The notes under the pieces were generated by a model. That model had not been told where the DNA came from. It did not search any database and saw nothing but the letters and a program-made list of their open reading frames with translations. The position numbers and the translations under genes are program-made. From a virus: DNA of 64,000 nt. Positions 1-64,000 of the stretch are shown here, in pieces. Location: IMG/VR virus record IMGVR_UViG_3300044981_000387, positions 32,001 to 96,000 of that record. One strand, 5' to 3'. The stretch's first letter is position 1, and every line of letters starts with the position of its first letter.

Positions 1-195
1 CCTCCTATACAAAATTATGAACTGGTCATGACAATCTAGAAAAGCCATATCAGGAGAGATCTCTTTAAGAAATCCTTGTTCAATTAATACCATTTTGTTA
101 AGAGCATAAAAAAGTAAGAAACGATAGAACTTATTAGGTTCTCCTGCCTCCATATATTTTGGAACAAATTTCTCTTTCAATAGCTCTGCACTCAT
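1..195 (-). CDS. hypothetical protein, partial (runs off the window start)
   Basis: ATG at 195, open frame MSAELLKEKFVPKY... to the window edge; TGATATA motif just upstream. Confidence 0.6.
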   Translation of the reverse strand, partial: MSAELLKEKFVPKYMEAGEPNKFYRFLLFYALNKMVLIEQGFLKEISPDMAFLDCHDQFIILYRR

Positions 196-219
196 TGTAT
201 CTGTATATCAAAATATACA

Positions 220-813
220 TTATTTATCGTATAAATGTGGAATGATCCGATTATAAACCTCAAACTTCAAGTCTTTGATAGGATTATTATTAAATAATAC
301 ATAATCAAATTCTTCATCCAGAATAGCCGCTTGACCCGTCTCACTTATATGTTCTATTTTAGACTGACCAGTATCACGATACAAACGAATTAAATAAAAA
401 CCCTTACCACGCAGATAGTCAAACTCATTACGAAAACGCATGTCGGGCACCACCACAATACTTTTCTCATCAGTACTAGTGAAGCGTTGATTAAAATTAT
501 CAATCCATATATTGGGATTATAGCTTCTGCCTAACGTACCTATATCAATAAGCAGTTGACGCACCGTAAGAGGCACTCCGTTCTTAAAAGCTCCCGGTAC
601 TATTTCATTACGAAATCTAGAAGAGCCATATAAAAACTTCCTAGGTGTAGCTGGATACATATGACGAATCATTTCTTTCATAGGATCAGCAAAAGCCAAA
701 TAATAAGCAGACTTGTATTTAGTACCATAATACTCACGCAGTTGTCTTACCAACATCTTACCTAGTGTATTTTTGCCAGTATTAGCCTTTCCCATTATAC
801 CTATTTTATACAT
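220..813 (-). CDS. deoxynucleoside monophosphate kinase (T4 gp1-like)
   Basis: P-loop GKANTGKNT, FADPMKE, RQLLIDIGT and PDMRFRNEF motifs typical of phage dNMP kinases. Confidence 0.85.
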   Translation of the reverse strand: MYKIGIMGKANTGKNTLGKMLVRQLREYYGTKYKSAYYLAFADPMKEMIRHMYPATPRKFLYGSSRFRNEIVPGAFKNGVPLTVRQLLIDIGTLGRSYNPNIWIDNFNQRFTSTDEKSIVVVPDMRFRNEFDYLRGKGFYLIRLYRDTGQSKIEHISETGQAAILDEEFDYVLFNNNPIKDLKFEVYNRIIPHLYDK

Positions 814-822
814 TAACTCTCC

Positions 823-3030
823 TCACCACGAAGACACTACCTTTGCCTGGGATACCATATTTATATCTTGCTCCACTAAGATAGCATGTGAAAATTTATC
901 TTTTAACTGATCATTGTGAGTAATAACTAACACTGTAAAATCTTTTTGTAAAAACTTGATTATCTCGACGAAGGCGTCCACTCTACCCTTACTTAAGGAC
1001 TGATCTAACTCATCAAGCAGCAAAAACTTAATATCAATACCCAATAGGTTCTGCAATAGAAAAGAGATGCCTAATTTAAGACTAAACAATACCATTAACT
1101 GCATGGCTCCCGAAAGCTGTTCATAATAGCGTTTTTTACCACCCACTTGATACTGAATATCTAAAGTATCTGCCTCTGTTCCATCTCCTTTGGTCTTTTC
1201 AACAAAGAAAGAAAGTTGCAGGTTAGGTCTAAATTGAGTTAGTAATTTATTGACTTCTACTTGTAAGTCATCTAAAATATTATGAATAATAAGGTTAGGA
1301 ATACCGGTGCTAGAGAAGGCTTGGGCCACCAAAGGATATACGCCCAACTTGTTTTCTAAATCTAGAAACAGTTTAGATAGATCTTCTTTCTTTTGCTTAT
1401 CTAAGCCTCTTTGCGTAATACTGTGCTCTAATACGGCTTTGTTGCTGGTGAAATGAGTAACTTCTTTGTTAGCAATACCTATTTTATTAGCTACTTGGAC
1501 TATATTTTTCTTTTCAAGTTCAATTTGTTTCTGCAATATTTTAGCCTCTTCTAGAGAGGAGTTTTTTAACTCCTCTTGCGCTTTCAACAATTCTTGCTCT
1601 TTTTCCTTTAATTCATTAGAGTTTCTCTCTAAAGTGGCAGAATATTCATTATGTAAGTTACGCTTATCCGCTAATTCTTTTTTCTTGGTGACAATTTTAT
1701 TCATCACGCTCTCTAAATGTTGTTTAGAAAGGGTCGTACTATTAATAGCTTGTTGGTGAGCTTGAATTTCTAAGTTTAGCTTTTGCACGGCAATCTTGAT
1801 ATTTTTAATGTTAACCTGCAATTCCGTCATTCTAGTACGATCCTTAATCAAATGCTCTTGTCGGTGTTGATCGGTCATAGGCTGACGACAATGCTTGCAC
1901 ATACTATCAGTTGGCATAGGGATCTTTAGCTCCTCATATTCTTCCATATCAGTCTTAATGCTAACATTATGTTGTGTCACCAACACCTTTTTGTTTTCTA
2001 TTTTTTCGGAAAGAATATCTATTTGAGCGTAATCAATGGTTAAAAGTTGCGTTTGTGTTTCTTCTAATTGTTTAACCTCTATCACTAATTCGCGAGCTTC
2101 CTTAACGATGTTAGATTTCTTAGTTTGATATTCTTTAACAGTAGTTTCTAATCTGCTTTTAGCTTGTATAATAGTTTGTTCGATGGCTAATGAAGCAGAA
2201 AACTTACTTTCCAAACCATTATAGTCGTTAGTGAGCTGACTCACCTTATTGTTGAGCCGCTCTATTTCCTCTTGATAAGTAGACATCAACAATAGACTAG
2301 AGGCTAAGTTCTTTTCCACCTCTATCATTTGAGTACGCATTTTTAGTAAATCGACTTCAGGATCTCCCAGCCCCTCAATCAGAGCGCGAACACGATCTAA
2401 CTCTCTGGAAAGGGCAGCAGACTTATCCTTAGTTAGTTTTTCTAGTTTAGCATAGATAACTAGATTCAGGGCATCTTTGAGAATAGCTTTTCGTTTTTCT
2501 GGAGTGGCAGTCGCTAGACTGGTAAAATCATGTTGTACAAAATGCACAAAGGTTCTGAATGACTTATAGTTAATCTTAAGAAGCTTATTTAAGTCCTTCT
2601 CAGTATCTGCTGCGCGTCTGCCTGAAATGTCTTCCCAATACTTTTTATCAAACAATGTTTCATAGGTATCGGTATGCAAAACTTGTTCTATGGTGCCTAT
2701 TTCTGCCGTTCTTTCATATAAAGACAGATCAGTAGAGCCTTTAATCGTACGTGTGCGCGCGAGCCTATATTCTTTATCACCCATAATAAAATCGAATACC
2801 ACTTTACAAGAGGTCGCATCATCTCTGATAATGCTTTCTAAATTGAAATTGGATTGATTGAATAACACATATTCAATAGACTTAAAAATGGTAGTTTTGC
2901 CTACACCATTAGCCTCAGCATCATTGCCTTCTGCCCTACCTACCAATATAGCTGAACTAAATTGAGTGAAATCTATGTAGGCCCAATCATAGCACATAAA
3001 ATCATTTATGTATAAACGCAAAGGTCTCAT
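823..3030 (-). CDS. sbcC: SbcC/Rad50-like SMC ATPase (gp46-like recombination nuclease subunit)
   Basis: Walker A NGVGKTT, long coiled coil with central CKHC zinc hook, signature LSG, Walker B LLLDELD, ITHN. Confidence 0.93.
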   Translation of the reverse strand: MRPLRLYINDFMCYDWAYIDFTQFSSAILVGRAEGNDAEANGVGKTTIFKSIEYVLFNQSNFNLESIIRDDATSCKVVFDFIMGDKEYRLARTRTIKGSTDLSLYERTAEIGTIEQVLHTDTYETLFDKKYWEDISGRRAADTEKDLNKLLKINYKSFRTFVHFVQHDFTSLATATPEKRKAILKDALNLVIYAKLEKLTKDKSAALSRELDRVRALIEGLGDPEVDLLKMRTQMIEVEKNLASSLLLMSTYQEEIERLNNKVSQLTNDYNGLESKFSASLAIEQTIIQAKSRLETTVKEYQTKKSNIVKEARELVIEVKQLEETQTQLLTIDYAQIDILSEKIENKKVLVTQHNVSIKTDMEEYEELKIPMPTDSMCKHCRQPMTDQHRQEHLIKDRTRMTELQVNIKNIKIAVQKLNLEIQAHQQAINSTTLSKQHLESVMNKIVTKKKELADKRNLHNEYSATLERNSNELKEKEQELLKAQEELKNSSLEEAKILQKQIELEKKNIVQVANKIGIANKEVTHFTSNKAVLEHSITQRGLDKQKKEDLSKLFLDLENKLGVYPLVAQAFSSTGIPNLIIHNILDDLQVEVNKLLTQFRPNLQLSFFVEKTKGDGTEADTLDIQYQVGGKKRYYEQLSGAMQLMVLFSLKLGISFLLQNLLGIDIKFLLLDELDQSLSKGRVDAFVEIIKFLQKDFTVLVITHNDQLKDKFSHAILVEQDINMVSQAKVVSSW

Positions 3031-4217
3031 TCTTTGGCCTCTAGTTTATTAAGAACCACTATTTCCATAGCCAATTCAGTAAAAGCAGGACGCAATTTAT
3101 CCTCAATATATTTATCGGCATATGTTTTAATGGAAGTAGATACGTCCATCTTGGTATCGATAGTATTATTACTATCTTTTTTGATTAGCGATATTTTTTT
3201 GGATTCAGTAATGCCAGTAATATTAAAAGCCCCTTGAGACGATAAATATTTTTCAATAGTCGCTTTGTTAACTGATTTAAGCTCGGGTGCCGCTAAAGAT
3301 ACTTCTACTCGCACAATAGATTTATCCCAGGTTTTTTCCTGTTTTAATTGTTCTAACACATATTCTGTTGGATCTTCAGTATCTTTGGGGACCACTACAC
3401 TGAACTTCTTTAAGGCACGAGTAGGAAGATATTCGGTGTCCCATTGTCCAGTCATACAATCAAAAATAACGATATGCTTCTTTTGATCAGTTTCACTAAA
3501 ATTAGAAATATCCATACTGCCAATGTGAGCAATATGAGGAGATTTTTGCATTACCTGTGGTGCATGCACATGGCCCATCCATGTGTAATTATAGCCTTGA
3601 AACATATCTAAAGGACAAAATAATTCATTAGTAATATCATCGATTTCATCGCCTACCGGAATGGATCCTTCGATAGCTAAATGACCTACCAGCACTTTTT
3701 GATAGGTAACGGGAATGCTAGCCAACTCATACACTAAACTATCTCGTAACAAAGAAATGGCTTCTGCATTAGAACTTACACTAAAAGCCTTTCTATCACG
3801 ATAAGGCATAAAAGTGAAAGCAGTTCTATCTATTAGAATAGTATCAATATCTCGATACACACTGACATTATCTAGATCCACTTCACTAATAACATCTAGC
3901 GGAGAGGCATATACGAAGCCACTACGCAAAATATCATGATTGCCTAAAATGATATGAACATTAACTCCATGCACTTGACACTTTTTAAGCCAAGCAACAA
4001 AAATAGCTAGCAACGAAGGATGTGGTTTAGGGTCCTCAAACACATCTCCAGTGATGATGATATGTTCTGAATGATGCTCTAAAGCCCTATCCAGCGTCCA
4101 CTCTAACAAATTGATCTGATCAACGATGCGACTATTGAGATTAGCACCTAATACAATTTTACCAATTGAGGTACCTTTTCCAAGGTGCGGATCGCCTAAA
4201 AGTATTACATTTGACAT
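3027..4217 (-). CDS. sbcD: SbcD/Mre11-like metallophosphoesterase nuclease (gp47-like)
   Basis: GDPHLG, GDVFE, GNHD, GHL and GHVH phosphoesterase motifs; 4-bp overlap with sbcC. Confidence 0.92.
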   Translation of the reverse strand: MSNVILLGDPHLGKGTSIGKIVLGANLNSRIVDQINLLEWTLDRALEHHSEHIIITGDVFEDPKPHPSLLAIFVAWLKKCQVHGVNVHIILGNHDILRSGFVYASPLDVISEVDLDNVSVYRDIDTILIDRTAFTFMPYRDRKAFSVSSNAEAISLLRDSLVYELASIPVTYQKVLVGHLAIEGSIPVGDEIDDITNELFCPLDMFQGYNYTWMGHVHAPQVMQKSPHIAHIGSMDISNFSETDQKKHIVIFDCMTGQWDTEYLPTRALKKFSVVVPKDTEDPTEYVLEQLKQEKTWDKSIVRVEVSLAAPELKSVNKATIEKYLSSQGAFNITGITESKKISLIKKDSNNTIDTKMDVSTSIKTYADKYIEDKLRPAFTELAMEIVVLNKLEAKE

Positions 4218-4837
4218 GTGTAAAAAGTTATCTGGTCCTTTATACGCTCTACTATACGACGTAAGGCGTCGTTATCGTGATCGCGTGTGAGGTTGTGCTG
4301 ATCATATACCCAGCACATTCCTTCGATAAACTTTTGTGATTTTTCATCATTATGAGATTGACGAAATTCTCGAACAGTATTGGAGAGGTCTAGCATAATT
4401 TCTAGGCGCTCAGAAAAGTCTTGCTTACTAACAATACTATCGCTATCCACATCGGTAGCAAATATTTCCAAAATCTTTTTAGCAGCTTTGTCCCAAGAAA
4501 CTCCCTCTAAAGCTGCAATAAATTGACACCCATGTGCGAATGGGCTACCAATTCCACAACCAAAACACTTAAAACTATTGGTATCTGGATAATACCAAAA
4601 GGAAGGTGAGTTCTCGCGACCACCCTTATGAGACTTAAAGGGGCAGGTAATTTTGCGATTGTGCGCATCTATGCGCAAACGATAGTGCTTGAATATATTA
4701 ATAAGTGGAACCGTATTAGCTAGATTAATTAGGTCTTGATCAGGATCTTGTCCAACAAAAGCTGCTGCAATATCTCTAGCCTCCCCTGATGCCTGGCTGT
4801 AGCTATTGGATCCGGTTGAATTTGATATTGGGCGCAT
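4205..4837 (-). CDS. CHC2 zinc-finger (DnaG primase N-terminal-type) protein without a TOPRIM domain
   Basis: CPFKSH...ENSPSF...FKCFGCG motif. Confidence 0.8.
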   Translation of the reverse strand: MRPISNSTGSNSYSQASGEARDIAAAFVGQDPDQDLINLANTVPLINIFKHYRLRIDAHNRKITCPFKSHKGGRENSPSFWYYPDTNSFKCFGCGIGSPFAHGCQFIAALEGVSWDKAAKKILEIFATDVDSDSIVSKQDFSERLEIMLDLSNTVREFRQSHNDEKSQKFIEGMCWVYDQHNLTRDHDNDALRRIVERIKDQITFYTCQM

Positions 4838-4915
4838 GACTGGGTATACTTTCCAAAATTTTCTTTTTCTTCCGAAATAAGTGCCAATAGCACCTCTTTG
4901 GGCGTCATAGTCATA

Positions 4916-5425
4916 TTATCCACTAACTTTTTTAGTGTCAAGTATCCTAGCAATTTCTTTAGTTACAAAATCAGTAAGAACGTTACCATCAATCTTTTTG
5001 TTTGTTTGAGTAAGAGCATATTCTAATTGATTAATACGATCTCGTTGATCAAAACAAGTATTGAAAAGCACAATAATCCAAATTAAAGAACCATCACTTT
5101 CTTCTTCATTAATGTCATTATTAATGTCTTTAGCTAATTGTACCATATTTTGTAATAGCTCGCGCTTAGTTTCCAAAGCGAAAACATTCTTATTTTGCGG
5201 AAGCGTTTTATCCGCCATCATCTTAGCAAATTGCATTGCTAGATCAGAGGCGCGCACTTTATAAGAAGAAGCACGTTCTTGCGAAGAATGTACTTGTTGC
5301 TGAAAATCCTGTGGCGTTGGTTTCTTAGCCGAACCATCAAACATAGACTTCTGCGAACTAACATTCTTTAAGGTAACTTTATTTTCTCTAGGCCCCTTGG
5401 GCTCTTCGTCAAATGGACCTGGCAT
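4916..5425 (-). CDS. hypothetical protein
   Basis: 169-aa ORF in operon context. Confidence 0.7.
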   Translation of the reverse strand: MPGPFDEEPKGPRENKVTLKNVSSQKSMFDGSAKKPTPQDFQQQVHSSQERASSYKVRASDLAMQFAKMMADKTLPQNKNVFALETKRELLQNMVQLAKDINNDINEEESDGSLIWIIVLFNTCFDQRDRINQLEYALTQTNKKIDGNVLTDFVTKEIARILDTKKVSG

Positions 5426-5431
5426 AATACC

Positions 5432-5761
5432 TCAAAACTTTTTTGGAACTGGAAGTGGGGCAGGAGCACGAGAAATAACAACAAACCTATCTACTAACTC
5501 TACCACAAACTTATTGCCCACGGCTGCCTCTAAAGATGGCAAAGTAGCCGTAGAACGAACCGTAGCATAGAGTTTAGTTGGGTCAATTCGAGATTCTGGA
5601 CTAACATGATCTGCTACCGTTTGATTAGGTAAAGCAAACATATTAATGGGTAACAGCTTAATTTCATCCCAGATTTTTTCGGCATCAGTCTTTACTACTG
5701 GAAGAGGAGCAACCACTGGAGCAGCTACCTTTGGTTGGGATTTCTTGGTTTTCTTTGGCAT
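5432..5761 (-). CDS. hypothetical protein
   Basis: 109-aa ORF, GGAG-like SD upstream. Confidence 0.7.
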   Translation of the reverse strand: MPKKTKKSQPKVAAPVVAPLPVVKTDAEKIWDEIKLLPINMFALPNQTVADHVSPESRIDPTKLYATVRSTATLPSLEAAVGNKFVVELVDRFVVISRAPAPLPVPKKF

Positions 5762-5781
5762 ATTTTTCTCCGTTTATGAAC

Positions 5782-6090
5782 TCACAAAATACATATATCA
5801 GCAAAAGCGTCGTTAAAATCCTGCTTTTTGATAGATCCCTCTAATCTCTTTACCTCTCGACCCTCTTTTAGAAGTAGTAGGGTTGGAACAGACAATACAG
5901 CAAATCTAATACATTGAGTATGAAAGTGGTCAGCATCAATAGCTAAGTAGCTGACATCTTTGTATTTTTCTTCTATTTGGGAAATAACATAAACCAATTT
6001 ACTATGAAATGGCATCCAGGTAGTATAAAAATATAATGCCTGGAGAGACTTATCTAATTTAATTTCTTCTTCTTGAGTAATAAATAGCAT
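5782..6090 (-). CDS. thioredoxin-fold protein lacking CxxC
   Basis: FYTTWMPFH in place of WCxxC; AIDAD, VLSVPTLLLLKEGREVKRLEG. Confidence 0.75.
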   Translation of the reverse strand: MLFITQEEEIKLDKSLQALYFYTTWMPFHSKLVYVISQIEEKYKDVSYLAIDADHFHTQCIRFAVLSVPTLLLLKEGREVKRLEGSIKKQDFNDAFADICIL

Positions 6091-6341
6091 TAATTTTTGA
6101 GTTCTTTTTTAACATCTCTGCCTAAAGAATCCACAAAATCATCTAAATCTTTGGAAGAATTAACTTTATCCATAATAACTTTGGTTACTTTTTCTACCAA
6201 AGCCTCTGTTATATTACTTAACTCATCGGTAGTGATTAGACCTTTCTCTAAAAGCACTCGTTCTAAGGCAGTCAGCCTCAACATAGTATCAGCCAACAAA
6301 TTATCGTAAGTAAAGTCGGCTGGGCTCTTTTTATCAGTCAT
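6090..6341 (-). CDS. hypothetical protein
   Basis: likely start MTDKK at 6341, overlapping the end of the def gene. Confidence 0.65.
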   Translation of the reverse strand: MTDKKSPADFTYDNLLADTMLRLTALERVLLEKGLITTDELSNITEALVEKVTKVIMDKVNSSKDLDDFVDSLGRDVKKELKN

Positions 6342-6870
6342 ATTGCCTCCCACAGCATTTCTTATATTTTTTTCCAGAATTACAGGGACAGGCATCATTA
6401 GGGCCCGTCCTCAATTTCTTCGATACTACTACCGGCTTAGGAATCATACGATCCATAAAGAGAGTAGAATTGAGGTGATCCAACTCATGCTGACAAATAA
6501 CTGCTAGCAATCCAGTCGTAGTAAAACTATGAGGCGCTACCAAATTATCAATAATGTAAACCTCTTGAAAACGAATAGTGTCTTCCACGCGACCCGGAAA
6601 AGACAGGCACCCCTCTTCTTGAAAAGTGGCAGGATCGAACCCTTGCTTAATTTGACAATTAACTAAATCCAACTTGACATTATCTATACGCACAATAGCA
6701 ATTTTTTTAGCAATACCGATTTGTGGAGCAGCTAAACCGATACCCCCTTTACCTAATCGATTGGCATATTCCAATTCTTTTTCTAGAGTTTCTATTAAAG
6801 TGCCCACCTCGTTTGGTAAAACCTCTTCGCACTTAACTCTTAATAGTTCTTCATTATTAGTGATGATCAT
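6334..6870 (-). CDS. def: peptide deformylase with C-terminal SEC-C zinc motif
   Basis: GIGLAAPQIG, EGCLSFP, QHELDHL; C-terminal GPNDACPCNSGKKYKKCC. Confidence 0.93.
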   Translation of the reverse strand: MIITNNEELLRVKCEEVLPNEVGTLIETLEKELEYANRLGKGGIGLAAPQIGIAKKIAIVRIDNVKLDLVNCQIKQGFDPATFQEEGCLSFPGRVEDTIRFQEVYIIDNLVAPHSFTTTGLLAVICQHELDHLNSTLFMDRMIPKPVVVSKKLRTGPNDACPCNSGKKYKKCCGRQYD

Positions 6871-6890
6871 TACTTACCTATATAACTAAC

Positions 6891-7091
6891 TTATTTACCA
6901 CCGCAACCACAGCCTTTGTTAAAAACGGGCGGATTGGGATTTACTTTCTTAAGACACGCCGAACAAATCTTATCAGTTAATGAACAATATTCGCATATAA
7001 CTGCCACGGTCACTAGCACCTCGCCTTGACAACGAATGCATTTCTTCTTAGTATATAAAAAGGCAAGTTTGCTGCAGCTGCTACACATCAT
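6891..7091 (-). CDS. small Cys-rich (zinc-binding) protein
   Basis: four CxxC pairs plus CGCG in 66 aa. Confidence 0.6.
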   Translation of the reverse strand: MMCSSCSKLAFLYTKKKCIRCQGEVLVTVAVICEYCSLTDKICSACLKKVNPNPPVFNKGCGCGGK

Positions 7092-7130
7092 CTTACCAAT
7101 ATTCTAATATATACATACAACGGAGGACAC

Positions 7131-7292
7131 ATGGATCTTTTCTTCCCATTTATCTACGAACCCGAGCAAGATAAAAAGAAAGAGTTTGAGCCCGAACCGC
7201 TTTACATAGAGTTGTATCCACCACCTCTTAAAAAGGTAGAAGAAGAGTCAGATAAAGAAGATGACCATGGGATCATCATCATTCAATTATGA
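7131..7292 (+). CDS. small acidic hypothetical protein (53 aa, not in ORF track)
   Basis: SD GGAGG then ATG at 7131; MDLFFPFIYEPEQDKKKEFEPEPLYIELYPPP...; TGA at 7290-7292. Confidence 0.65.
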   Translation: MDLFFPFIYEPEQDKKKEFEPEPLYIELYPPPLKKVEEESDKEDDHGIIIIQL

Positions 7293-7541
7293 ATTCTTTT
7301 TAACGACAGTTTCCAGAATATCAGAAGCTTCCTTGAAATTAGCCATAGCTGCGGCGGACCATAAATAAGAATTAATAATTTCACGCGCTTGACGATAGTC
7401 TTCCGCAGGATCGCATTGATCTAGACAGGCTTGGCAAATCTTAAAACGGGTCACGTTAATTTTGGACAAAGCTACGCTCTGGAGTTCTTCGGAATCAAAC
7501 TCATGGGAACAGATCATGCAATTTGCGGCTCTTGTCGTCAT
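7287..7541 (-). CDS. small zinc-binding hypothetical protein
   Basis: CMIC...CQAC pairs. Confidence 0.6.
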   Translation of the reverse strand: MTTRAANCMICSHEFDSEELQSVALSKINVTRFKICQACLDQCDPAEDYRQAREIINSYLWSAAAMANFKEASDILETVVKKNS

Positions 7542-7616
7542 AGCAATACCCCTATATCAAAAGGTATAGATATGCCTCATTATTCATTTATTTCCTTTAT
7601 TCATATCTTGTTCGAT

Positions 7617-8126
7617 TTACGCCGTCAAAAAGTTGTCCCACTCTGGATGCCAATGCTCCTGAGGGTCTGCCACATAATATTGAGCACTAAATGACGGATG
7701 GGTTGGCTTACGTAATAAGATCATGTCAGCTTGTTCGGGCGTTCTATCTGCCTTTTTGTTATTACAAATCTGACAACAGGCCACACAATTAACGAAAGAG
7801 GTAACACCTCCCTGAGCTCTGGGAAGCACGTGATCGATGGTAATTTGTGAGGCAGTTAGTTTCTTACCACAATACTGGCAAGTGCTCCTATCTCTTTTAA
7901 CTAAAGCTTTACGAGAAAAGTTAGAATTAAAATAATTACGTTTGACGTGGTTCTTCAACCTTAGAATAGAAGGCTGCTTAATCCTACCTGAACCCCAAGT
8001 GATAACATCTTCCCAGGTGGAAATAACCTCCACTTTATCCTTGAATAGGAGCTTGAACATTTTGCGCTCAGGTATGAAACTCAATACTTCATACGACGCG
8101 TTAAGTAGTAACGCCTTTTTTGACAT
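7617..8126 (-). CDS. HNH endonuclease (McrA-like)
   Basis: CQYCG, TIDHVLPRAQGG, NCVACCQICNNKK. Confidence 0.9.
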   Translation of the reverse strand: MSKKALLLNASYEVLSFIPERKMFKLLFKDKVEVISTWEDVITWGSGRIKQPSILRLKNHVKRNYFNSNFSRKALVKRDRSTCQYCGKKLTASQITIDHVLPRAQGGVTSFVNCVACCQICNNKKADRTPEQADMILLRKPTHPSFSAQYYVADPQEHWHPEWDNFLTA

Positions 8127-8147
8127 GATAATCTCGAATAACCTCCG

Positions 8148-8876
8148 TTACTTTAATTGATCTAAAGCATCTCTAATATCTAATCCATCTATTTCGTTTC
8201 CCAAACAAGTCCAACCGGGACGAATGCGCCTGGCAAATAATTCAATTTTTTTGGAATCTGGAAACATAATTTCTAATGAATCTTGCAAAGCTTCAGGTTT
8301 AGCGGAATGTTTCAGGTTTTCCGCAAAACAAACTGAACGCCGTGACTTGTTCTGTAGTTGCTTATACACCGCATTACTGCTGGTGCCTACCAAACAAATT
8401 TCATGAGTCTGTCTAAATAAACGACCCATACCGAAAGCGAGTATATCACTAAAATCTAAAAATCCTAATTTGCCTGCAATCGTCATTGCCACAGATTCAA
8501 TTTCTGATTTGAGATCCTTCGGAGTAAACTGATGTTCAAGAAGATACTTGATCATAAGAATACCCCTTTTCTTTAAGGACTTATACTCATCTTCATATGG
8601 ATTCTTCTTGGTTTTGACCCAGATATAGGTTTGCTTGTGCTTGAAGCCCCAGGCCTTCATGGTATCCAGTCCCTCTTGCAATAAAGAGCTGGGCACCCAT
8701 AAACATAACACAGCTCCAATGGGATTGCAAATGTCTTTTATTGGCAGCTGCTGAATATCAGAAATTGTCATGGTAGAGTAGTTGGCTTGTGCCCCACGCT
8801 TGATATCTGACATTCGTAGTTTATCAGAAAATGACCAGGGACAGTCTGCAACTATCACATCAAACTTCTTACTCAT
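8148..8876 (-). CDS. MT-A70 family adenine methyltransferase
   Basis: DVIVADCPW (variant of DPPW), LCLWV, AWGF, HSAKPE, IELFARR. Confidence 0.85.
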   Translation of the reverse strand: MSKKFDVIVADCPWSFSDKLRMSDIKRGAQANYSTMTISDIQQLPIKDICNPIGAVLCLWVPSSLLQEGLDTMKAWGFKHKQTYIWVKTKKNPYEDEYKSLKKRGILMIKYLLEHQFTPKDLKSEIESVAMTIAGKLGFLDFSDILAFGMGRLFRQTHEICLVGTSSNAVYKQLQNKSRRSVCFAENLKHSAKPEALQDSLEIMFPDSKKIELFARRIRPGWTCLGNEIDGLDIRDALDQLK

Positions 8877-9154
8877 ACTTGCTTCTCCTGTTTCGACTTC
8901 ATTAAAAATAATATGGCACGGGCCTCTTCTAAATCAAAAGGGGAGCCTTCATCACCACAAAATCTTCCAGCTCGTTGAAGCAAAAATAAACAAGCCCTTA
9001 ATTCATCTATTGTAGCATTATCGGGATCCAATACGGTCTTGGCCCAAAGGGCGTCCAATTCAACAGGACCACCTTTAACAAACTTATACCCATTAAACGA
9101 TAAAGCAAATTGTGCAATAGTTTCCCAATTAGAATCAATATCTAGTATATTCAT
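8873..9154 (-). CDS. hypothetical protein
   Basis: 93-aa ORF with 4-bp overlap to the next gene. Confidence 0.6.
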   Translation of the reverse strand: MNILDIDSNWETIAQFALSFNGYKFVKGGPVELDALWAKTVLDPDNATIDELRACLFLLQRAGRFCGDEGSPFDLEEARAILFLMKSKQEKQV

Positions 9155-9159
9155 TTGTT

Positions 9160-9342
9160 TTATAGTTTGCGAACCTCAATAGAATATTTACTACCCTGAC
9201 CATCATCCACAATGATGGTTTGAGCATTCTCAGTTGGGGGCTGGATTGTTAAACTTTTAATAAGAGTATCTTTATAATGCTCCTCCGACAACGATAAACA
9301 AATTAATTCAATTATTAGATCAATAAACATACGAACCACCAA
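9160..9342 (-). CDS. hypothetical protein
   Basis: 60-aa ORF in operon. Confidence 0.5.
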   Translation of the reverse strand: MVVRMFIDLIIELICLSLSEEHYKDTLIKSLTIQPPTENAQTIIVDDGQGSKYSIEVRKL

Positions 9343-10155
9343 TTACTTAATAATAACTATCGGTAACCTTAAGGGAACTTCGCTTCCATCTACTTTAATA
9401 GTCTGAATGGATTCTAACTTGTCTCTAGTTATTGATTCTAATTTACGAATAATAACTCGATAATTGCCCAAAGGTAAAGCCGCCATCCATTTACCAGTAG
9501 CATGAGTTCTAGACTTGGAAACCTGTTCGCTCGTGGCGATATCAATAATTTCTACATCTGCCAAGAAAATAGATTTACTATTACGATCTACCACGCGCTG
9601 CTCAACAGGAACTATACCATGAGTATCTGCTTCCGTAGCAACCTTTGTGGTAGAAGGTGGGGCAGGGGCAGCTTTAGTCTTGGGTTGGATTTGTGCTGTT
9701 ACCACTTCGCCTACACTTCTACCAGGTGGCGGCTTATTAGCTTGAGGGGTTTCCGAAGGAATGGCCACGGGTGGGGGTGGTAAAACCTCTCTACTTCGAT
9801 AAGATTTCTCATCTGAATAACTTTCAGGACGAGAGGTTCGACGAAAACCTTTGGGACCTTCTTCCACAGGAAGTTTAGATTCGGCAGTCACCACCACATT
9901 TCGACTAGGATCGACTGGAGGTAGTTGGGTAAACAAATGAGCCGCTTGATTGGGAACAGGAGTATTTTGTACCGCCTCCACAATAATTTTGTGTGGAGCA
10001 GCATTTTGTTTTTCTAAACCCTTCATTACCTCATTAAGTTTGTTAGATATGACCTTGATATTCAATTCTTGAGATCGAACTGTATTTAATAAAGTTTCGA
10101 TTTTGGACTCTAAATCTAATAAAATGTCGGTAGCTTTCCTTGGTTCCTGTGCCAT
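9343..10155 (-). CDS. hypothetical protein: N-terminal coiled coil, Pro-rich linker, beta-rich C-terminal domain
   Basis: sequence composition of the 270-aa ORF. Confidence 0.7.
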   Translation of the reverse strand: MAQEPRKATDILLDLESKIETLLNTVRSQELNIKVISNKLNEVMKGLEKQNAAPHKIIVEAVQNTPVPNQAAHLFTQLPPVDPSRNVVVTAESKLPVEEGPKGFRRTSRPESYSDEKSYRSREVLPPPPVAIPSETPQANKPPPGRSVGEVVTAQIQPKTKAAPAPPSTTKVATEADTHGIVPVEQRVVDRNSKSIFLADVEIIDIATSEQVSKSRTHATGKWMAALPLGNYRVIIRKLESITRDKLESIQTIKVDGSEVPLRLPIVIIK

Positions 10156-10167
10156 GCATAATCCTTA

Positions 10168-10881
10168 TTATTCTAGGAATAATCCAATTTTAATAGGTAC
10201 TCTTTTAATAATAATTATGTCGTCATCTGGAATGGGATTTCCTTCACACATTTCATGTTCACCAAATACTAGAGCTCTAGCCTGCTCTTGGATTTCTTCC
10301 ATGGGACCCGAACATACTGGAACGCCGCTCACTATTAATAAGTAGGCACCTTCTTCTAAATCGTTCACAACAGGGAATAAATCGTTCTCCGGAGCAGGAG
10401 TGGTGGTAGTTTGTGGTACCGCAAATTGTTTAGCTGGAGGGGTTTTAACTTCATCTAACAACATCGGCAACTCCTCAGGTAAACCCATATTTCTAGATAA
10501 TGGAGTAACATAATCATTATTATCAATCATGGGGCGGTCAGGATCGACTGGCAACTCACTAGACAAATCATCTACGATATCACCATCCACACTAGACCAA
10601 GTGTGTTCCACATTATTACCAACATTAGGAATAGGTCCTCTACCCCTACCGACGGGTGAAGTAACAGCTTCAGCATATGGCTGTCGTATAGCCGCTTTAC
10701 GCACACGTGGATTATTATCAGAAGCTTTGGGTGTAGCTACTTTGGTGTTTTCAGGTACCACCGCACTCTTAAACTCACCTGGCTCCTTGCCCAAAATCTG
10801 CCATTGTGGGACGTATGGTTTAGTTTGTTCTGGCGAACCACGATCACGACTTGTATAGGTTTTTACTTTATTATCAGACAT
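10168..10881 (-). CDS. hypothetical protein
   Basis: likely start MSDNK at 10881 (ORF-track start overlaps rpsU). Confidence 0.7.
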   Translation of the reverse strand: MSDNKVKTYTSRDRGSPEQTKPYVPQWQILGKEPGEFKSAVVPENTKVATPKASDNNPRVRKAAIRQPYAEAVTSPVGRGRGPIPNVGNNVEHTWSSVDGDIVDDLSSELPVDPDRPMIDNNDYVTPLSRNMGLPEELPMLLDEVKTPPAKQFAVPQTTTTPAPENDLFPVVNDLEEGAYLLIVSGVPVCSGPMEEIQEQARALVFGEHEMCEGNPIPDDDIIIIKRVPIKIGLFLE

Positions 10882-10894
10882 GTATATTCCAAAA

Positions 10895-11242
10895 TTATTC
10901 TGGAGAAGTGTCGCGTCTACTCTTCTTGAAGTCATGATTATTCTGGACTTCTAGTAACTTTCTTTTAGACTCGTTACGCTTTCTCCTACGTTTATCAGAT
11001 GGTTTTTCGTACGATTGTTTTTCTTTGTACGTTGAGAGAATGCGCTCTTTCTGAACGAGCGCTCGAAAAGCTCGAAGAGCTTTATCGAAATTATTTCCAT
11101 ACACCTTAACTTCAAGTGGTTGCGCTTGAATGGACTCTCCCGGTCCAACAGTTTTTGTGTCGCTGACTACGACTGCCTTATTTTCACCCTCCCTTCGCGG
11201 CTGTTTAGATCTATAATTATTTCTTTTATTATTTTCTCTCAT
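10895..11242 (-). CDS. rpsU: 30S ribosomal protein bS21 with N- and C-terminal extensions
   Basis: VKVYGNNFDKALRAFR...YKEKQSYEKPSDKRRRK core. Confidence 0.88.
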   Translation of the reverse strand: MRENNKRNNYRSKQPRREGENKAVVVSDTKTVGPGESIQAQPLEVKVYGNNFDKALRAFRALVQKERILSTYKEKQSYEKPSDKRRRKRNESKRKLLEVQNNHDFKKSRRDTSPE

Positions 11243-11269
11243 TACTCAATAACCCGTTTTAACCTTGTA

Positions 11270-12604
11270 TCACTGAAAGTATTTTTCCGTACTAATTCTA
11301 CCACTATTTAGGATATTTTTATCCTTGACTAATCTATTTAGTGCATTCTGAACGTCTTTCTCTGTAGGAGTCTTGCGATTATGGGCAAGAGCCTCGAACA
11401 TAGCAGAAATATACAATTCTTTTAAGTAAGCATAAGAGAATTCGTATTTCTCGGCGTATTTGGCTAACTCTCTACACTTTTTACTAGTGATCAAATTACC
11501 AAACCATCTCTGTAGATATATATAAGCCATTTCTTGATTTGGTAAGGAAATCTCAAACTTTCTATCAAATCTTGATGGCCTATCTGTAATATTGGATTTT
11601 AGCTTTTTAATATCATTGGCAGTAGCAATAACTAATAGTCCATTTTTGGTAGAAATACCATCCATTAAGTTAAGAAAGGAAGAAATATCCACATTCTTCT
11701 CCAAAAGAGAATCCAAATCCTCAAAATATAACAAAGCTGGACTTTGTTCTTCGGCATAGCTAAAAGCTTCACGCACAGCCTCATCATTCACTCCTGGGGC
11801 AATAGTAACGGGCTTGAAATTGTAAGCCGACATAATAGTACGGATAATAGATGTCTTTCCATTACCTGGCTTACCATACAATAAAATACCGCGTTTCCAA
11901 GGAATACGGTTCTTAACATAGAACTCTTGAGAGGCCAAAAAGTTCTCTACCAAACCCTTTATTTCATCTTTGGTTTCTTGGGGCAAGAATAATTCTTCCC
12001 AAGTATGATCTTTAGTATAAGGAATATCTTCACCTTCAATCACACGAATATGAAGATTACTACGATCTCGCTCTTGAACCCACTTATCAAAGTCGTTACG
12101 CAGAGCAAGATAACCCTCGTAATTCTTGTCAGAGACTAGAATAAAAAAGCTAATTTCATCTTCGTGTTGATTACCCTTGTGAAAGAGGGCGGCATGTAAA
12201 AACTCTACATTTCCACTCTTGATTAGGAAAACGCCCTGAGCAAAGTGTTTCTCAAAATCATGGTCGGTGTTCCATGAAATAATGGAATCCTTGAATAGAC
12301 ATTTGACCGTAACTTTCTTTTCTGCACAGAAGTGAAGAAATTGTCCGTCTATAATGACACGATTATGAACGAACTTGTTTAGTTTAGAGGCCTTAAGAAT
12401 GGGACCAAAGACTTCCACGGTCCAATTCATTAAATCAATAAAATTAGCGGATGGACGATTGTTTAATGGATCAGTAACGCTGATTCCATGCGCCATGTTA
12501 AAATTATCATCTACTACTAATCTGGCCAATTGCTCTGAGGATAAATGTTCTTGACGCTCCATATCTTCTGGAGTCAAGTAATTTTCTTTGACGGCTGTAT
12601 TCAT
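11270..12604 (-). CDS. AAA+ ATPase (classic AAA clade)
   Basis: RGILLYGKPGNGKT, LLYFEDLD, FLNLMDG, IATAN, RPSRFD. Confidence 0.9.
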   Translation of the reverse strand: MNTAVKENYLTPEDMERQEHLSSEQLARLVVDDNFNMAHGISVTDPLNNRPSANFIDLMNWTVEVFGPILKASKLNKFVHNRVIIDGQFLHFCAEKKVTVKCLFKDSIISWNTDHDFEKHFAQGVFLIKSGNVEFLHAALFHKGNQHEDEISFFILVSDKNYEGYLALRNDFDKWVQERDRSNLHIRVIEGEDIPYTKDHTWEELFLPQETKDEIKGLVENFLASQEFYVKNRIPWKRGILLYGKPGNGKTSIIRTIMSAYNFKPVTIAPGVNDEAVREAFSYAEEQSPALLYFEDLDSLLEKNVDISSFLNLMDGISTKNGLLVIATANDIKKLKSNITDRPSRFDRKFEISLPNQEMAYIYLQRWFGNLITSKKCRELAKYAEKYEFSYAYLKELYISAMFEALAHNRKTPTEKDVQNALNRLVKDKNILNSGRISTEKYFQ

Positions 12605-12635
12605 ATTTTATGATCTCGTTCTTTCTACAAGAAAG

Positions 12636-14444
12636 TTAGGCGACATTTTTAATCGGTTTAGTATTACGACACTTAGGAAAAGCGGTGCAAGCAAAAAAAG
12701 TGGAACCATCTACTTTATTAGTTCGGAGGGCCATCGGACTATCGCACTGGTTGCACAGCGCGGCTCCATGTTGTGTATATGCCCGGTTCAATTGCAGTTT
12801 GTATTCTGGATAAAACTTTTTTAACATATCAACGTGATCTACCTTGCCGCTTTCAATTTCATCTAATTGTTGTTCCAGCTTGGCTGTGTAATCGTAATCC
12901 ATAAAAGTAAAGTATTGTAATAATTCCTGAGTGATACGCTTACCTAACTCGGTAGCGTGATACACATTACCCTTCTTTTCCACATAATTACGAGTAGTAA
13001 TTTTGCTTAATAAGTCTGCGTAGGTAGCCGGGCGCCCAATACTCTTATTAACCAACTCTTTGATGAGCTTATCTTCCGAATATCTGGGCGATGGTTGCGT
13101 CTGTTTCTTTTCCATCTTAACTGGCGCCTTACCCCAATGATGTAGGATATCTCCCTTGTGTAAATTAGGAATGTCAATTTTAGTTATATCATCCACTGCA
13201 ACACCAGTAAAAATATTTAGATAACCTTCACTTTTTAGAGCTTTACCAGAAGCTTTAACTTCGGCGGATGGATCACCTTGCACATGAGCCGTCACTTTGA
13301 GAGTATCATAAACGGCTGGCATCATTTGACTAGCTACAAAGTTTTGCCAAATAACTTGATATACTAACTTTTCATCAGGATCGATAATAGCAAAATTATG
13401 ATCTGGCAACAAAGTAATATCGGTTGGATGAATACACTCGTGAGCGTCCTGTGCTGCATCTCTATTTTTATAGAGATTGGGCTTGTTAGGAACTGCATAT
13501 TTATGCTCTTTTAACCAATCACGCAGCTCTTTGATGCTATTATCATCGATACGAACTGAATCAGTTCTAATATAAGTGACATACCCGCCTTCATAAAGAG
13601 ATTGTGCCGCTTTCATAGTACGGTCGGCACCAAAACCATACTCTTTAGACATAATTTGCTGTAAAGTGGAGGTAACTAATGGAGCATATGGGTTTTTCTT
13701 TTCTTCTTCAGATATCACTTCGGTTACCACAAACTTGGCATCTGTAGCCGCTAATTTAGCGCGCATTGTCTCAGCAGCAACTAAATCGGTAGGACGACCA
13801 GAGTATTTAGTAGTAAAACCGTGTTTGGTGTCCTTGGATAAAGTCACTTGAATAGTCCAGAACTCTTCAGGAATAAAAGTCTCAATTTCTCTCTCACGAT
13901 CAATCACCAAGCGAGTGACCACTGATTGCACTCGACCTGCCGATAATTTGGAACCAAAAAAGTTCATCAAAAATGGAGAGGCAGTAAACCCAACTAAACG
14001 ATCTAGAATGCGACGAGCTTCTTGAGAATGAAATAGGTTCATATCAATATCGCGTACTTCTTTGACTGCCTTTAAGAGAGCGTCTTTTTTAATCTTGTTA
14101 AAGACCATACGCTTGATAGGCTTGCCCATATCCTCTAAACGTTGAGCTAAATGCCAAGCAATAGCTTCACCTTCACGATCAGGGTCGGAAGCTACAAAAA
14201 TCTGATCCACCTTTTTGGCTGCTGCCATCAACTCATTTAATACATCTACTTTATCATCAATTAAGACATAGTGTGGCTTGAAATCTTTGTCCACATCTAC
14301 GCCCAACCCATGTTTTCCACCTTTAGCTAAATCAGTAATATGGCCCTTGCTAGCCATAACAATATAATCTTTTCCTAGGTATCCTTGAATGGTGGCGGCT
14401 TTATGGGGCGATTCTACGATAACTAACGTTTTAAGATTATTCAT
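12636..14444 (-). CDS. topA: type IA DNA topoisomerase
   Basis: IVESPHKA, SDPDREGE TOPRIM, SAGRVQS, catalytic GYVTYIRTDS, C-terminal C4 zinc ribbon. Confidence 0.95.
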   Translation of the reverse strand: MNNLKTLVIVESPHKAATIQGYLGKDYIVMASKGHITDLAKGGKHGLGVDVDKDFKPHYVLIDDKVDVLNELMAAAKKVDQIFVASDPDREGEAIAWHLAQRLEDMGKPIKRMVFNKIKKDALLKAVKEVRDIDMNLFHSQEARRILDRLVGFTASPFLMNFFGSKLSAGRVQSVVTRLVIDREREIETFIPEEFWTIQVTLSKDTKHGFTTKYSGRPTDLVAAETMRAKLAATDAKFVVTEVISEEEKKNPYAPLVTSTLQQIMSKEYGFGADRTMKAAQSLYEGGYVTYIRTDSVRIDDNSIKELRDWLKEHKYAVPNKPNLYKNRDAAQDAHECIHPTDITLLPDHNFAIIDPDEKLVYQVIWQNFVASQMMPAVYDTLKVTAHVQGDPSAEVKASGKALKSEGYLNIFTGVAVDDITKIDIPNLHKGDILHHWGKAPVKMEKKQTQPSPRYSEDKLIKELVNKSIGRPATYADLLSKITTRNYVEKKGNVYHATELGKRITQELLQYFTFMDYDYTAKLEQQLDEIESGKVDHVDMLKKFYPEYKLQLNRAYTQHGAALCNQCDSPMALRTNKVDGSTFFACTAFPKCRNTKPIKNVA

Positions 14445-14622
14445 TCACATCATCCTCATAGGAACATTTTCCAGTTCCACTACATTTTTTGCACGGAGAA
14501 CCATCTCCATAATCTTGGCCATAACCTTGACAATCTATGCACCAACCCAAACGCCGTAACTCTTTCTCATACTCTCCATTATCAATGTATTCTGTTATCA
14601 CTAATGTTTTCAAGTTACTCAT
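14437..14622 (-). CDS. small zinc-finger protein (DnaJ-type CxxCxGxG repeats)
   Basis: CIDCQGYG and CKKCSGTG. Confidence 0.55.
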   Translation of the reverse strand: MSNLKTLVITEYIDNGEYEKELRRLGWCIDCQGYGQDYGDGSPCKKCSGTGKCSYEDDVNE

Positions 14623-14634
14623 AGTCGATCTTTC

Positions 14635-14922
14635 TTAATAGTGCCACTCAACAGTTAGTTGATCTTTATTCACATTATATCTACACTCTGTTGGCATGGA
14701 CGAGTGAGTTAAAATATGCAATAGCACCTTATTCCTACATGTTCTTTGGAAGGGCAAATCAATTTTGATGGTATAATAATCAACTATCTCAACAGTAGCA
14801 TTAAACTTTTCTAACTTTTTGATATAAGCCCTAATATTAATGTCTATATTATGACCAAAAGAACCATCAGTTTTTTCTAACACAGTCTTTAGTTTTTCTT
14901 GCCAGCTCAAATTACTTTTCAT
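14635..14922 (-). CDS. hypothetical protein
   Basis: 95-aa ORF. Confidence 0.6.
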   Translation of the reverse strand: MKSNLSWQEKLKTVLEKTDGSFGHNIDINIRAYIKKLEKFNATVEIVDYYTIKIDLPFQRTCRNKVLLHILTHSSMPTECRYNVNKDQLTVEWHY

Positions 14923-14960
14923 TTTACCAATCCTTTCAATATTTCAACAATCGTTATCTA

Positions 14961-15239
14961 TCAACTTATCGATCTAAATACAACCGTTTCTATTGACATA
15001 GTCCACATTCTCTGGTTAGAGTTACAATTACAGAACGCGATCCATTTCTGATAAAAACTTCCCGGATCATGGATTTCCCAATCTAAGTCAGCAAAACAGT
15101 CTGCACAATAAGCAGATTGACAAACACCCGATCCAGGAAAACACTCTTTACCTTCACATACTTTACGATCGTCTTCAATCATATTTTCCAATCTTTCATC
15201 ATCAATAAACATAATTTCTCTCAATATTTTAACATACAT
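14961..15239 (-). CDS. hypothetical Cys-rich protein
   Basis: 92-aa ORF. Confidence 0.55.
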   Translation of the reverse strand: MYVKILREIMFIDDERLENMIEDDRKVCEGKECFPGSGVCQSAYCADCFADLDWEIHDPGSFYQKWIAFCNCNSNQRMWTMSIETVVFRSIS

Positions 15240-15242
15240 TAA

Positions 15243-15692
15243 ATGGATACCCTACATCTCAATATCACTGATTTTTTTGAGGAACTGTTAAGTGATGTCA
15301 AATGCCATCAAGATACTCGGGCTTATATCGTCAGCATTTATGGAAAATATAAGAGCGCCCAATTCGATCTGTCTAAAGATAGCATCACTACACTGTTTGC
15401 GCAAGGGCGTGATAAACAAGATTTTTTAACTTACCAAAACTTGGGAGATTGGATCTTCTTCACCCAAACTATGGTGCCCAATCATTTACAGTGGGCTAGC
15501 AAAGATTATTACGATACAGTAGCTCGCCTTTCTTATTATTCTTGCTATAAACTTATCAATCGCCAATGGAAACTTTTTGAGGAGCTAGCCGATAATTTTT
15601 TACTTCTAGAGAGACAGGTAAAAGAAAAATTGAGCGATCTTAAAATGTCTCAAACTTCTGCGGATATCTATATCGTGCCTTTCGGTTCTTGA
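15243..15692 (+). CDS. hypothetical helical protein
   Basis: 149-aa ORF with LGDWIFF...YY...LFEELADNF pattern seen in uncharacterised bacterial proteins. Confidence 0.7.
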   Translation: MDTLHLNITDFFEELLSDVKCHQDTRAYIVSIYGKYKSAQFDLSKDSITTLFAQGRDKQDFLTYQNLGDWIFFTQTMVPNHLQWASKDYYDTVARLSYYSCYKLINRQWKLFEELADNFLLLERQVKEKLSDLKMSQTSADIYIVPFGS

Positions 15693-16101
15693 TTTCCGGA
15701 CGATGCTCTGCCATTATAGAATTAAAAGCCCACACCGTCCTACCACAGGGACAAGATAAATATTCAGTAATATTGCCGTCATATTTGACGTCCCTGTGTT
15801 GATGTAAAGTTGGCTTATAGGATTGTTCAGGCCATCGCACAGTAAAAGCTTTCATGTTATGAAAAATGCGGGGCTGATGTCTTTTATACCAATAGCCTAC
15901 GATGTTGCTAATGTATTTCTTAAACCAATCAAAAACTTTAGAGGCTGAACGCGGATCGCTAAAATACAAAGCATGATTGACATAATAATAATCATCGGGA
16001 GGCAAACCACATTCTCTACATTTGGTTCTAGCTATAAAAGAAGAAGATAAGTTAACTCTGATCGATTTCGGTGCCCCATAAATGATTTGAGAGTTACTCA
16101 T
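15640..16101 (-). CDS. hypothetical protein with zinc ligands
   Basis: CREC and CPC motifs; coupled to the upstream ORF. Confidence 0.65.
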   Translation of the reverse strand: MSNSQIIYGAPKSIRVNLSSSFIARTKCRECGLPPDDYYYVNHALYFSDPRSASKVFDWFKKYISNIVGYWYKRHQPRIFHNMKAFTVRWPEQSYKPTLHQHRDVKYDGNITEYLSCPCGRTVWAFNSIMAEHRPEIKNRKARYRYPQKFETF

Positions 16102-17443
16102 TATGATCCTTTTTTAATAAAAAATGTGCGCGTTCCACAATTTTCTTACGAACCCTGTTAACATAAACCATACCACCCATTTGATAATGCGGCGGAATGC
16201 GTAAATGAGTAATAGAAACCGGAGTTCCAGGCCTAATATCATTAAACTTAATGCGAGAAAAACTATACTCTTTTACCAAATGCAATAAGGGCGCTTTAGT
16301 TTGAGTATGCAAAACATTCAATAATTTTCCAATATAATACGGCTGAGTATAAGAAGCCTTCCTCCCTCCAATATAAAACTCGGTAGTTCCATTTTTAATA
16401 TCCAACCTGTCAGTTATTATACTATCAAAATGACTAATCCCATCAAAAATGCATAAATGCTCACTTAATAAATTATCCACACGATATCTTTTAGCACCCT
16501 TCTTAATAAAGAAGGGGAGTGAACTGTCTAGCAACCTAATATACTCTTGAAATACTTTATGTTGAAATCCGCCAGAACGTGTGCCCTCTAACAAATAACC
16601 TATCATTTCTTCTGGTTGCTGTTGTAAAAGAATGCCAAAAGCTTCATATACTAATTGTTTATGCTTGATAGTAAAATCCGAACTACTATAAGAAACATGG
16701 CTAATTTGACTGCTAATTATTTCTTTTATTAGGTTAATCTTAACCTGTAATTCTTCTTTAATTTCTAAACGAGTTTGAGCATCTATTTCTTTAGAAATAA
16801 TGCTATCCTTGAAAAACCTATCGCCATCATTAGTAATATCCAATACCAATTTTTCTGGATTAGTCTGAGAGGTAGTGTGATGCATACCCGATAAATCCTT
16901 ATACTCCCCTACAAAGGAACAATCAAAATAGGGGCAAGCTACTATCGAAGTGTTTTCTAAAGGATGAGGTATAAAACGATGGCAATTAGCACAGCGATAA
17001 CCGCGCTTGTTATGCACCGCAAAAGTTTTGTAGAAAACCACTTGTTTAGGATCGGTAGTTTGCCTTAGTTGATAATGGCACTCTTCGCACTGAAAGGTTT
17101 TATCAAACACCACCAAAGTAGCCATACCTAGAAATAAACAGCCAGGACAAATATGCTCTGATTTCTTTTTGTGGGGCGAGGCGGCTAATTTGCGACAAAA
17201 AGCGTTAGCAATGTAAAATAGATAGACAGACAACTCTTCTAAAGGAGACCCTTTATTAATAAAGGTAACGCAACCAGTTCTCAATTCATCTTTCAATAAT
17301 TCTAAGAGAGCATACAAAGATAATTGATTATCGGTCTGAAAATACATATGATGTATGTTTGCAATACCAGAACAATGCTCTTGTAAAAACCTCTCCACCA
17401 TCATATCTGCGTCGATAAGGTTGAGGGTGCGTGCCGCTTGCAT
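16094..17443 (-). CDS. multi-zinc-ribbon protein, possibly a highly diverged ECF-like sigma factor
   Basis: CPGC, CEEC, CANC, CPYFDC; LSVYLFYIANAFCRKL resembles sigma region 2.3-2.4; C-terminal VNRVRKKIVER resembles region 4.2. Confidence 0.4.
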   Translation of the reverse strand: MQAARTLNLIDADMMVERFLQEHCSGIANIHHMYFQTDNQLSLYALLELLKDELRTGCVTFINKGSPLEELSVYLFYIANAFCRKLAASPHKKKSEHICPGCLFLGMATLVVFDKTFQCEECHYQLRQTTDPKQVVFYKTFAVHNKRGYRCANCHRFIPHPLENTSIVACPYFDCSFVGEYKDLSGMHHTTSQTNPEKLVLDITNDGDRFFKDSIISKEIDAQTRLEIKEELQVKINLIKEIISSQISHVSYSSSDFTIKHKQLVYEAFGILLQQQPEEMIGYLLEGTRSGGFQHKVFQEYIRLLDSSLPFFIKKGAKRYRVDNLLSEHLCIFDGISHFDSIITDRLDIKNGTTEFYIGGRKASYTQPYYIGKLLNVLHTQTKAPLLHLVKEYSFSRIKFNDIRPGTPVSITHLRIPPHYQMGGMVYVNRVRKKIVERAHFLLKKDHNE

Positions 17444-18432
17444 TAGACTCCAAAATTATGACAAACTTCCGATGCTGTAATATATGCCACTTGAAATCGC
17501 TCTAGAAAACGAAAATTATCTCTAACTAAAGCATCGCCTTTACCTAATAGATTTTCGGCGCCCGTCACATCTAAAATGACCTTACTGTCTACATGGCTGG
17601 CCACACGACAAGCAATACGAGCCGGAAAATTGGCTTTAATGGCACCATTGATAATATTAACGGAAGGTCGTTGGGTGCCTAACACTAAACATATGTGAGC
17701 GGCACGGGATTTTTGTGCTAAACGACATAGTTTGTTAAAAAACTGATCTTCCTTATCTTGCATAATCAAATCAGCAAACTCATCTATAATCATCACTACA
17801 TAAGGAAGCTCTCCTGGAAGAAGACCCTCCCGCATTAAAGAATATCTTTGTTCCATCAATTCCAATAATGAATCCAATAATATAATTGTTTCATCATAAG
17901 TGTAGAAAACCTTGCTATTATGTAAACGATCTTCATAAGGACCAAACTCAATTCTCTTAGGGTCCACTAAACACACCACACAATCACTATAATTATATAG
18001 ATTAGCTATCAAATTATGCAATAAGGTGCTCTTACCAGAGCCAGTGGTGCCAGCGACAATCATATGAGGATTCAACGACAAGTCCATCCACAATCTTTTG
18101 CCATCCACCGTTTGGCCCAATAAGCATGGAAGACCACCTTCAGGCACATCTTGGTTGGTGAAATAATCCATCAACATCAAAGACTTTTCACGAGGGGAAG
18201 CGAACTCTAAACGGACCACCCCTTGTTCGTGCAACACTTTAATACTGGGACGACATGGAGTCTTGAGCGCCAAAGAAATCTCATCACCATATCGATGGAT
18301 ATCTTTAACCTTAGCGTGCGGATCTAATTTGAGATCATAGAAGAAATAGTTGTCTACTATTTGACTATTAACGCAATTAGCTTGAATATTAAATGCATGA
18401 AGAATCTTGTTAAAATGCTGAATACTTTCCAT
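17443..18432 (-). CDS. FtsK/SpoIIIE family DNA translocase (motor domains only)
   Basis: PHMIVAGTTGSGKS, IIDEFADL, TQRPS, SKVILDVTGAENLLGKGDAL. Confidence 0.92.
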   Translation of the reverse strand: MESIQHFNKILHAFNIQANCVNSQIVDNYFFYDLKLDPHAKVKDIHRYGDEISLALKTPCRPSIKVLHEQGVVRLEFASPREKSLMLMDYFTNQDVPEGGLPCLLGQTVDGKRLWMDLSLNPHMIVAGTTGSGKSTLLHNLIANLYNYSDCVVCLVDPKRIEFGPYEDRLHNSKVFYTYDETIILLDSLLELMEQRYSLMREGLLPGELPYVVMIIDEFADLIMQDKEDQFFNKLCRLAQKSRAAHICLVLGTQRPSVNIINGAIKANFPARIACRVASHVDSKVILDVTGAENLLGKGDALVRDNFRFLERFQVAYITASEVCHNFGV

Positions 18433-18481
18433 GTTTTCTATACATTCATAGTAAGCATAAAAAATTGGGAGCGCAAGGGCG

Positions 18482-18889
18482 TTAAAATTTTATAAATAAA
18501 TGATATTTCTCGGCAACAATTTTGCGCAATTCTTCCGGGGTCGGTTTTACTAAGCCGACCAAATGTCCAATTTTAATACCACTTTTATCTACCGTGCCAT
18601 ATGGCAATTCTATAATTAGATCACTAAACTTGTTATCACCAATCATCTCCGTAGAGAGCGGCTGCCCTACATGCAATTGAGATACTTTACCTTGATAACA
18701 AAAAACAATATCTAATGGACTAATAGTTTGATGCATCCAGAACTTATTGATTCTTGGCTCCGTATAAATAAAAGACATAGTGGGCGGAGGCCAGGATTGA
18801 CCCATAAGACCTCGCTGCTGCTCTGCCTCTGAAATTGCTATCAAAGTATCAAATATATTTAATCCTATATATACTATACCTTGTTCCAT
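18482..18889 (-). CDS. DUF192 family protein
   Basis: EQQRGLM, FWMHQTISPLDIVF, IELPYG. Confidence 0.85.
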   Translation of the reverse strand: MEQGIVYIGLNIFDTLIAISEAEQQRGLMGQSWPPPTMSFIYTEPRINKFWMHQTISPLDIVFCYQGKVSQLHVGQPLSTEMIGDNKFSDLIIELPYGTVDKSGIKIGHLVGLVKPTPEELRKIVAEKYHLFIKF

Positions 18890-20433
18890 TAAAAGAATCC
18901 TTCTAATGTAGGTTGACCTTTCATTGGCTTTTCCATATTATGTAAAGATCGCGTCAAAGAGCGGATAGTATTCATTTGACCAGATACTTCCGAAATTTTG
19001 GAACCCAAATCTTCTATAGATAAACCCTTCTCTAACAAGTCCATCACCGCATTGATATTGGTTCTAGTCTTGGTGGCCAACTCAAAAAGTTGCAATCTCA
19101 AACCAGAACTTTTACCTGGTAGTAGTTGGTGTCGTTTCTTACCCAACCACTTTTGCAAAAAAGCCTGAGCTACCACCTCTAACTGGTCGGAGGCTGAATT
19201 AACTTGTGGCGAAACAGTAGGGGTAGGCTCAACCACAACTTCTTGTTTTTTTGTTGATGGCTGCTTTTTAATTTCTTTCTGTAGTAAAACTGGTCGTAAT
19301 GGAGTTTGCGCTTTTCCACCAGTTCGTTCTCCAGTATAAGATGAAAACTCAGCTATAGTTTCATACATTACATGACCATCTGGAACTTGAGCTAAAATCT
19401 TTTTTAATGCTTCCAAAGTTGAATTGGATTGAAAAACAACCTCTACATCCGGAATAGGAACTTTTGCACCTTCATTAGTGATAGTTTGTGGTTCTATTTT
19501 TAGATTTGATATCTGAACTCCCGAAATCTTTGCCATTTGCAAAAAGCGTGTCACATCAATTGGAGCTTCAGCTCTAAACTTATATTTAATTAAAGAATTA
19601 GGCAACTCTTGTTCTGCACCAGGCGCCAATTCATCTTTCATCTCCTCAGGACGTGGAGTTTGTCCCGGTATACTATTAACATACTGATTAAAATAACGAG
19701 AAACAGTGGACCACTCATTCCAAGCTTGCTGTTGATCTTTATAAGCAGATATTACGCTATCTTTGGAGGACTTGGAAATTTGCACCTGAAATCTACCTAA
19801 AGCTCGATAAGACTTAAGGGCAGCCTTCAATAAATCCATGCGCATCCTTCTTTTTTGTGCCCCTGCGCCCACTCCAACTCGTGGAGTTCGCATCTTAGTT
19901 AAGAGACGACTAAAAGGATTAGATCCCTCAGATACTAACTCATATTTATGTTCCCAAGCCGCGCCCAACTGTTTAGTCAACTCACTACCAGTAGGGGCTG
20001 GGGTAGCCGCTATAGGAGAAGCAACTTCAGGTCCAGTAGGACCATATTTTTCATCCAACTTGTTAAGTGTTTGAGTGGCTTGGTCGGTTCTTTTTTGACG
20101 ACGAGTTTGTGAATATTGCGCTTGTTGTTGAGATATAGCGGCGCCCTGTTGAGCTAAATCCTGAAAATGACTGGCTAATGAATTAACAATAGAGGCAGGA
20201 TCGGCTGGAATAGGTAGGGTAATTTTAGAGCGTTCCTTAAAATATTTACTTGGCCAACCATTCATTAGTTTCTTAAAATGGATCACATCATTCAGGAATG
20301 ACGAAACTTCCTTATTCCAGGCAGCCTTAGTCTGTCGGAGTTTTTCCTGCGCCGGGTCCATAGATGTTTTTCTAGCCTCTTTAGAGGTCATGAAAAGATA
20401 TGGAATTATTGCTATTTTATAATAGCAGCACAC
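18889..20433 (-). CDS. large hypothetical protein (start uncertain, probably MTSKE or MDPAQ)
   Basis: about 500-aa ORF with helical blocks and Pro/Ala linkers. Confidence 0.7.
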   Translation of the reverse strand: MCCYYKIAIIPYLFMTSKEARKTSMDPAQEKLRQTKAAWNKEVSSFLNDVIHFKKLMNGWPSKYFKERSKITLPIPADPASIVNSLASHFQDLAQQGAAISQQQAQYSQTRRQKRTDQATQTLNKLDEKYGPTGPEVASPIAATPAPTGSELTKQLGAAWEHKYELVSEGSNPFSRLLTKMRTPRVGVGAGAQKRRMRMDLLKAALKSYRALGRFQVQISKSSKDSVISAYKDQQQAWNEWSTVSRYFNQYVNSIPGQTPRPEEMKDELAPGAEQELPNSLIKYKFRAEAPIDVTRFLQMAKISGVQISNLKIEPQTITNEGAKVPIPDVEVVFQSNSTLEALKKILAQVPDGHVMYETIAEFSSYTGERTGGKAQTPLRPVLLQKEIKKQPSTKKQEVVVEPTPTVSPQVNSASDQLEVVAQAFLQKWLGKKRHQLLPGKSSGLRLQLFELATKTRTNINAVMDLLEKGLSIEDLGSKISEVSGQMNTIRSLTRSLHNMEKPMKGQPTLEGFF

Positions 20434-20437
20434 TCAT

Positions 20438-21031
20438 TTAGATAATATGGTCAATTAGGCCATACTGATAGGCAGACTCAGCGTCCATCCATTTTTCAGT
20501 TTGACAATCTGCCTTAACCTTCTCAAATGTTTGATTAGTGTGTTTGGCCATCACTCTTAGCATAGCGTCATTTTCCGCATCAACGAACTCCAAATAGTTT
20601 TTACTATTAGTAAAATCAAATCCAGGAATGGGAAAAACAAATTGACTACCATGAATCATGACCTTAGAACTTCGCAAAGCGAAACGCATTCCCTTGGTAC
20701 CAGTAGCTAATACCCAAGCACCAGCCGAATAAGCTTTACCTAATAAAATTGTTTTAACAGGAGCATGGATCATTTGCATAACGTCATAGATATTGGCCAT
20801 ACCAGTAGCTGCACCACCATTAGTATGGATATATACATTGATTTCGGTATCAGGATCCTGATGATCGTAATACAACATAAGAGCAGACATTTCGGCTCCC
20901 ATTTTGTCGCTAACATCTTCTGAAAGGAAGATGGCTCGATCTTTGGTCATCTTAACATAACTTTCAGAATAACCTAATACTAAAGGAGCGCGTAATGGTT
21001 CATGCTCATGCTTGTTATAATTCTTATTCAT
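20438..21031 (-). CDS. clpP: ClpP protease proteolytic subunit (catalytic Ser and His retained)
   Basis: IHTNGG, GKAYSAGA, KVMIHG, ESAYQYGLIDHI. Confidence 0.9.
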   Translation of the reverse strand: MNKNYNKHEHEPLRAPLVLGYSESYVKMTKDRAIFLSEDVSDKMGAEMSALMLYYDHQDPDTEINVYIHTNGGAATGMANIYDVMQMIHAPVKTILLGKAYSAGAWVLATGTKGMRFALRSSKVMIHGSQFVFPIPGFDFTNSKNYLEFVDAENDAMLRVMAKHTNQTFEKVKADCQTEKWMDAESAYQYGLIDHII

Positions 21032-21033
21032 AA

Positions 21034-21621
21034 TTAGGCCTTATTGTAATTAACAATTCCATCAATAAATCCATACTTCATAGCTTGCTTTGCATTAAAA
21101 AAGACTCGACGATCGAAATCTTTTCTTACCTGGCTGATGGTCTTTCCAGACGTACCAGCCAAAATATCCATTAAACGATCGTTATCCATTTTATGTTGCT
21201 GCATTATAGCAGCAGCGCCTGGTAAATCGGTATGCATATGCAAACCTGGTAATAATTGGGTAGCTGCAATAATAGCATGCTTAGTAGCAAAACGCATCCC
21301 AGGCGCACCACCCGTCAATAAAATTAAGGCCTCATCCATAGCCGCACCAATACAAACCGTTTCAATGGGAGCCTGAATCATTGTCATGACATCGTAAATC
21401 ATAAAAGCATTACGAATATCACCACCATGAGAATTGATGAAAAGCGTAATTTTTTTATCAGGATCTTCACTATCCTTTAGGAGCAAAGTAGCTACCATAT
21501 CAGTGGCTAATTCGTCATGCAGCTCTTCACTCAAAAATAAAATACGGTCCTGTGCCAGCTTCTGATAAACATCCATTGCCACATCGCCATTTTCTGTTTG
21601 CTCTAAAACTAGTGTATTCAA
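21034..21621 (-). CDS. ClpP-like subunit lacking catalytic residues (ClpR-like)
   Basis: DVYQKLAQDRILFL, FINSHGG; nucleophile position reads AMDEA and the His position reads IAATQ. Confidence 0.85.
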   Translation of the reverse strand: MNTLVLEQTENGDVAMDVYQKLAQDRILFLSEELHDELATDMVATLLLKDSEDPDKKITLFINSHGGDIRNAFMIYDVMTMIQAPIETVCIGAAMDEALILLTGGAPGMRFATKHAIIAATQLLPGLHMHTDLPGAAAIMQQHKMDNDRLMDILAGTSGKTISQVRKDFDRRVFFNAKQAMKYGFIDGIVNYNKA

Positions 21622-21623
21622 GA

Positions 21624-21977
21624 TTATAACCTCTTTCGTTGTTTTTCTTCAGTTTCTCGGTCTTCTGCACAAGAGACACAGGTTTGGAAGTGTGGATTAA
21701 GAATCAGTCTTTTTTCTGGAATAGACTCCTCGCAATCTTGACATAAACCATAAGTTTGTTTATCAATGCGTTGAAGGGCATCGTCAATTTGCTTGAGCTT
21801 AAAAGTAGCACGAGAAGTGAGACGATTATTCATTTCCGCAATCATGGTGCCTTGGATTAAATCCGTCTCGTCTCCCTCTGTGTCTATATCTCGTTCCTGC
21901 TGAACCTGCGCCAAAATCTCTTTCTTTTGTGATAATAACAGCTCTTTCATTTTAGTTAAAAAACTTTTGTTTAACAT
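21624..21977 (-). CDS. dksA: DksA/TraR C4-type zinc finger transcription factor
   Basis: coiled-coil tip GDETD, YGLCQDCEESIPEKRL, CVSC. Confidence 0.9.
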   Translation of the reverse strand: MLNKSFLTKMKELLLSQKKEILAQVQQERDIDTEGDETDLIQGTMIAEMNNRLTSRATFKLKQIDDALQRIDKQTYGLCQDCEESIPEKRLILNPHFQTCVSCAEDRETEEKQRKRL

Positions 21978-21978
21978 T

Positions 21979-22371
21979 TTATATAAACCTCAAATCAGAA
22001 ATGGGCACCGTAATAGTCCCCTTGGGTGATGGTAGATTTTTATCATCTATCCTTTTGATAAAGACCAAATATGCATGGTTTTCCGGTTCCTGCAACAAAA
22101 AAGCATCTACTAACCAGTCATTGTAGGTAGCTCGTTTGGTTTGATTGGAAAACTTGAGAACACGATTATTCTCAATTATTTGCCTTTTCTTTTTGTAAAA
22201 TGGGCCCAATACTTCTTTAGGTTGAAAAGCAATTTGTTCTACAAATAAATCAGCAGCTTCTTTAGGAGTTTCCGCTGCAATTACTCGTGTCATTAGCTCA
22301 TTATTACTAGAAATACCAACACAAACAAACACAGTTTGGCGGGCGCCCCTTCTTCCACTCATTTTATTCAC
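21979..22371 (-). CDS. hypothetical protein
   Basis: 130-aa ORF. Confidence 0.65.
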   Translation of the reverse strand: MNKMSGRRGARQTVFVCVGISSNNELMTRVIAAETPKEAADLFVEQIAFQPKEVLGPFYKKKRQIIENNRVLKFSNQTKRATYNDWLVDAFLLQEPENHAYLVFIKRIDDKNLPSPKGTITVPISDLRFI

Positions 22372-22385
22372 CTATGTTAAAATTG

Positions 22386-23138
22386 TCAAGACGACAATTT
22401 TTCTAAAATTTTAGTTTGATGCCTAATTCTCATTGTCCCATCTAAAATATTCTGTTTAGCTGAATAGGGGCGTAAGTTCTCTAATGCCCAACATTTTTGG
22501 AAATTATCGTCATTCATAGAAGAATAAGGTAAATCAGATTGAGGAACTATATGATCAATATTCCACTTCCAAGTTAAAGGGTTATTATCGTCCCACGTCT
22601 TAGGATCATACTTTCCCTGATTATCCCAAGTCATCCATAGCTCGAATTGTGCTTCTAAATGTTCTTTTAATTCTTGAATTGAATATAATAAATGTTGAAG
22701 GCACGATCCCTTCTTCTTACTATTAGCTCTTTTAATTGCCGCTCTTATAGAGGCGGAAACAATAGTTCGCAACCTAAATGCTGGATCATTTTGAGCGCGC
22801 ACTTTAAGATATTCTTTATCATAAGTTTTATGATATTCTTTGTTATATTCTTTTTTAGCTATTTTGGCATCTTCATTTTCTTGAAGATAGAGTTTTTGAC
22901 ATTCTAAAAGGTGATCTTTATTTTCTTGATAATAATTTTTATGTTGAATATCTAATTGTTCTTTATTTTCTTGATAATATTTTTTACCATATTCTGATAT
23001 ATGTTCTTTATATTTTTGACGATTTTCTTTTTGACAAGACTTACACTTACCATTTTTTCTTACTAATTGTGATTTAACAAATTCTGATATTGACTTTTCT
23101 GTTTTACATTTTCTACAAATTTTAGTATTTGCGTTCAT
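22386..23138 (-). CDS. HNH-type (homing) endonuclease
   Basis: KICRKC...CKSC N-terminus, YYQENK repeats, WNIDHIVP...WALENLRP...N. Confidence 0.8.
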   Translation of the reverse strand: MNANTKICRKCKTEKSISEFVKSQLVRKNGKCKSCQKENRQKYKEHISEYGKKYYQENKEQLDIQHKNYYQENKDHLLECQKLYLQENEDAKIAKKEYNKEYHKTYDKEYLKVRAQNDPAFRLRTIVSASIRAAIKRANSKKKGSCLQHLLYSIQELKEHLEAQFELWMTWDNQGKYDPKTWDDNNPLTWKWNIDHIVPQSDLPYSSMNDDNFQKCWALENLRPYSAKQNILDGTMRIRHQTKILEKLSS

Positions 23139-23152
23139 CGTGCCTCCTATAC

Positions 23153-23485
23153 TTATATATCACTTGGAGGCAAAGTTTTGTCAAGATCCAAAAATGAAAC
23201 CAATTTTTTATGAATTGAAGGTGCTAATAAAAATCGCATTATGCGATGTCCTGGCGACAATACCATTTGTCGTAATCGAACATTATGATACCATCGTGGC
23301 TTGGTTGGTTGAAGGGTAATGTTTCCTAAATTAACTATCTTAATTGATTTCCCTTGACGCAAATCTTTCAATATTTCCTCAAACAAAATATTGATAACAG
23401 CCAATACATGATAACGGTGTAATAATCGTTTAATTTTACGATTAACATAGCGCCATAAATCTCGTTTACTAATGCTAGATGACAT
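23153..23485 (-). CDS. HU/IHF family DNA-binding protein
   Basis: ISKRDL..., GKSIKIVNLGNITLQPTKPRWYHN, RIMRF pattern. Confidence 0.8.
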   Translation of the reverse strand: MSSSISKRDLWRYVNRKIKRLLHRYHVLAVINILFEEILKDLRQGKSIKIVNLGNITLQPTKPRWYHNVRLRQMVLSPGHRIMRFLLAPSIHKKLVSFLDLDKTLPPSDI

Positions 23486-23487
23486 GC

Positions 23488-23859
23488 TTACTTTTCATAA
23501 ATTGATGACTTACGATTACCCTTCATTCTTCTTAACTTGGGCCAATATCGATATTTGAGGACATCAGAATATATATCCTTGGTGGTATCAAGTTCCATCT
23601 GGATACCTTTATACTTCGTTACACTATTATCTATTAGACTACCATGAATACTTCTAACGCGTCCATCATCATCCGCAAAGGAGATAACGGCGGCACGACA
23701 ATTAGAACAAGCTTCGGTAATAGAGTTATCAATTGAATATGTATTCAACCTATCTTTTCTATGAAAAGATTTGCCACACATAGTGTGATAATAACCGCGC
23801 GCTGTTAGCCAATTAATATAATGTATCTCGCCTTTACGAGTTTGTAAACAAGCAATCAT
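23488..23859 (-). CDS. hypothetical protein
   Basis: 123-aa ORF with CG and CSNC. Confidence 0.6.
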   Translation of the reverse strand: MIACLQTRKGEIHYINWLTARGYYHTMCGKSFHRKDRLNTYSIDNSITEACSNCRAAVISFADDDGRVRSIHGSLIDNSVTKYKGIQMELDTTKDIYSDVLKYRYWPKLRRMKGNRKSSIYEK

Positions 23860-24308
23860 AACATTATTCCTAATAAAAACTGCATATATTCATCAAACTT
23901 TTCGCCCCTAATTAAATCGCTACCAGATTTAGTTATTATCTTGGCTTCCATTAACTGTTTGTGGCAAAACTTAAGTTCCGAAGGATCTACGGAAAACAAA
24001 CCCTCTAAAATATAATTATTACCTACACTTTGACAAATTAATTTACAAGTTTGCGGATACTGAAGATTAAAAAAAGAAAGCAGTTTAACTTCTTCTGTTT
24101 TAGGCTTGGGTTTGTCAAAAGTAGCAATGACATCTAATAACTTAGAACGATTAATTTTTATTGCTTCTACTGCCCTAATTTGATCGTCAATTTTTTGCAA
24201 TTCAATTTTAGCCTCCTTAACTATTTCTTCCGGCGTAAGAACTCCACGCCCTACACATTGAGAAATAAAAGAACTAACAAACTCAGGATCAGCTTTCTTG
24301 CCCCTCAT
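23856..24308 (-). CDS. hypothetical protein
   Basis: 150-aa ORF. Confidence 0.65.
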   Translation of the reverse strand: MRGKKADPEFVSSFISQCVGRGVLTPEEIVKEAKIELQKIDDQIRAVEAIKINRSKLLDVIATFDKPKPKTEEVKLLSFFNLQYPQTCKLICQSVGNNYILEGLFSVDPSELKFCHKQLMEAKIITKSGSDLIRGEKFDEYMQFLLGIML

Positions 24309-24834
24309 TGTCTACCTCACAGTAAGCATTATGAAAATTAATCATAGTTAATAGCGTCTCATAGTTTTTTTGATAATCAGTGCATTTACTCCAACCCAAA
24401 CCAATATCTTTGAGTTGCTCCATAGCCGCTAAAAAGGTAGCCTGCAAAAAAGTATTACATGGCATCCAATCCTTTTCATTAATGGAAACGGCAATCAAAG
24501 CTTCACTATCGACGGAGGGATCGCAGACTAAATAAACTCCATAACTAGGGTTATCGGTAAATTGTACGATAAGACAAAACTCCGGTATCTCTGAATCTTG
24601 GGAACAATCTCCCAATAAAATCTTGAACTCTTTTTGATCTACTGCGACTTGGCATCCATAAACAGGATTTCTAATAATATCACCACTCTCACCTCTAAAT
24701 AGCAATTTCTGTTCTAACATAAACTCTTTGCTATGCAGAGAACGAGTTTGAGTATAATCAATAAAAGAAGAGGGAACGACTCCAAAATTGGATAAAATAT
24801 GACGAACAATATGCTCCATTAATATTACGTTCAT
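24289..24834 (-). CDS. hypothetical protein
   Basis: 181-aa ORF. Confidence 0.65.
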   Translation of the reverse strand: MNVILMEHIVRHILSNFGVVPSSFIDYTQTRSLHSKEFMLEQKLLFRGESGDIIRNPVYGCQVAVDQKEFKILLGDCSQDSEIPEFCLIVQFTDNPSYGVYLVCDPSVDSEALIAVSINEKDWMPCNTFLQATFLAAMEQLKDIGLGWSKCTDYQKNYETLLTMINFHNAYCEVDNEGQES

Positions 24835-25151
24835 TACTTTTTACCAGCTTTTATCACCTGACTTAAAATAACTCTTAAATCGGGCATGCTAAAATCAAGA
24901 GGTGGCAATTTGCTATGAGCCTCTTCAATATATTTCTCAAAAGCAAAATCATTGCCAGCAATTCGTCGAGTAGCTAACTCTTGCATACACATCACACTAA
25001 TTTGTTTGTCGATACTAAAATAACGATCACACACTACCATTTCACATAACTTTTCTGAAGAATATTGTGGAAGATTAGCGCGAACCTTATCTATGTCCAA
25101 TTGAACTGCTTCTTCATCCGAAGGCAACTCTTCTGTTTCTTTATTTGTCAT
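24834..25151 (-). CDS. hypothetical protein
   Basis: 105-aa ORF. Confidence 0.65.
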   Translation of the reverse strand: MTNKETEELPSDEEAVQLDIDKVRANLPQYSSEKLCEMVVCDRYFSIDKQISVMCMQELATRRIAGNDFAFEKYIEEAHSKLPPLDFSMPDLRVILSQVIKAGKK

Positions 25152-25491
25152 AATTCCTCAAAGACGGCGGAGTGGAAACACATGCCTTTAAGGCAGGGAA
25201 TATAACTCCTTTTTTGCGATGGGTAAAAAAAGATAATTTGCAATCAAAAAATAATTTGTTAAAGTTTAACACTTTGCCTAAAATTAACAGGTCCCTAATA
25301 CTAGAAAATACAGCTTTAACAATAATGCCAACTTCTGACTTGTCAATCAACGGATACCTTTGATATACTCGTTCTACTAAATCTTGATTATTCTTAAGAC
25401 TAATGGGATAATTGATATTCATATAATCAACTACTTGTTGATGTGATAGATCCTTAAAGTAAAAGGATCTGGCGATCTTAACCTTCTTCAT
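25141..25491 (-). CDS. second, divergent HU/IHF-like protein
   Basis: DLVERVYQRYPLIDKSEVGIIVKAVFSSIRDLLILGKVLNF resembles the IHF-beta N-terminal helices. Confidence 0.6.
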   Translation of the reverse strand: MKKVKIARSFYFKDLSHQQVVDYMNINYPISLKNNQDLVERVYQRYPLIDKSEVGIIVKAVFSSIRDLLILGKVLNFNKLFFDCKLSFFTHRKKGVIFPALKACVSTPPSLRNYDK

Positions 25492-25687
25492 ACCACTAAA
25501 TATACCCCGACAGAACAGGTTGTGTTGCCCTATATAGACATTCCCCCTACAAGATCCCCCACAGGTTTGTCGAGAAAAAGGTCGCCAATGATGGGTGCAT
25601 ATTATATTAAAATTGTTGAGTGATGCGGCTGTTATAATAACTACACTTACCTAAACCACTGGTGGTAGTACACTATTTTGATCTAGG

Positions 25688-26194
25688 ATGCTAATAAAAC
25701 TATATATTTATGCCATCCCCATTTCAGAGGACTTTTCTATGGATCAAAGCTGTAAAATAGCTGCACTTTATATAGCTACATTAAAGACTATAGCCCTAAT
25801 CCATCAGCAAAATCATTGGACTACAAAAGGCGATAGCTTTTATGGTGATCATTTATTATTCGAGAGAATATATAATTCTGCTTTAGAAAACCTAGACTTA
25901 GCAGCTGAAAAGTTTATGGGACTATTGGGGCCCGATTGTCTGGACTACACTTTACAGGCAGAATTGCTCCATAAAGTTCTATTGAAGTATAAGAGTCTGG
26001 AGGGCGAACCGCTGTCCATGTCCCTTTCCATTGAGAAAGATTTTCTTAAATTATCTCAGCAGGCCTACGATAGCTTTAAGGAAGACGAGGGCAAGCTGAC
26101 TTTGGGACTTGACGACATGCTAATGGCTATCGCCAGCAAACGTGAAGAAGCCGTCTATTTACTACAACAACCTCTTAGGGGCCACCATGAATAA
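25688..26194 (+). CDS. Dps/ferritin-like protein
   Basis: HQQNHWTTKGDSFYGDHLLFERIY...DLAAEK ferroxidase-type motif; the start may be MDQSC. Confidence 0.8.
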   Translation: MLIKLYIYAIPISEDFSMDQSCKIAALYIATLKTIALIHQQNHWTTKGDSFYGDHLLFERIYNSALENLDLAAEKFMGLLGPDCLDYTLQAELLHKVLLKYKSLEGEPLSMSLSIEKDFLKLSQQAYDSFKEDEGKLTLGLDDMLMAIASKREEAVYLLQQPLRGHHE

Positions 26195-26585
26195 AGAAGA
26201 TCTCATTTTACGCCAACTAGTTAAGATAGCTGATAAACAACAAAAAATTATTCAGAAACTAGCTCAAACAGTGGCTGAAAACCCATCTGGCGATATGAAT
26301 ATTACACCTCCTGCTCCTATGCAGGATCCTAATATTGAATATCTAATGGGTGCTATTCCAGTAGCAGCCGCCAATGTAGGTATCAATAATGTGGTAGTTA
26401 TAAGTGTAGATAAACAGCCGAGTGCCCAACCTAACTCGGGAGCTACCATGGATGATACCTATATAGCTCAAATTAAAGGCATTCCAACTAAACAAGGTAA
26501 TACTTTTAAGCAAGTATGGGATAAACAATTAGCCACCCAAAAACCCGATCTAGTGGGACGTGTTGGTTTCGCTTTCGTAAATTAA
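26187..26585 (+). CDS. hypothetical protein (possible virion protein) with KQQKIIQKLAQ leader
   Basis: likely start MNKED at 26187; leader shared with the next gene. Confidence 0.65.
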   Translation: MNKEDLILRQLVKIADKQQKIIQKLAQTVAENPSGDMNITPPAPMQDPNIEYLMGAIPVAAANVGINNVVVISVDKQPSAQPNSGATMDDTYIAQIKGIPTKQGNTFKQVWDKQLATQKPDLVGRVGFAFVN

Positions 26586-26598
26586 TAGGAGTAGAGTT

Positions 26599-26997
26599 AT
26601 GGATTCTAAAAAAGTTATTGAAAAGTTAGCTGGCATTGTTGCCAAACAACAAAAAATTATTGAAAAGTTGGCTCAAGCCGTACAGCTTCCAGGTAGCGGC
26701 GATCCAGTTTTAAGCGGTGGTAAAGATCCTACCCCTCCGGTACATCCAGCTGCTCCACAAAACTTTCAGCCAAAAACCCCCAATTTGCGTGATGCGGATA
26801 TTATTTTGGCTGCTTTACCCCCAGCTGTTAAACCAGCCGTAGCTAAATTAGAAGTGCATGATAATGATATCTTAGTCAGATTTCATTCTAATAAGGATAG
26901 CGACCAAGCTTTTAATACGGTAATTCAGACTGTTCATAGCTTGCAGGCTGCCAATAAACTATCGGGCCACACCTATCAAGTCAAGCAGGTAGCTTAA
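26599..26997 (+). CDS. hypothetical protein (possible virion protein) with KQQKIIEKLAQ leader
   Basis: SD GGAG upstream; paralogous N-terminus. Confidence 0.7.
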   Translation: MDSKKVIEKLAGIVAKQQKIIEKLAQAVQLPGSGDPVLSGGKDPTPPVHPAAPQNFQPKTPNLRDADIILAALPPAVKPAVAKLEVHDNDILVRFHSNKDSDQAFNTVIQTVHSLQAANKLSGHTYQVKQVA

Positions 26998-27289
26998 TAC
27001 GATATTGTAGTGTCATATTTAGTGCCTCAAAAACATTGATATTGTCAATGAGAGAAATGTGCGTCAAAGTTAATAGAACCTCGCCCAAAGTGCGGGACTT
27101 TATATTTTGACGATCCTCTTCTGACATTTCAGTTCTGGCATCTAGTGCTTTATATAAATTAATTTTTAATAGTAATTCTTCCATCAAAACAGCGGTATTA
27201 GTCTGATTATCTTGATCAGTTTCTTGATGTAGTTGTTCGCATGCATTCCACAGATCATCAAAAGTCTTGAACGTACTATGTTCTGTCAT
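26981..27289 (-). CDS. MazG-like (all-alpha NTP-PPase fold) hypothetical protein
   Basis: LMEEL...TLGEVLLTLTHISLIDNINVFEAL pattern. Confidence 0.45.
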   Translation of the reverse strand: MTEHSTFKTFDDLWNACEQLHQETDQDNQTNTAVLMEELLLKINLYKALDARTEMSEEDRQNIKSRTLGEVLLTLTHISLIDNINVFEALNMTLQYRIKLPA

Positions 27290-27474
27290 TGATCGGAATC
27301 ATCCATCAAAGCAATTTGCATCTCTTCTGTGCCTATTTCAGAAGTATAGATAAGAAACACTACTCCTTGCGAGCAGTCAATGGATACGGGTGCTTTCAGC
27401 TTCCCCACATAAAAGACTTGGTGATTTTTATCTTCTCTTGCACGCAATTCAATAACTAAGTTCTTATTAGACAT
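27286..27474 (-). CDS. hypothetical protein
   Basis: 62-aa ORF. Confidence 0.55.
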   Translation of the reverse strand: MSNKNLVIELRAREDKNHQVFYVGKLKAPVSIDCSQGVVFLIYTSEIGTEEMQIALMDDSDQ

Positions 27475-27502
27475 GTTGTCTCCAAATATTCAATAACAGA
27501 TA

Positions 27503-27976
27503 TTATCTTTTGTAAAAATTAATCACATCATTAGAGAGCTTAATGACGTTTAGTTTCTTCCAATGATGACTGAGAAGAGTGGAATATTGGGTATTCAATA
27601 ATTCAGAAACAACGGGTGGATCAAAACTAATACCATTATCTAGAATCTGAAACTCGCGCCCTCGTTCAATTAACGCCTGAGAGGCTAAAGCATATAATGT
27701 GGCGCCCTCTACTAACACTTCAGTAAAGGTCTCTACAAATAGACTATCTTCCAAAGAATAATAGGTAAAAGTAGGTATTTGATTAAACTCCGAAATAGAT
27801 AAGTCAATAAAGCTTTCTAATACCTCTTTAGTATAAATATCACAATCTACATAAATAGTATTACCCTCTGTATCAGAGGACTTGGTTTTACCACTACTAC
27901 GCAGCCTATCTTGAAGAAAAGATACTAAGGTGTCAGAGTTAGTTTGGGCGGTGTCAGAAAGTTTCTTGTTTCTCAT
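27503..27976 (-). CDS. hypothetical protein, possibly head-completion/neck-like
   Basis: 157-aa ORF; weak resemblance only. Confidence 0.45.
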   Translation of the reverse strand: MRNKKLSDTAQTNSDTLVSFLQDRLRSSGKTKSSDTEGNTIYVDCDIYTKEVLESFIDLSISEFNQIPTFTYYSLEDSLFVETFTEVLVEGATLYALASQALIERGREFQILDNGISFDPPVVSELLNTQYSTLLSHHWKKLNVIKLSNDVINFYKR

Positions 27977-28006
27977 ATCGACTTATATATCAGCAGCTTA
28001 TATTAG

Positions 28007-28082
28007 TGGTGCCCTCAGCAAGAATTGCACCTGCGACATTCGCCTTAGGAGAGCGACGTTCTATCTGCTGAACTATGAGGGC
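28007..28082 (-). tRNA. tRNA-Arg(CCT)
   Basis: GCCCTCA/TGAGGGC acceptor, GTTC/GAAC D-stem, TCGCT-CT CCT AA-GGCGA, T-loop TGCAATT, encoded CCA, 76 nt. Confidence 0.9.
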
Positions 28083-28089
28083 GTTCTAT

Positions 28090-28638
28090 TTATGCCTTAC
28101 TTTTAGTAGGAGACACGATAAGCCACATAAACTTACCTTCAAGGGAAATCTGTGGATTTGGTTGAATTAGTCCATCTAATTCTTTAACGATAAAATCTAA
28201 TTTTTCTTTACCAATATTAGAATGAGTTATTTCGCGACCCCTAAACCTAACCGTAAACTTGACCCTATTGCCATCTTCCAAAAACCCTTTAGCTTGTTCT
28301 AGCTTGTGGTTTAAGTCGTTTTCGTCAGTTGAAGGTCTAAAAGTAAGCTCCTTTAATTCCTGCACCGTTTGGTTCTTTTTGGCAGCTTGTTGCTTTTTCT
28401 TTTCTTCATATTTCATCTTGCCAAAATCGGCGATGCGACACACTGGGGGCACGGCTTTTGGATTAATTTCAATTAAATCTAGACCTTCATCTTGAGCTAG
28501 CTTGAGGGCCTCTCGGGTGCCCATGATGCCACCGTTCTTACCATCACTTAAGATAACTTGAACTTGGGGCACTCTTATATGGTGATTAATACGAGTCCTA
28601 TATTGTTGCTGTTGTTGATTATTGGCGGTGGTCTGCAT
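28090..28638 (-). CDS. infC: translation initiation factor IF-3
   Basis: RINHHIR, GLDLIEINPKAVPPVCRIADFGK, KELTFRP, VKFTVRFRGRE. Confidence 0.95.
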   Translation of the reverse strand: MQTTANNQQQQQYRTRINHHIRVPQVQVILSDGKNGGIMGTREALKLAQDEGLDLIEINPKAVPPVCRIADFGKMKYEEKKKQQAAKKNQTVQELKELTFRPSTDENDLNHKLEQAKGFLEDGNRVKFTVRFRGREITHSNIGKEKLDFIVKELDGLIQPNPQISLEGKFMWLIVSPTKSKA

Positions 28639-29131
28639 TTATTGCGAGTTTCTCCTGTAATACTTCTTGGGCTGCTTGTAGTAAATCTTCTTTGCGATTA
28701 GTAGTATAAAATTGACCGATAATATTTCGGGTATTATAAACCTCATAACCCATATCTGTCAAGAGTTGAAAGACTTTGTCGTGAGTGGGCTCTACCACAA
28801 TTTTATCTAATTCTAGAGCCACAGCTAATGGACAAAAATTACCGTTTTCATAGTTAAATGAATCTAACACCATTTCACCTGGATAATCAATGACTCTTTG
28901 TAATTGTTCAGTAGTTAATTGTCGCAAGCCGTTTTTAAGGCCAGTTTTGCGTGGGTCTTCAAGAGGGTGAAGATTTTTTACCGAGCATGGAGCACTATAG
29001 CCTTTGTCAAACTTAACCATTACAGTCTCATAAGGCGTTCCTTCACCATCGTGAGCGCCCTCGACGAAACCATTTTCTCCATCCAGTCCAGTTTTCATAC
29101 CTTTATATTTGACGTATGATCCTATTTTCAT
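28619..29131 (-). CDS. hypothetical protein
   Basis: 170-aa ORF, SH3-like N-terminus. Confidence 0.6.
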   Translation of the reverse strand: MKIGSYVKYKGMKTGLDGENGFVEGAHDGEGTPYETVMVKFDKGYSAPCSVKNLHPLEDPRKTGLKNGLRQLTTEQLQRVIDYPGEMVLDSFNYENGNFCPLAVALELDKIVVEPTHDKVFQLLTDMGYEVYNTRNIIGQFYTTNRKEDLLQAAQEVLQEKLAINADHRQ

Positions 29132-29299
29132 TTATTCCATCTTGCTCAATTTATAAATCAAAGAATACATTTCAGCTTGAAGTTTTTCAGCAGAAATGCT
29201 TTTACCATCGGCGCCAGTTTTTACAACGCCTGTTTTATGACGAGTTTCTAGCTCTTCGCGTAAAGCTTTAATTTGGCTTTGTAATTCTAATCTGGTCAT
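29132..29299 (-). CDS. small hypothetical protein (55 aa, not in ORF track)
   Basis: MTRLELQSQIKALREELETRHKTG...; TGATATATAA motif directly upstream. Confidence 0.65.
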   Translation of the reverse strand: MTRLELQSQIKALREELETRHKTGVVKTGADGKSISAEKLQAEMYSLIYKLSKME

Positions 29300-29320
29300 G
29301 GTAAATTATATATCATTCTA

Positions 29321-29566
29321 TTAGCTATCATTTTTAGCAAAAGACTTGCCTAAATAATATAATCCAATAAAGGGACTAGCAGCACACATAACCAGCAAAA
29401 CAAGAGGCCAGGCAGCAGCTATAATAAATGTTATCATTAACATAGCGTCGCTATCATCATAAAATGCATTAGGATCTTTAGGGGCTTTCTTACCTGCTAT
29501 GAAGGCTCCAATACCCATAATTATAATTGACACCATTATCCAAATAACTACATATACGCTTATCAT
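29321..29566 (-). CDS. small membrane protein (paralog of the next gene)
   Basis: two hydrophobic helices, AAAWPLVL...SPFIGLYYLGK. Confidence 0.7.
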   Translation of the reverse strand: MISVYVVIWIMVSIIIMGIGAFIAGKKAPKDPNAFYDDSDAMLMITFIIAAAWPLVLLVMCAASPFIGLYYLGKSFAKNDS

Positions 29567-29569
29567 ATT

Positions 29570-29803
29570 TTATTTCCTTGTGGCTAAAAAACGACCCATA
29601 TGATACAGGGCTACAAAAGGTGCCATCGCACAAGCTAGCGCCAATACTCCGGGCCAGGTGGCAGCCAACCAAAAAGCAGGCACCATTATGCTTTCAGCTT
29701 CTTTAATTTTGCCACTAGCTTTTTGATAACCAGCTACCACAGCTCCAATGGCAATAATCACTGGCATCATACCAAAATATATAGTAAAATACAAATCAAT
29801 CAT
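29570..29803 (-). CDS. small membrane protein
   Basis: two hydrophobic helices, AATWPGVL...APFVALYHMGR. Confidence 0.7.
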   Translation of the reverse strand: MIDLYFTIYFGMMPVIIAIGAVVAGYQKASGKIKEAESIMVPAFWLAATWPGVLALACAMAPFVALYHMGRFLATRK

Positions 29804-29821
29804 ACATTTCCTTAATTAAGT

Positions 29822-29895
29822 TGGAGGGCCTTCCGGGAGTTAAACCCAGCTCTGCGAGTTTAGAGTTCGCGGCACAATCGCTATACCAAAAGCCC
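29822..29895 (-). tRNA. amber suppressor tRNA (anticodon CUA), copy 1; amino acid identity unknown (U73)
   Basis: GGGCTTT/AAGGCCC acceptor, GTAT/GTGC D-stem, GCGAA-CT CTA AA-CTCGC, CTGGG-TTTAACT-CCCGG, T-CCA, 74 nt. Confidence 0.85.
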
Positions 29896-29903
29896 CTTTA
29901 TCT

Positions 29904-30116
29904 TCAGTTCAAGTTGGTAAATTGTTTAATCGGAGGGTTTTTGACTTCATCCAATGTGGGCAATTCTTCTTTATTTAATTCTGCCTCAAACTCTTGTCTT
30001 TGACGATCGGCTCTCTTCTCAAACCAATCTTCCGCAAAACGCCATACAACACCCAAAACTGCACCCGCCAATACTACCAAACCCATTAGTTCTACTAACC
30101 ACATGACTTGCCTCAA
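29904..30116 (-). CDS. small single-pass membrane protein
   Basis: N-terminal hydrophobic helix followed by a charged tail. Confidence 0.65.
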   Translation of the reverse strand: MRQVMWLVELMGLVVLAGAVLGVVWRFAEDWFEKRADRQRQEFEAELNKEELPTLDEVKNPPIKQFTNLN

Positions 30117-31078
30117 CTTAATGCCATCATTCGATTGATGGACAACCTAGCACCATTCATCAATTCCTCTGACATTATTATCTGAGGATCCAAATCTCTT
30201 AAAGAGAGATATACCTTCTCCAAAGTATTCTTCTTCATGTAAGGGCACTCATTGCAAGCGCAGCTGGCTTCCGGAGGAGCTGGAATAAAAATTTTATCAG
30301 GGCAAGCTTTACGCATCTGATGTAGGATACCCGATTCTGTGGCCACAATAAACTCGGAAGCGGAACTGGATACCGCATATTTGAGTAGTCCAGTGGTGGA
30401 TGAAATATGATCTGCCATATTAAGAATGGCTTCCTCGCATTCCGGATGAGCAATAATGAGGGCTTGCGGATGTCGAGTTTTGAGAGCAATCAACTTTCTT
30501 TGACTGAAAGTCTCATGCACCACACAGGTGCCTTGCCACAAAACCATGGGAATGTCGGTCTTTTTGATAATATAGGCTCCCAGGTGCTTATCGGGAGCAA
30601 ACAGCAGTTGTGAGCCATTCTGGGCGGCATGTCTAACAATTTTTTCGGCATTGGAAGAGGTGCAAATATAATCGGATAAGGCCTTGACTTCCGCCGAACA
30701 GTTGATGTAGCTAATAACAATGGAATCGGGATATTGAGCTTTCCAATGGGCAAACTGATCGGCAGGACAACCGTCAGCTAAAGAACAGCCAGCCGTTAAG
30801 TCGGGAAGCACCACTATTTTATTGGGACTAAGAATCTTGGCGGTTTCAGCCATAAAATGGACACCGCAAAAACATATAGTGTCAGCGTTAGTAGCGGCAG
30901 CTTGTTGCGACAGTTGCAAAGAATCACCAATAAAGTCGGCTACATCTTGAATGTCGGAATCTTGATAATAATGGGCCAAGATAACGGCATTACGACTTTT
31001 CTTCAGCTTATCAATCTCTGCTTCCAAATCGAGAGAAGGATCGACATACGGCTGATTGAGAATCGGTAGATTATTCAT
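30113..31078 (-). CDS. nadA: quinolinate synthase
   Basis: VILAHYYQ, FCGVHFMAETAKILSP, AGCSLAD, YINCSA, CTSSNA, CVVH, AHPEC, CNECPYMK. Confidence 0.96.
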   Translation of the reverse strand: MNNLPILNQPYVDPSLDLEAEIDKLKKSRNAVILAHYYQDSDIQDVADFIGDSLQLSQQAAATNADTICFCGVHFMAETAKILSPNKIVVLPDLTAGCSLADGCPADQFAHWKAQYPDSIVISYINCSAEVKALSDYICTSSNAEKIVRHAAQNGSQLLFAPDKHLGAYIIKKTDIPMVLWQGTCVVHETFSQRKLIALKTRHPQALIIAHPECEEAILNMADHISSTTGLLKYAVSSSASEFIVATESGILHQMRKACPDKIFIPAPPEASCACNECPYMKKNTLEKVYLSLRDLDPQIIMSEELMNGARLSINRMMALS

Positions 31079-31280
31079 TTATCACAGCCAATTCATCAGA
31101 AATGAAACGAACACTGACATCAAAATATTCTTTTCCATTATCTACCACTGGATTATCAAGAAGAACTTTGATGGTACCCGCGCCTTCCCAACCCTCATCG
31201 ATCAAGACAATTTTACCCATACGATTATGAAAGCGCTCTTCGTTAGGAGTATTTACTTTAACACGATCATTAACTTTCAT
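31071..31280 (-). CDS. small hypothetical protein (SH3-like)
   Basis: 69-aa ORF. Confidence 0.55.
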   Translation of the reverse strand: MKVNDRVKVNTPNEERFHNRMGKIVLIDEGWEGAGTIKVLLDNPVVDNGKEYFDVSVRFISDELAVINE

Positions 31281-31489
31281 CTGATACTCCTATAGCCTTT
31301 ATTGAAACACTCATCCATATCCAAATCGTGATGAATTAGTCTCAGCTTACAACCATAATGTAGTTGAAGCCAAGTATAGATAGTTTCATCTTTGTCTAAC
31401 AAATAAGCATGCGTGCATTCCACACTATCAACGAAAATATCCAACATTTCTTTGTGCTCATCGCACACAGCTTTATACCAAGTCTTCAT
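31277..31489 (-). CDS. hypothetical protein
   Basis: likely start MKTWY at 31489. Confidence 0.55.
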   Translation of the reverse strand: MKTWYKAVCDEHKEMLDIFVDSVECTHAYLLDKDETIYTWLQLHYGCKLRLIHHDLDMDECFNKGYRSIR

Positions 31490-31787
31490 TTTCCTTAACA
31501 AGCTCCAAATCGGCACCCTCATGACCGTTGCCACCCGACCAATTAGAAAGAACAATTTTACTTCCCAATTCTTGTTCTACTTGTCCAATGGCCCAATCAA
31601 GATCTAAGTCCCAAATCCAAATATTAAGATACACTGGCACGCCATCTAAAAAAATAATAGTGGCAGAACCTTCTTTACCTTTGCCGCCAGTAAACGATAT
31701 ATCTGTATATGTAATTCGTGGATCTGGCTCGGGATCTGGAAAACCATCTATTTTGTTGATCATTTTATAATATTCAGATAGTTTCAT
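31473..31787 (-). CDS. hypothetical protein
   Basis: likely start MKLSE at 31787. Confidence 0.55.
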   Translation of the reverse strand: MKLSEYYKMINKIDGFPDPEPDPRITYTDISFTGGKGKEGSATIIFLDGVPVYLNIWIWDLDLDWAIGQVEQELGSKIVLSNWSGGNGHEGADLELVKENEDLV

Positions 31788-31983
31788 TTTCCAATTCTTC
31801 TTTCCATTTTTCATTGCAGGAATCTTTATGACATAATTCATGGGGCCAACCCATAGTGGCAAAATCCCATTTACCTTCCAATAAGAGCAAAACATCTCGT
31901 GGCAAAACATATCCCATGCTTTCATAAATGGGTGTGCCACAATATATGCATTGTCGTTGAGCCATAAAAGGTAATTGAATCAT
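31774..31983 (-). CDS. hypothetical zinc-binding protein
   Basis: CIYCG...C. Confidence 0.55.
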   Translation of the reverse strand: MIQLPFMAQRQCIYCGTPIYESMGYVLPRDVLLLLEGKWDFATMGWPHELCHKDSCNEKWKEELENETI

Positions 31984-32228
31984 AAATCCCGATAATCCTT
32001 CAGATCTTCTTTATAATCTTCCCAACCTCGCACTCGTAGTGCTCGTTGTGCTCCTCTTTTAGCTTTAACATATCCTCGATGTTGCAATTTTTTAATAATA
32101 GCTTTGCGTTCTTTGGAATAAGAGCAGTCTTCCATAAATTGCTTGAAGGTAGAATATCCCGCCGCAAATAAACATAAGGCTTCTTCCGAAGAGGAGTCGC
32201 CGAAAAATACTTCCCAATTTATTCTCAT
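31980..32228 (-). CDS. hypothetical protein
   Basis: SD GGGAG immediately after the CUA tRNA. Confidence 0.6.
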   Translation of the reverse strand: MRINWEVFFGDSSSEEALCLFAAGYSTFKQFMEDCSYSKERKAIIKKLQHRGYVKAKRGAQRALRVRGWEDYKEDLKDYRDL

Positions 32229-32241
32229 TTATCTTCTCCCT

Positions 32242-32314
32242 TGGCGCCCCTAGCGAATCCTGACATCGCATCAACCGTTTTAGAGACGGGGCTCTTCCTT
32301 TGAGCTATAGGAGC
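32242..32314 (-). tRNA. atypical amber tRNA (anticodon CUA), copy 2; G73, non-canonical T-loop
   Basis: GCTCCTA/TAGGGGC acceptor, GCTC-AAAGGAA-GAGC D-arm, CCGT-CT CTA AA-ACGG, GCGA(T)-GTCAGGA-(T)TCGC T-arm, G-CCA, 73 nt. Confidence 0.8.
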
Positions 32315-32323
32315 ATGATATTG

Positions 32324-32656
32324 TCATTTTAATGCTAGCGGCAAGTTGCTGCATAACTTTTTGCTTTCAATTCCGGGTGCCAGAGCAATGGCAGTCAATG
32401 AATCATTAAGATCGGGCTCTCGAAAGCCTTCGTTGGGAATATAGAGTTCAGCGGCTCGTCGCAATAACTCCGTCAATGCGGCTTCATTTTCTGCCGCTAA
32501 TATACAAATATATTCGGAATTATCCATCCAGTCGTTGGTAGCATGTTTATATTCCGTAGCAAATCTAAATGCCACATGGCAGGCTTGGGCTAATTGGGCG
32601 CCAGGTGGTAAATCTTTTCTTACAACAATGTATAATTTATCGTTCTACGAACACAT
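32324..32656 (-). CDS. PTH2-fold (peptidyl/aminoacyl-tRNA hydrolase-like) protein with in-frame TAG at codon 4 (readthrough predicted)
   Basis: ATG TGT TCG TAG AAC GAT AAA TTA TAC ATT GTT GTA AGA AAA GAT TTA CCA CCT GGC GCC CAA TTA GCC CAA GCC TGC CAT gives MCS*NDKLYIVVRKDLPPGAQLAQACH, the conserved PTH2 N-terminal motif missed by the ORF track; ATG lies 2 nt after the upstream TAA. Confidence 0.85.
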
Positions 32657-32658
32657 AT

Positions 32659-32826
32659 TTATTCTCTTTCGTCTTTGTTTAATATTTCGGAAAAATGTTG
32701 CTCCAACTCTGCTTTTAATTGTTGAGCCTCCAATTTTTCTTTCAGCTGTTTGTCAGTTAATTTTATCACTTTACAACAGCATCCAGAATCATCGTCCCAT
32801 TTATTATCGTTTTTGCCATACCACAT
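32659..32826 (-). CDS. small hypothetical protein (55 aa, not in ORF track)
   Basis: MWYGKNDNKWDDDSGCCCKVIKLTDKQLKEKLEAQQ...; TGATATATAA upstream; ends 2 nt before the PTH2-like ATG. Confidence 0.65.
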   Translation of the reverse strand: MWYGKNDNKWDDDSGCCCKVIKLTDKQLKEKLEAQQLKAELEQHFSEILNKDERE

Positions 32827-32855
32827 ACTGAATTATATATCAACTTATTAATACG

Positions 32856-33038
32856 TTAATTACAAAAATGCATACTGCCTACAATAGGTTTATTTACTTG
32901 CACCAATGTATGACAGTCATAACATACCTGATAGATCTTACTTCCTAAAACAATACTGTTGCCGTTAAATAAATCTTGTTGCAACTTATCAGGCAACGAT
33001 GAGATCCAAGAAGGACCATAAATAGTTTGATATTTCAT
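32856..33038 (-). CDS. small hypothetical protein
   Basis: 60-aa ORF starting just after the tmRNA 3' end. Confidence 0.6.
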   Translation of the reverse strand: MKYQTIYGPSWISSLPDKLQQDLFNGNSIVLGSKIYQVCYDCHTLVQVNKPIVGSMHFCN

Positions 33039-33046
33039 TTTTTATT

Positions 33047-33404
33047 TGGTGGAGTCGTCGCGGCACTGCCCCGCGAGTCCGAAATACTTCTTCAATAAAA
33101 CTCATTCACAGACCTAGCTAATGGACTTAGTCATCAGCACCAAAGTTAGATACTCGCTCTAACGGGTCATCTACTGTTATTTTCATTAGTGAGAATCGTA
33201 GCCCTTCTTACTAACTATCTTTAGTTGGGTTTGCGCTCTTTTGGTTACGAAAGATATCTACCATTAGAACGTGAAGTGCAATTAAGCGGCTTCAGCAAAT
33301 ACCATATCGTCGGCATCTAAACGTTAATTGCTTTTAGAGGGGCAATCATCCTCTGTCTGTATCATTTAATCGATTCTTTATCCCGTCGAATCTAAGTCGA
33401 CCCC
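33047..33404 (-). ncRNA. ssrA: tmRNA (SsrA), tag peptide (A)ADDMVFAEAA
   Basis: 5' GGGGTCGACTTAGATTCGACGGGA; 3' CGACTCCACCA with G3-U acceptor pair; tag ORF GCC GAC GAT ATG GTA TTT GCT GAA GCC GCT TAA at 33314-33282. Confidence 0.92.
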
Positions 33405-33415
33405 ATATTATGGAC

Positions 33416-33489
33416 TGGAGCTAATGATGAGAATCAAACTCATATGACTGCGATACGAATGCAGCGTAATATCACTATACGACATTAGC
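33416..33489 (-). tRNA. tRNA-Thr(CGT)
   Basis: GCTAATG/CATTAGC acceptor, CTGCA-TT CGT AT-CGCAG, ATGAG-TTTGATT-CTCAT, T-CCA. Confidence 0.8.
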
Positions 33490-33494
33490 TTATG

Positions 33495-33569
33495 TGGAGC
33501 CCAAGTCGAGAGTCAAACTCGATTTTCATCATTACCAATGATGAGTAATAGTCGTTATACTACATGGGC
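33495..33569 (-). tRNA. tRNA-Thr(GGT)
   Basis: GCCCATG/CTTGGGC acceptor, CATCA-TT GGT AA-TGATG, TCGAG-TTTGACT-CTCGA, T-CCA. Confidence 0.85.
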
Positions 33570-33573
33570 TTAT

Positions 33574-33648
33574 TGGAGCTGGTTGTGAGAATCGAACTCA
33601 CGTCTCTGATTTACAAGGCCAGGGTCCTACCATTGAAACGAAACCAGC
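33574..33648 (-). tRNA. tRNA-Thr(TGT)
   Basis: GCTGGTT/AACCAGC acceptor, AATGGTA D-loop, CT TGT AA loop, GTGAG-TTCGATT-CTCAC, T-CCA. Confidence 0.92.
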
Positions 33649-33660
33649 TTACTCTGTCAT

Positions 33661-33689
33661 AATATAACGCAATATTAGTAGGTTGTCAA
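33661..33689 (-). promoter_or_regulatory. sigma70-type promoter of the tRNA-Thr/tmRNA operon
   Basis: TTGACA-17 nt-TATATT, 12 nt upstream of the first tRNA. Confidence 0.75.
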
Positions 33690-33747
33690 GCCCACCTCAA
33701 TTTTTAATTTTAGAAGAAGTTAGGTGCCAGCCATCGCAAGTTTCACA

Positions 33748-33776
33748 TTTATAAACACTAAGATCTTTGTTGTCAA
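33748..33776 (-). promoter_or_regulatory. second tandem sigma70-type promoter
   Basis: TTGACA-17 nt-TATAAA. Confidence 0.65.
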
Positions 33777-33848
33777 GCAATAAAATTGCCGTATCTGCAT
33801 CTTTCCAGGTATTATATCGATTCTTTTGGGGAAACTCTAAACATTTCT

Positions 33849-34637
33849 TCATAAACTCTCCTGACGAAAAATATCTGAACCGTGCTTAAAAATATTACTC
33901 AAAAAGCTTTGATCTTTAGTAAAAATAGGTGGCTCAGGATTGAGATACCATTTATATCGAGCAGACTCTTCCGATAATTTAGGAACTTTATAACAAGCGG
34001 TCCCTCGACGAAAAGAAACTGGATAATCATTGAAATTAATTTGACATTCTTGATGCAACAAATCAATCTTTTCATCCATACTTAAACCACTTAACATTTC
34101 CTTAATAGCATTCTTATCATGTTTCTTAATTAATTCATAAAGGCAAGCAAATTGAATGGAAGCGTGAAAATTATATTGTTGCTTATAAACCAAAGTATTG
34201 ATAGCTTCTCCAATAGTTGGCACAGCAAACACTTGAGAAGTAAAAATAGGATCATTGGTTAAATTAAGAGATAATTTGGTAGCACAATCATTAAAATGCA
34301 TAGTAGCAATCGCTGCCGTCACCGAAGATATCTTCTGAACACGATTATCATACCAAGGAACGGTATCGGGGTTCTGATCGTTACGCACCACCAACACAAT
34401 TTCGTCATTATACTGATAACCAAAAAGAGCTCCTTCCACTTCCGTACATAAACGCAACATAGTAGATAAAATACATTCCGCAAACTTAGGACAATACGGT
34501 TTATCTAATAATTGGGTTAATTTAGAAAAAGAACGACCATTAACTATTATAATGATAGGCAAACGAGCTAATAGCTTGTAATCAGAGGTAGCTTGGTAGC
34601 TATCTATTCGGTCTTTCAATTTAATATTATTCATCAA
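33849..34637 (-). CDS. Thg1-like tRNA(His) guanylyltransferase / 3'-5' polymerase family protein
   Basis: IIIVNGRSFSKLT (canonical RxDGxxF), GYQYNDEI, WYDNRVQKISS, FRRGT. Confidence 0.88.
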   Translation of the reverse strand: MMNNIKLKDRIDSYQATSDYKLLARLPIIIIVNGRSFSKLTQLLDKPYCPKFAECILSTMLRLCTEVEGALFGYQYNDEIVLVVRNDQNPDTVPWYDNRVQKISSVTAAIATMHFNDCATKLSLNLTNDPIFTSQVFAVPTIGEAINTLVYKQQYNFHASIQFACLYELIKKHDKNAIKEMLSGLSMDEKIDLLHQECQINFNDYPVSFRRGTACYKVPKLSEESARYKWYLNPEPPIFTKDQSFLSNIFKHGSDIFRQESL

Positions 34638-34649
34638 TCTAAATATAAC

Positions 34650-35225
34650 TTAGGCCCTACGGGTTGTCACCGTTGGCTGTAAACGAGCCACCATATCACG
34701 AATGCCATCCTTAAAATTACCGGGGATAGTAGATTTTTGTGCAATTTGTCCAGTAGGATTGATGGTGGATAAATTAGCTAACTCAGGGGATTGTAATAGA
34801 TAAGGAATCATCTGTGAAACCTGATCGGCAGTTAAGGCTTGAGTAAAAGCCTGCCCCGCGTTCAATAAGGTTTTGTATACCTTCAGAAAGAAGACTAATA
34901 GATTTTTTTGATCAGGAGAAGTAAAAGAGCTGGGATCAAATTGAAAGTTCTGATTCCTTAATGTCTGCAAGTTATATTGTCCATTGGTAGCAATATTAGC
35001 TGCTGAACTTAAACTTCTTACTAAACTCTCAATAATAGCCACTCTGGCTGAATCCCAACCCACCCTAATGCTAGGATATAAAGAAGAAGCTAAAGGAGAC
35101 GGATCTGGAGCCACCGCCGCATTAGTAGTAGTGTTAGGCGTGGCAGTGCTGGTAGTCGGATCAGAAGGAACCGTTTGAGCAATTTTTTGCAATATTTTCA
35201 AGCGAACTTTAGCTAGGGACATCAA
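34650..35225 (-). CDS. hypothetical protein with KILQKIAQ leader (possible virion protein)
   Basis: 191-aa ORF, Thr/Pro-rich after the leader. Confidence 0.65.
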   Translation of the reverse strand: MMSLAKVRLKILQKIAQTVPSDPTTSTATPNTTTNAAVAPDPSPLASSLYPSIRVGWDSARVAIIESLVRSLSSAANIATNGQYNLQTLRNQNFQFDPSSFTSPDQKNLLVFFLKVYKTLLNAGQAFTQALTADQVSQMIPYLLQSPELANLSTINPTGQIAQKSTIPGNFKDGIRDMVARLQPTVTTRRA

Positions 35226-35272
35226 GTATATGCTAAAAGTTTGGCATCTTCAGGTAGTAAGAAAGGTTAAGA

Positions 35273-36715
35273 ATGTTTGCTGGTAATTACATTGCCTGGA
35301 ATCAGACCAGAATTAAAGCTATTGTAGAGTATTATGGTCACCAATTCTTCTTTGGTAAAAAAGTTCTAGATTTGGGCTGTGGACATGGTGATATCAGCGG
35401 AGTCTTACATCGTTTAGGCGCAGACGTCACAGCCGTAGATGCTCGTCAAGAACACCTCAAAACTGTATCTCAAAAGTATAATGGCGTTAAAACCGTTAAG
35501 GCAGATTTGGATCAGCCCTGGCCCTTTTTTGGTAAAACTTTTGATCTGACTTTGGATTTGGGCCTTTTATGTCATCTTAACAATTTTCGCTTATACGACC
35601 ACTTAAAAGCCGTATGTGCATGTAGCAACTATTTGATTTTAGAAACTGCCGTCTTGGATTCCAATGATCCAGAAGCTTGCATCGTTAAACCAGATAATAA
35701 AAATAACTATGAGGACTCTTTTAACGGTTTTAGCAGCCAAATGTCCGCCGCTAATATTGAACGCCTACTTACCCAATATGGGATGAACTTCCAGCGTTTA
35801 GATCAAACTAAGTTTAACTCTCCTCCTTACTCCTATGACTGGCATAGTAAAAATGACAATTCTTTTGATATCAATAAGCGCCGCATTTGGTTTTGCATTA
35901 AAAATGGCACCCAACATCAAAACACCAATCCACCAGCCAATGTTTTACCTGCTATTCATGGTGGCACCTTTTCTCCTCATCTGACTGATTCTAAAATACC
36001 AGTTAGTCATCAGAAGATGATGACCACCGCTTCTGCTGCCCCTCCTAACGTTCATACGCCACCTCTGCCACCAGTGGCTGTGTTTGCTGCTACTTTGGCC
36101 CATCAACCTGTCCCGCGAGTCCCACATATAGCAATTACATCACCGCCCCCAATTAAGATAAGACTATTTTATAATTATTATGAAGATAGTCATTGGCATA
36201 GAAAAAATGAAATAGATATGTGTCTACGAAATAATATTGATAACCCATTACTAGATATCATTATCGTGGAATCGGAAACTAATCCTACTTTTGATTTTAT
36301 GTTTGATAAAGTTAATAAATTAACAGGGCCCAATGATATTAACATTATTTGTAATACAGATATCTTTTTTGATGACACCATTGCCCTAGTATCTAGAATG
36401 CAAGATAAAGAGGCTTATGCCCTAGGTCGTTGGGATTGGACTACCATTAAAATTAGCAATTTAGTTGATAATAATTCTATCCAAAATGCCTGGATCATCA
36501 AAGGTAAAGTAGAAAATGTGATGGGCAATTTCTCAATGGGTAAGCCGGGAAGTGATGGCAGAATCGCCTACGAACTACAAAAAGCGGGATATAAAGTTAG
36601 CAACCCAAGCAAGTCTATTAAAGCCTATCATGTCCACAATAGTAATATTAGACATTATACGGAAAATGATAGAATACAAGGGGAATATTTATCTGTTCCC
36701 ATCATGAGTTTATAA
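35273..36715 (+). CDS. class I SAM methyltransferase fused via a Pro-rich linker to a glycosyltransferase-like domain
   Basis: VLDLGCGHG, AVDAR, LILETAV; C-terminal NIICNTDIFFD...YALGRW...HVH. Confidence 0.8.
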   Translation: MFAGNYIAWNQTRIKAIVEYYGHQFFFGKKVLDLGCGHGDISGVLHRLGADVTAVDARQEHLKTVSQKYNGVKTVKADLDQPWPFFGKTFDLTLDLGLLCHLNNFRLYDHLKAVCACSNYLILETAVLDSNDPEACIVKPDNKNNYEDSFNGFSSQMSAANIERLLTQYGMNFQRLDQTKFNSPPYSYDWHSKNDNSFDINKRRIWFCIKNGTQHQNTNPPANVLPAIHGGTFSPHLTDSKIPVSHQKMMTTASAAPPNVHTPPLPPVAVFAATLAHQPVPRVPHIAITSPPPIKIRLFYNYYEDSHWHRKNEIDMCLRNNIDNPLLDIIIVESETNPTFDFMFDKVNKLTGPNDINIICNTDIFFDDTIALVSRMQDKEAYALGRWDWTTIKISNLVDNNSIQNAWIIKGKVENVMGNFSMGKPGSDGRIAYELQKAGYKVSNPSKSIKAYHVHNSNIRHYTENDRIQGEYLSVPIMSL

Positions 36716-36721
36716 GATAAA

Positions 36722-37387
36722 ATGTTATACAACACCACTCACAATTTAACAAAAATTATAGAGCCGCCTACTCAAGAAGATATTTACAACTGCCCTCATT
36801 ATTTTGGAATGAGCTATGAGCAGGTCAAAACTTCGGGAGCACCACAATTTCTTATCGATCTGCTAGACCAATTTCCTTTTGATGGACGCAAGAATATTTT
36901 ACAAATTAGACCACAAGATTTTAGAGCAAGCAATACGCCCATTGATGGTAGACACTGGCACACCGATTACAATGTTAGATTGCTGGATAAAGAAGGCAAT
37001 CAAAACAAAGTTTATGCCAATGGTCATGACGATTTTCACTTAATGGTTATTTCTTGGGGTGCCGGCTGTAGCACGGAGTTTATTAATACTCCATTTGAGT
37101 TGCCAGATAACTTAGCCCACAAAAATACTAAAGAAGATTGGGAGAACTGGGACAACGCCCTTCGTGCGCGTTTGCTACAACCCCATGAAGTAATTAGTGC
37201 TCCCAAAAACCAAATGATAGAATACACTTCTCGAGACTTACATCGTGCTGATGGTATTATGCACTCTCAAGGGCTTAGGTTAATGATTGTGGCTTTTGAT
37301 TGTGATGATATCGATGGCACAGTTAGGATTCTACCATCCATCAAGGAAATAGATAATGGGGCATCCGTTCCCACTTATTCAAGGTAA
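36722..37387 (+). CDS. putative 2OG-Fe(II) dioxygenase
   Basis: WHTD ... TEF ... LHRA ... RLMI (HxD...H...R arrangement). Confidence 0.6.
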   Translation: MLYNTTHNLTKIIEPPTQEDIYNCPHYFGMSYEQVKTSGAPQFLIDLLDQFPFDGRKNILQIRPQDFRASNTPIDGRHWHTDYNVRLLDKEGNQNKVYANGHDDFHLMVISWGAGCSTEFINTPFELPDNLAHKNTKEDWENWDNALRARLLQPHEVISAPKNQMIEYTSRDLHRADGIMHSQGLRLMIVAFDCDDIDGTVRILPSIKEIDNGASVPTYSR

Positions 37388-37399
37388 GGATTATGTAAG

Positions 37400-38026
37400 A
37401 TGAAAAACATTTGTATATTTGGATCGGGAGGTTTCGCTAAAGAAGTTTTTTGGTTAGCACATCAGGCAGGTAAAGATGTGGAAGCATTTATCGATATTCA
37501 GGCGGGCGGCTTTTGCTGCAGAACCAAAATTGAGAATGAAGGTTATTTTGATCCGGAAAAACATTTAGCAATAGTAGGTGTGGGTAATCCCAAAGTTCGT
37601 GAGAAAATTGTTAATGGTATCATCGAACAACATGGTGAAAATGTCTTTGCTACAATTATTTCTCCCAGCGCTAATATTATTAGCTATAGCACCATTAAAA
37701 TTGGTAAAGGTTCAGTTATTTGTGCTAATTGCATCTTGACTTGTGATATTGAATTAGGAGACTTCTCGCAACTCAATTTATCCACTACTATTGGTCATGA
37801 TACTAAAACTGGCAAGTTTTTTACTACCGCTCCCGGAGTTCATATTAGTGGTAAGGTAATAACTGGTGAAAGAGTTTATTTTGGCACTAATGCCTGTTCT
37901 ATCGAAGATATCAATATTTGTGATGATGTTACTATTGGAGCGGCTGCCTGTGTATCAAAAGACATAATAGATAGCGGGATCTATGTTGGTGTGCCTGCTA
38001 AAAAATTGGAGAAGAAAAATGGCTGA
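37400..38026 (+). CDS. sugar O/N-acetyltransferase, NeuD/PglD/PerB family (left-handed beta-helix)
   Basis: IFGSGGFAKEV, GVGNPKVREK, hexapeptide repeats, TIGHD, YVGVPAK. Confidence 0.9.
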   Translation: MKNICIFGSGGFAKEVFWLAHQAGKDVEAFIDIQAGGFCCRTKIENEGYFDPEKHLAIVGVGNPKVREKIVNGIIEQHGENVFATIISPSANIISYSTIKIGKGSVICANCILTCDIELGDFSQLNLSTTIGHDTKTGKFFTTAPGVHISGKVITGERVYFGTNACSIEDINICDDVTIGAAACVSKDIIDSGIYVGVPAKKLEKKNG

Positions 38027-38324
38027 TACAATCGGATCCCTAATAGATAAGCTGGCTACGATCAATCAAAAAATGTTTATGGCTCAAGAAGAGTTATATG
38101 TCGTTAGAAAGATGAACCTAGAAGAGTTTAAGGCGGCTTTTGGCACGGATGAGGGCTTACAAAAGCTTCATAGTTACTTTAAGAAGTCAATGGATCTAAA
38201 TGTTCAGAGACAGGCTATGATTCTAGAAGTAGATAAAAAAATTGCCGAAATTGTGGCAGCTGCCGTTAAAGGCGAAGACTTAAACAACGGTGCTTTTATT
38301 CAAGACCAACATAAGACATACTAA
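38019..38324 (+). CDS. hypothetical protein (DUF4254-like)
   Basis: MADTIGSLIDKLATINQKMF motif; start at 38019. Confidence 0.55.
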   Translation: MADTIGSLIDKLATINQKMFMAQEELYVVRKMNLEEFKAAFGTDEGLQKLHSYFKKSMDLNVQRQAMILEVDKKIAEIVAAAVKGEDLNNGAFIQDQHKTY

Positions 38325-38326
38325 TT

Positions 38327-39178
38327 ATGAGAATATTAAATATTGGCGGGATACCAACCTCTTTAGGTGAAGCAATCAATTATAAATATCATTTAGATTT
38401 GGTTAAGCATAACTATGATCAAATATTATTGAACTTTCATCTTCCATTGCTTGAATATGGTTTACATACCAACACAGTTGATTGGGTAATTAAAAAACAG
38501 TTATGGGAAAAATATTTGCATGATATAGGTCAATTATTTTTCTCTGAACCACCATATTCTCTAATAGCGGGGACACAAACTTTTTGTGGCGATCTAAATG
38601 GTTTAATAAAAAAAATAGGCGTGACTCCACGTAAACCAGATTTAGGGCACCTATTATGTAAAGGCACCTCTCTTAATTTAGGAGAAGATTATATAGTTAT
38701 TACCACTAAGGCCAGAGAAGTAAGTCGCAAAACATTTTTTCCACTATCTATTCAATTATGGAGTATTCTTAAGTGCCTATCTAATAAGTATAAAATAGTG
38801 ATACTTGGAGAAAAATTGGTAGAGATGAGAAAAGAATATATAATGTATAATAATGAAATATTTGGAATATATGAACACATTATTGCCAATATACCGGGTG
38901 ATCGAATAGTAGATTTAACGGTTCCAGCCTTAGGAGAAACCGTTGCAGCCCTAAAAGATATTCAACAAGACTGCTTAATAATGAAGGAGGCAAAGTTTAC
39001 TATTTCTATTGGTATAGGTGGTAATTGTTGTTTGTCATGCGCATCATCTGGTATGGCAATTGGTTATAGAAATGACAATAATAAATTGGCAGATACTATT
39101 TATAATAAAGAATATTCTAATGCTGTAATCACCAAAGATTGGAACCGTTTTATAAAAACATTAGAGAGGTATCTATGA
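38327..39178 (+). CDS. hypothetical protein, possible GT-B glycosyltransferase (paralog of 42640-43464)
   Basis: shared TTKxR, DLxxPALG, QQDCLIMKEA and IGGN motifs. Confidence 0.55.
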   Translation: MRILNIGGIPTSLGEAINYKYHLDLVKHNYDQILLNFHLPLLEYGLHTNTVDWVIKKQLWEKYLHDIGQLFFSEPPYSLIAGTQTFCGDLNGLIKKIGVTPRKPDLGHLLCKGTSLNLGEDYIVITTKAREVSRKTFFPLSIQLWSILKCLSNKYKIVILGEKLVEMRKEYIMYNNEIFGIYEHIIANIPGDRIVDLTVPALGETVAALKDIQQDCLIMKEAKFTISIGIGGNCCLSCASSGMAIGYRNDNNKLADTIYNKEYSNAVITKDWNRFIKTLERYL

Positions 39179-40287
39179 TTCCTATTTATCAGCCCTACTT
39201 ACCTGTTAGCTGTCTAAACTTTGCGCATGATGCCTTAGACTCCACCTGGCTCTCTTCACAGGGTAAATACATCCCCATGGTAACGGAGAAATTGCAAGAG
39301 CTGCTCGGAGTCAAGTATGTGCTACCCGTCAATAACGGCACTTCTGCGTGCCACCTGGTAGCCAAGTGTGTGGCTGAAAAAAAGCACCTATCCGAAGTCA
39401 TTGTTCCCAACAATGTCTATGTAGCTGCCTGGAACGCCTTCTTGTTTGACTTTAACTACGACCTATTTGCCATTGATGCCGACCTAACTACTTGGAATAT
39501 AGATTTACAAGAACTAGATAGGGCCATTTACCAACACCCCCATGCTGCCGTATTGATTGTGCATAATGTCGGCAATATCATTAACGTGCCACAACTACAA
39601 CAAAAATATCCTAATACTGTGTTTGTGGAAGACAACTGCGAAGGCTTTTTAGGCACATATGAGGGCTCACAATCGGGTACCGCCAGCTATGCTTCTGCCA
39701 TCTCCTTCTTCGGCAATAAAAACATTACCTGTGGGGAGGGCGGGGCATTCCTGACTAACGATGAAGAAGCTTATCATTTTGCTAAAACTACTCATGCCCA
39801 AGGCCAGTCTACTCAAAGATTCGTGCATGACAAGCTGGGCTATAATTTCAGGATAACCAATATACAAGCAGCAATTTTATATGGACAATTACAAATATTA
39901 CCTGATATTTTAGATATGAAAGAAAAAATATTTGATAAATATCGACAGGTCTTAAAAAATAGAGAAGATATCCTAATACAATCATCGCCACCTAATACCC
40001 AGCATGCTAATTGGATGATGGGCATCAGGATTCCTGGCCACAAAAATTATCAAAATGCCGAGTTATATTTTAAGTCGAATGGTGTGGAAATACGACCTAT
40101 GTTCTATCCTATTTCTGCTCATAAATATCTTAACAATAACTATATAGTATCTTGGACAAATTGTAATAATGCCACATTACTTAATAATGAGTGTTTTATT
40201 CTACCAAGTTATCCGGGTTTAACTTCCAAAGAACAATCACACATCTTAAAAACTTTGGAAGATTATCTAATAACTGTGGAGAGATAA
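39175..40287 (+). CDS. DegT/DnrJ/EryC1/StrS PLP aminotransferase (perosamine synthase-like)
   Basis: NNGTSACHL, EDNCEG, SFFGNKNITCGEGG (PLP Lys), GYNFRITNIQAA. Confidence 0.92.
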   Translation: MIPIYQPYLPVSCLNFAHDALDSTWLSSQGKYIPMVTEKLQELLGVKYVLPVNNGTSACHLVAKCVAEKKHLSEVIVPNNVYVAAWNAFLFDFNYDLFAIDADLTTWNIDLQELDRAIYQHPHAAVLIVHNVGNIINVPQLQQKYPNTVFVEDNCEGFLGTYEGSQSGTASYASAISFFGNKNITCGEGGAFLTNDEEAYHFAKTTHAQGQSTQRFVHDKLGYNFRITNIQAAILYGQLQILPDILDMKEKIFDKYRQVLKNREDILIQSSPPNTQHANWMMGIRIPGHKNYQNAELYFKSNGVEIRPMFYPISAHKYLNNNYIVSWTNCNNATLLNNECFILPSYPGLTSKEQSHILKTLEDYLITVER

Positions 40288-40955
40288 TGGAATCTGAAAA
40301 GATATTTGAGGCAGTTTGTGATCCAAAAAATATTGATTTTGTTAAAAACATCATTAATGTAATGGAGCCAGATCTTGTCATAGGGCCACACCTAATGAAT
40401 ATTCTAAATAAAAATCAAGCAGAAACGCGAGGATTTGTTGCTTGGGCAGCCAAATATCTTCAACCAAAAAACTATTTAGAAATAGGCATTAGAACTGGAT
40501 GGTCAATGGCTATGGTCGCTGTCGCAGCCCCACAATGTGCACTATATGGTTTTGATAATTGGGAAACCAATTATGCTGGCTCTCCTAATCCAGGTCCTAA
40601 TTTTGTTGCAAAAGAAATGAAAAAATTAGGATATCAAAAAGAGATTCATTTCATTGATGGAGATAGTCATCAAACTGTTCCAGAGTTTTTTAGAATCAAT
40701 CCTTCTATGGAGTTTGATCTGATCTTGGTTGATGGTGATCACTCTGATACGGGCGCTTTAGATGATCTGAAAAATACCATGCCACATGTCAAAATAGGTG
40801 GCATATTACTATTTGATGACATCGTATTAAATCCCAATCATGGTGGTCATTTAGACCAAGTTTTTAAGAACATACAGGTGTTATATCCTAATTTTGAGTA
40901 TCATGCTTTTACCAAAAATGATCCTGGAGTCGGTATCGCCATCAAAATTAAATAA
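40287..40955 (+). CDS. class I SAM methyltransferase (Methyltransf_24-like)
   Basis: YLEIGIRTGWS, GDS, DLILVDGDH, GGILLFDD. Confidence 0.85.
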   Translation: MESEKIFEAVCDPKNIDFVKNIINVMEPDLVIGPHLMNILNKNQAETRGFVAWAAKYLQPKNYLEIGIRTGWSMAMVAVAAPQCALYGFDNWETNYAGSPNPGPNFVAKEMKKLGYQKEIHFIDGDSHQTVPEFFRINPSMEFDLILVDGDHSDTGALDDLKNTMPHVKIGGILLFDDIVLNPNHGGHLDQVFKNIQVLYPNFEYHAFTKNDPGVGIAIKIK

Positions 40956-40956
40956 T

Positions 40957-41655
40957 ATGCTACATAAAATTATATGTCCAATTTGTCAGTATCAAGAGGA
41001 GGGATTTAAGACTCTCGAAAGTGATTGTATTTTTATACCTATTGAAGGTTTGGATCAACATTTAATAAGATATCAATGTCCTAACTGTGATGTTATTTTT
41101 GGGACTCAGCAAATGTTGGGTTTATCCAAATATGAACTAAAAAATGCATATCAAAAACTTTTTGACAGTGGACATAAAGATGGGGATGAAAATAGCGTCA
41201 AGTGTGAAATAAATAATTTATTAATTCTTAATCCAAACTCAAATAGAGTATATCTTAATTGGGGAGCAGGAACATCGGTAGCTAGTGACAAAGCGAAACT
41301 ACTAGGCTTTACTTTGTTAAACTTTGATCCATTTGTAATAGATTCTTCTAAATATATTAGTAAAGATCAATTAAAAAATACTAAGTTTGACGGCATAATT
41401 TCACACAATGTTCTAGAACATTTGCAGGATCCGATATCCGAACTAGAGCTTATGAAGTCTTTTCTAAAACCTGAAGCAAGTATGATTCACTCTACCCCAT
41501 GTTATAGGTATAGCTATGAGTATACAAAATATCATTTATTCTTTTTTGAAGGACGATCCTTGGATGTTATTTGTGAAAAAACTAAATTAACATATAAATA
41601 TATGGACTCTTTCATGGGAACTTACGTAGTTAAATATGATATAAAGAAAGAATAA
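40957..41655 (+). CDS. class I SAM methyltransferase with N-terminal zinc ribbon
   Basis: CPIC...CPNC, LNWGAG, FDGIISHNVLEHLQDP. Confidence 0.8.
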   Translation: MLHKIICPICQYQEEGFKTLESDCIFIPIEGLDQHLIRYQCPNCDVIFGTQQMLGLSKYELKNAYQKLFDSGHKDGDENSVKCEINNLLILNPNSNRVYLNWGAGTSVASDKAKLLGFTLLNFDPFVIDSSKYISKDQLKNTKFDGIISHNVLEHLQDPISELELMKSFLKPEASMIHSTPCYRYSYEYTKYHLFFFEGRSLDVICEKTKLTYKYMDSFMGTYVVKYDIKKE

Positions 41656-41656
41656 A

Positions 41657-42643
41657 ATGAAGACTGCATGTATAACTGGCATTACGGGACAAACAGGATC
41701 GTACCTGGCTGATCTTTTGTTAGATAAAGGTTATGTAGTTCATGGCCTGAAACGACGTAGTAGTGTCTTCAATACTGAGCGTATTGATCATATTAAGAAT
41801 GGTAATCTGAAATTATACTACGGCGACTTAACCGATTATTCCTCCTTGGTAAGTTGGATATCTGATATTAAACCAGATCTCTTTTTCAATATGGCAGCTC
41901 AAAGCCACGTTAAAATTAGCTTTGATGTTCCAGAATATACTATGGACGTAACTGGGGTAGGCGTCATGCGTGTGTTAGAGGCCATTCGTAAAAATAGTGC
42001 CAACACCAGATTTTTAACTGCTTCTTCTAGTGAAATGTTTGGTTCCACCCCACCTCCACAGAATGAATTAACGCCCTTCCATCCAAGAAGCCCCTATGGT
42101 ATTGCTAAAATAGCTGGATACTATACTTGTATCAATTATCGTGAAGCCTATAATATCCATGCTTGTAATGCTATCTCCTTCAATCATGAGAGTCCTCGAC
42201 GCGGTGAAAACTTTGTCACTCGTAAGATTACTCGTGCTGCTACTCGAATCAAATTGGGTTTGCAAGATAAAGTGGTGTTAGGCAATCTGAGTGCTAAGCG
42301 AGACTGGTCACATGCGGCTGATGTCGCTGAGGCTATGTATCGAATTATCACCGCTCCAACTCCTGATGATTATGTAGTAGCTAGTGGAGAGATGCACTCG
42401 GTAGAAGAGTTTGCGCAGTTGGTATTCAGCAAACTAGAGCTTAATTATTTAGACTATATAGAGTTTGATGCCAGCTATCTACGCCCCACCGAAGTAGATG
42501 CTTTATGTGGTGATGCGTCTAAGTTAAGAAACAATCTGGGTTGGAGACCACAATATAATTTCCAACAGTTAATTGATGAAATGGTGGATGCTGATATGGA
42601 GTTAGCTAAAAAAGAGAAATTACTTCAGGACAGCTCCAAGTGA
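41657..42643 (+). CDS. gmd: GDP-mannose 4,6-dehydratase
   Basis: ITGITGQTGSYLA, LKRRSS, AAQSHVKISF, YGIAK, NHESPRRGENFVTRKIT, RDWSHA. Confidence 0.96.
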   Translation: MKTACITGITGQTGSYLADLLLDKGYVVHGLKRRSSVFNTERIDHIKNGNLKLYYGDLTDYSSLVSWISDIKPDLFFNMAAQSHVKISFDVPEYTMDVTGVGVMRVLEAIRKNSANTRFLTASSSEMFGSTPPPQNELTPFHPRSPYGIAKIAGYYTCINYREAYNIHACNAISFNHESPRRGENFVTRKITRAATRIKLGLQDKVVLGNLSAKRDWSHAADVAEAMYRIITAPTPDDYVVASGEMHSVEEFAQLVFSKLELNYLDYIEFDASYLRPTEVDALCGDASKLRNNLGWRPQYNFQQLIDEMVDADMELAKKEKLLQDSSK

Positions 42644-43464
42644 AGAAACAAATAGGCATGGACATCAATGTGGGAATTGGTGATCACTTATTCTTGCGCA
42701 TCTTTATGGATGGCATTAAAGATCAATATGACAAAATTGCTATCACTCACTCTAAACCAGGAATGGCCTTTTGGCACAACAACGATGCCGCCCGCTGGGA
42801 TTTTAACCTCAAACTAGGTCAGTTGGTTTTTAGTGAGCCTCCCTATGTCCTGGTGCCTAACGCTCGTTTCCCCTTTTATCCCAATGCCAGAATTATCAAT
42901 GAGCTAAACAAGAAGCCGGTCAAACCCAATTTAGATTGCTTATGTGTAGGCACATCGCTTAACATTGATAAATATGTGGTGCTAACTACTAAAGTTAGAC
43001 ACATTGCTGCCCATGACCTTGAGGCAGCTAAAGTTAAGTTAACACCCGCCCTACAGCGCTTAACTAACAAATATATCGTTATTATCTCGGGAGAACGAGA
43101 GGTACAACGTACCAAAGAATATGAGGCAGAATGTAATAAGCTCATAGTGCATGGTCTGTACGATTATTTCGTCAGCGTTTTACCCAAAGAAAGAACCTTA
43201 GATCTCAGTATTCCCGCCTTAGGTGTCACCTGCTCCACCATGCCAAAATTACAACAAGACTGCCTCATCATGAAAGAGGCGGAAGCCGTCATTAACTTTG
43301 GTATTGGCGGCAACCTATGGATCTCTACCTGTGTGGCCAATCGTACTATTGGATGGCATAATGATGCCGACACCACTATGGATTTGATGCAAGGGTATCC
43401 CAATTACCAGGTAACCAGGGACCTAGATCAATTTATTAGTTTCTTGGATAAGCTATCCGAGTAA
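42640..43464 (+). CDS. hypothetical protein, possible GT-B glycosyltransferase (paralog of 38327-39178)
   Basis: GIGDHLF, TTKVR, DLSIPALG, QQDCLIMKEA, GIGGN; GTG start. Confidence 0.55.
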   Translation: MKKQIGMDINVGIGDHLFLRIFMDGIKDQYDKIAITHSKPGMAFWHNNDAARWDFNLKLGQLVFSEPPYVLVPNARFPFYPNARIINELNKKPVKPNLDCLCVGTSLNIDKYVVLTTKVRHIAAHDLEAAKVKLTPALQRLTNKYIVIISGEREVQRTKEYEAECNKLIVHGLYDYFVSVLPKERTLDLSIPALGVTCSTMPKLQQDCLIMKEAEAVINFGIGGNLWISTCVANRTIGWHNDADTTMDLMQGYPNYQVTRDLDQFISFLDKLSE

Positions 43465-44241
43465 AACCTTAGTGGGCTCAATGAAACGAAAAATACTGGT
43501 ATCTTGTTCGATACAAACGCTATCAATGCTCTCAAAATGATGTAATTGGGCGGTAGGTAAATGGGCAGCATCGGCTCTTCCTTTAGCCATCTTAGCATGA
43601 AAATCTTCTAAAGATTTGATAGTATAATGGTTAAGCTGAATAGTCTCCACATTATGAGTTTTACTCCACGCATTAGGAATGCCGGCGAAATCCTCTCCAA
43701 CAGCGAAAAAACCGTGTTGTGGTACAAAATAGTGTGGATTACTGCCAGCACACTGTATTTTAGAAGGTTGGATGATGGCTTTGGTATGTAAGTTCTCTTT
43801 ATAAGAACTAGGACTAGAATGAGTATAGTTTTCTATCACTAATCCTGTTGGACGTGTGATATGACCGCTGGAACCAAAAATAACCCAATTAACTTGCAAG
43901 CTAGAGTAATTACCGAAATTATCTAGCACATCCAAAACAGAATCAGTTTTCTTAGGCACCAAGAACTCATCACAATCGATCATGGCTATCCACTGACTAT
44001 CACCCCCAAATCGGCGCAAACAATCGTTATAAGCGGGCATCTGCTTACTGGGACCAGGGAACTCAATACAGGTGACGTATTGAGCGGCAATCTCTTGAGC
44101 CAGAGTCTCGCGAACTGGTACCGTACTGTCGTTATCATAAATGTAGATATGCTCTACCCCCACCAGACGATGGTAGTTGACCCACTCTCGCAAACCATAC
44201 TGCTCGTTTTTTGCGATACCACAAATTGAGAGCTTATACAT
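43453..44241 (-). CDS. GT-A glycosyltransferase (family 92/2-like)
   Basis: IAKNE...EWVNYH...GVEHIYIYDN, WIAMIDCDEF, KAII, LNHY. Confidence 0.85.
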   Translation of the reverse strand: MYKLSICGIAKNEQYGLREWVNYHRLVGVEHIYIYDNDSTVPVRETLAQEIAAQYVTCIEFPGPSKQMPAYNDCLRRFGGDSQWIAMIDCDEFLVPKKTDSVLDVLDNFGNYSSLQVNWVIFGSSGHITRPTGLVIENYTHSSPSSYKENLHTKAIIQPSKIQCAGSNPHYFVPQHGFFAVGEDFAGIPNAWSKTHNVETIQLNHYTIKSLEDFHAKMAKGRADAAHLPTAQLHHFESIDSVCIEQDTSIFRFIEPTKVLLG

Positions 44242-44462
44242 TAGTCCTCATTGCTTGGTCGCTTACGGATGATCACAACCTCGGGAACTTTAGCTTCCGT
44301 TTGGTTAGAAAAATTGCATTTGCGACACTTAATTTTCTTGTTAATAGCACGAGCATTGCCGACAATATCTGCCTCACCCAAACATATTTTACAACGTAAA
44401 ATCTTCATAATATTATCTATATCACTCTTCGTGATCAAATGATACAATAGTGAAACGATCAT
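44241..44462 (-). CDS. small zinc-ribbon protein (true start probably internal MKILRC)
   Basis: CKIC...CRKC. Confidence 0.5.
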   Translation of the reverse strand: MIVSLLYHLITKSDIDNIMKILRCKICLGEADIVGNARAINKKIKCRKCNFSNQTEAKVPEVVIIRKRPSNED

Positions 44463-44937
44463 CCAATAAGGGCTCTACTATCGGTTTCACATCTGCCCAT
44501 ACTAATCCGCCTATCCCTACACCCATCCTTGGACATACGATCCCCTTCAACTCAAACCTATATACCATCTTAACTAATTCTTCTGCCGACTGTTTAATTA
44601 GAGATAATTTGGCTCCCTCTAATAAACTATCAATAGTAGGAAAACTAATTATTAGTGTCTTAAACTTTTTCTCCTTAATTATTTTAAGAGATGGTTCAAT
44701 ATAATTTCCTTCTTTATCTAAAGCACCAATTACGAATGGAACATTAGTTCCAAAGTTCTTTAAGCATTTACCTAACCTTAAACTGGTCTCTGGCCAACGA
44801 CGTGCACACACGCCCGCACAACCACCGCCCATACACGCCTCACCATCCTCAGTATAGTGTGAATTAGTAGTGATGCAAATGGCATCCACACCTTCTTCCA
44901 TAATGGTAGCGAACAAATCGGCTTTACGTTCTTTCAT
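44422..44937 (-). CDS. macrodomain (ADP-ribose-processing) protein
   Basis: DAICITTN, MGGGCAG, ISFPT, PRMGVGIGGLVW. Confidence 0.85.
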   Translation of the reverse strand: MKERKADLFATIMEEGVDAICITTNSHYTEDGEACMGGGCAGVCARRWPETSLRLGKCLKNFGTNVPFVIGALDKEGNYIEPSLKIIKEKKFKTLIISFPTIDSLLEGAKLSLIKQSAEELVKMVYRFELKGIVCPRMGVGIGGLVWADVKPIVEPLLDDRFTIVSFDHEE

Positions 44938-45287
44938 GGCAGAGCTCCGAAATCTTTGAGAATACTATCAGCATACTCTCTAATAGTTGGAGAGGGATCG
45001 ATAGTAGACATAGATTGTAATTTATCAAGAATGTCTTGAGGCGGCTTCTTCTCCATGTAAAAAGAAGAAAGGCCAATCATAGCGCCTTCGCGTACCACAG
45101 CGTTGATATGTTTGAGTAGTTGTCGAAGAGTGGGAAGCACCATATTTTCGTCGGTAACTTCACCACCTAACAACTCAGCCCCAAAAGTCAACAAATAGGT
45201 GTCGGCGTTGGGGCTGGTTAAAAGACGTACAAGTTCTTTGGGATTGTTTTGTACCATAGCTTTGAGTTGGATTTCGGAGTAGCTCAT
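44934..45287 (-). CDS. HEAT-repeat protein
   Basis: LLKHINAVVREGAMIGL; DPSPTIREYA. Confidence 0.7.
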   Translation of the reverse strand: MSYSEIQLKAMVQNNPKELVRLLTSPNADTYLLTFGAELLGGEVTDENMVLPTLRQLLKHINAVVREGAMIGLSSFYMEKKPPQDILDKLQSMSTIDPSPTIREYADSILKDFGALP

Positions 45288-46006
45288 CTGACCTCGTAGT
45301 TGGATTGGTAATAGACTTGTTTAGCTGAAACTTGTATAATTTCTTTCGTCTCCCATATTAAAGCGCTTAGGCGCCCGCCGAAGCAGCAGCCCGTATCCAA
45401 ACCATAACAGGTGACACCGGAAGCCTTTTCTTCAATGAGTGGGTTCTCAAAAGAGCAAACATTATGGCCATAGACAACGGATTTAGGGCCATACCAAAAA
45501 TCCGTCCAAAAGATGGCACCCGCCTCTTTTTTACCGAGCTTGTTAATTTTCTTTAGACTAACAAATCTTCGATTAGCGTCAGTATATCGCAGATACATCA
45601 AATCATCTTTGGTTTGATTAGAAAGCAAAATGCCGGGCTTTAACCCGGCATGCACAGCGACAACATCTTCCAACTCAATATAAGTTGGCATGTTAACAAT
45701 ATAGTTTATGTCCTCATCAGATAATTTAGTATAAAAATCTTTGCGATCGTAAACGTCTACCCTAGAACCTTGAGATCGAAACCATTTGAGGAACTTATGT
45801 TCATGATTACCCATGACACACTCCAAGTTCAACTCCCTAGCTCTCTTGACTACCGCCAAAGAGTCTGGGCCCCTGTCCACCAAGTCTCCTAATAAGATAA
45901 GTCTATCATGTTCCGCATTATATGAGAGCTTTTGCAGCAACTCATTAAACTCATCTACACATCCGTGTATATCGCCAACAAATATAAGACGCTCTTTAAT
46001 TTCCAT
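45284..46006 (-). CDS. metallophosphoesterase (ApaH / Ser-Thr phosphatase family)
   Basis: VGDIHGC, GDLVDRGP, GNHE, HAG, YGH, GLDTGCCFGG. Confidence 0.9.
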   Translation of the reverse strand: MEIKERLIFVGDIHGCVDEFNELLQKLSYNAEHDRLILLGDLVDRGPDSLAVVKRARELNLECVMGNHEHKFLKWFRSQGSRVDVYDRKDFYTKLSDEDINYIVNMPTYIELEDVVAVHAGLKPGILLSNQTKDDLMYLRYTDANRRFVSLKKINKLGKKEAGAIFWTDFWYGPKSVVYGHNVCSFENPLIEEKASGVTCYGLDTGCCFGGRLSALIWETKEIIQVSAKQVYYQSNYEVR

Positions 46007-46265
46007 CCCTCTTCAACTCTTCTTTCTTGCCACTATCAATAGAGGGTTGCGGATCATCAAAGACAAGTAAAGTTCGACCTTCATGTCCATGAACCTGTAT
46101 CACATCATCAATAGAATGATAAAGATTAATGCTGCCATACTTACCTAGCCAGTGAACAACAGCCTCACCAGTATCAGTAAATAAGCAACCTTCTGCTACT
46201 CTTCCGCAACCACTTACGCCTGACGCATCTTCCAATCTATCGAAATGAAATCTACGTAATCCCAT
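45996..46265 (-). CDS. hypothetical phage protein
   Basis: RLEDASGVSGCGRVAEG motif. Confidence 0.65.
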   Translation of the reverse strand: MGLRRFHFDRLEDASGVSGCGRVAEGCLFTDTGEAVVHWLGKYGSINLYHSIDDVIQVHGHEGRTLLVFDDPQPSIDSGKKEELKRDGN

Positions 46266-46316
46266 AAAAGTATCCTTGGTTATTCCCTCGTATAATTGAT
46301 GTCTCGTTATTCACAT

Positions 46317-46344
46317 AATATAACTCAGCTCCCAAGGGCGTCAA
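46317..46344 (-). promoter_or_regulatory. sigma70-type promoter
   Basis: TTGACG-16 nt-TATATT. Confidence 0.55.
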
Positions 46345-46350
46345 GAGCCA

Positions 46351-47031
46351 TTATTTTGCTAATTTCAGCTTATTCTTAATAATTTCCTGGTCTTTCCAAT
46401 GTTCTGACGTCTGCACATGATTAGCACGCACGCACTTCATTACACAGGTTGAAAAGTCTTTATCATCAAATAATTCAGAAACACGAACCACTACGCCCTC
46501 TCTTATACCACCACAAGCAGAGGGTTGAATCATTAAAGATTCCGTTAATTCTCGCAATTCTTTTTCAGAATGAACTTGTCCATCCCATAACACCGGAACG
46601 GTGGGCACTTCAATTTCTTGTGCCCACATTTTCACCTCTTCCCAAGAAGCCCAATCATCAAAATCACGATCATAAGGGTTTAGATATCTAACACCAAATA
46701 AAAGAAAATATCCTGGTAATTCTGAATATTCAATAGAATGTTTAGCATAACACCACTCACCAAATAATTGTTCACAGCCGCCAATATGATGTTTGATTGC
46801 GGCGTGTAAAGCTTTAAGACCATCAAAGGATGCGTGGGAAGGCGGACCTGAATGGGTGCGGGCAAAGCATCCAGTTAATTCCAGTGAGGTATTGCTGCCA
46901 TCGACCTTTTCCGTAATAACAATGGGGACACCGATAAGACGAGACAGATCGGTAGCGATCTTGTCGTCATTAGTTGCACCCTTGCTCCATGGTAAATGGA
47001 AAGTGCGATTGTATTTAGGGGAATCCATCAT
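46351..47031 (-). CDS. ATP-dependent RNA ligase family protein (stand-alone nucleotidyltransferase domain)
   Basis: KYNRTFHLPWS, TEKVDGSN (motif I), GEW, EGVVVR, KCVR. Confidence 0.85.
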   Translation of the reverse strand: MMDSPKYNRTFHLPWSKGATNDDKIATDLSRLIGVPIVITEKVDGSNTSLELTGCFARTHSGPPSHASFDGLKALHAAIKHHIGGCEQLFGEWCYAKHSIEYSELPGYFLLFGVRYLNPYDRDFDDWASWEEVKMWAQEIEVPTVPVLWDGQVHSEKELRELTESLMIQPSACGGIREGVVVRVSELFDDKDFSTCVMKCVRANHVQTSEHWKDQEIIKNKLKLAK

Positions 47032-47048
47032 TATTCTCGCATATTTAC

Positions 47049-47435
47049 ATGATTGAATTGATCACACACGGTATTAATTTACTACGATGTAAGTTTAGGG
47101 ATGTTGGCATTTCGACTAAACGATCGGGTCGGTGGCCCACGGTGGAGAAACATTTCCGAGAAGAACATCCAACTTGTGCCGCATGTGGTGGAACTAAAAA
47201 CATTAACATCCATCACATTCATCCTTTTCATGTTTTTCCAGCTTTAGAATTAGATCCCAATAATTTAATAACATTATGCATGGGAAAATTAGAATGCCAC
47301 CTTCAACTTGGACATTTTGGAAACTTCAAGTTTTACAATCCCAATATTAGAAAAGATGCTGCCACAGTTTTGGCTTATCCCGATAAGTTTGATGATATCG
47401 TTAAAGAATCTATGGCTAATAGAAAAGTTAACTAA
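47049..47435 (+). CDS. HNH endonuclease
   Basis: CAACG...HHIHPF...NNLITLC...CH..H. Confidence 0.85.
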   Translation: MIELITHGINLLRCKFRDVGISTKRSGRWPTVEKHFREEHPTCAACGGTKNINIHHIHPFHVFPALELDPNNLITLCMGKLECHLQLGHFGNFKFYNPNIRKDAATVLAYPDKFDDIVKESMANRKVN

Positions 47436-48168
47436 CCAACAAAAAATGTCTCATCCTAGACTTTTTCACATATTTGGCAAACTTCTTAATCTCTTCGTTG
47501 TTGCCGCTATCCAATACAGCTTGCTCTAATTTCTCAACATTGGCTAATTTAATTTTACCAGCCAACAACCTAATATAGGTAAAAGACCCTAGAGCAATAA
47601 TTAAGTCTTCAATCTGGCGTATATCTTCAGAATTATTTAGATGCTTGGCTAGCTCGAATAAATATCTAGGTTTGCCAGAGGCAAGAATAACTTGCTTGAA
47701 CTTACTAACTTTTGCCTGTTTAACATGCTTAAGATACATATGAGCATATTTTACTTTGTTGGAATCTATAATTATTTTTTCTAAAATAGAATGGTCGGCA
47801 GATTCAACAAAACAAGCAAAATGGGTAATATATTTTATTTTCTTGGACTTGACTACTAGGTTTTGTAAAGCCTTAATATCAGCATGAGGTATATGTCGAG
47901 CAAACATAAAAGCATATTTAGGATCTTTGTTATCTAAAATAACTTTTTGCATTCTAAATTGTTTATAAGGAAACTCGTTAGCACAAAAATAAGCAAAAGC
48001 AGAGTTATTATCTTTTACAATCTCGTTTTGTAATTTCTCTACTTCTTCGATGTTATAACCGTTTTTATCTTTGCTATACGGGTTAGTTTTAAGTTTTCTC
48101 TCACTCAAAAGTTTATCCCATTGTAGGGAATCTTCGCTATAATCATTCTCCGGTATGTATCCACTCAT
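47428..48168 (-). CDS. helical tandem-repeat protein
   Basis: about six 28-29-aa repeats beginning KY/RY/TY. Confidence 0.65.
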   Translation of the reverse strand: MSGYIPENDYSEDSLQWDKLLSERKLKTNPYSKDKNGYNIEEVEKLQNEIVKDNNSAFAYFCANEFPYKQFRMQKVILDNKDPKYAFMFARHIPHADIKALQNLVVKSKKIKYITHFACFVESADHSILEKIIIDSNKVKYAHMYLKHVKQAKVSKFKQVILASGKPRYLFELAKHLNNSEDIRQIEDLIIALGSFTYIRLLAGKIKLANVEKLEQAVLDSGNNEEIKKFAKYVKKSRMRHFLLVS

Positions 48169-48199
48169 ACCTTATATATATCATAATTAACATTCAATG

Positions 48200-49405
48200 T
48201 TAAATAACAGATAGTATTTTATCAATAAACGAATCTGGCCATGTGCCATCCTTACGACTTTTTTCAATAAAGTCTTTAGCCGAATTAGCCTTTTCATTAT
48301 AAATATGATAAAACATAGCCGGCATACTTGGATTATATTTTTGCACAGTTAGGGCAAAAGTCTTTTTATCAGGCGCAACAGATCGTGCCTCTGCAGTAAT
48401 TATTTGCACTAACTCCTCTTGTTTTTTGAGCCATATCACAAATCTCTCTTTAAGAGAGGCAAGGTTAGCCTGTATTTCTTGTGGTAAGAAAGAGGCAGCA
48501 TCATCGTCTTTGCCCAATAAAATCAGCTCCAAACAATTTCTTGGAGAGGTAGCAAGGCTTTCCCTAATTTTGGAAGCTGCCACATAAGCAGCATTCTTAA
48601 CTTTGATTCGATTGAAGTTGGCATCTCGTATTACCACGCCCTCGTGTTCCATTGGATTGAGCGAAGAAACCCAATCCAAAAGTTCAGACACAGAGGTGTA
48701 GGTGTGTGCCTGCACATGCTGAATACCTATGATACAAATATCGCTACTATTATGTTCTAGTCCAGTAACTATATTGCGTGCTGCCAAAAGCGTCACATGA
48801 TTATCAGGATAATAAACTACTATCCTGTTGTAAGGAGTGGTTAGCTCAAAACAATATGTAGTATTTTTATCCAACTGATCGGTTAGATCTTGAAATGAAT
48901 ATTTGGCAGTATCCTGCACCGCTTTCTCAAAAAGAGTTCGGAAAGTGAAGATACCATTATCCATTAACAAGTCAGCCTCGGGCACGCTACGGGTAGCTAC
49001 ACACCACTGATTAGTGAAGGGGTCGTAATAAACAATACACAGGGTGCCATCTAACTTTTCTAAGACCGCCAAGTTAGGATCGCTCCAATTGATAGGAGCG
49101 GCTGATCCTTGACCGATATTAAAAAACCTTCGCATTGGATATGCTAGTATTCTAGTCTTACCCGGAATGGTAGCATCTCTGGTAGCAAAACCAGTAGTTC
49201 CAGTAGCAAGAATATATTGACCATCCTCACAAGCCAAAACTAACCCTCGACACTCTTGTGCCAAAGGATCGGCTTCCTTCGCTTCGATCTGATCATAGTT
49301 GAGAGAGAACTTGTGCCCTGACTTAGAGAAGGAGGCATAGACACCGTGTTGCTCCTGTAGCTCCTTGAAAGTATGAGTCTCTAAAAACTTTTGCACCAAT
49401 AACAT
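48200..49405 (-). CDS. T4 Rnl1-like RNA ligase
   Basis: LNYDQ, ECRGL, PMRRFFN, LEKLDGT, FEL, EGVVIR, KVKNAAY. Confidence 0.88.
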   Translation of the reverse strand: MLLVQKFLETHTFKELQEQHGVYASFSKSGHKFSLNYDQIEAKEADPLAQECRGLVLACEDGQYILATGTTGFATRDATIPGKTRILAYPMRRFFNIGQGSAAPINWSDPNLAVLEKLDGTLCIVYYDPFTNQWCVATRSVPEADLLMDNGIFTFRTLFEKAVQDTAKYSFQDLTDQLDKNTTYCFELTTPYNRIVVYYPDNHVTLLAARNIVTGLEHNSSDICIIGIQHVQAHTYTSVSELLDWVSSLNPMEHEGVVIRDANFNRIKVKNAAYVAASKIRESLATSPRNCLELILLGKDDDAASFLPQEIQANLASLKERFVIWLKKQEELVQIITAEARSVAPDKKTFALTVQKYNPSMPAMFYHIYNEKANSAKDFIEKSRKDGTWPDSFIDKILSVI

Positions 49406-49406
49406 T

Positions 49407-49820
49407 TTACTTATTAAACCTCACACCATTATTAGCCATATGTTTAATAATAGTTTCTCCAATATATTTGGATTCATCCGCTATCTTTTGTAGATCGGGT
49501 AAAGGTATTCGTTCTCTCTCTTCTTTTTCTAAAGAATGAAAAATCCAATTATCTCCGTATTTATCTTTGAGGTGAGCATAAAATTGTTCATCGGTGAGAG
49601 TAAATAAATCATTAAGAAACTGTAAATTACGAGACATTTTAATGGTAAAAACTCGTCCGATCATTTTCATTAAATTAGACTGAAGTGTTCGTAATTGATC
49701 GTCCGACATTTCTTGCACTTCATCGCTTTCCATAATTTGGCTCAAGCCATATCGGAAATCTAAAATAAAACGTTCACCCTCTTCGGTCAAAGAACCATTT
49801 TCCTTAAAAAGATTTTTCAT
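49407..49820 (-). CDS. hypothetical protein
   Basis: likely start MKNLF at 49820. Confidence 0.6.
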   Translation of the reverse strand: MKNLFKENGSLTEEGERFILDFRYGLSQIMESDEVQEMSDDQLRTLQSNLMKMIGRVFTIKMSRNLQFLNDLFTLTDEQFYAHLKDKYGDNWIFHSLEKEERERIPLPDLQKIADESKYIGETIIKHMANNGVRFNK

Positions 49821-49821
49821 A

Positions 49822-50061
49822 TCAGTCCCTAGTAGTAAGCAGTGCCATGACGCATACGCCGCTGGCAATAGCGGCTGCCCAACTGACCGGATGAGAAGAC
49901 ACGACCATAAAAATATGTGCAGAGCTGGGCCAATAGGTCAGCAACAGATATCGTATGCCAACCCAGCCAGCACATAATAAAATGAGCTTCCATAGCCAGC
50001 CGTCAATAAACAGCATCCAAACTATGTAAAGAACAATGAGCGAAACAATGCCGAAAATCAT
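49822..50061 (-). CDS. small membrane protein
   Basis: three hydrophobic segments. Confidence 0.6.
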   Translation of the reverse strand: MIFGIVSLIVLYIVWMLFIDGWLWKLILLCAGWVGIRYLLLTYWPSSAHIFMVVSSHPVSWAAAIASGVCVMALLTTRD

Positions 50062-50067
50062 GGGTAT

Positions 50068-50095
50068 ATCTTAATTCTTATAAATTGGTTGTCAA
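50068..50095 (-). promoter_or_regulatory. conserved early-type promoter, copy A
   Basis: TTGACA ACCAATTTATAAGAAT TAAGAT. Confidence 0.7.
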
Positions 50096-50412
50096 GCCTG
50101 AGGCAGCATGGCATCGATAACTTCTACAATATCTGCCGACCTCAGCGCCTCTAATACTGGCTCTAGCTTTTTCTCGTCAAACTCAATTAATATCTGAGGC
50201 TCTGGTGAGTAGTCTTTAACTAATTTAATAGACTTATCATCTAATAATGTTTTAAGCTCTTTCTTGAATTGTTTGATAGATTGCTGACATAATTCTTCGC
50301 GTAACTTCTGTTCTTCCTCTTTCTTGACCTTTTTGCCTTTGAGATCTAGGTATTCCATCTTGAGAAAAATAAGGCGCCTTTTATCTGCCATGATAATCAT
50401 CGCCTTCGGCAA
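50092..50412 (-). CDS. hypothetical protein
   Basis: 106-aa ORF. Confidence 0.6.
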   Translation of the reverse strand: MPKAMIIMADKRRLIFLKMEYLDLKGKKVKKEEEQKLREELCQQSIKQFKKELKTLLDDKSIKLVKDYSPEPQILIEFDEKKLEPVLEALRSADIVEVIDAMLPQA

Positions 50413-50572
50413 CCAGAGTGATTACCCTTTTTCGTTGATCACCCTCGCCAACAAAATCATCTACACAATGATTTACCGGGGTGGGTTTTCCATTCACATA
50501 AACATAAACCTCACCAAGAGCATTATAACCACAAACTTCGGCTAAAAGTTTCAATAGATAAATAATTTTCAT
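50381..50572 (-). CDS. hypothetical protein
   Basis: 63-aa ORF. Confidence 0.5.
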   Translation of the reverse strand: MKIIYLLKLLAEVCGYNALGEVYVYVNGKPTPVNHCVDDFVGEGDQRKRVITLVAEGDDYHGR

Positions 50573-50836
50573 TTATATTCTCTCTAAAAAATAGAACTCC
50601 ACGAACTCTTCTTTAGCTGCCCCATTATCATTGATAACTTTGTAAGCATTGATGCGCAGATCTTTTAGATCAGGAGATATCTCACACCTAGATACTTCCA
50701 CATACTCACCTGGCTCTAGAGTGACTAATTTAGTTTTAGGTTGTAAAACGGTGGGTGGCTGAGAAACAACCTCATAGCCAGGCACCATAGCTACTTGACT
50801 AAAAACTTTTTTGAGAAGAACGAAAACTTGACTCAT
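50573..50836 (-). CDS. hypothetical protein
   Basis: likely start MSQVF at 50836; the longer ORF-track start overlaps the upstream gene. Confidence 0.55.
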   Translation of the reverse strand: MSQVFVLLKKVFSQVAMVPGYEVVSQPPTVLQPKTKLVTLEPGEYVEVSRCEISPDLKDLRINAYKVINDNGAAKEEFVEFYFLERI

Positions 50837-50837
50837 A

Positions 50838-51101
50838 TTAATTTTGAGTCTTTTTATCGGGCGTTTCATGACTAATTGTTCCGCCACAATCAGGGCAAAC
50901 ATTATCATTTTCTTGATTCCACTCTTCCCAAAACTCTTCCTGTGTCCATCCCACCGAAGACAAAAATAGCACCCATAGAGCTTGACACCTATCATCAATT
51001 TCCTCTCCATCGCCAGCCCCAAAAACAAAATGTAGCGTATCGAATACCTGATACACACTGTCGTAGTCCATTCTATCAATATTTTTCATTTTAATCTCCA
51101 A
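50838..51101 (-). CDS. hypothetical acidic protein with zinc ribbon
   Basis: CPDCG near the C-terminus. Confidence 0.6.
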   Translation of the reverse strand: MEIKMKNIDRMDYDSVYQVFDTLHFVFGAGDGEEIDDRCQALWVLFLSSVGWTQEEFWEEWNQENDNVCPDCGGTISHETPDKKTQN

Positions 51102-51366
51102 TCACTTCACGCCACAGTTGTTCCATGATACCCTTAAACTCGGGGCCCAAAGTTCTCAAAACATCTTTAGACTCTAGTTTATGTGTAATGGTGCCATTAA
51201 AACAATTAGCAGGACCACTACTACCGCCATGATTATGGCAACCATATCCTGCACAAAAGCCACAACGATATTCTAATATGATGCAGCTAACACCGGACTC
51301 TAAATCTATAGAGATCTGAAGTTTAGGTTTAGTTAATTCTATTCTTTCAATTAGTTCTACTTTCAT
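51091..51366 (-). CDS. hypothetical protein
   Basis: likely start MKVEL at 51366; CGFCAGYGC. Confidence 0.55.
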   Translation of the reverse strand: MKVELIERIELTKPKLQISIDLESGVSCIILEYRCGFCAGYGCHNHGGSSGPANCFNGTITHKLESKDVLRTLGPEFKGIMEQLWREVIGD

Positions 51367-51374
51367 AATACCTC

Positions 51375-52361
51375 TTAAAAATCGCCAGGTGCAACCTGAA
51401 AACAAGTCAGCCCTTTAGACCTCCAGAAGTCCACAACACTCGACCTATCATCCAAAACCAGCAACACATTATACTTACCTTCAATGTGTTCTTGATAGAT
51501 TTCTTCCTTGATGATAGCATCCTTACGGAAGTCATCAGTCTTACGCATATGAAGGTCGTATGGGATTGGTAGGACTGCGTTGGTTAGGTTTCCCTTCATT
51601 AGGTTATCGCAACCAATGGAGCTACGGCACCACTTCTCAATAAACCTAACGGTCTCTGGACGATATTTATCTTCTCTGCCTGAGCAGAAAATGATTCGGC
51701 GTCCAGCCCTATAATGAGCTAACACCGTCTCTATCACGGGAGTGTTAGGCAGATCCTTCTGATCGCAATCGGAAGCATCATAAGGGCTGCGATTGTGTAT
51801 CAAGGCTAGGGTGCCGTCCAAGTCACAAATGACCGCTTCTGGTAAGCTAGAATCATAAGCTGGGCCTTCCACCGTTTGACTGTGGTGTCCCATCTGTTGT
51901 GTATATATTTCCACACGCGGCTTATAGAATCGGAATTGCTTGCCACCAGAATCTTTCCACCATTTCCTGACCACATCATCCGGCACGCGAGCCGCACCTT
52001 CACGTTTGGAGTTGCGTTCCAAAGCCTCCTCAAGTTCGATATAAAAAGCCTTCTCAAACACCTGCACATCCACATTGACCGATTTGGCAATCTTGCACAC
52101 ATCGTCAAAGTGGCGACGGTTCAAGTTGAGGTTGTCGATGATGATGTTCTTCCCACGCTTCATGGCATCTCGTATCAAGTAATTACGAGCATCGGTAATG
52201 ATCTTTTCATAATCCGAAGACCAGACCGAACCATTCATCATGGCTCGTAGATCATCATTGTTGATACGAACCCAATTGGATGGATCTTTGGCGATGACTT
52301 GCTTGGCGTAAGTGCTCTTGCCAGATCCGGGGATCCCTACTAACATTTCTACTTTAATCAT
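51375..52361 (-). CDS. polynucleotide 5'-kinase/3'-phosphatase (T4 PseT-like)
   Basis: VGIPGSGKST, RINNDDLR, HAD ICDLDGTL, SGR, RKTDDFRKD, LDDR. Confidence 0.92.
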   Translation of the reverse strand: MIKVEMLVGIPGSGKSTYAKQVIAKDPSNWVRINNDDLRAMMNGSVWSSDYEKIITDARNYLIRDAMKRGKNIIIDNLNLNRRHFDDVCKIAKSVNVDVQVFEKAFYIELEEALERNSKREGAARVPDDVVRKWWKDSGGKQFRFYKPRVEIYTQQMGHHSQTVEGPAYDSSLPEAVICDLDGTLALIHNRSPYDASDCDQKDLPNTPVIETVLAHYRAGRRIIFCSGREDKYRPETVRFIEKWCRSSIGCDNLMKGNLTNAVLPIPYDLHMRKTDDFRKDAIIKEEIYQEHIEGKYNVLLVLDDRSSVVDFWRSKGLTCFQVAPGDF

Positions 52362-52362
52362 T

Positions 52363-52731
52363 TTAGGAACCTACATCCAATCTAATTGTCTTTTTCTTAT
52401 AATCTACATTGATGCCTACGATAGACAAATCTCCAATATCATGACCATAAATGCCATAACGACCGCAACCCATATCTGTATCCATAGTAGCATCTTCTAC
52501 ATCATAAGTCTTTTGATATGACTTACCAATCACAGAAAGTAGTTTAGTTAAACCCATACCATTTTTGCCAGTTCGGATTTTGTAGTGTGCTGGATAGCTT
52601 AAGGGATAATCGATCTTCAACTCGAAGGTTTGATTGGCTGGAAGTTTTTGGAACTCTTTTCTGCTCCAAATACCTAATAGATGCGTAACGGGAATAAACA
52701 CCGTAATATTTTGTTTAGCTTTCTTTTTCAT
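52363..52731 (-). CDS. hypothetical protein
   Basis: 122-aa ORF, YGIYGHDIGDL. Confidence 0.6.
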   Translation of the reverse strand: MKKKAKQNITVFIPVTHLLGIWSRKEFQKLPANQTFELKIDYPLSYPAHYKIRTGKNGMGLTKLLSVIGKSYQKTYDVEDATMDTDMGCGRYGIYGHDIGDLSIVGINVDYKKKTIRLDVGS

Positions 52732-52984
52732 ATAGGTCTTTCATCTCTTCTAAATATTGATATTGTGCCTCCGAAGAATAATCGGGTGGAGATACTTTCT
52801 CCGCTACTTCCATTTCTATATCCCAGGCAGTCTCAAACTGAAAATCAAGAACGAAACCAGATAGCACAGTCCATAACCAGTTCTTACGCATGGAGACGAT
52901 AGTCCATCCATACTTTTTACCACGAGTTTCCATGAATTCATGTATCTTTTCTGGCTTACCGAAAAACATTTCTTTCCTAATCAT
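52715..52984 (-). CDS. hypothetical protein
   Basis: 89-aa ORF. Confidence 0.55.
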   Translation of the reverse strand: MIRKEMFFGKPEKIHEFMETRGKKYGWTIVSMRKNWLWTVLSGFVLDFQFETAWDIEMEVAEKVSPPDYSSEAQYQYLEEMKDLYEKES

Positions 52985-53916
52985 TGAAAAAACTCCGCTT
53001 GATCTACGTATTGAATGCCGGCACGTGCCGCAAAGGTTTTGTCAGTAGTCATATCCCCGACAAAAATTGTATCTTTACGAGATAATTTGTGTTTCAACAT
53101 GAACTCAACGAAAACACCAACCATAGGTTTGCGACAATAACAGCTAATTGGGGCAGATTGATGAGGACAAAATCGATACTCGATATCCAGGCCCAACTGC
53201 TGGTTAGTATAATCAAATAATTCCACAGCCTTCTCATAAGTTAATTCTCCTTTGGCTACACCACTTTGATTAGAAACCCCTAACAATAAATAACCTTTGT
53301 CTTTATAAGACTGCAACACTGCTTTACGGTTAGGCTTCATTTCTATTTGTTCTTTAATCACTGGATACTTATCATTACCATTGATACACTCACGCAAGGT
53401 GCCGTCATAATCAACTATAACCGCCTTGTTGGTAAACTCGGGGTTTTCTTGTCGAACAAACTTAAAGACTTCTACCTTGGAAAAACCTTCCGATACTTCT
53501 GGTTTTTGGAAATCCTTCTTATACTTGAATAAAACCAAAGGAGGAAAAATATTAGGGTGTTTGGCACTTTTGATCTTTTCGGGTGTGGGGAACTCGCCCA
53601 GTAGCTTGATAGCTCGTTGCACCGCATTGAACTGTGCCTCCTCAATAGAAGTTCCCATTAACACACAGCTAATATCGGCGCCATATCGTTTAGCCAATTC
53701 TATAAATGGCTTGCGAGTCTCGGCAGTGGCGAATAGGTTGTCCAGCACCACATCCTTACCACTAACTAATAAGTCTTGCATCTTGGGAAGTAAAGCAGCA
53801 ATAGTGCCACCCTCTGTGTCCCTATTAAGGGAGACATAATTTTGAGCCACAAAATCTTTAGTTAAAGTTGACTTGCCGCTACTTGGGGCACCAACTACCA
53901 TCTTAACTCTTGCCAT
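52981..53916 (-). CDS. second kinase-phosphatase fusion (AAA_33 kinase plus HAD-IIIA phosphatase), PNKP-like
   Basis: VGAPSSGKST, NRD, DNL...RK; DYDGTLR, SNQSG, CYCRKP, GDMTTD. Confidence 0.88.
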   Translation of the reverse strand: MARVKMVVGAPSSGKSTLTKDFVAQNYVSLNRDTEGGTIAALLPKMQDLLVSGKDVVLDNLFATAETRKPFIELAKRYGADISCVLMGTSIEEAQFNAVQRAIKLLGEFPTPEKIKSAKHPNIFPPLVLFKYKKDFQKPEVSEGFSKVEVFKFVRQENPEFTNKAVIVDYDGTLRECINGNDKYPVIKEQIEMKPNRKAVLQSYKDKGYLLLGVSNQSGVAKGELTYEKAVELFDYTNQQLGLDIEYRFCPHQSAPISCYCRKPMVGVFVEFMLKHKLSRKDTIFVGDMTTDKTFAARAGIQYVDQAEFFQ

Positions 53917-54214
53917 TTTGTTTATCCCACTTAGCCAATTGCTTTTTATATTTCTTCAGCTCTTTATCAAAGTCTTTATTTTTGATTTCTTTTTCCCAGG
54001 CAATTTCAATCCAGACTTCATCGCCATCTTCTTCATATTGATTCTCTTTCAGTTCTATGGTCACATCCATAGCGCCTTTAGGAATAACTTCTTTACACCA
54101 TTCCAAAAAAGATATAAGAGAAACTTTAGAGCTAACATGATAGAAATGATAGTTAGCTGACCCTTTAGTTACAATTCTTTTAGCAGGTTTTATTGGCTTA
54201 TCTATTAAGTTCAT
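53903..54214 (-). CDS. hypothetical protein
   Basis: 103-aa ORF. Confidence 0.6.
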   Translation of the reverse strand: MNLIDKPIKPAKRIVTKGSANYHFYHVSSKVSLISFLEWCKEVIPKGAMDVTIELKENQYEEDGDEVWIEIAWEKEIKNKDFDKELKKYKKQLAKWDKQNGKS

Positions 54215-54259
54215 ATAGTTTCAGAATGATAGTATTCCATATCATTCCGAAATGATTGA

Positions 54260-55507
54260 TTACGGATGCGGATTAATCTGAAGGTCGCGAGCAGTCTTGA
54301 CCATCAACATATCCACCACACCTTGATTGAGGCCCGTGCCACCGGTTCCACCACTACCCACCACCGTATCCGGTGTTTGGCGTTGATTACCATAAGCATT
54401 GGCCCAAGCAATTTCAACTTGCTTGTAGACATCCAACTTCTCCAACACATAGTTATTAGCTCGCATAGCTAATCTCTTACTGTCGGCGTCAGCCTTGGCT
54501 TCCGTAACAGTCTGTTGTGCGGCTAACTTAGCGGTTTCCAACGACAGGGCGGCGACGTCTCTATCCTTGGTGGCTTGAGTGACAGCGACTTCCTTATCCT
54601 TCTCAGCGGAAGTAACGGCGGTTGCCTTCTCAACTTCTTGTGCCCACTTAGCTTTGGCAGCTTCTGCTTTACCTTGCTGCTCCACAGTCAAAGTATCTTG
54701 TTCTGCTTTCTTAGCATTGACGATAGCTTGTTGCACAGCCATAATAGCCTCTTGCTGCTGCTTAATTTGGGCCTCTACTGCCGGATCATATTCAATACCA
54801 TTGATGGTAATATTACTGGCATTCATACCAAATCTCTGAATAGGACTATCCTCTTCACGCTCAATACCATTAGGAGAATGAGTATTTTGCTTCGGAATAA
54901 CGATATCAACCACCTTCTCTTGTCCAGTCAATGGATCAGTGGTCTTAACCTGATCGTGCTCCGTACGATACACACCATAGATAATTTGGTCTGTGATGTA
55001 GTTAATTAAATCGGCACGCTTTTCGGCGTAAGACTCGCGAGAACTCATCAATGGTCCGGACATAAAGACGCTCTTATTAACTACCTGACGCACCAATTCG
55101 TGGTCAATAGCTTCCATTGAATGGTAGGTTTGGTGAAGAGCGATCATTTTGTTCTGATCGGTAGGTAGGGTATAACGAAGAGAACCAGAGATATTTCCGT
55201 GTCCACCGTCATTAAAACGAACCTTGATACTATCGTCGGTTTCTTTTCCTTCATCTGTCTTGGCACTAAACCAAAGTTGAGCAGAACGCTTATAGCGCGT
55301 TACCGTTCCAAAGTTCTGCCAGTGCACGCCTGAAGTATCCCATACATGAAGTTGTCCGCCGACAACATCTTGTTTAATAACAATTTCATCAGCACCTACT
55401 GTAGTGACGGAGTCGAAAACTACTATGAGTCCAACTACCAACACTACTACTCCAATCACTAACTTAACGATTAGGCTCGTTAAGCCGTTATTTTGTTGTG
55501 TAGCCAT
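54260..55507 (-). CDS. SPFH/Band 7 (prohibitin/flotillin-like) membrane protein
   Basis: N-terminal TM helix, SPFH core (VRFNDGG...YTLP), Ala/Glu/Lys-rich coiled coil. Confidence 0.85.
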   Translation of the reverse strand: MATQQNNGLTSLIVKLVIGVVVLVVGLIVVFDSVTTVGADEIVIKQDVVGGQLHVWDTSGVHWQNFGTVTRYKRSAQLWFSAKTDEGKETDDSIKVRFNDGGHGNISGSLRYTLPTDQNKMIALHQTYHSMEAIDHELVRQVVNKSVFMSGPLMSSRESYAEKRADLINYITDQIIYGVYRTEHDQVKTTDPLTGQEKVVDIVIPKQNTHSPNGIEREEDSPIQRFGMNASNITINGIEYDPAVEAQIKQQQEAIMAVQQAIVNAKKAEQDTLTVEQQGKAEAAKAKWAQEVEKATAVTSAEKDKEVAVTQATKDRDVAALSLETAKLAAQQTVTEAKADADSKRLAMRANNYVLEKLDVYKQVEIAWANAYGNQRQTPDTVVGSGGTGGTGLNQGVVDMLMVKTARDLQINPHP

Positions 55508-55510
55508 TTC

Positions 55511-55777
55511 TTATATTCTCCTATGCTTTTCTTGTTCTTCTACATCATCATCTTTAAGAACATCTTCATAGAGATGATCATAGAGTTTTTCAGCTTCTTT
55601 ATTTAGGCGAGCTGCCTCAACATCAAGGCGGGCCTGCTCCAATCTTTCTTTAGCTTGTGCCAAGGAACTTTTCCTGCTCACGGGTAACAGTCGTTTAACA
55701 AATTGATAAAGCGGTACTCCAATGAAAAATACTACAGTCCCTAAAAGCAATAGCAATAAAATATCCTCGAATAACAT
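55511..55777 (-). CDS. small single-pass membrane protein
   Basis: N-terminal TM helix plus coiled coil; SD GGAGG. Confidence 0.65.
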   Translation of the reverse strand: MLFEDILLLLLLGTVVFFIGVPLYQFVKRLLPVSRKSSLAQAKERLEQARLDVEAARLNKEAEKLYDHLYEDVLKDDDVEEQEKHRRI

Positions 55778-55790
55778 TAATCCTCCAAAT

Positions 55791-55810
55791 AAAAAACCAG
55801 CTTCCGCTGG
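55791..55810 (-). terminator. Rho-independent terminator
   Basis: CCAGC-GGAA-GCTGG hairpin followed by TTTTTT, downstream of the thioredoxin gene. Confidence 0.75.
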
Positions 55811-55842
55811 CTCTCATAAATATTCAGTTGTAATTTTACTTT

Positions 55843-56178
55843 TTAGTTAGTCTTAATAACTTTGCCAAATAATAAAGCATCTAACTCAGACAATGTCGTT
55901 AATCCGACTTTAGTTCCGGTTTGTTTGCCATTCTCAAAAATATAAAGACTGGGGACACCTCGAATACCAAACTTGGCGACTGTATTAGGTGCGTCATCAA
56001 TATCTACTGATACCACCTTAATCTTGCCAATATTATTGGTAGCAAACTCTTCTATAATAGGAAGCTGTCTTTGGCAGGGCGCACACCATGTTGCGCCAAA
56101 ATCTACTAACACTATTCCAGAATCACTCAATACTTCCGCCTCAAAATTACTATCATCAACTATTTTTACTTCGCTCAT
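55843..56178 (-). CDS. trxA: thioredoxin
   Basis: VDFGATWCAPC, VDID, FGIRGVP. Confidence 0.93.
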   Translation of the reverse strand: MSEVKIVDDSNFEAEVLSDSGIVLVDFGATWCAPCQRQLPIIEEFATNNIGKIKVVSVDIDDAPNTVAKFGIRGVPSLYIFENGKQTGTKVGLTTLSELDALLFGKVIKTN

Positions 56179-56196
56179 TAGATCCTCACATCGGGC

Positions 56197-56224
56197 AACA
56201 TAAATCTTATAAATTGGCTGTCAA
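56197..56224 (-). promoter_or_regulatory. conserved early-type promoter, copy B
   Basis: TTGACA GCCAATTTATAAGATT TATGTT. Confidence 0.7.
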
Positions 56225-56241
56225 GGGCTGCTGGAACCACC

Positions 56242-57348
56242 TTATTTTTTGATGGTTGTGCCGCCACATAAACTCTTAAACATGTCAAAAAATACAGTGC
56301 AATTATAGAGTTTATGTTTAGTAATGTCGTCGAATGAAAACGAATTATACAATCCCATTAGTTGTATTTCTTGTTCCACATTCTGTTTAATAAAGAATTG
56401 ACACAGACGCTCTAAATAAGCTTCCCTCTTTTTAGTTTTTTCAGCAAAAACTTTTTGTTTGGTATAATAACAGGCAGCTACTACAAATACTACTTTTTCA
56501 GTGGGAGCCAAAGAACTGAAATCAAAAGATAAATTATTGTTGTCTATTAGGGCACGAACATATGGCTCAAACTTACGATAGTGTTCATACCATAACTTGA
56601 AGCGCAAACCCACCTCCCCTCCGACATAACCAGAGATAATGTGAGTGACACTTTCTATATCCGCCATCTTCAACTCTTTAGTTTTAATTAGAGCTTCGGA
56701 AGCTAAAGTCCAACTGCGTGGTGACGGAGAAGCATAAGCAGTGTCGGCTATTTCTCCACAAGCAAAAGTAGGATCACTGCGCAAAAATCCTAGAATCAGA
56801 TCGTGAACTCCGTTACTTTTACACCAATCAATCCATTGACTGAAATCAAAAGTTAAGATATACTTAGCGCCCCTATCTAATAGAGCGCTAGAAATCTGAT
56901 TGGAGTAAGTGCCTTCATTTAATAAATTGCCGGTTAAGATACAAGCTACGGCATTGATGGGCCTTCCATTGATCTTCTTAAAAAGCAAAATCTCTAATAA
57001 AGGAGCCGTTACTTCTGGTGGAGCCTTATCCACTTCATCAAATAAAATTATACTATCCGGCTTTTTACCTTCTTGTAGAGGAGGTAAAAAATATGGAGAC
57101 TTAAAGTTAATAATATCTCCCGGCACACTCATATCAGGATAACCCGCTAAATCAGGCCTTTCTATCACGCTCAAATTAACATAAATAATTCGTAACTTAC
57201 ATTCTTGGGCAGCCTGAATGGCTATGGCTGTCTTTCCAGTTCCTCTCCTACCGAAAAGGAAAATATTTTGTCCCGCCCCAATAAAAAACTTGGTTAAGTT
57301 TAATGCTTGAATCTGGTCTATTTCCGGTAAATTAAGAGCGTTGGTCAT
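56242..57348 (-). CDS. MoxR/dynein-related AAA+ ATPase
   Basis: GRRGTGKT, DLAGYP, ILFDEVDKA, LTGN, SALLDR, SPRSW. Confidence 0.85.
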   Translation of the reverse strand: MTNALNLPEIDQIQALNLTKFFIGAGQNIFLFGRRGTGKTAIAIQAAQECKLRIIYVNLSVIERPDLAGYPDMSVPGDIINFKSPYFLPPLQEGKKPDSIILFDEVDKAPPEVTAPLLEILLFKKINGRPINAVACILTGNLLNEGTYSNQISSALLDRGAKYILTFDFSQWIDWCKSNGVHDLILGFLRSDPTFACGEIADTAYASPSPRSWTLASEALIKTKELKMADIESVTHIISGYVGGEVGLRFKLWYEHYRKFEPYVRALIDNNNLSFDFSSLAPTEKVVFVVAACYYTKQKVFAEKTKKREAYLERLCQFFIKQNVEQEIQLMGLYNSFSFDDITKHKLYNCTVFFDMFKSLCGGTTIKK

Positions 57349-57382
57349 ATTTGCCTTATGATATCATAAGACTATATAACCT

Positions 57383-57610
57383 TCAATTGAGTCCTAGAGC
57401 TTTCCGGTCTTTAATTTCAGTTAATAGTTCGGGAATATACAAAGAAGAATCGAAAGTTTGGATGGCAGCTTGCCCTAAAATATTATCACCTTTTTGGGCT
57501 TCCTTAATGGCCTCTTCTAATTCTTTAGCAGCGGCTTCCGCAGATAAAGTAATAGAAAATAAATGCCATTTGTGAGTGGGTCTACTTTTAATATAAATGC
57601 CATGTATCAT
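57383..57610 (-). CDS. hypothetical protein
   Basis: 75-aa ORF. Confidence 0.55.
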   Translation of the reverse strand: MIHGIYIKSRPTHKWHLFSITLSAEAAAKELEEAIKEAQKGDNILGQAAIQTFDSSLYIPELLTEIKDRKALGLN

Positions 57611-57613
57611 ATT

Positions 57614-58165
57614 TTACGCCTTTATGTTTTCTAACAGCATATTACAAAACAGTTGGCCTTGTTCAATCGCGTCATCTACCGCCACATGAGTGTGTGGCGC
57701 ATCAGAAAACCATCGTTTAGGCATATTCTTTTTGGTAGACTGTCGATACTCCGTTTTCATGAGAGCCATACTATATGTCTTAATATCCAAAGCTGAAAAA
57801 GAAAATGGACTCTTGAGTCCAAAATGGATAATATAATGATAAACGAACATGAAATCAAAGGTGGCTGGATAGCCAACAAAAACTGGCTTGCCTGGTTGCT
57901 TATTGACCCAAGATATAAATTGTTCCATAGCTTGTTGGGGATCGCGAACATCTTGTCGAGTGGCTTCATAAGCCTCTTGATTGTCTGACCAGAACTTCAT
58001 AGTGTCTGGGTCTTCTGAGGCCTCTGGCAAAGTTCTTAAATTGGCAGAAAAGGTAGATAGCAACTTACCCTCAGAGGTAAAAGCAGCGGCTCCTAAAGAT
58101 AACATGGAATAGTCACCAGGGATGGGACCGTTCGATTCTATGTCACATGATATATAGGTTTCCAT
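57614..58165 (-). CDS. DEDDh 3'-5' exonuclease (Rv2179c-like exoribonuclease)
   Basis: SCDIESNGP, ATFDFMF, LDIKT, HTHVAVDDAIEQ. Confidence 0.88.
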   Translation of the reverse strand: METYISCDIESNGPIPGDYSMLSLGAAAFTSEGKLLSTFSANLRTLPEASEDPDTMKFWSDNQEAYEATRQDVRDPQQAMEQFISWVNKQPGKPVFVGYPATFDFMFVYHYIIHFGLKSPFSFSALDIKTYSMALMKTEYRQSTKKNMPKRWFSDAPHTHVAVDDAIEQGQLFCNMLLENIKA

Positions 58166-58168
58166 AAT

Positions 58169-59272
58169 TTATCTTCCTTCTAAAGACTGTTCTACCAAAC
58201 AAATGCACAATTGATCCAATAGCTTAATATTTGGCTGATTAGGTAATGTAGATTTTAGATAAGCCGACTTCACTTCATTTTCTACTTGATCGGCATAATC
58301 CACCAATTTATCAAAACTCCAGGCTCCAGTCTTGATCGCCATCAATTCTTCTCGATCGTCTGTGCGTTTAACTTGCACTTTACCAGTTTCTAAAATCTCT
58401 TTTCCCATCCTTAAAAGACGCACAAGCTGTGTGGCATGTTTAAGATCGAACCCATATTTAGCCTCTAATTCGGCGCGTTTGGGGTTTCTATTTTTCTTCC
58501 ATGACTGATAAGAGTGCCAATCGCTAACCTTGTTTTCGTATTCTTTTTCCTTCTTAATAATGGCTATCAAATTATCATCTAATCCAATAGTACGAGCTGC
58601 CGCCAACCATTTATCATCCGAAGTAATTTGCATCTCGGTTAAAATGTCTGCTACTTTTCCTTGCAAATATATCTTCTGACTATCGGTGAATGGCTCGAAG
58701 TCAGGATTCCAGCTTTCCAATTTCTTGGCAATTAAACTTTTAACCACATCGAATTGGTTTTTATCGATCATTGGTTTAATAGGTAGCCCCATCTCTTGTC
58801 TGGTTGGCGGAACTGACATAGGGTTCAATAACCATTTGCGGTGGTTTTTTATCCTATGGGCTTGAGATTTGGCAAAACCAATATACCTTTCTTTTAACTG
58901 TTTAGATAAAAACTCCTCCTTATGTTCGAGAAGGGCTTGTCCAGCTTCCGAAACTATTATATGATCAGAAGGATCAGTAAATAAAATATCGATGCAGTTT
59001 GGGTTTCCCATAGAAAGGAGATTAAAAAACTTTGTAATCTCAAAAATAGTAGTATCTGGCTCTTTTATTTCAGCTTGCTCAAACCTCGAATTAAAACCCA
59101 ACAAATATGGTTTGGTTGGAATACATACACCACGATAATCCCAATCGGATGTCTCTGTTTCTAGTCCATATGCCCTGCTACCAGATAGAGTAAAAAAGAT
59201 AGTATTATCCCGTATCCAACTTAAATGTGGACTATTTTTGGCAATCAAATCTAATACAGGATGTTTACTCAT
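58169..59272 (-). CDS. DNA polymerase beta superfamily nucleotidyltransferase
   Basis: SGSRAYGLETETSDWDYRGV, GNPN, KHATQLVRLL. Confidence 0.88.
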   Translation of the reverse strand: MSKHPVLDLIAKNSPHLSWIRDNTIFFTLSGSRAYGLETETSDWDYRGVCIPTKPYLLGFNSRFEQAEIKEPDTTIFEITKFFNLLSMGNPNCIDILFTDPSDHIIVSEAGQALLEHKEEFLSKQLKERYIGFAKSQAHRIKNHRKWLLNPMSVPPTRQEMGLPIKPMIDKNQFDVVKSLIAKKLESWNPDFEPFTDSQKIYLQGKVADILTEMQITSDDKWLAAARTIGLDDNLIAIIKKEKEYENKVSDWHSYQSWKKNRNPKRAELEAKYGFDLKHATQLVRLLRMGKEILETGKVQVKRTDDREELMAIKTGAWSFDKLVDYADQVENEVKSAYLKSTLPNQPNIKLLDQLCICLVEQSLEGR

Positions 59273-59480
59273 GACTAATTAACCACTTCAATTCTTTTCC
59301 ACTATATTCACAACGTGACCATACCAATTTTCTGTTTTGTCTTTTACGACGAGTATGTGTGCGTAATATAATACTATTCTTATAGATACCTACGCCCGCT
59401 TTACATTTAGGACATACCACATAGCCTTGGAAACCAGATATGTATTGCATAAAGTTATGCCCAAGATTTTCCACAACCAC
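59265..59480 (-). CDS. small zinc-ribbon protein
   Basis: CPKC...H...C. Confidence 0.5.
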   Translation of the reverse strand: MVVENLGHNFMQYISGFQGYVVCPKCKAGVGIYKNSIILRTHTRRKRQNRKLVWSRCEYSGKELKWLISHE

Positions 59481-59775
59481 AAGTATGTTGTGCCTGAGGA
59501 TTATTAAACTTAAAACCGGCTCCCGTTAAACCTTCTACATAATCAATTTCCGTACCATCTAAATATTGGAAAGATATCATATCTATGACTATCTTAACGT
59601 CATTTTGTTCAATAACTTCATCAGTATCTTGGATCTGATCATCAAAAGCCATATCGGTCATATAACCGGCGCAGCCGCCGCCCTTAACCCCTATACGAAC
59701 AATATTATAGCCAATACCTTCTGCTTCCGATAATTCTTTAATCTGCTCTACGGCTTTGGCAGTAATGGTAATCAT
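59455..59775 (-). CDS. iscA: HesB/IscA family Fe-S cluster carrier
   Basis: GVKGGGCAG, YLDGTEIDY, FKFNNP...CGCGKSW. Confidence 0.92.
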   Translation of the reverse strand: MITITAKAVEQIKELSEAEGIGYNIVRIGVKGGGCAGYMTDMAFDDQIQDTDEVIEQNDVKIVIDMISFQYLDGTEIDYVEGLTGAGFKFNNPQAQHTCGCGKSWA

Positions 59776-60759
59776 TTATTCGTCCTCGAACTCGTCCTCA
59801 AAAGGATACTTATCTTCTTTTTCTTCATGATCATAACAGTTAGAGCATAACTCTTCATCAAGATCACATTCTTCTCCACATGATTCACAGAAGTTTTCTT
59901 CTTCCTCATAACACTCACAATGCTCGATGCAGCAACAACATTCTTCACAGTCTATGATATCATCGCAGTATTCGCACATGTCATCTGGATCTATTTCTTC
60001 ACTATCTACGGGGACAAAATAGTCAGGATCAACCACACGTAAAGAACTGCCAGTATGTTCGGCGTCCACTACACCTAATACCTTATAGGAACAAACGCGC
60101 ATTTTTGCCTGATTGTAATCACTAGGTATGGCCACCACATTCGCCGGATTAACTTCCACCTCTAACATTTGGCCACCAGAATAGAAGTTGGAAGCGTAGT
60201 CATAATTAGCCACATGCAAACCATTACTACAAGTACGAGAAGAATCTTCATCAACTTGATTGCGTGGTACTTCTACTATTGCGCCCGGAGAGTTGTCAAA
60301 AGTGCCAGTGTGAACATCCTTAAAATCTTCACGCACTTTTTTGTAAGCAATGAAATTACCATTTTCCGTGAAGGGATGGTCATTCTTTTCCAAAAACTGG
60401 AAGAGTTCATTGACAGAACGATAAGATGGGTTGCCCTGTAAGTTTTCTGCAAACTTGACCAAAGGCTCATATGGAAGGCCCTCGTCAATAAACTTCTGAA
60501 TCTTCTTGGCTAATTCAGCAGGAACTTTAACGCCCTTAACCAAAAGCTCACCGTCCCTAACTACCACATTACCCTTGGACTTTTTTTCCATAGCCTTGGC
60601 AACAGACACTAAATCGGGGATTTTCTCAAAACGTTGTTCTTTGATAGCTAGAATTAGGTCGGTAGCTAAAGGATCGCTACGCTTAACGATATGTGTTTGT
60701 CCCTTGTAATTGACCGTAACATTCTGATCAGTAATAAACCAATTAACTTTTAATGACAT
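59776..60759 (-). CDS. rIIB-like protein with acidic Cys-rich C-terminal tail
   Basis: FAENLQGNPS...ELFQFL, GNFIAYKKV, CSNGLHV, KMRVCSY; start MSLKV at 60759. Confidence 0.85.
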   Translation of the reverse strand: MSLKVNWFITDQNVTVNYKGQTHIVKRSDPLATDLILAIKEQRFEKIPDLVSVAKAMEKKSKGNVVVRDGELLVKGVKVPAELAKKIQKFIDEGLPYEPLVKFAENLQGNPSYRSVNELFQFLEKNDHPFTENGNFIAYKKVREDFKDVHTGTFDNSPGAIVEVPRNQVDEDSSRTCSNGLHVANYDYASNFYSGGQMLEVEVNPANVVAIPSDYNQAKMRVCSYKVLGVVDAEHTGSSLRVVDPDYFVPVDSEEIDPDDMCEYCDDIIDCEECCCCIEHCECYEEEENFCESCGEECDLDEELCSNCYDHEEKEDKYPFEDEFEDE

Positions 60760-60772
60760 ATTATTCTCCTGA

Positions 60773-62893
60773 TTAAACTTTCTTTTGATTTTTATTATGT
60801 TTGTCAATTAAATTGACATATTGAGCGATATGAGCAGATATTTGAGTATAGGTAAAATTATAATGATTAATAGATCCTAATAATGGATAGGTAGTATCGT
60901 ATAATTTATTGATTGATTCAATATCTAATTCTGGATGTTTCTTTAAGAACTGATCTGTTTCTTTGTCGGTAATCTGACCCTTAAAAGTCTCATACACTTG
61001 CAGCACACCAGTGTCTCCAGCACTTATATCCTTGATTTTTTGATGTAAGAGGATCCTTTTGAGAAATGGACTATTTGGATCGGAAATAAGAGGCTTTAAG
61101 ACAGAAATGGATTGAAGAAGCCGCTCCTCCACATGATATCTATTGTCCATAGCAAACTTCATCTCCACATAGTTGAGGTTAGAGTTGCTCAAAATATTTT
61201 GATCGATATACTTTTCTAGAGATATAAAATCACCAAAATCTTCTTTTATTCGATCTTTAGGTAAATCACTATCTACGCCATAGAAAGAGGTGTTGATACT
61301 TTTTAGGGCCACCGATTTCATGGAACCTAAATCTAATGTCACATTATTCTTAAGAGCTGGTTTCCTAACATTAAGAGGATAATTCACCTTGTTTAACAAA
61401 CATAATACCTTATCGTTACTATCTTCATCAATAGAAGCATAGCTAACCTGCCCAAAATGGGCATGAGCGGAATCAAACTTAAAAACTAACAAACGAGCAG
61501 AGGTTGGAGTATAAGCACGACCCGTAGCTTTAGTAATCTCCGATAATCTTCTAGCAGACAGTTTATCTAAATGAAGAGTTTTATTTAATTTATCCTCAGT
61601 TATTTTTTCGGTAGGACAAATAACTTGAATAGAATTGAGTTTTGGATCATCATCAAAAGCTTTCTTTACATGACGAGGGGTTGGCTCTTTGATGGGCAAA
61701 TCGTTAACAAAAAGAGCAGAATGTTCCTCAAAATGCACCGAAGTCATACGAGAACGGCTTAACTTATTGGGATCGGTGCCGTGTTTACGAGAATATTTAC
61801 CACGAGTAAAAGTAAAGGCTGGACAACCAACTGTCAACCAATTGCCATGCAACTCAATACCCTTCCACTCTAACTTACCCAAAAAACTTAAATCATTAAA
61901 GACGTTCTTCAATTCTTTGCGATAATAGAGGTTAGCTTGCCATAAATCTGAGAAAGAGTCAATTTTGATATCCAATAATTTTTTGATCTCTTTTTGCATT
62001 TCCTCCAAACGCTCACGAATCTTATCTTGCGTCTTCTTGTCTAAATATAAAGCCTCACGACTAGCAGATAAACTCAACTCTCCTACACTAAAATACATTA
62101 GAACGATACCCTGACAATGATCAATAAGCGTAGTACTGGCGTAAGTTCGCAAAGCATCTAAAGATAAAGGATACTCAATATCATCCACAATCATTTTAGC
62201 TTCATGATTATATTGGTGTGAAACTTGAGACGCAATGGCCCAACCCTGGCCCTCCAAAATAGGAGTATGGGTTTGCCATTGGATACTACCACCTTTGATG
62301 ATAGGTTTAGTTGACCAATGACGACAAGCATGCTCCGTCCATTCTGCAAATAAATGGGCATCTTTGGGTTCTGCCGGAATCACAATCTCCGTGCTATTAG
62401 GTTCTTTGGTTGGCTCTTGAGATAACTGAGCTAATTTGCCAACTTTAGTAGGATCAATGAAACATGTATACTGATATTTAGTGCCGTTATAAATGGTGTT
62501 AATAGCAAAAGTATCACTATATGAAAATGGGGTTTTGGCTCCTAAACCAAAACCGCCTGTCTGCACATTGTCGTCACGTTTAGTGCTAGCAGTATATTGA
62601 ATGAAAATGTTGGACATACGATCAGGACTAATGCCCGGACCCCAATCCTTGATACGATAATTATTATCTAAATGGTTTGGCAACACAATCTGGATAGGAA
62701 CATCTGGTTTGCCTACTTCACGATGAGCATCACGAGCATTACAACTAATCTCACGGCAAATAGCTAGAATGGGATTAGAATACATCTTGTTGCGCAAAAT
62801 GTCGAAGATCATACCCTGGTCTTTGATAGAGAAGAATTGCTCCTCCATTTGTCCCGAGCTTTCGACCACGGGGCGAACATCCGTTAATTTCAT
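60773..62893 (-). CDS. rIIA-like protein (GHKL/HATPase N-terminal domain)
   Basis: YSNPILAICREISCNARDAH, DWGPGIS, STK, GGFGLGAK; directly upstream of rIIB. Confidence 0.88.
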   Translation of the reverse strand: MKLTDVRPVVESSGQMEEQFFSIKDQGMIFDILRNKMYSNPILAICREISCNARDAHREVGKPDVPIQIVLPNHLDNNYRIKDWGPGISPDRMSNIFIQYTASTKRDDNVQTGGFGLGAKTPFSYSDTFAINTIYNGTKYQYTCFIDPTKVGKLAQLSQEPTKEPNSTEIVIPAEPKDAHLFAEWTEHACRHWSTKPIIKGGSIQWQTHTPILEGQGWAIASQVSHQYNHEAKMIVDDIEYPLSLDALRTYASTTLIDHCQGIVLMYFSVGELSLSASREALYLDKKTQDKIRERLEEMQKEIKKLLDIKIDSFSDLWQANLYYRKELKNVFNDLSFLGKLEWKGIELHGNWLTVGCPAFTFTRGKYSRKHGTDPNKLSRSRMTSVHFEEHSALFVNDLPIKEPTPRHVKKAFDDDPKLNSIQVICPTEKITEDKLNKTLHLDKLSARRLSEITKATGRAYTPTSARLLVFKFDSAHAHFGQVSYASIDEDSNDKVLCLLNKVNYPLNVRKPALKNNVTLDLGSMKSVALKSINTSFYGVDSDLPKDRIKEDFGDFISLEKYIDQNILSNSNLNYVEMKFAMDNRYHVEERLLQSISVLKPLISDPNSPFLKRILLHQKIKDISAGDTGVLQVYETFKGQITDKETDQFLKKHPELDIESINKLYDTTYPLLGSINHYNFTYTQISAHIAQYVNLIDKHNKNQKKV

Positions 62894-62902
62894 GGTGCTC
62901 TT

Positions 62903-62930
62903 AAGTTAAATCTTATAAATTAGATGTCAA
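62903..62930 (-). promoter_or_regulatory. conserved early-type promoter, copy C (rIIA/rIIB operon)
   Basis: TTGACA TCTAATTTATAAGATT TAACTT. Confidence 0.7.
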
Positions 62931-62941
62931 GGGCGACCAAA

Positions 62942-63541
62942 TCAACCGTATAAATGACGAAGCACCAACCACACAATAGGAACAAGAAAGGACAAGTGTA
63001 TAATTTGATCTATCGCAATCATGAGAATCTTGCCCAAAGTAGTGTCGATAAACTCCATAAAGCCACGTAGAACTAATTGTTTATTAGCGATCTTAAGGCT
63101 CTTTTTATCTGTAACGGAAGTGGCGAGATCCCAGCGCCATGGCTTAAATAACAGATCATGATATAGGGTACCATCAGGATTATATAATTTACCAACACCA
63201 TTTTCTAGCTTAATAGTCCATCGCATTTCTGGTGGACGCCTAACATGCAAAGCCCAATAAACAACTGGTAAATATGTATCTTCAATAAAATGAGACACAA
63301 ACAAAATTAATAAACATACTATAAGTTCTAACACAGTTAGAGCTCCCACATGAGTGAAAATAAGCAATAAAGGTACAAACCCTAAAGTATAAACCAAACA
63401 GTGACGAGCTCTTACCTTAGCATTATTGTGCTTAGCCATAGCTTCGGCATGAGTTTGGCAAATCCAATCAACAAAGAAATGAATAAAAGTTAGCACAGAA
63501 AACAGGCCTCCGGCTAAAGCAAACAAAATAACTAATTCCAT
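62942..63541 (-). CDS. DUF3307 family membrane protein
   Basis: HFFVDWICQT, SHFIEDT, DQIIHL. Confidence 0.8.
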   Translation of the reverse strand: MELVILFALAGGLFSVLTFIHFFVDWICQTHAEAMAKHNNAKVRARHCLVYTLGFVPLLLIFTHVGALTVLELIVCLLILFVSHFIEDTYLPVVYWALHVRRPPEMRWTIKLENGVGKLYNPDGTLYHDLLFKPWRWDLATSVTDKKSLKIANKQLVLRGFMEFIDTTLGKILMIAIDQIIHLSFLVPIVWLVLRHLYG

Positions 63542-63564
63542 AATAGTTCTCCTAATAATACAAA

Positions 63565-64000
63565 TTAAGCATGTAAATCATATACTTTTCCAAATGGCGC
63601 ATGAAAACTAGTTCCGCTTGTAATTATCCAATAAACTGGTATTCCAGGGTTTCTCATATCAGCTATATCGGTATCTAATAAGAATCCGTCAGTTATGACT
63701 ATTAGAAAATCACATTTACCTATATTCTTTTCATATTCGGAAAAGAATTGCGCAAACATAGTTCCGCCCCTACCATAAACTTTAATTTTTGACAACTCTT
63801 CTATATTACATTTTCTAATTTTGAGTGCTTTGTCCCAATAACATGTAGCATCACATGGAACGACTGTGAGCTCTCCCTTTTCATCTAATGATTGTAATTG
63901 ACTAACACCAAAAGCCATATCTTCTTTACTCATGGATCCAGAAGTGTCTAGTAAAACGCCCCCATTACAATAATAAGTTTTTCTCTTAGGAACAAGTAGC
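63565..64000 (-). CDS. VWA-like domain protein (DUF2201-type), partial, 5' end outside the window
   Basis: frame open to the window edge: ...GVLLDTSGSM (MIDAS DxSxS), CDA, GRGGT, IVITDG. Confidence 0.8.
   Translation of the reverse strand, partial: LLVPKRKTYYCNGGVLLDTSGSMSKEDMAFGVSQLQSLDEKGELTVVPCDATCYWDKALKIRKCNIEELSKIKVYGRGGTMFAQFFSEYEKNIGKCDFLIVITDGFLLDTDIADMRNPGIPVYWIITSGTSFHAPFGKVYDLHA

What the first reader, a model, noticed from the sequence alone, without database searches (positions are those of the whole stretch)
32242..32656. Amber-gated cassette: PTH2-fold gene with in-frame TAG at codon 4, followed 9 nt later by an atypical CUA tRNA
Seen in sequence: the minus strand reads upstream-gene TAA, then AT, then ATG TGT TCG TAG AAC GAT AAA TTA TAC ATT GTT GTA AGA AAA GAT TTA..., i.e. 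MCS*NDKLYIVVRKDLPPGAQLAQACH. The conserved PTH2 N-terminal strand and helix lie after the TAG (32645-32647). No ATG, GTG or TTG occurs between the TAG and the GTG at 32575, which is already past that motif. The full protein therefore needs amber readthrough or an unusual start. A 73-nt tRNA-like RNA with a CUA anticodon and encoded CCA starts 9 nt after the gene's stop. Established: archaeal/eukaryotic PTH2 uses a GKxAAQ Lys and a DAG Asp, whereas this protein has GAQLAQ and EPD, so canonical hydrolase activity is doubtful. Inference: a self-contained module in which the protein is made only when the CUA tRNA is charged. It could be a feedback sensor (the protein deacylates or processes the suppressor) or a way to install a specific residue next to an N-terminal Cys. 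This is the best candidate here for an undescribed system.
Basis: partly seen in the sequence, partly recalled or inferred. Interest (0 to 1): 0.93.

Follow-up and report, generated by a model that had tools for sequence, protein, structure and literature searches.

The report
Suppressor-tRNA-gated phage PTH2-like gene
A giant soil phage that uses the normal genetic code has a UAG stop as codon 4 of a small tRNA-hydrolase-like gene, next to its own UAG-reading tRNAs; over a hundred distant phages share this layout, so the protein is probably made only when that tRNA overrides the stop.

Summary
The minus strand reads ATG TGT TCG TAG (TAG at 32645-32647) and continues in frame into a PTH2-fold protein. 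A cloverleaf tRNA with anticodon CUA starts 9 nt after the gene's stop. A second CUA tRNA lies at 29822-29895.

This is not a mutation or an assembly error. Three independent soil metagenomes and one soil metatranscriptome carry the same TAG. Of 136 unique homologues from large phages, 119 have an in-frame stop 1-9 codons after a start codon and no start codon after it (112 TAG, 5 TAA, 2 TGA). A cognate suppressor tRNA lies within 3 kb in 53 of the 61 such loci that have full flanks. Four lineages also carry TAG inside the conserved domain.

Six phage genomes tested, two of them complete, use the standard code. In them this gene is the only one found that needs readthrough. Near-complete relatives also encode a canonical Pth2, so this divergent copy is specialised.

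Best reading: translation is gated by the phage's own suppressor tRNA, and the product probably acts on a tRNA 3' end, giving feedback. The gate rests on comparative evidence only, and the enzymatic function is inferred.

The scan has reported this module before on other genomes. I found no published description.

The parts
32324..32656 (-). Divergent PTH2-fold gene: ATG, two sense codons, in-frame TAG, then 106 codons and TGA
   Evidence: Sequence. Pfam PF01981 39.6 bits. AlphaFold2 model with pLDDT 95.5. TM 0.81 to archaeal Pth2 3erj. NCBIfam Pth2 equivalog models score only 26 bits against a cut-off of 126.
32645..32647 (-). In-frame amber codon (codon 4), followed by A (AAC)
   Evidence: Unchanged in contigs of four other sequencing runs. 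The equivalent N-terminal stop is present in 119 of 136 unique homologues. The base after the stop is a purine in 117 of 119.
32654..32656 (-). ATG start codon of the gated ORF, 2 nt after the stop of the upstream 55-aa ORF
   Evidence: In homologues a start codon lies 1-9 codons before the stop.
32242..32314 (-). tRNA(CUA) 'A': 7-bp acceptor stem, G73, encoded CCA, atypical T-loop GUCAGGA; starts 9 nt after the gene's stop
   Evidence: Rfam tRNA 33.5 bits against 29. Cloverleaf minimum-free-energy fold. Not called by ARAGORN. The same odd T-loop, with a different but still pairing T-stem, occurs in the L174 tRNA; the nearest relative L172 is 81% identical.
29822..29895 (-). tRNA(CUA) 'B': U73, encoded CCA
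   Evidence: ARAGORN calls it and labels it 'Pyl' only because of the anticodon. It was not listed by Rfam at E<1. A homologue lies 65 nt downstream of the PTH2-like gene in the closest relatives L002-L004. No PylS was found in this contig or in three relatives.
32659..32826 (-). Upstream 55-aa ORF of unknown function, probably in the same operon
   Evidence: A promoter-like site TTAACG-16-TATAAT lies at 32859..32832 just upstream; this is a consensus match only.
33047..33404 (-). Phage tmRNA (context: same strand, about 400 nt upstream of the cassette)
   Evidence: Rfam tmRNA 89.3 bits. The same order, Thr tRNAs, tmRNA, PTH2-like gene, CUA tRNAs, is seen in the complete relative G003.

Best explanation
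The gene at 32324-32656(-) encodes a specialised, divergent PTH2-fold protein. Its translation starts at the ATG (32656) and is blocked at codon 4 by UAG unless a phage-encoded amber suppressor tRNA decodes that codon in competition with host RF1. The candidate tRNAs are the CUA tRNA 9 nt downstream and/or the second one at 29822-29895. The stop therefore works as a translational gate: the protein is made only when the suppressor tRNA has been transcribed, processed, charged by a host synthetase and accepted by the ribosome. The phage otherwise uses the standard code, so this gene is a dedicated client of the suppressor, not one of many recoded genes. Comparative evidence shows that the gate is conserved, that it covaries with the tRNA anticodon, and that it is specific to this gene family. 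Two steps are inferred. First, the protein hydrolyses or binds the acylated 3' end of a tRNA. This rests on its fold and on its partner in relatives, an HD-domain protein that resembles the tRNA-binding C-terminal half of a CC-adding enzyme. Second, because its synthesis depends on the suppressor, it forms a feedback loop that tunes or responds to UAG suppression in the infected cell, most simply negative autoregulation comparable to RF2. The sign of the loop and the substrate are unknown.
For: Conservation: 119 of 136 unique homologues from IMG/VR, JGI metagenomes and MAG contigs have start, 0-8 further codons, stop, then 1-16 codons with no ATG/GTG/TTG before the conserved KLY-VITR strand. 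TAG accounts for 112 of these 119, although TAG ends only 8 of 168 genes in this contig and 42 of 626 in the complete relative G003.
Linkage: a cognate suppressor tRNA lies within 3 kb in 53 of 61 gated loci with full flanks, and 51 of the 53 are on the same strand. In G011 the only tRNA listed away from the tRNA-rich first 75 kb of the record is the CUA tRNA, a few kb from the gene. No protein-coding neighbour is as widely conserved.
Covariation: L017 has ATG GCT TAA with a UUA tRNA that overlaps the gene's end. L074 and L145 have an in-frame TGA with a UCA tRNA nearby.
TAG must be read as sense: TAGs lie inside the conserved domain in L026, L029, L043 and L059, and L059 has a normal ATG start.
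Not general recoding: coding density is the same under code 11 and under TAG-sense in G000, G002, G003, G006, G007 and G008. A homology screen finds no other gene whose in-frame stop is spanned by homologues.
Specialisation: G002, G003, G006, G010 and G011 also encode a canonical Pth2 without internal stops; the one copy read out (G006) has the GKxxAQ and DAG motifs.
The TAG is real: it is present in four further sequencing runs, and database proteins showing Q at this position are TAG=Q gene calls.
tRNA-centred function: PTH2 fold. In about 30 relatives an HD-like gene sits immediately upstream and has its own M-x(1-4)-TAG start; it is fused to the PTH2-like domain in L012 and L074. Its model matches CC-adding enzyme residues 253-448 with Z 15.5, rmsd 2.5 A over 156 residues, against about Z 10 for other HD proteins, and the sequence profile gives E 8e-5.
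Against: There is no experimental evidence of readthrough, of tRNA charging or of any enzyme activity. tRNA A has a non-canonical T-loop and is missed by ARAGORN; tRNA B was not listed by Rfam at E<1, so the function of either is unproven. The codon after the stop is ATT, ATA, ATC or GTN in 98 of 119 cases, which would also fit reinitiation at a near-cognate codon. A few relatives have ATG or GTG directly after the TAG (L168, L240, the mycobacteriophages). Four of the five TAA-type loci show no UUA tRNA, but three are on short contigs. The Pth2 Lys is absent and the Asp is replaced by Glu, so hydrolase activity is not assured. The partner tRNAs are very diverse, which argues against recognition of one specific tRNA body by a 12-kDa protein. 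This contig holds only about 28% of the genome and lacks the HD-like partner.
Confidence: 0.72

Rival explanations
1. Start-stop leader with termination-reinitiation. Ribosomes translate the 3-codon leader, terminate at TAG and reinitiate at the next codon without any suppressor. The adjacent tRNA would be linked for other reasons.
For: The codon after the stop is ATT in 63 of 119 cases and ATA, ATC or GTN in another 35. L168 has TAG followed by ATG; L240, Catera and ScoobyDoobyDoo have TAG followed by GTG, with a Shine-Dalgarno-like sequence spaced for that GTG. Some relatives encode IF3 nearby.
Against: Reinitiation does not explain why 94% of the stops are TAG in genomes where TAG is the rarest stop. 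It does not explain TAA paired with a UUA tRNA or TGA paired with a UCA tRNA. It does not explain TAGs in the middle of the domain in four lineages. In this window the next codons are AAC GAT AAA TTA, none of them near-cognate to AUG.
Confidence: 0.12
2. The gate is only a timer or safety lock for a late or toxic effector. The protein would be made late, once the suppressor accumulates, and would act on something unrelated to the suppressor tRNA, for example bulk aminoacyl- or peptidyl-tRNA, or repair of tRNA ends damaged by host toxins.
For: The suppressor tRNAs are too diverse for body-specific recognition. The fold is that of a general peptidyl-tRNA hydrolase. The HD-like partner could be a 3'-end phosphohydrolase. 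A tmRNA lies next door.
Against: Homologues with a canonical start still keep a CUA tRNA within 3 kb in 8 of 13 loci with full flanks, which suggests a link beyond regulation. Only this gene, and its HD-like partner, is ever gated in the genomes tested. The phages already carry a canonical Pth2 for bulk recycling.
Confidence: 0.2
3. The phage is a TAG-recoded (code 15) phage, and this TAG is one of many sense TAGs, the rest lying in the unassembled late genes.
For: The contig is about 28% of the genome. TAG is a rare terminator here (8 of 168). The complete relative G003 encodes RF2 as well as suppressors, as reported for TAG-recoded phages (bioRxiv 10.1101/2021.08.26.457843). Some gene callers translated homologues with TAG=Q.
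Against: The complete relatives G002 and G003, and G006, G007 and G008, show no gain in coding density under TAG-sense, use TAG as a terminator, and have fewer TAG-split ORF pairs than the TGA-sense control in every genome and than the TAA-sense control in all but G008. The ligase on this contig ends in TAG TAG.
Confidence: 0.03
4. A nonsense mutation, pseudogene or assembly error peculiar to this contig.
For: None beyond the bare presence of a stop codon.
Against: The same TAG occurs in four other runs. The feature is conserved in more than 100 diverged homologues with an intact, conserved domain downstream.
Confidence: 0.01

Closest known systems
Stop-codon recoding and 'code-change modules' of phages (suppressor tRNA, release factor and sometimes a synthetase; Borges et al., bioRxiv 10.1101/2021.08.26.457843, read)
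   Same: A phage-encoded suppressor tRNA lets in-frame stops be read, so that some proteins appear only once the tRNA is active. The complete relative G003 also encodes RF2. TAG terminators are depleted.
   Different: Here the genomes are standard code by every test. The only clients found are one small gene next to the tRNA, plus its HD-like partner in relatives. The stop sits 1-9 codons from the start, and the client is itself a homologue of a tRNA-acting enzyme. That paper does not mention a peptidyl-tRNA hydrolase (0 occurrences).
Autoregulatory recoding of release factor 2 (prfB, in-frame UGA at codon 26; textbook knowledge, from memory)
   Same: A translation-related gene carries an early in-frame stop, so its own synthesis reports on how that stop is being decoded.
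   Different: No frameshift is needed, because the downstream frame is the same. Readthrough depends on a trans-acting phage tRNA. Whether the product acts on UAG decoding at all is untested.
Archaeal and eukaryotic peptidyl-tRNA hydrolase Pth2 (PF01981; PDB 3erj, 2zv3, 1wn2, 1xty, 1q7s)
   Same: Same fold (TM 0.74-0.81). Pfam score above the gathering threshold. The Gln-x-x-His of helix 1 is conserved.
   Different: The Lys of GKxxAQ is missing, the Asp of DAG is Glu, and a 4-residue loop is deleted. The family has its own invariant set: W43, F78, E80, D82, T88. It scores far below the NCBIfam Pth2 equivalog cut-off (26 against 126 bits). It coexists with a canonical Pth2 in the same phage genomes.
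Programmed readthrough that makes a second protein form (Q-beta A1, retroviral gag-pol; from memory)
   Same: A stop codon is decoded as sense to give a functional product.
   Different: Those cases add a C-terminal extension at low frequency using host tRNAs. Here the stop lies ahead of the whole domain, so it acts as an on/off gate, and the virus supplies the tRNA.
Lambda bar minigenes and host Pth (two-codon ORFs whose peptidyl-tRNA drop-off is toxic when Pth is limiting; from memory, a lead only)
   Same: A 2-4-codon ORF ending in a stop is linked to peptidyl-tRNA hydrolase biology. Without suppression this leader is such a minigene.
   Different: Here the minigene is in frame with, and fused to, the hydrolase-like gene itself. 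Not tested here.

Membership tests
PTH2 (Pfam PF01981) fold family | Profile match above the curated threshold | tested here: met
   39.6 bits against a cut-off of 23, residues 3-94. A PDB profile search hits Pth2 chains, with 2zv3 at E 3.8e-10.
PTH2 (Pfam PF01981) fold family | Alpha/beta PTH2 fold | tested here: met
   AlphaFold2 model with pLDDT 95.5. Foldseek TM 0.81 to 3erj and 0.78 to 2zv3; the next unrelated folds have TM below 0.35.
Canonical Pth2 enzyme (NCBIfam equivalogs NF003314, TIGR00283) | Score above the equivalog cut-off | tested here: not met
   26.4 bits against 126, and 20.7 bits against 82.
Canonical Pth2 enzyme | Catalytic Lys (GKxxAQ) and Asp (DAGxT); the catalytic role of these residues is recalled from the Pth2 literature and was not re-read here | tested here: not met
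   In the HMM alignment to 2zv3 the Lys aligns with Ala, the Asp aligns with Glu80, and the following loop is deleted. The canonical paralogue in G006 has both motifs.
Canonical Pth2 enzyme | Hydrolysis of peptidyl-tRNA | not testable with these tools
   Needs an enzyme assay.
tRNA (Rfam RF00005), for 32242-32314 | Covariance-model score above the gathering score, and a cloverleaf fold | tested here: met
   33.5 bits against 29. The minimum-free-energy fold is a cloverleaf, but its z-score is only -0.5.
tRNA (Rfam RF00005), for 32242-32314 | Canonical T-loop (T54-psi55-C56 ... A58) | tested here: not met
   The loop is GUCAGGA and ARAGORN does not call the gene. The same loop recurs in the L174 tRNA with a different, still pairing T-stem, which suggests a conserved variant.
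Amber suppressor tRNA | Anticodon CUA in a 7-nt loop with U33 and a purine at position 37 | tested here: met
   The loop is CUCUAAA in both window tRNAs. It is CTCTAAA in 72 and TTCTAAA in 17 of the 105 loops read, out of 109 unique tRNAs.
Amber suppressor tRNA | Aminoacylation and decoding of UAG | not testable with these tools
   Needs acid-gel or tRNA-seq charging assays and a reporter.
Pyrrolysine system (ARAGORN's label 'tRNA-Pyl') | PylS synthetase present | tested here: not met
   TIGR02367 gives no match over the cut-off in G000, G002, G003 or G006. The label only reflects the anticodon.
Stop-codon-recoded (code 15) phage | Higher coding density, or repaired split genes, when TAG is read as sense | tested here: not met
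   Coding density is 0.907 under code 11 and 0.914 under TAG-sense for this contig. There is no gain in G002, G003, G006, G007 or G008. There is no excess of TAG-split ORFs.
RF2-type autogenous recoding control | Early in-frame stop in a translation-related gene | tested here: met
   Codon 4 here; 1-9 codons from the start in 119 homologues.
RF2-type autogenous recoding control | The product acts on decoding of that same stop, closing the loop | not testable with these tools
   Inference only.

The most novel reading that the evidence does not exclude
The suppressor tRNA and the amber-gated PTH2-like protein, joined in many phages by an amber-gated HD-domain partner related to the tRNA-binding half of CC-adding enzymes, form a portable, self-tuning circuit. 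The enzyme would deacylate or otherwise disable the suppressor tRNA's acylated 3' end. Its own UAG would then set a homeostatic level of stop-codon readthrough that the phage imposes on a standard-code host. This would be a natural analogue of RF2 autoregulation, built from a tRNA and a hydrolase, and it would explain 'orphan' suppressor tRNAs in standard-code phages.
Probability: 0.3. Interest if true: 0.88.

Novelty: new variant of a known kind. Interest (0 to 1): 0.8.

Why it matters
Many large phages that use the standard code carry suppressor tRNAs with no known purpose. This cassette gives those tRNAs a conserved in-genome client, the only one detected, and that client is itself related to enzymes that act on tRNA ends. 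If the gate works as inferred, it is a compact natural device that couples protein synthesis to the activity of a single tRNA. That bears on three questions: how phages manipulate termination in infected cells, how full stop-codon recoding could evolve from a one-gene beginning, and how to build self-regulating amber-suppression parts for synthetic biology. Relatives exist in cultured Mycobacterium phages (Myrna-like and Bxz1-like, with the homologue and a CUA tRNA side by side), so parts of the idea can be tested at the bench.

Tried and rejected
- ARAGORN alone misses tRNA A, and Rfam did not list tRNA B at E<1. Neither tool on its own is enough.
- A Gp23 capsid search in relatives, meant to look for in-frame stops, gave nothing usable. 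I used whole-genome coding-density tests instead.
The repeat with A2 found only 5 MAG contigs that look like mis-binned phage DNA.
- ORF-based neighbour clustering did not flag the HD-like partner. It surfaced only through the fusion proteins in L012 and L074.
- Candidate 'other clients' of the suppressor were all inspected. These were split ORFs and stops apparently spanned by homologues. All turned out to be 5'-UTR similarity or antisense-frame shadows.
- A readthrough fusion of the HD-like ORF to the PTH2-like ORF was considered and rejected, because the two are in different frames and the HD-like ORF has its own stop.
- An initiator-tRNA reading (UAG as a start codon) was rejected. tRNA A has a paired G1-C72 and lacks three G-C pairs in the anticodon stem, and a conserved ATG with a Shine-Dalgarno-like sequence precedes the TAG in homologues.
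- Hopping or frameshifting was rejected, because the domain is in the same frame and the flanking codons differ.
- Read laying showed no RNA-library contig over the tRNA or the 3' half of the gene. This says nothing either way.
- Eight literature searches found no description of a stop-gated PTH2-like gene.
- Complex prediction and the protein atlas were not used.

Full report
**What is in the window.**
The window is bases 32001-96000 of a 120,727-bp IMG/VR virus record. CheckV rates it about 28% complete, which implies a phage of roughly 430 kb. On the minus strand a 55-aa ORF ends in TAA. Two bases later comes ATG TGT TCG TAG AAC GAT AAA TTA TAC ATT GTT GTA AGA AAA GAT, with the ATG at 32656-32654 and the TAG at 32647-32645. 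The frame stays open to TGA at 32326-32324. The first canonical start codon after the TAG is the GTG at 32575.

The 106 residues after the TAG match Pfam PTH2 (39.6 bits, cut-off 23). With 34 homologues they fold at pLDDT 95.5. The model superposes on archaeal Pth2 structures with TM about 0.8.

Nine bases after the stop begins a 73-nt RNA at 32314-32242. Rfam scores it as a tRNA (33.5 bits against 29). It folds as a cloverleaf with anticodon loop CUCUAAA, G73 and an encoded CCA. ARAGORN misses it, probably because its T-loop is GUCAGGA. ARAGORN does find a second CUA tRNA at 29822-29895. A tmRNA and three tRNA-Thr genes lie just upstream on the same strand.

**The TAG is real.**
Contigs from three other soil metagenomes and one soil metatranscriptome cover 32494-32682 without any change at the TAG. 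The only variant there is a synonymous GTA>GTG at 32621. Database proteins that begin MCSQNDKLY are gene calls that translated TAG as Q.

**The stop is conserved.**
I collected homologous loci from IMG/VR, JGI metagenomes and GTDB contigs. For each I located the conserved first strand with a profile HMM and walked upstream. The 136 unique proteins fall into four classes:
- 112 have an N-terminal TAG.
- 5 have an N-terminal TAA.
- 2 have an N-terminal TGA.
- 17 have an ordinary start.

In the gated classes a start codon lies 1-9 codons before the stop, most often 2 or 3. There are 1-16 codons, and no ATG, GTG or TTG, between the stop and the conserved Leu of the KLY motif. The base after the stop is a purine in 117 of 119 cases. 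From memory, that is the context known to favour amber suppression in E. coli. TAG dominates even though it is the rarest terminator in these genomes: 8 of 168 genes in this contig and 42 of 626 in G003. On a tree of the family the TAG state is spread throughout. TAA arises several times and TGA once.

**The tRNA is the conserved partner.**
Among the 61 gated loci with at least 2.5 kb on both sides, ARAGORN finds a cognate suppressor tRNA within 3 kb in 53. Of these, 51 are on the same strand, usually downstream and sometimes 50-70 nt upstream. In G011, where none lies within 3 kb, the only tRNA listed away from the tRNA-rich first 75 kb of the record is a CUA tRNA a few kb from the gene. No protein-coding neighbour is shared by more than about a fifth of the loci in an ORF-based clustering.

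Stop and anticodon change together. L017 reads ATG GCT TAA and has a UUA tRNA that overlaps the end of the gene. L074 and L145 have an in-frame TGA and a UCA tRNA nearby. Four of the five TAA cases show no UUA tRNA; three of those four are on short contigs and one (L226) has full flanks.

The 109 unique suppressor tRNAs are heterogeneous: G1-C72/A73, U1-A72/G73 (Gln-like), G73, U73, and two type II tRNAs. The inserted residue is therefore unlikely to matter.

**TAG is read as sense in this gene, but the genomes are not recoded.**
Four lineages carry a TAG inside the conserved domain: L026, L029, L043 and L059. L059 has a normal ATG start and a CUA tRNA 57 nt downstream. I tested six genomes, including the complete G002 and G003 and the 91%-complete G006. 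None gains coding density under TAG-, TGA- or TAA-sense. All use TAG as a terminator. TAG-split ORF pairs are fewer than TGA-split pairs in every genome and fewer than TAA-split pairs in all but G008. A homology screen for in-frame stops spanned by homologues in other genomes returned only the PTH2-like gene; every other candidate was a UTR or antisense artefact. The ligase on this contig ends in TAG TAG.

**The protein is a specialised paralogue.**
The Pth2 Lys of GKxxAQ aligns with Ala, the Asp of DAG with Glu80, and a loop is deleted. The family has its own invariant residues, including W43, F78, E80, D82 and T88. It falls far below the NCBIfam Pth2 equivalog cut-offs. Five near-complete relatives (G002, G003, G006, G010, G011) also encode a canonical Pth2 elsewhere; none has internal stops, and the one copy read out (G006) has both canonical motifs. 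The family has 428 cluster representatives at E <= 1e-10 among 1.84 billion proteins.

**A second gated partner in relatives.**
In L012 and L074 the PTH2-like domain is fused to a C-terminal domain of about 200 aa with an HDCGKP motif. The same protein is a separate gene immediately upstream of the PTH2-like gene in about 30 unique loci, including this window's closest relatives (L002-L004) and G003. In 27 of 28 unfused cases it also begins M-x(1-4)-TAG, followed by six conserved codons and a Met.

Its model (pLDDT 92.7) matches residues 253-448 of the Aquifex CC-adding enzyme (3WFR and related entries) at Z 15.5, rmsd 2.5 A over 156 residues. Other HD proteins score about Z 10. The sequence profile gives E 8e-5. 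This points to tRNA binding or 3'-end chemistry. The partner is absent from the 120 kb held for this phage.

G003 also encodes RF2. None of the four genomes searched (G000, G002, G003, G006) has PylS.

**Interpretation.**
The comparative pattern is what one expects if full-length translation needs the phage's own suppressor tRNA. The main rival is termination followed by reinitiation at the next codon. It fits the frequent ATT or GTN after the stop and the few cases with ATG or GTG there. It cannot explain the choice of TAG, the anticodon covariation, the internal TAGs, or the AAC that follows the stop in this window.

What the protein does is inferred. Homologues with ordinary starts still keep the tRNA next door, and the phages already have a general Pth2. 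I therefore favour a role tied to the suppressor tRNA's acylated 3' end, with the stop closing a feedback loop. A simple timer or lock for a general tRNA-end hydrolase remains a serious alternative.

**Prior knowledge.**
Papers on phage recoding describe suppressor tRNAs, release factors and recoded late genes, but not this cassette. Earlier agents of this scan reported the same module on other genomes. Those are unchecked AI notes and I did not use them as evidence. The tests above were all run here.

Noticed in passing
L025:2436-3014, L002:2418-2984, L008:2409-2990 and about 25 more loci; fused in L012:3313-3906 and L074:3313-3918: An HD-domain protein (phrog_14850, motif HDCGKP) lies immediately upstream of, or is fused to, the PTH2-like gene. 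It has its own M-x(1-4)-TAG N-terminus in 27 of 28 unfused loci. Its best structural match is the C-terminal half of a CC-adding tRNA nucleotidyltransferase (Z 15.5). It is absent from this window's contig.
   Followed up: partly
G003:C1:99668-100105, G006:C1:170375-170833, G011:C1:370913-371281, G010:C1:376971-377330, G002:C1:19894-20280: A second, canonical Pth2 gene without in-frame stops coexists with the divergent suppressor-linked copy in five near-complete huge phages. The G006 copy, the only one read out, has GKxxAQ and DAG.
   Followed up: partly
G003:C1:406809-407903 (L127:6809-7900): The complete, syntenic relative encodes a full-length RF2 (TIGR00020 383 bits, over the cut-off) although its genome is standard code. 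G002, the TAA/UUA phage, has a 201-aa GGQ protein with a basic tail.
   Followed up: partly
window 33047-33404 (-) and 33419-33648 (-): A phage tmRNA (Rfam 89 bits) is preceded by three tandem tRNA genes. ARAGORN calls only one of them (Thr-GGU). The tmRNA has the deepest cover in the soil metatranscriptome run X4.
   Followed up: partly
window 32242-32314 (-) and L174:3807: The non-canonical T-loop GUCAGGA recurs in a second suppressor tRNA with a different, still pairing T-stem. It looks like a conserved elbow variant rather than decay.
   Followed up: partly
L017:3300-3386: The UUA suppressor tRNA overlaps the last three sense codons and the stop of the PTH2-like gene. Excising the tRNA would therefore leave an mRNA without a stop codon.
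   Followed up: no
G000:C1:115274-117979 (outside the 64-kb window): The NAD-dependent DNA ligase-like ORF ends in a tandem TAG TAG, directly followed in frame by a phosphoesterase-like gene. This may guard against readthrough by the phage's own suppressor.
   Followed up: no
L082 (Mycobacterium phage ScoobyDoobyDoo 29416-30026) and L083 (Catera 90753-91450): Cultured cluster C mycobacteriophages carry the divergent PTH2-like gene, annotated as peptidyl tRNA hydrolase, with a CUA tRNA 180-250 nt downstream. The sequence xTG TAG GTG lies at the annotated GTG start. In Catera, GenBank labels that tRNA Arg.
   Followed up: partly
window 30113-31078 (-) and 33849-34637 (-): A NadA-like ORF and a Thg1-like ORF flank the cassette. 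Homologous neighbours in L008 and L186 match Pfam NadA and Thg1. The window's own copies were not scanned.
   Followed up: no
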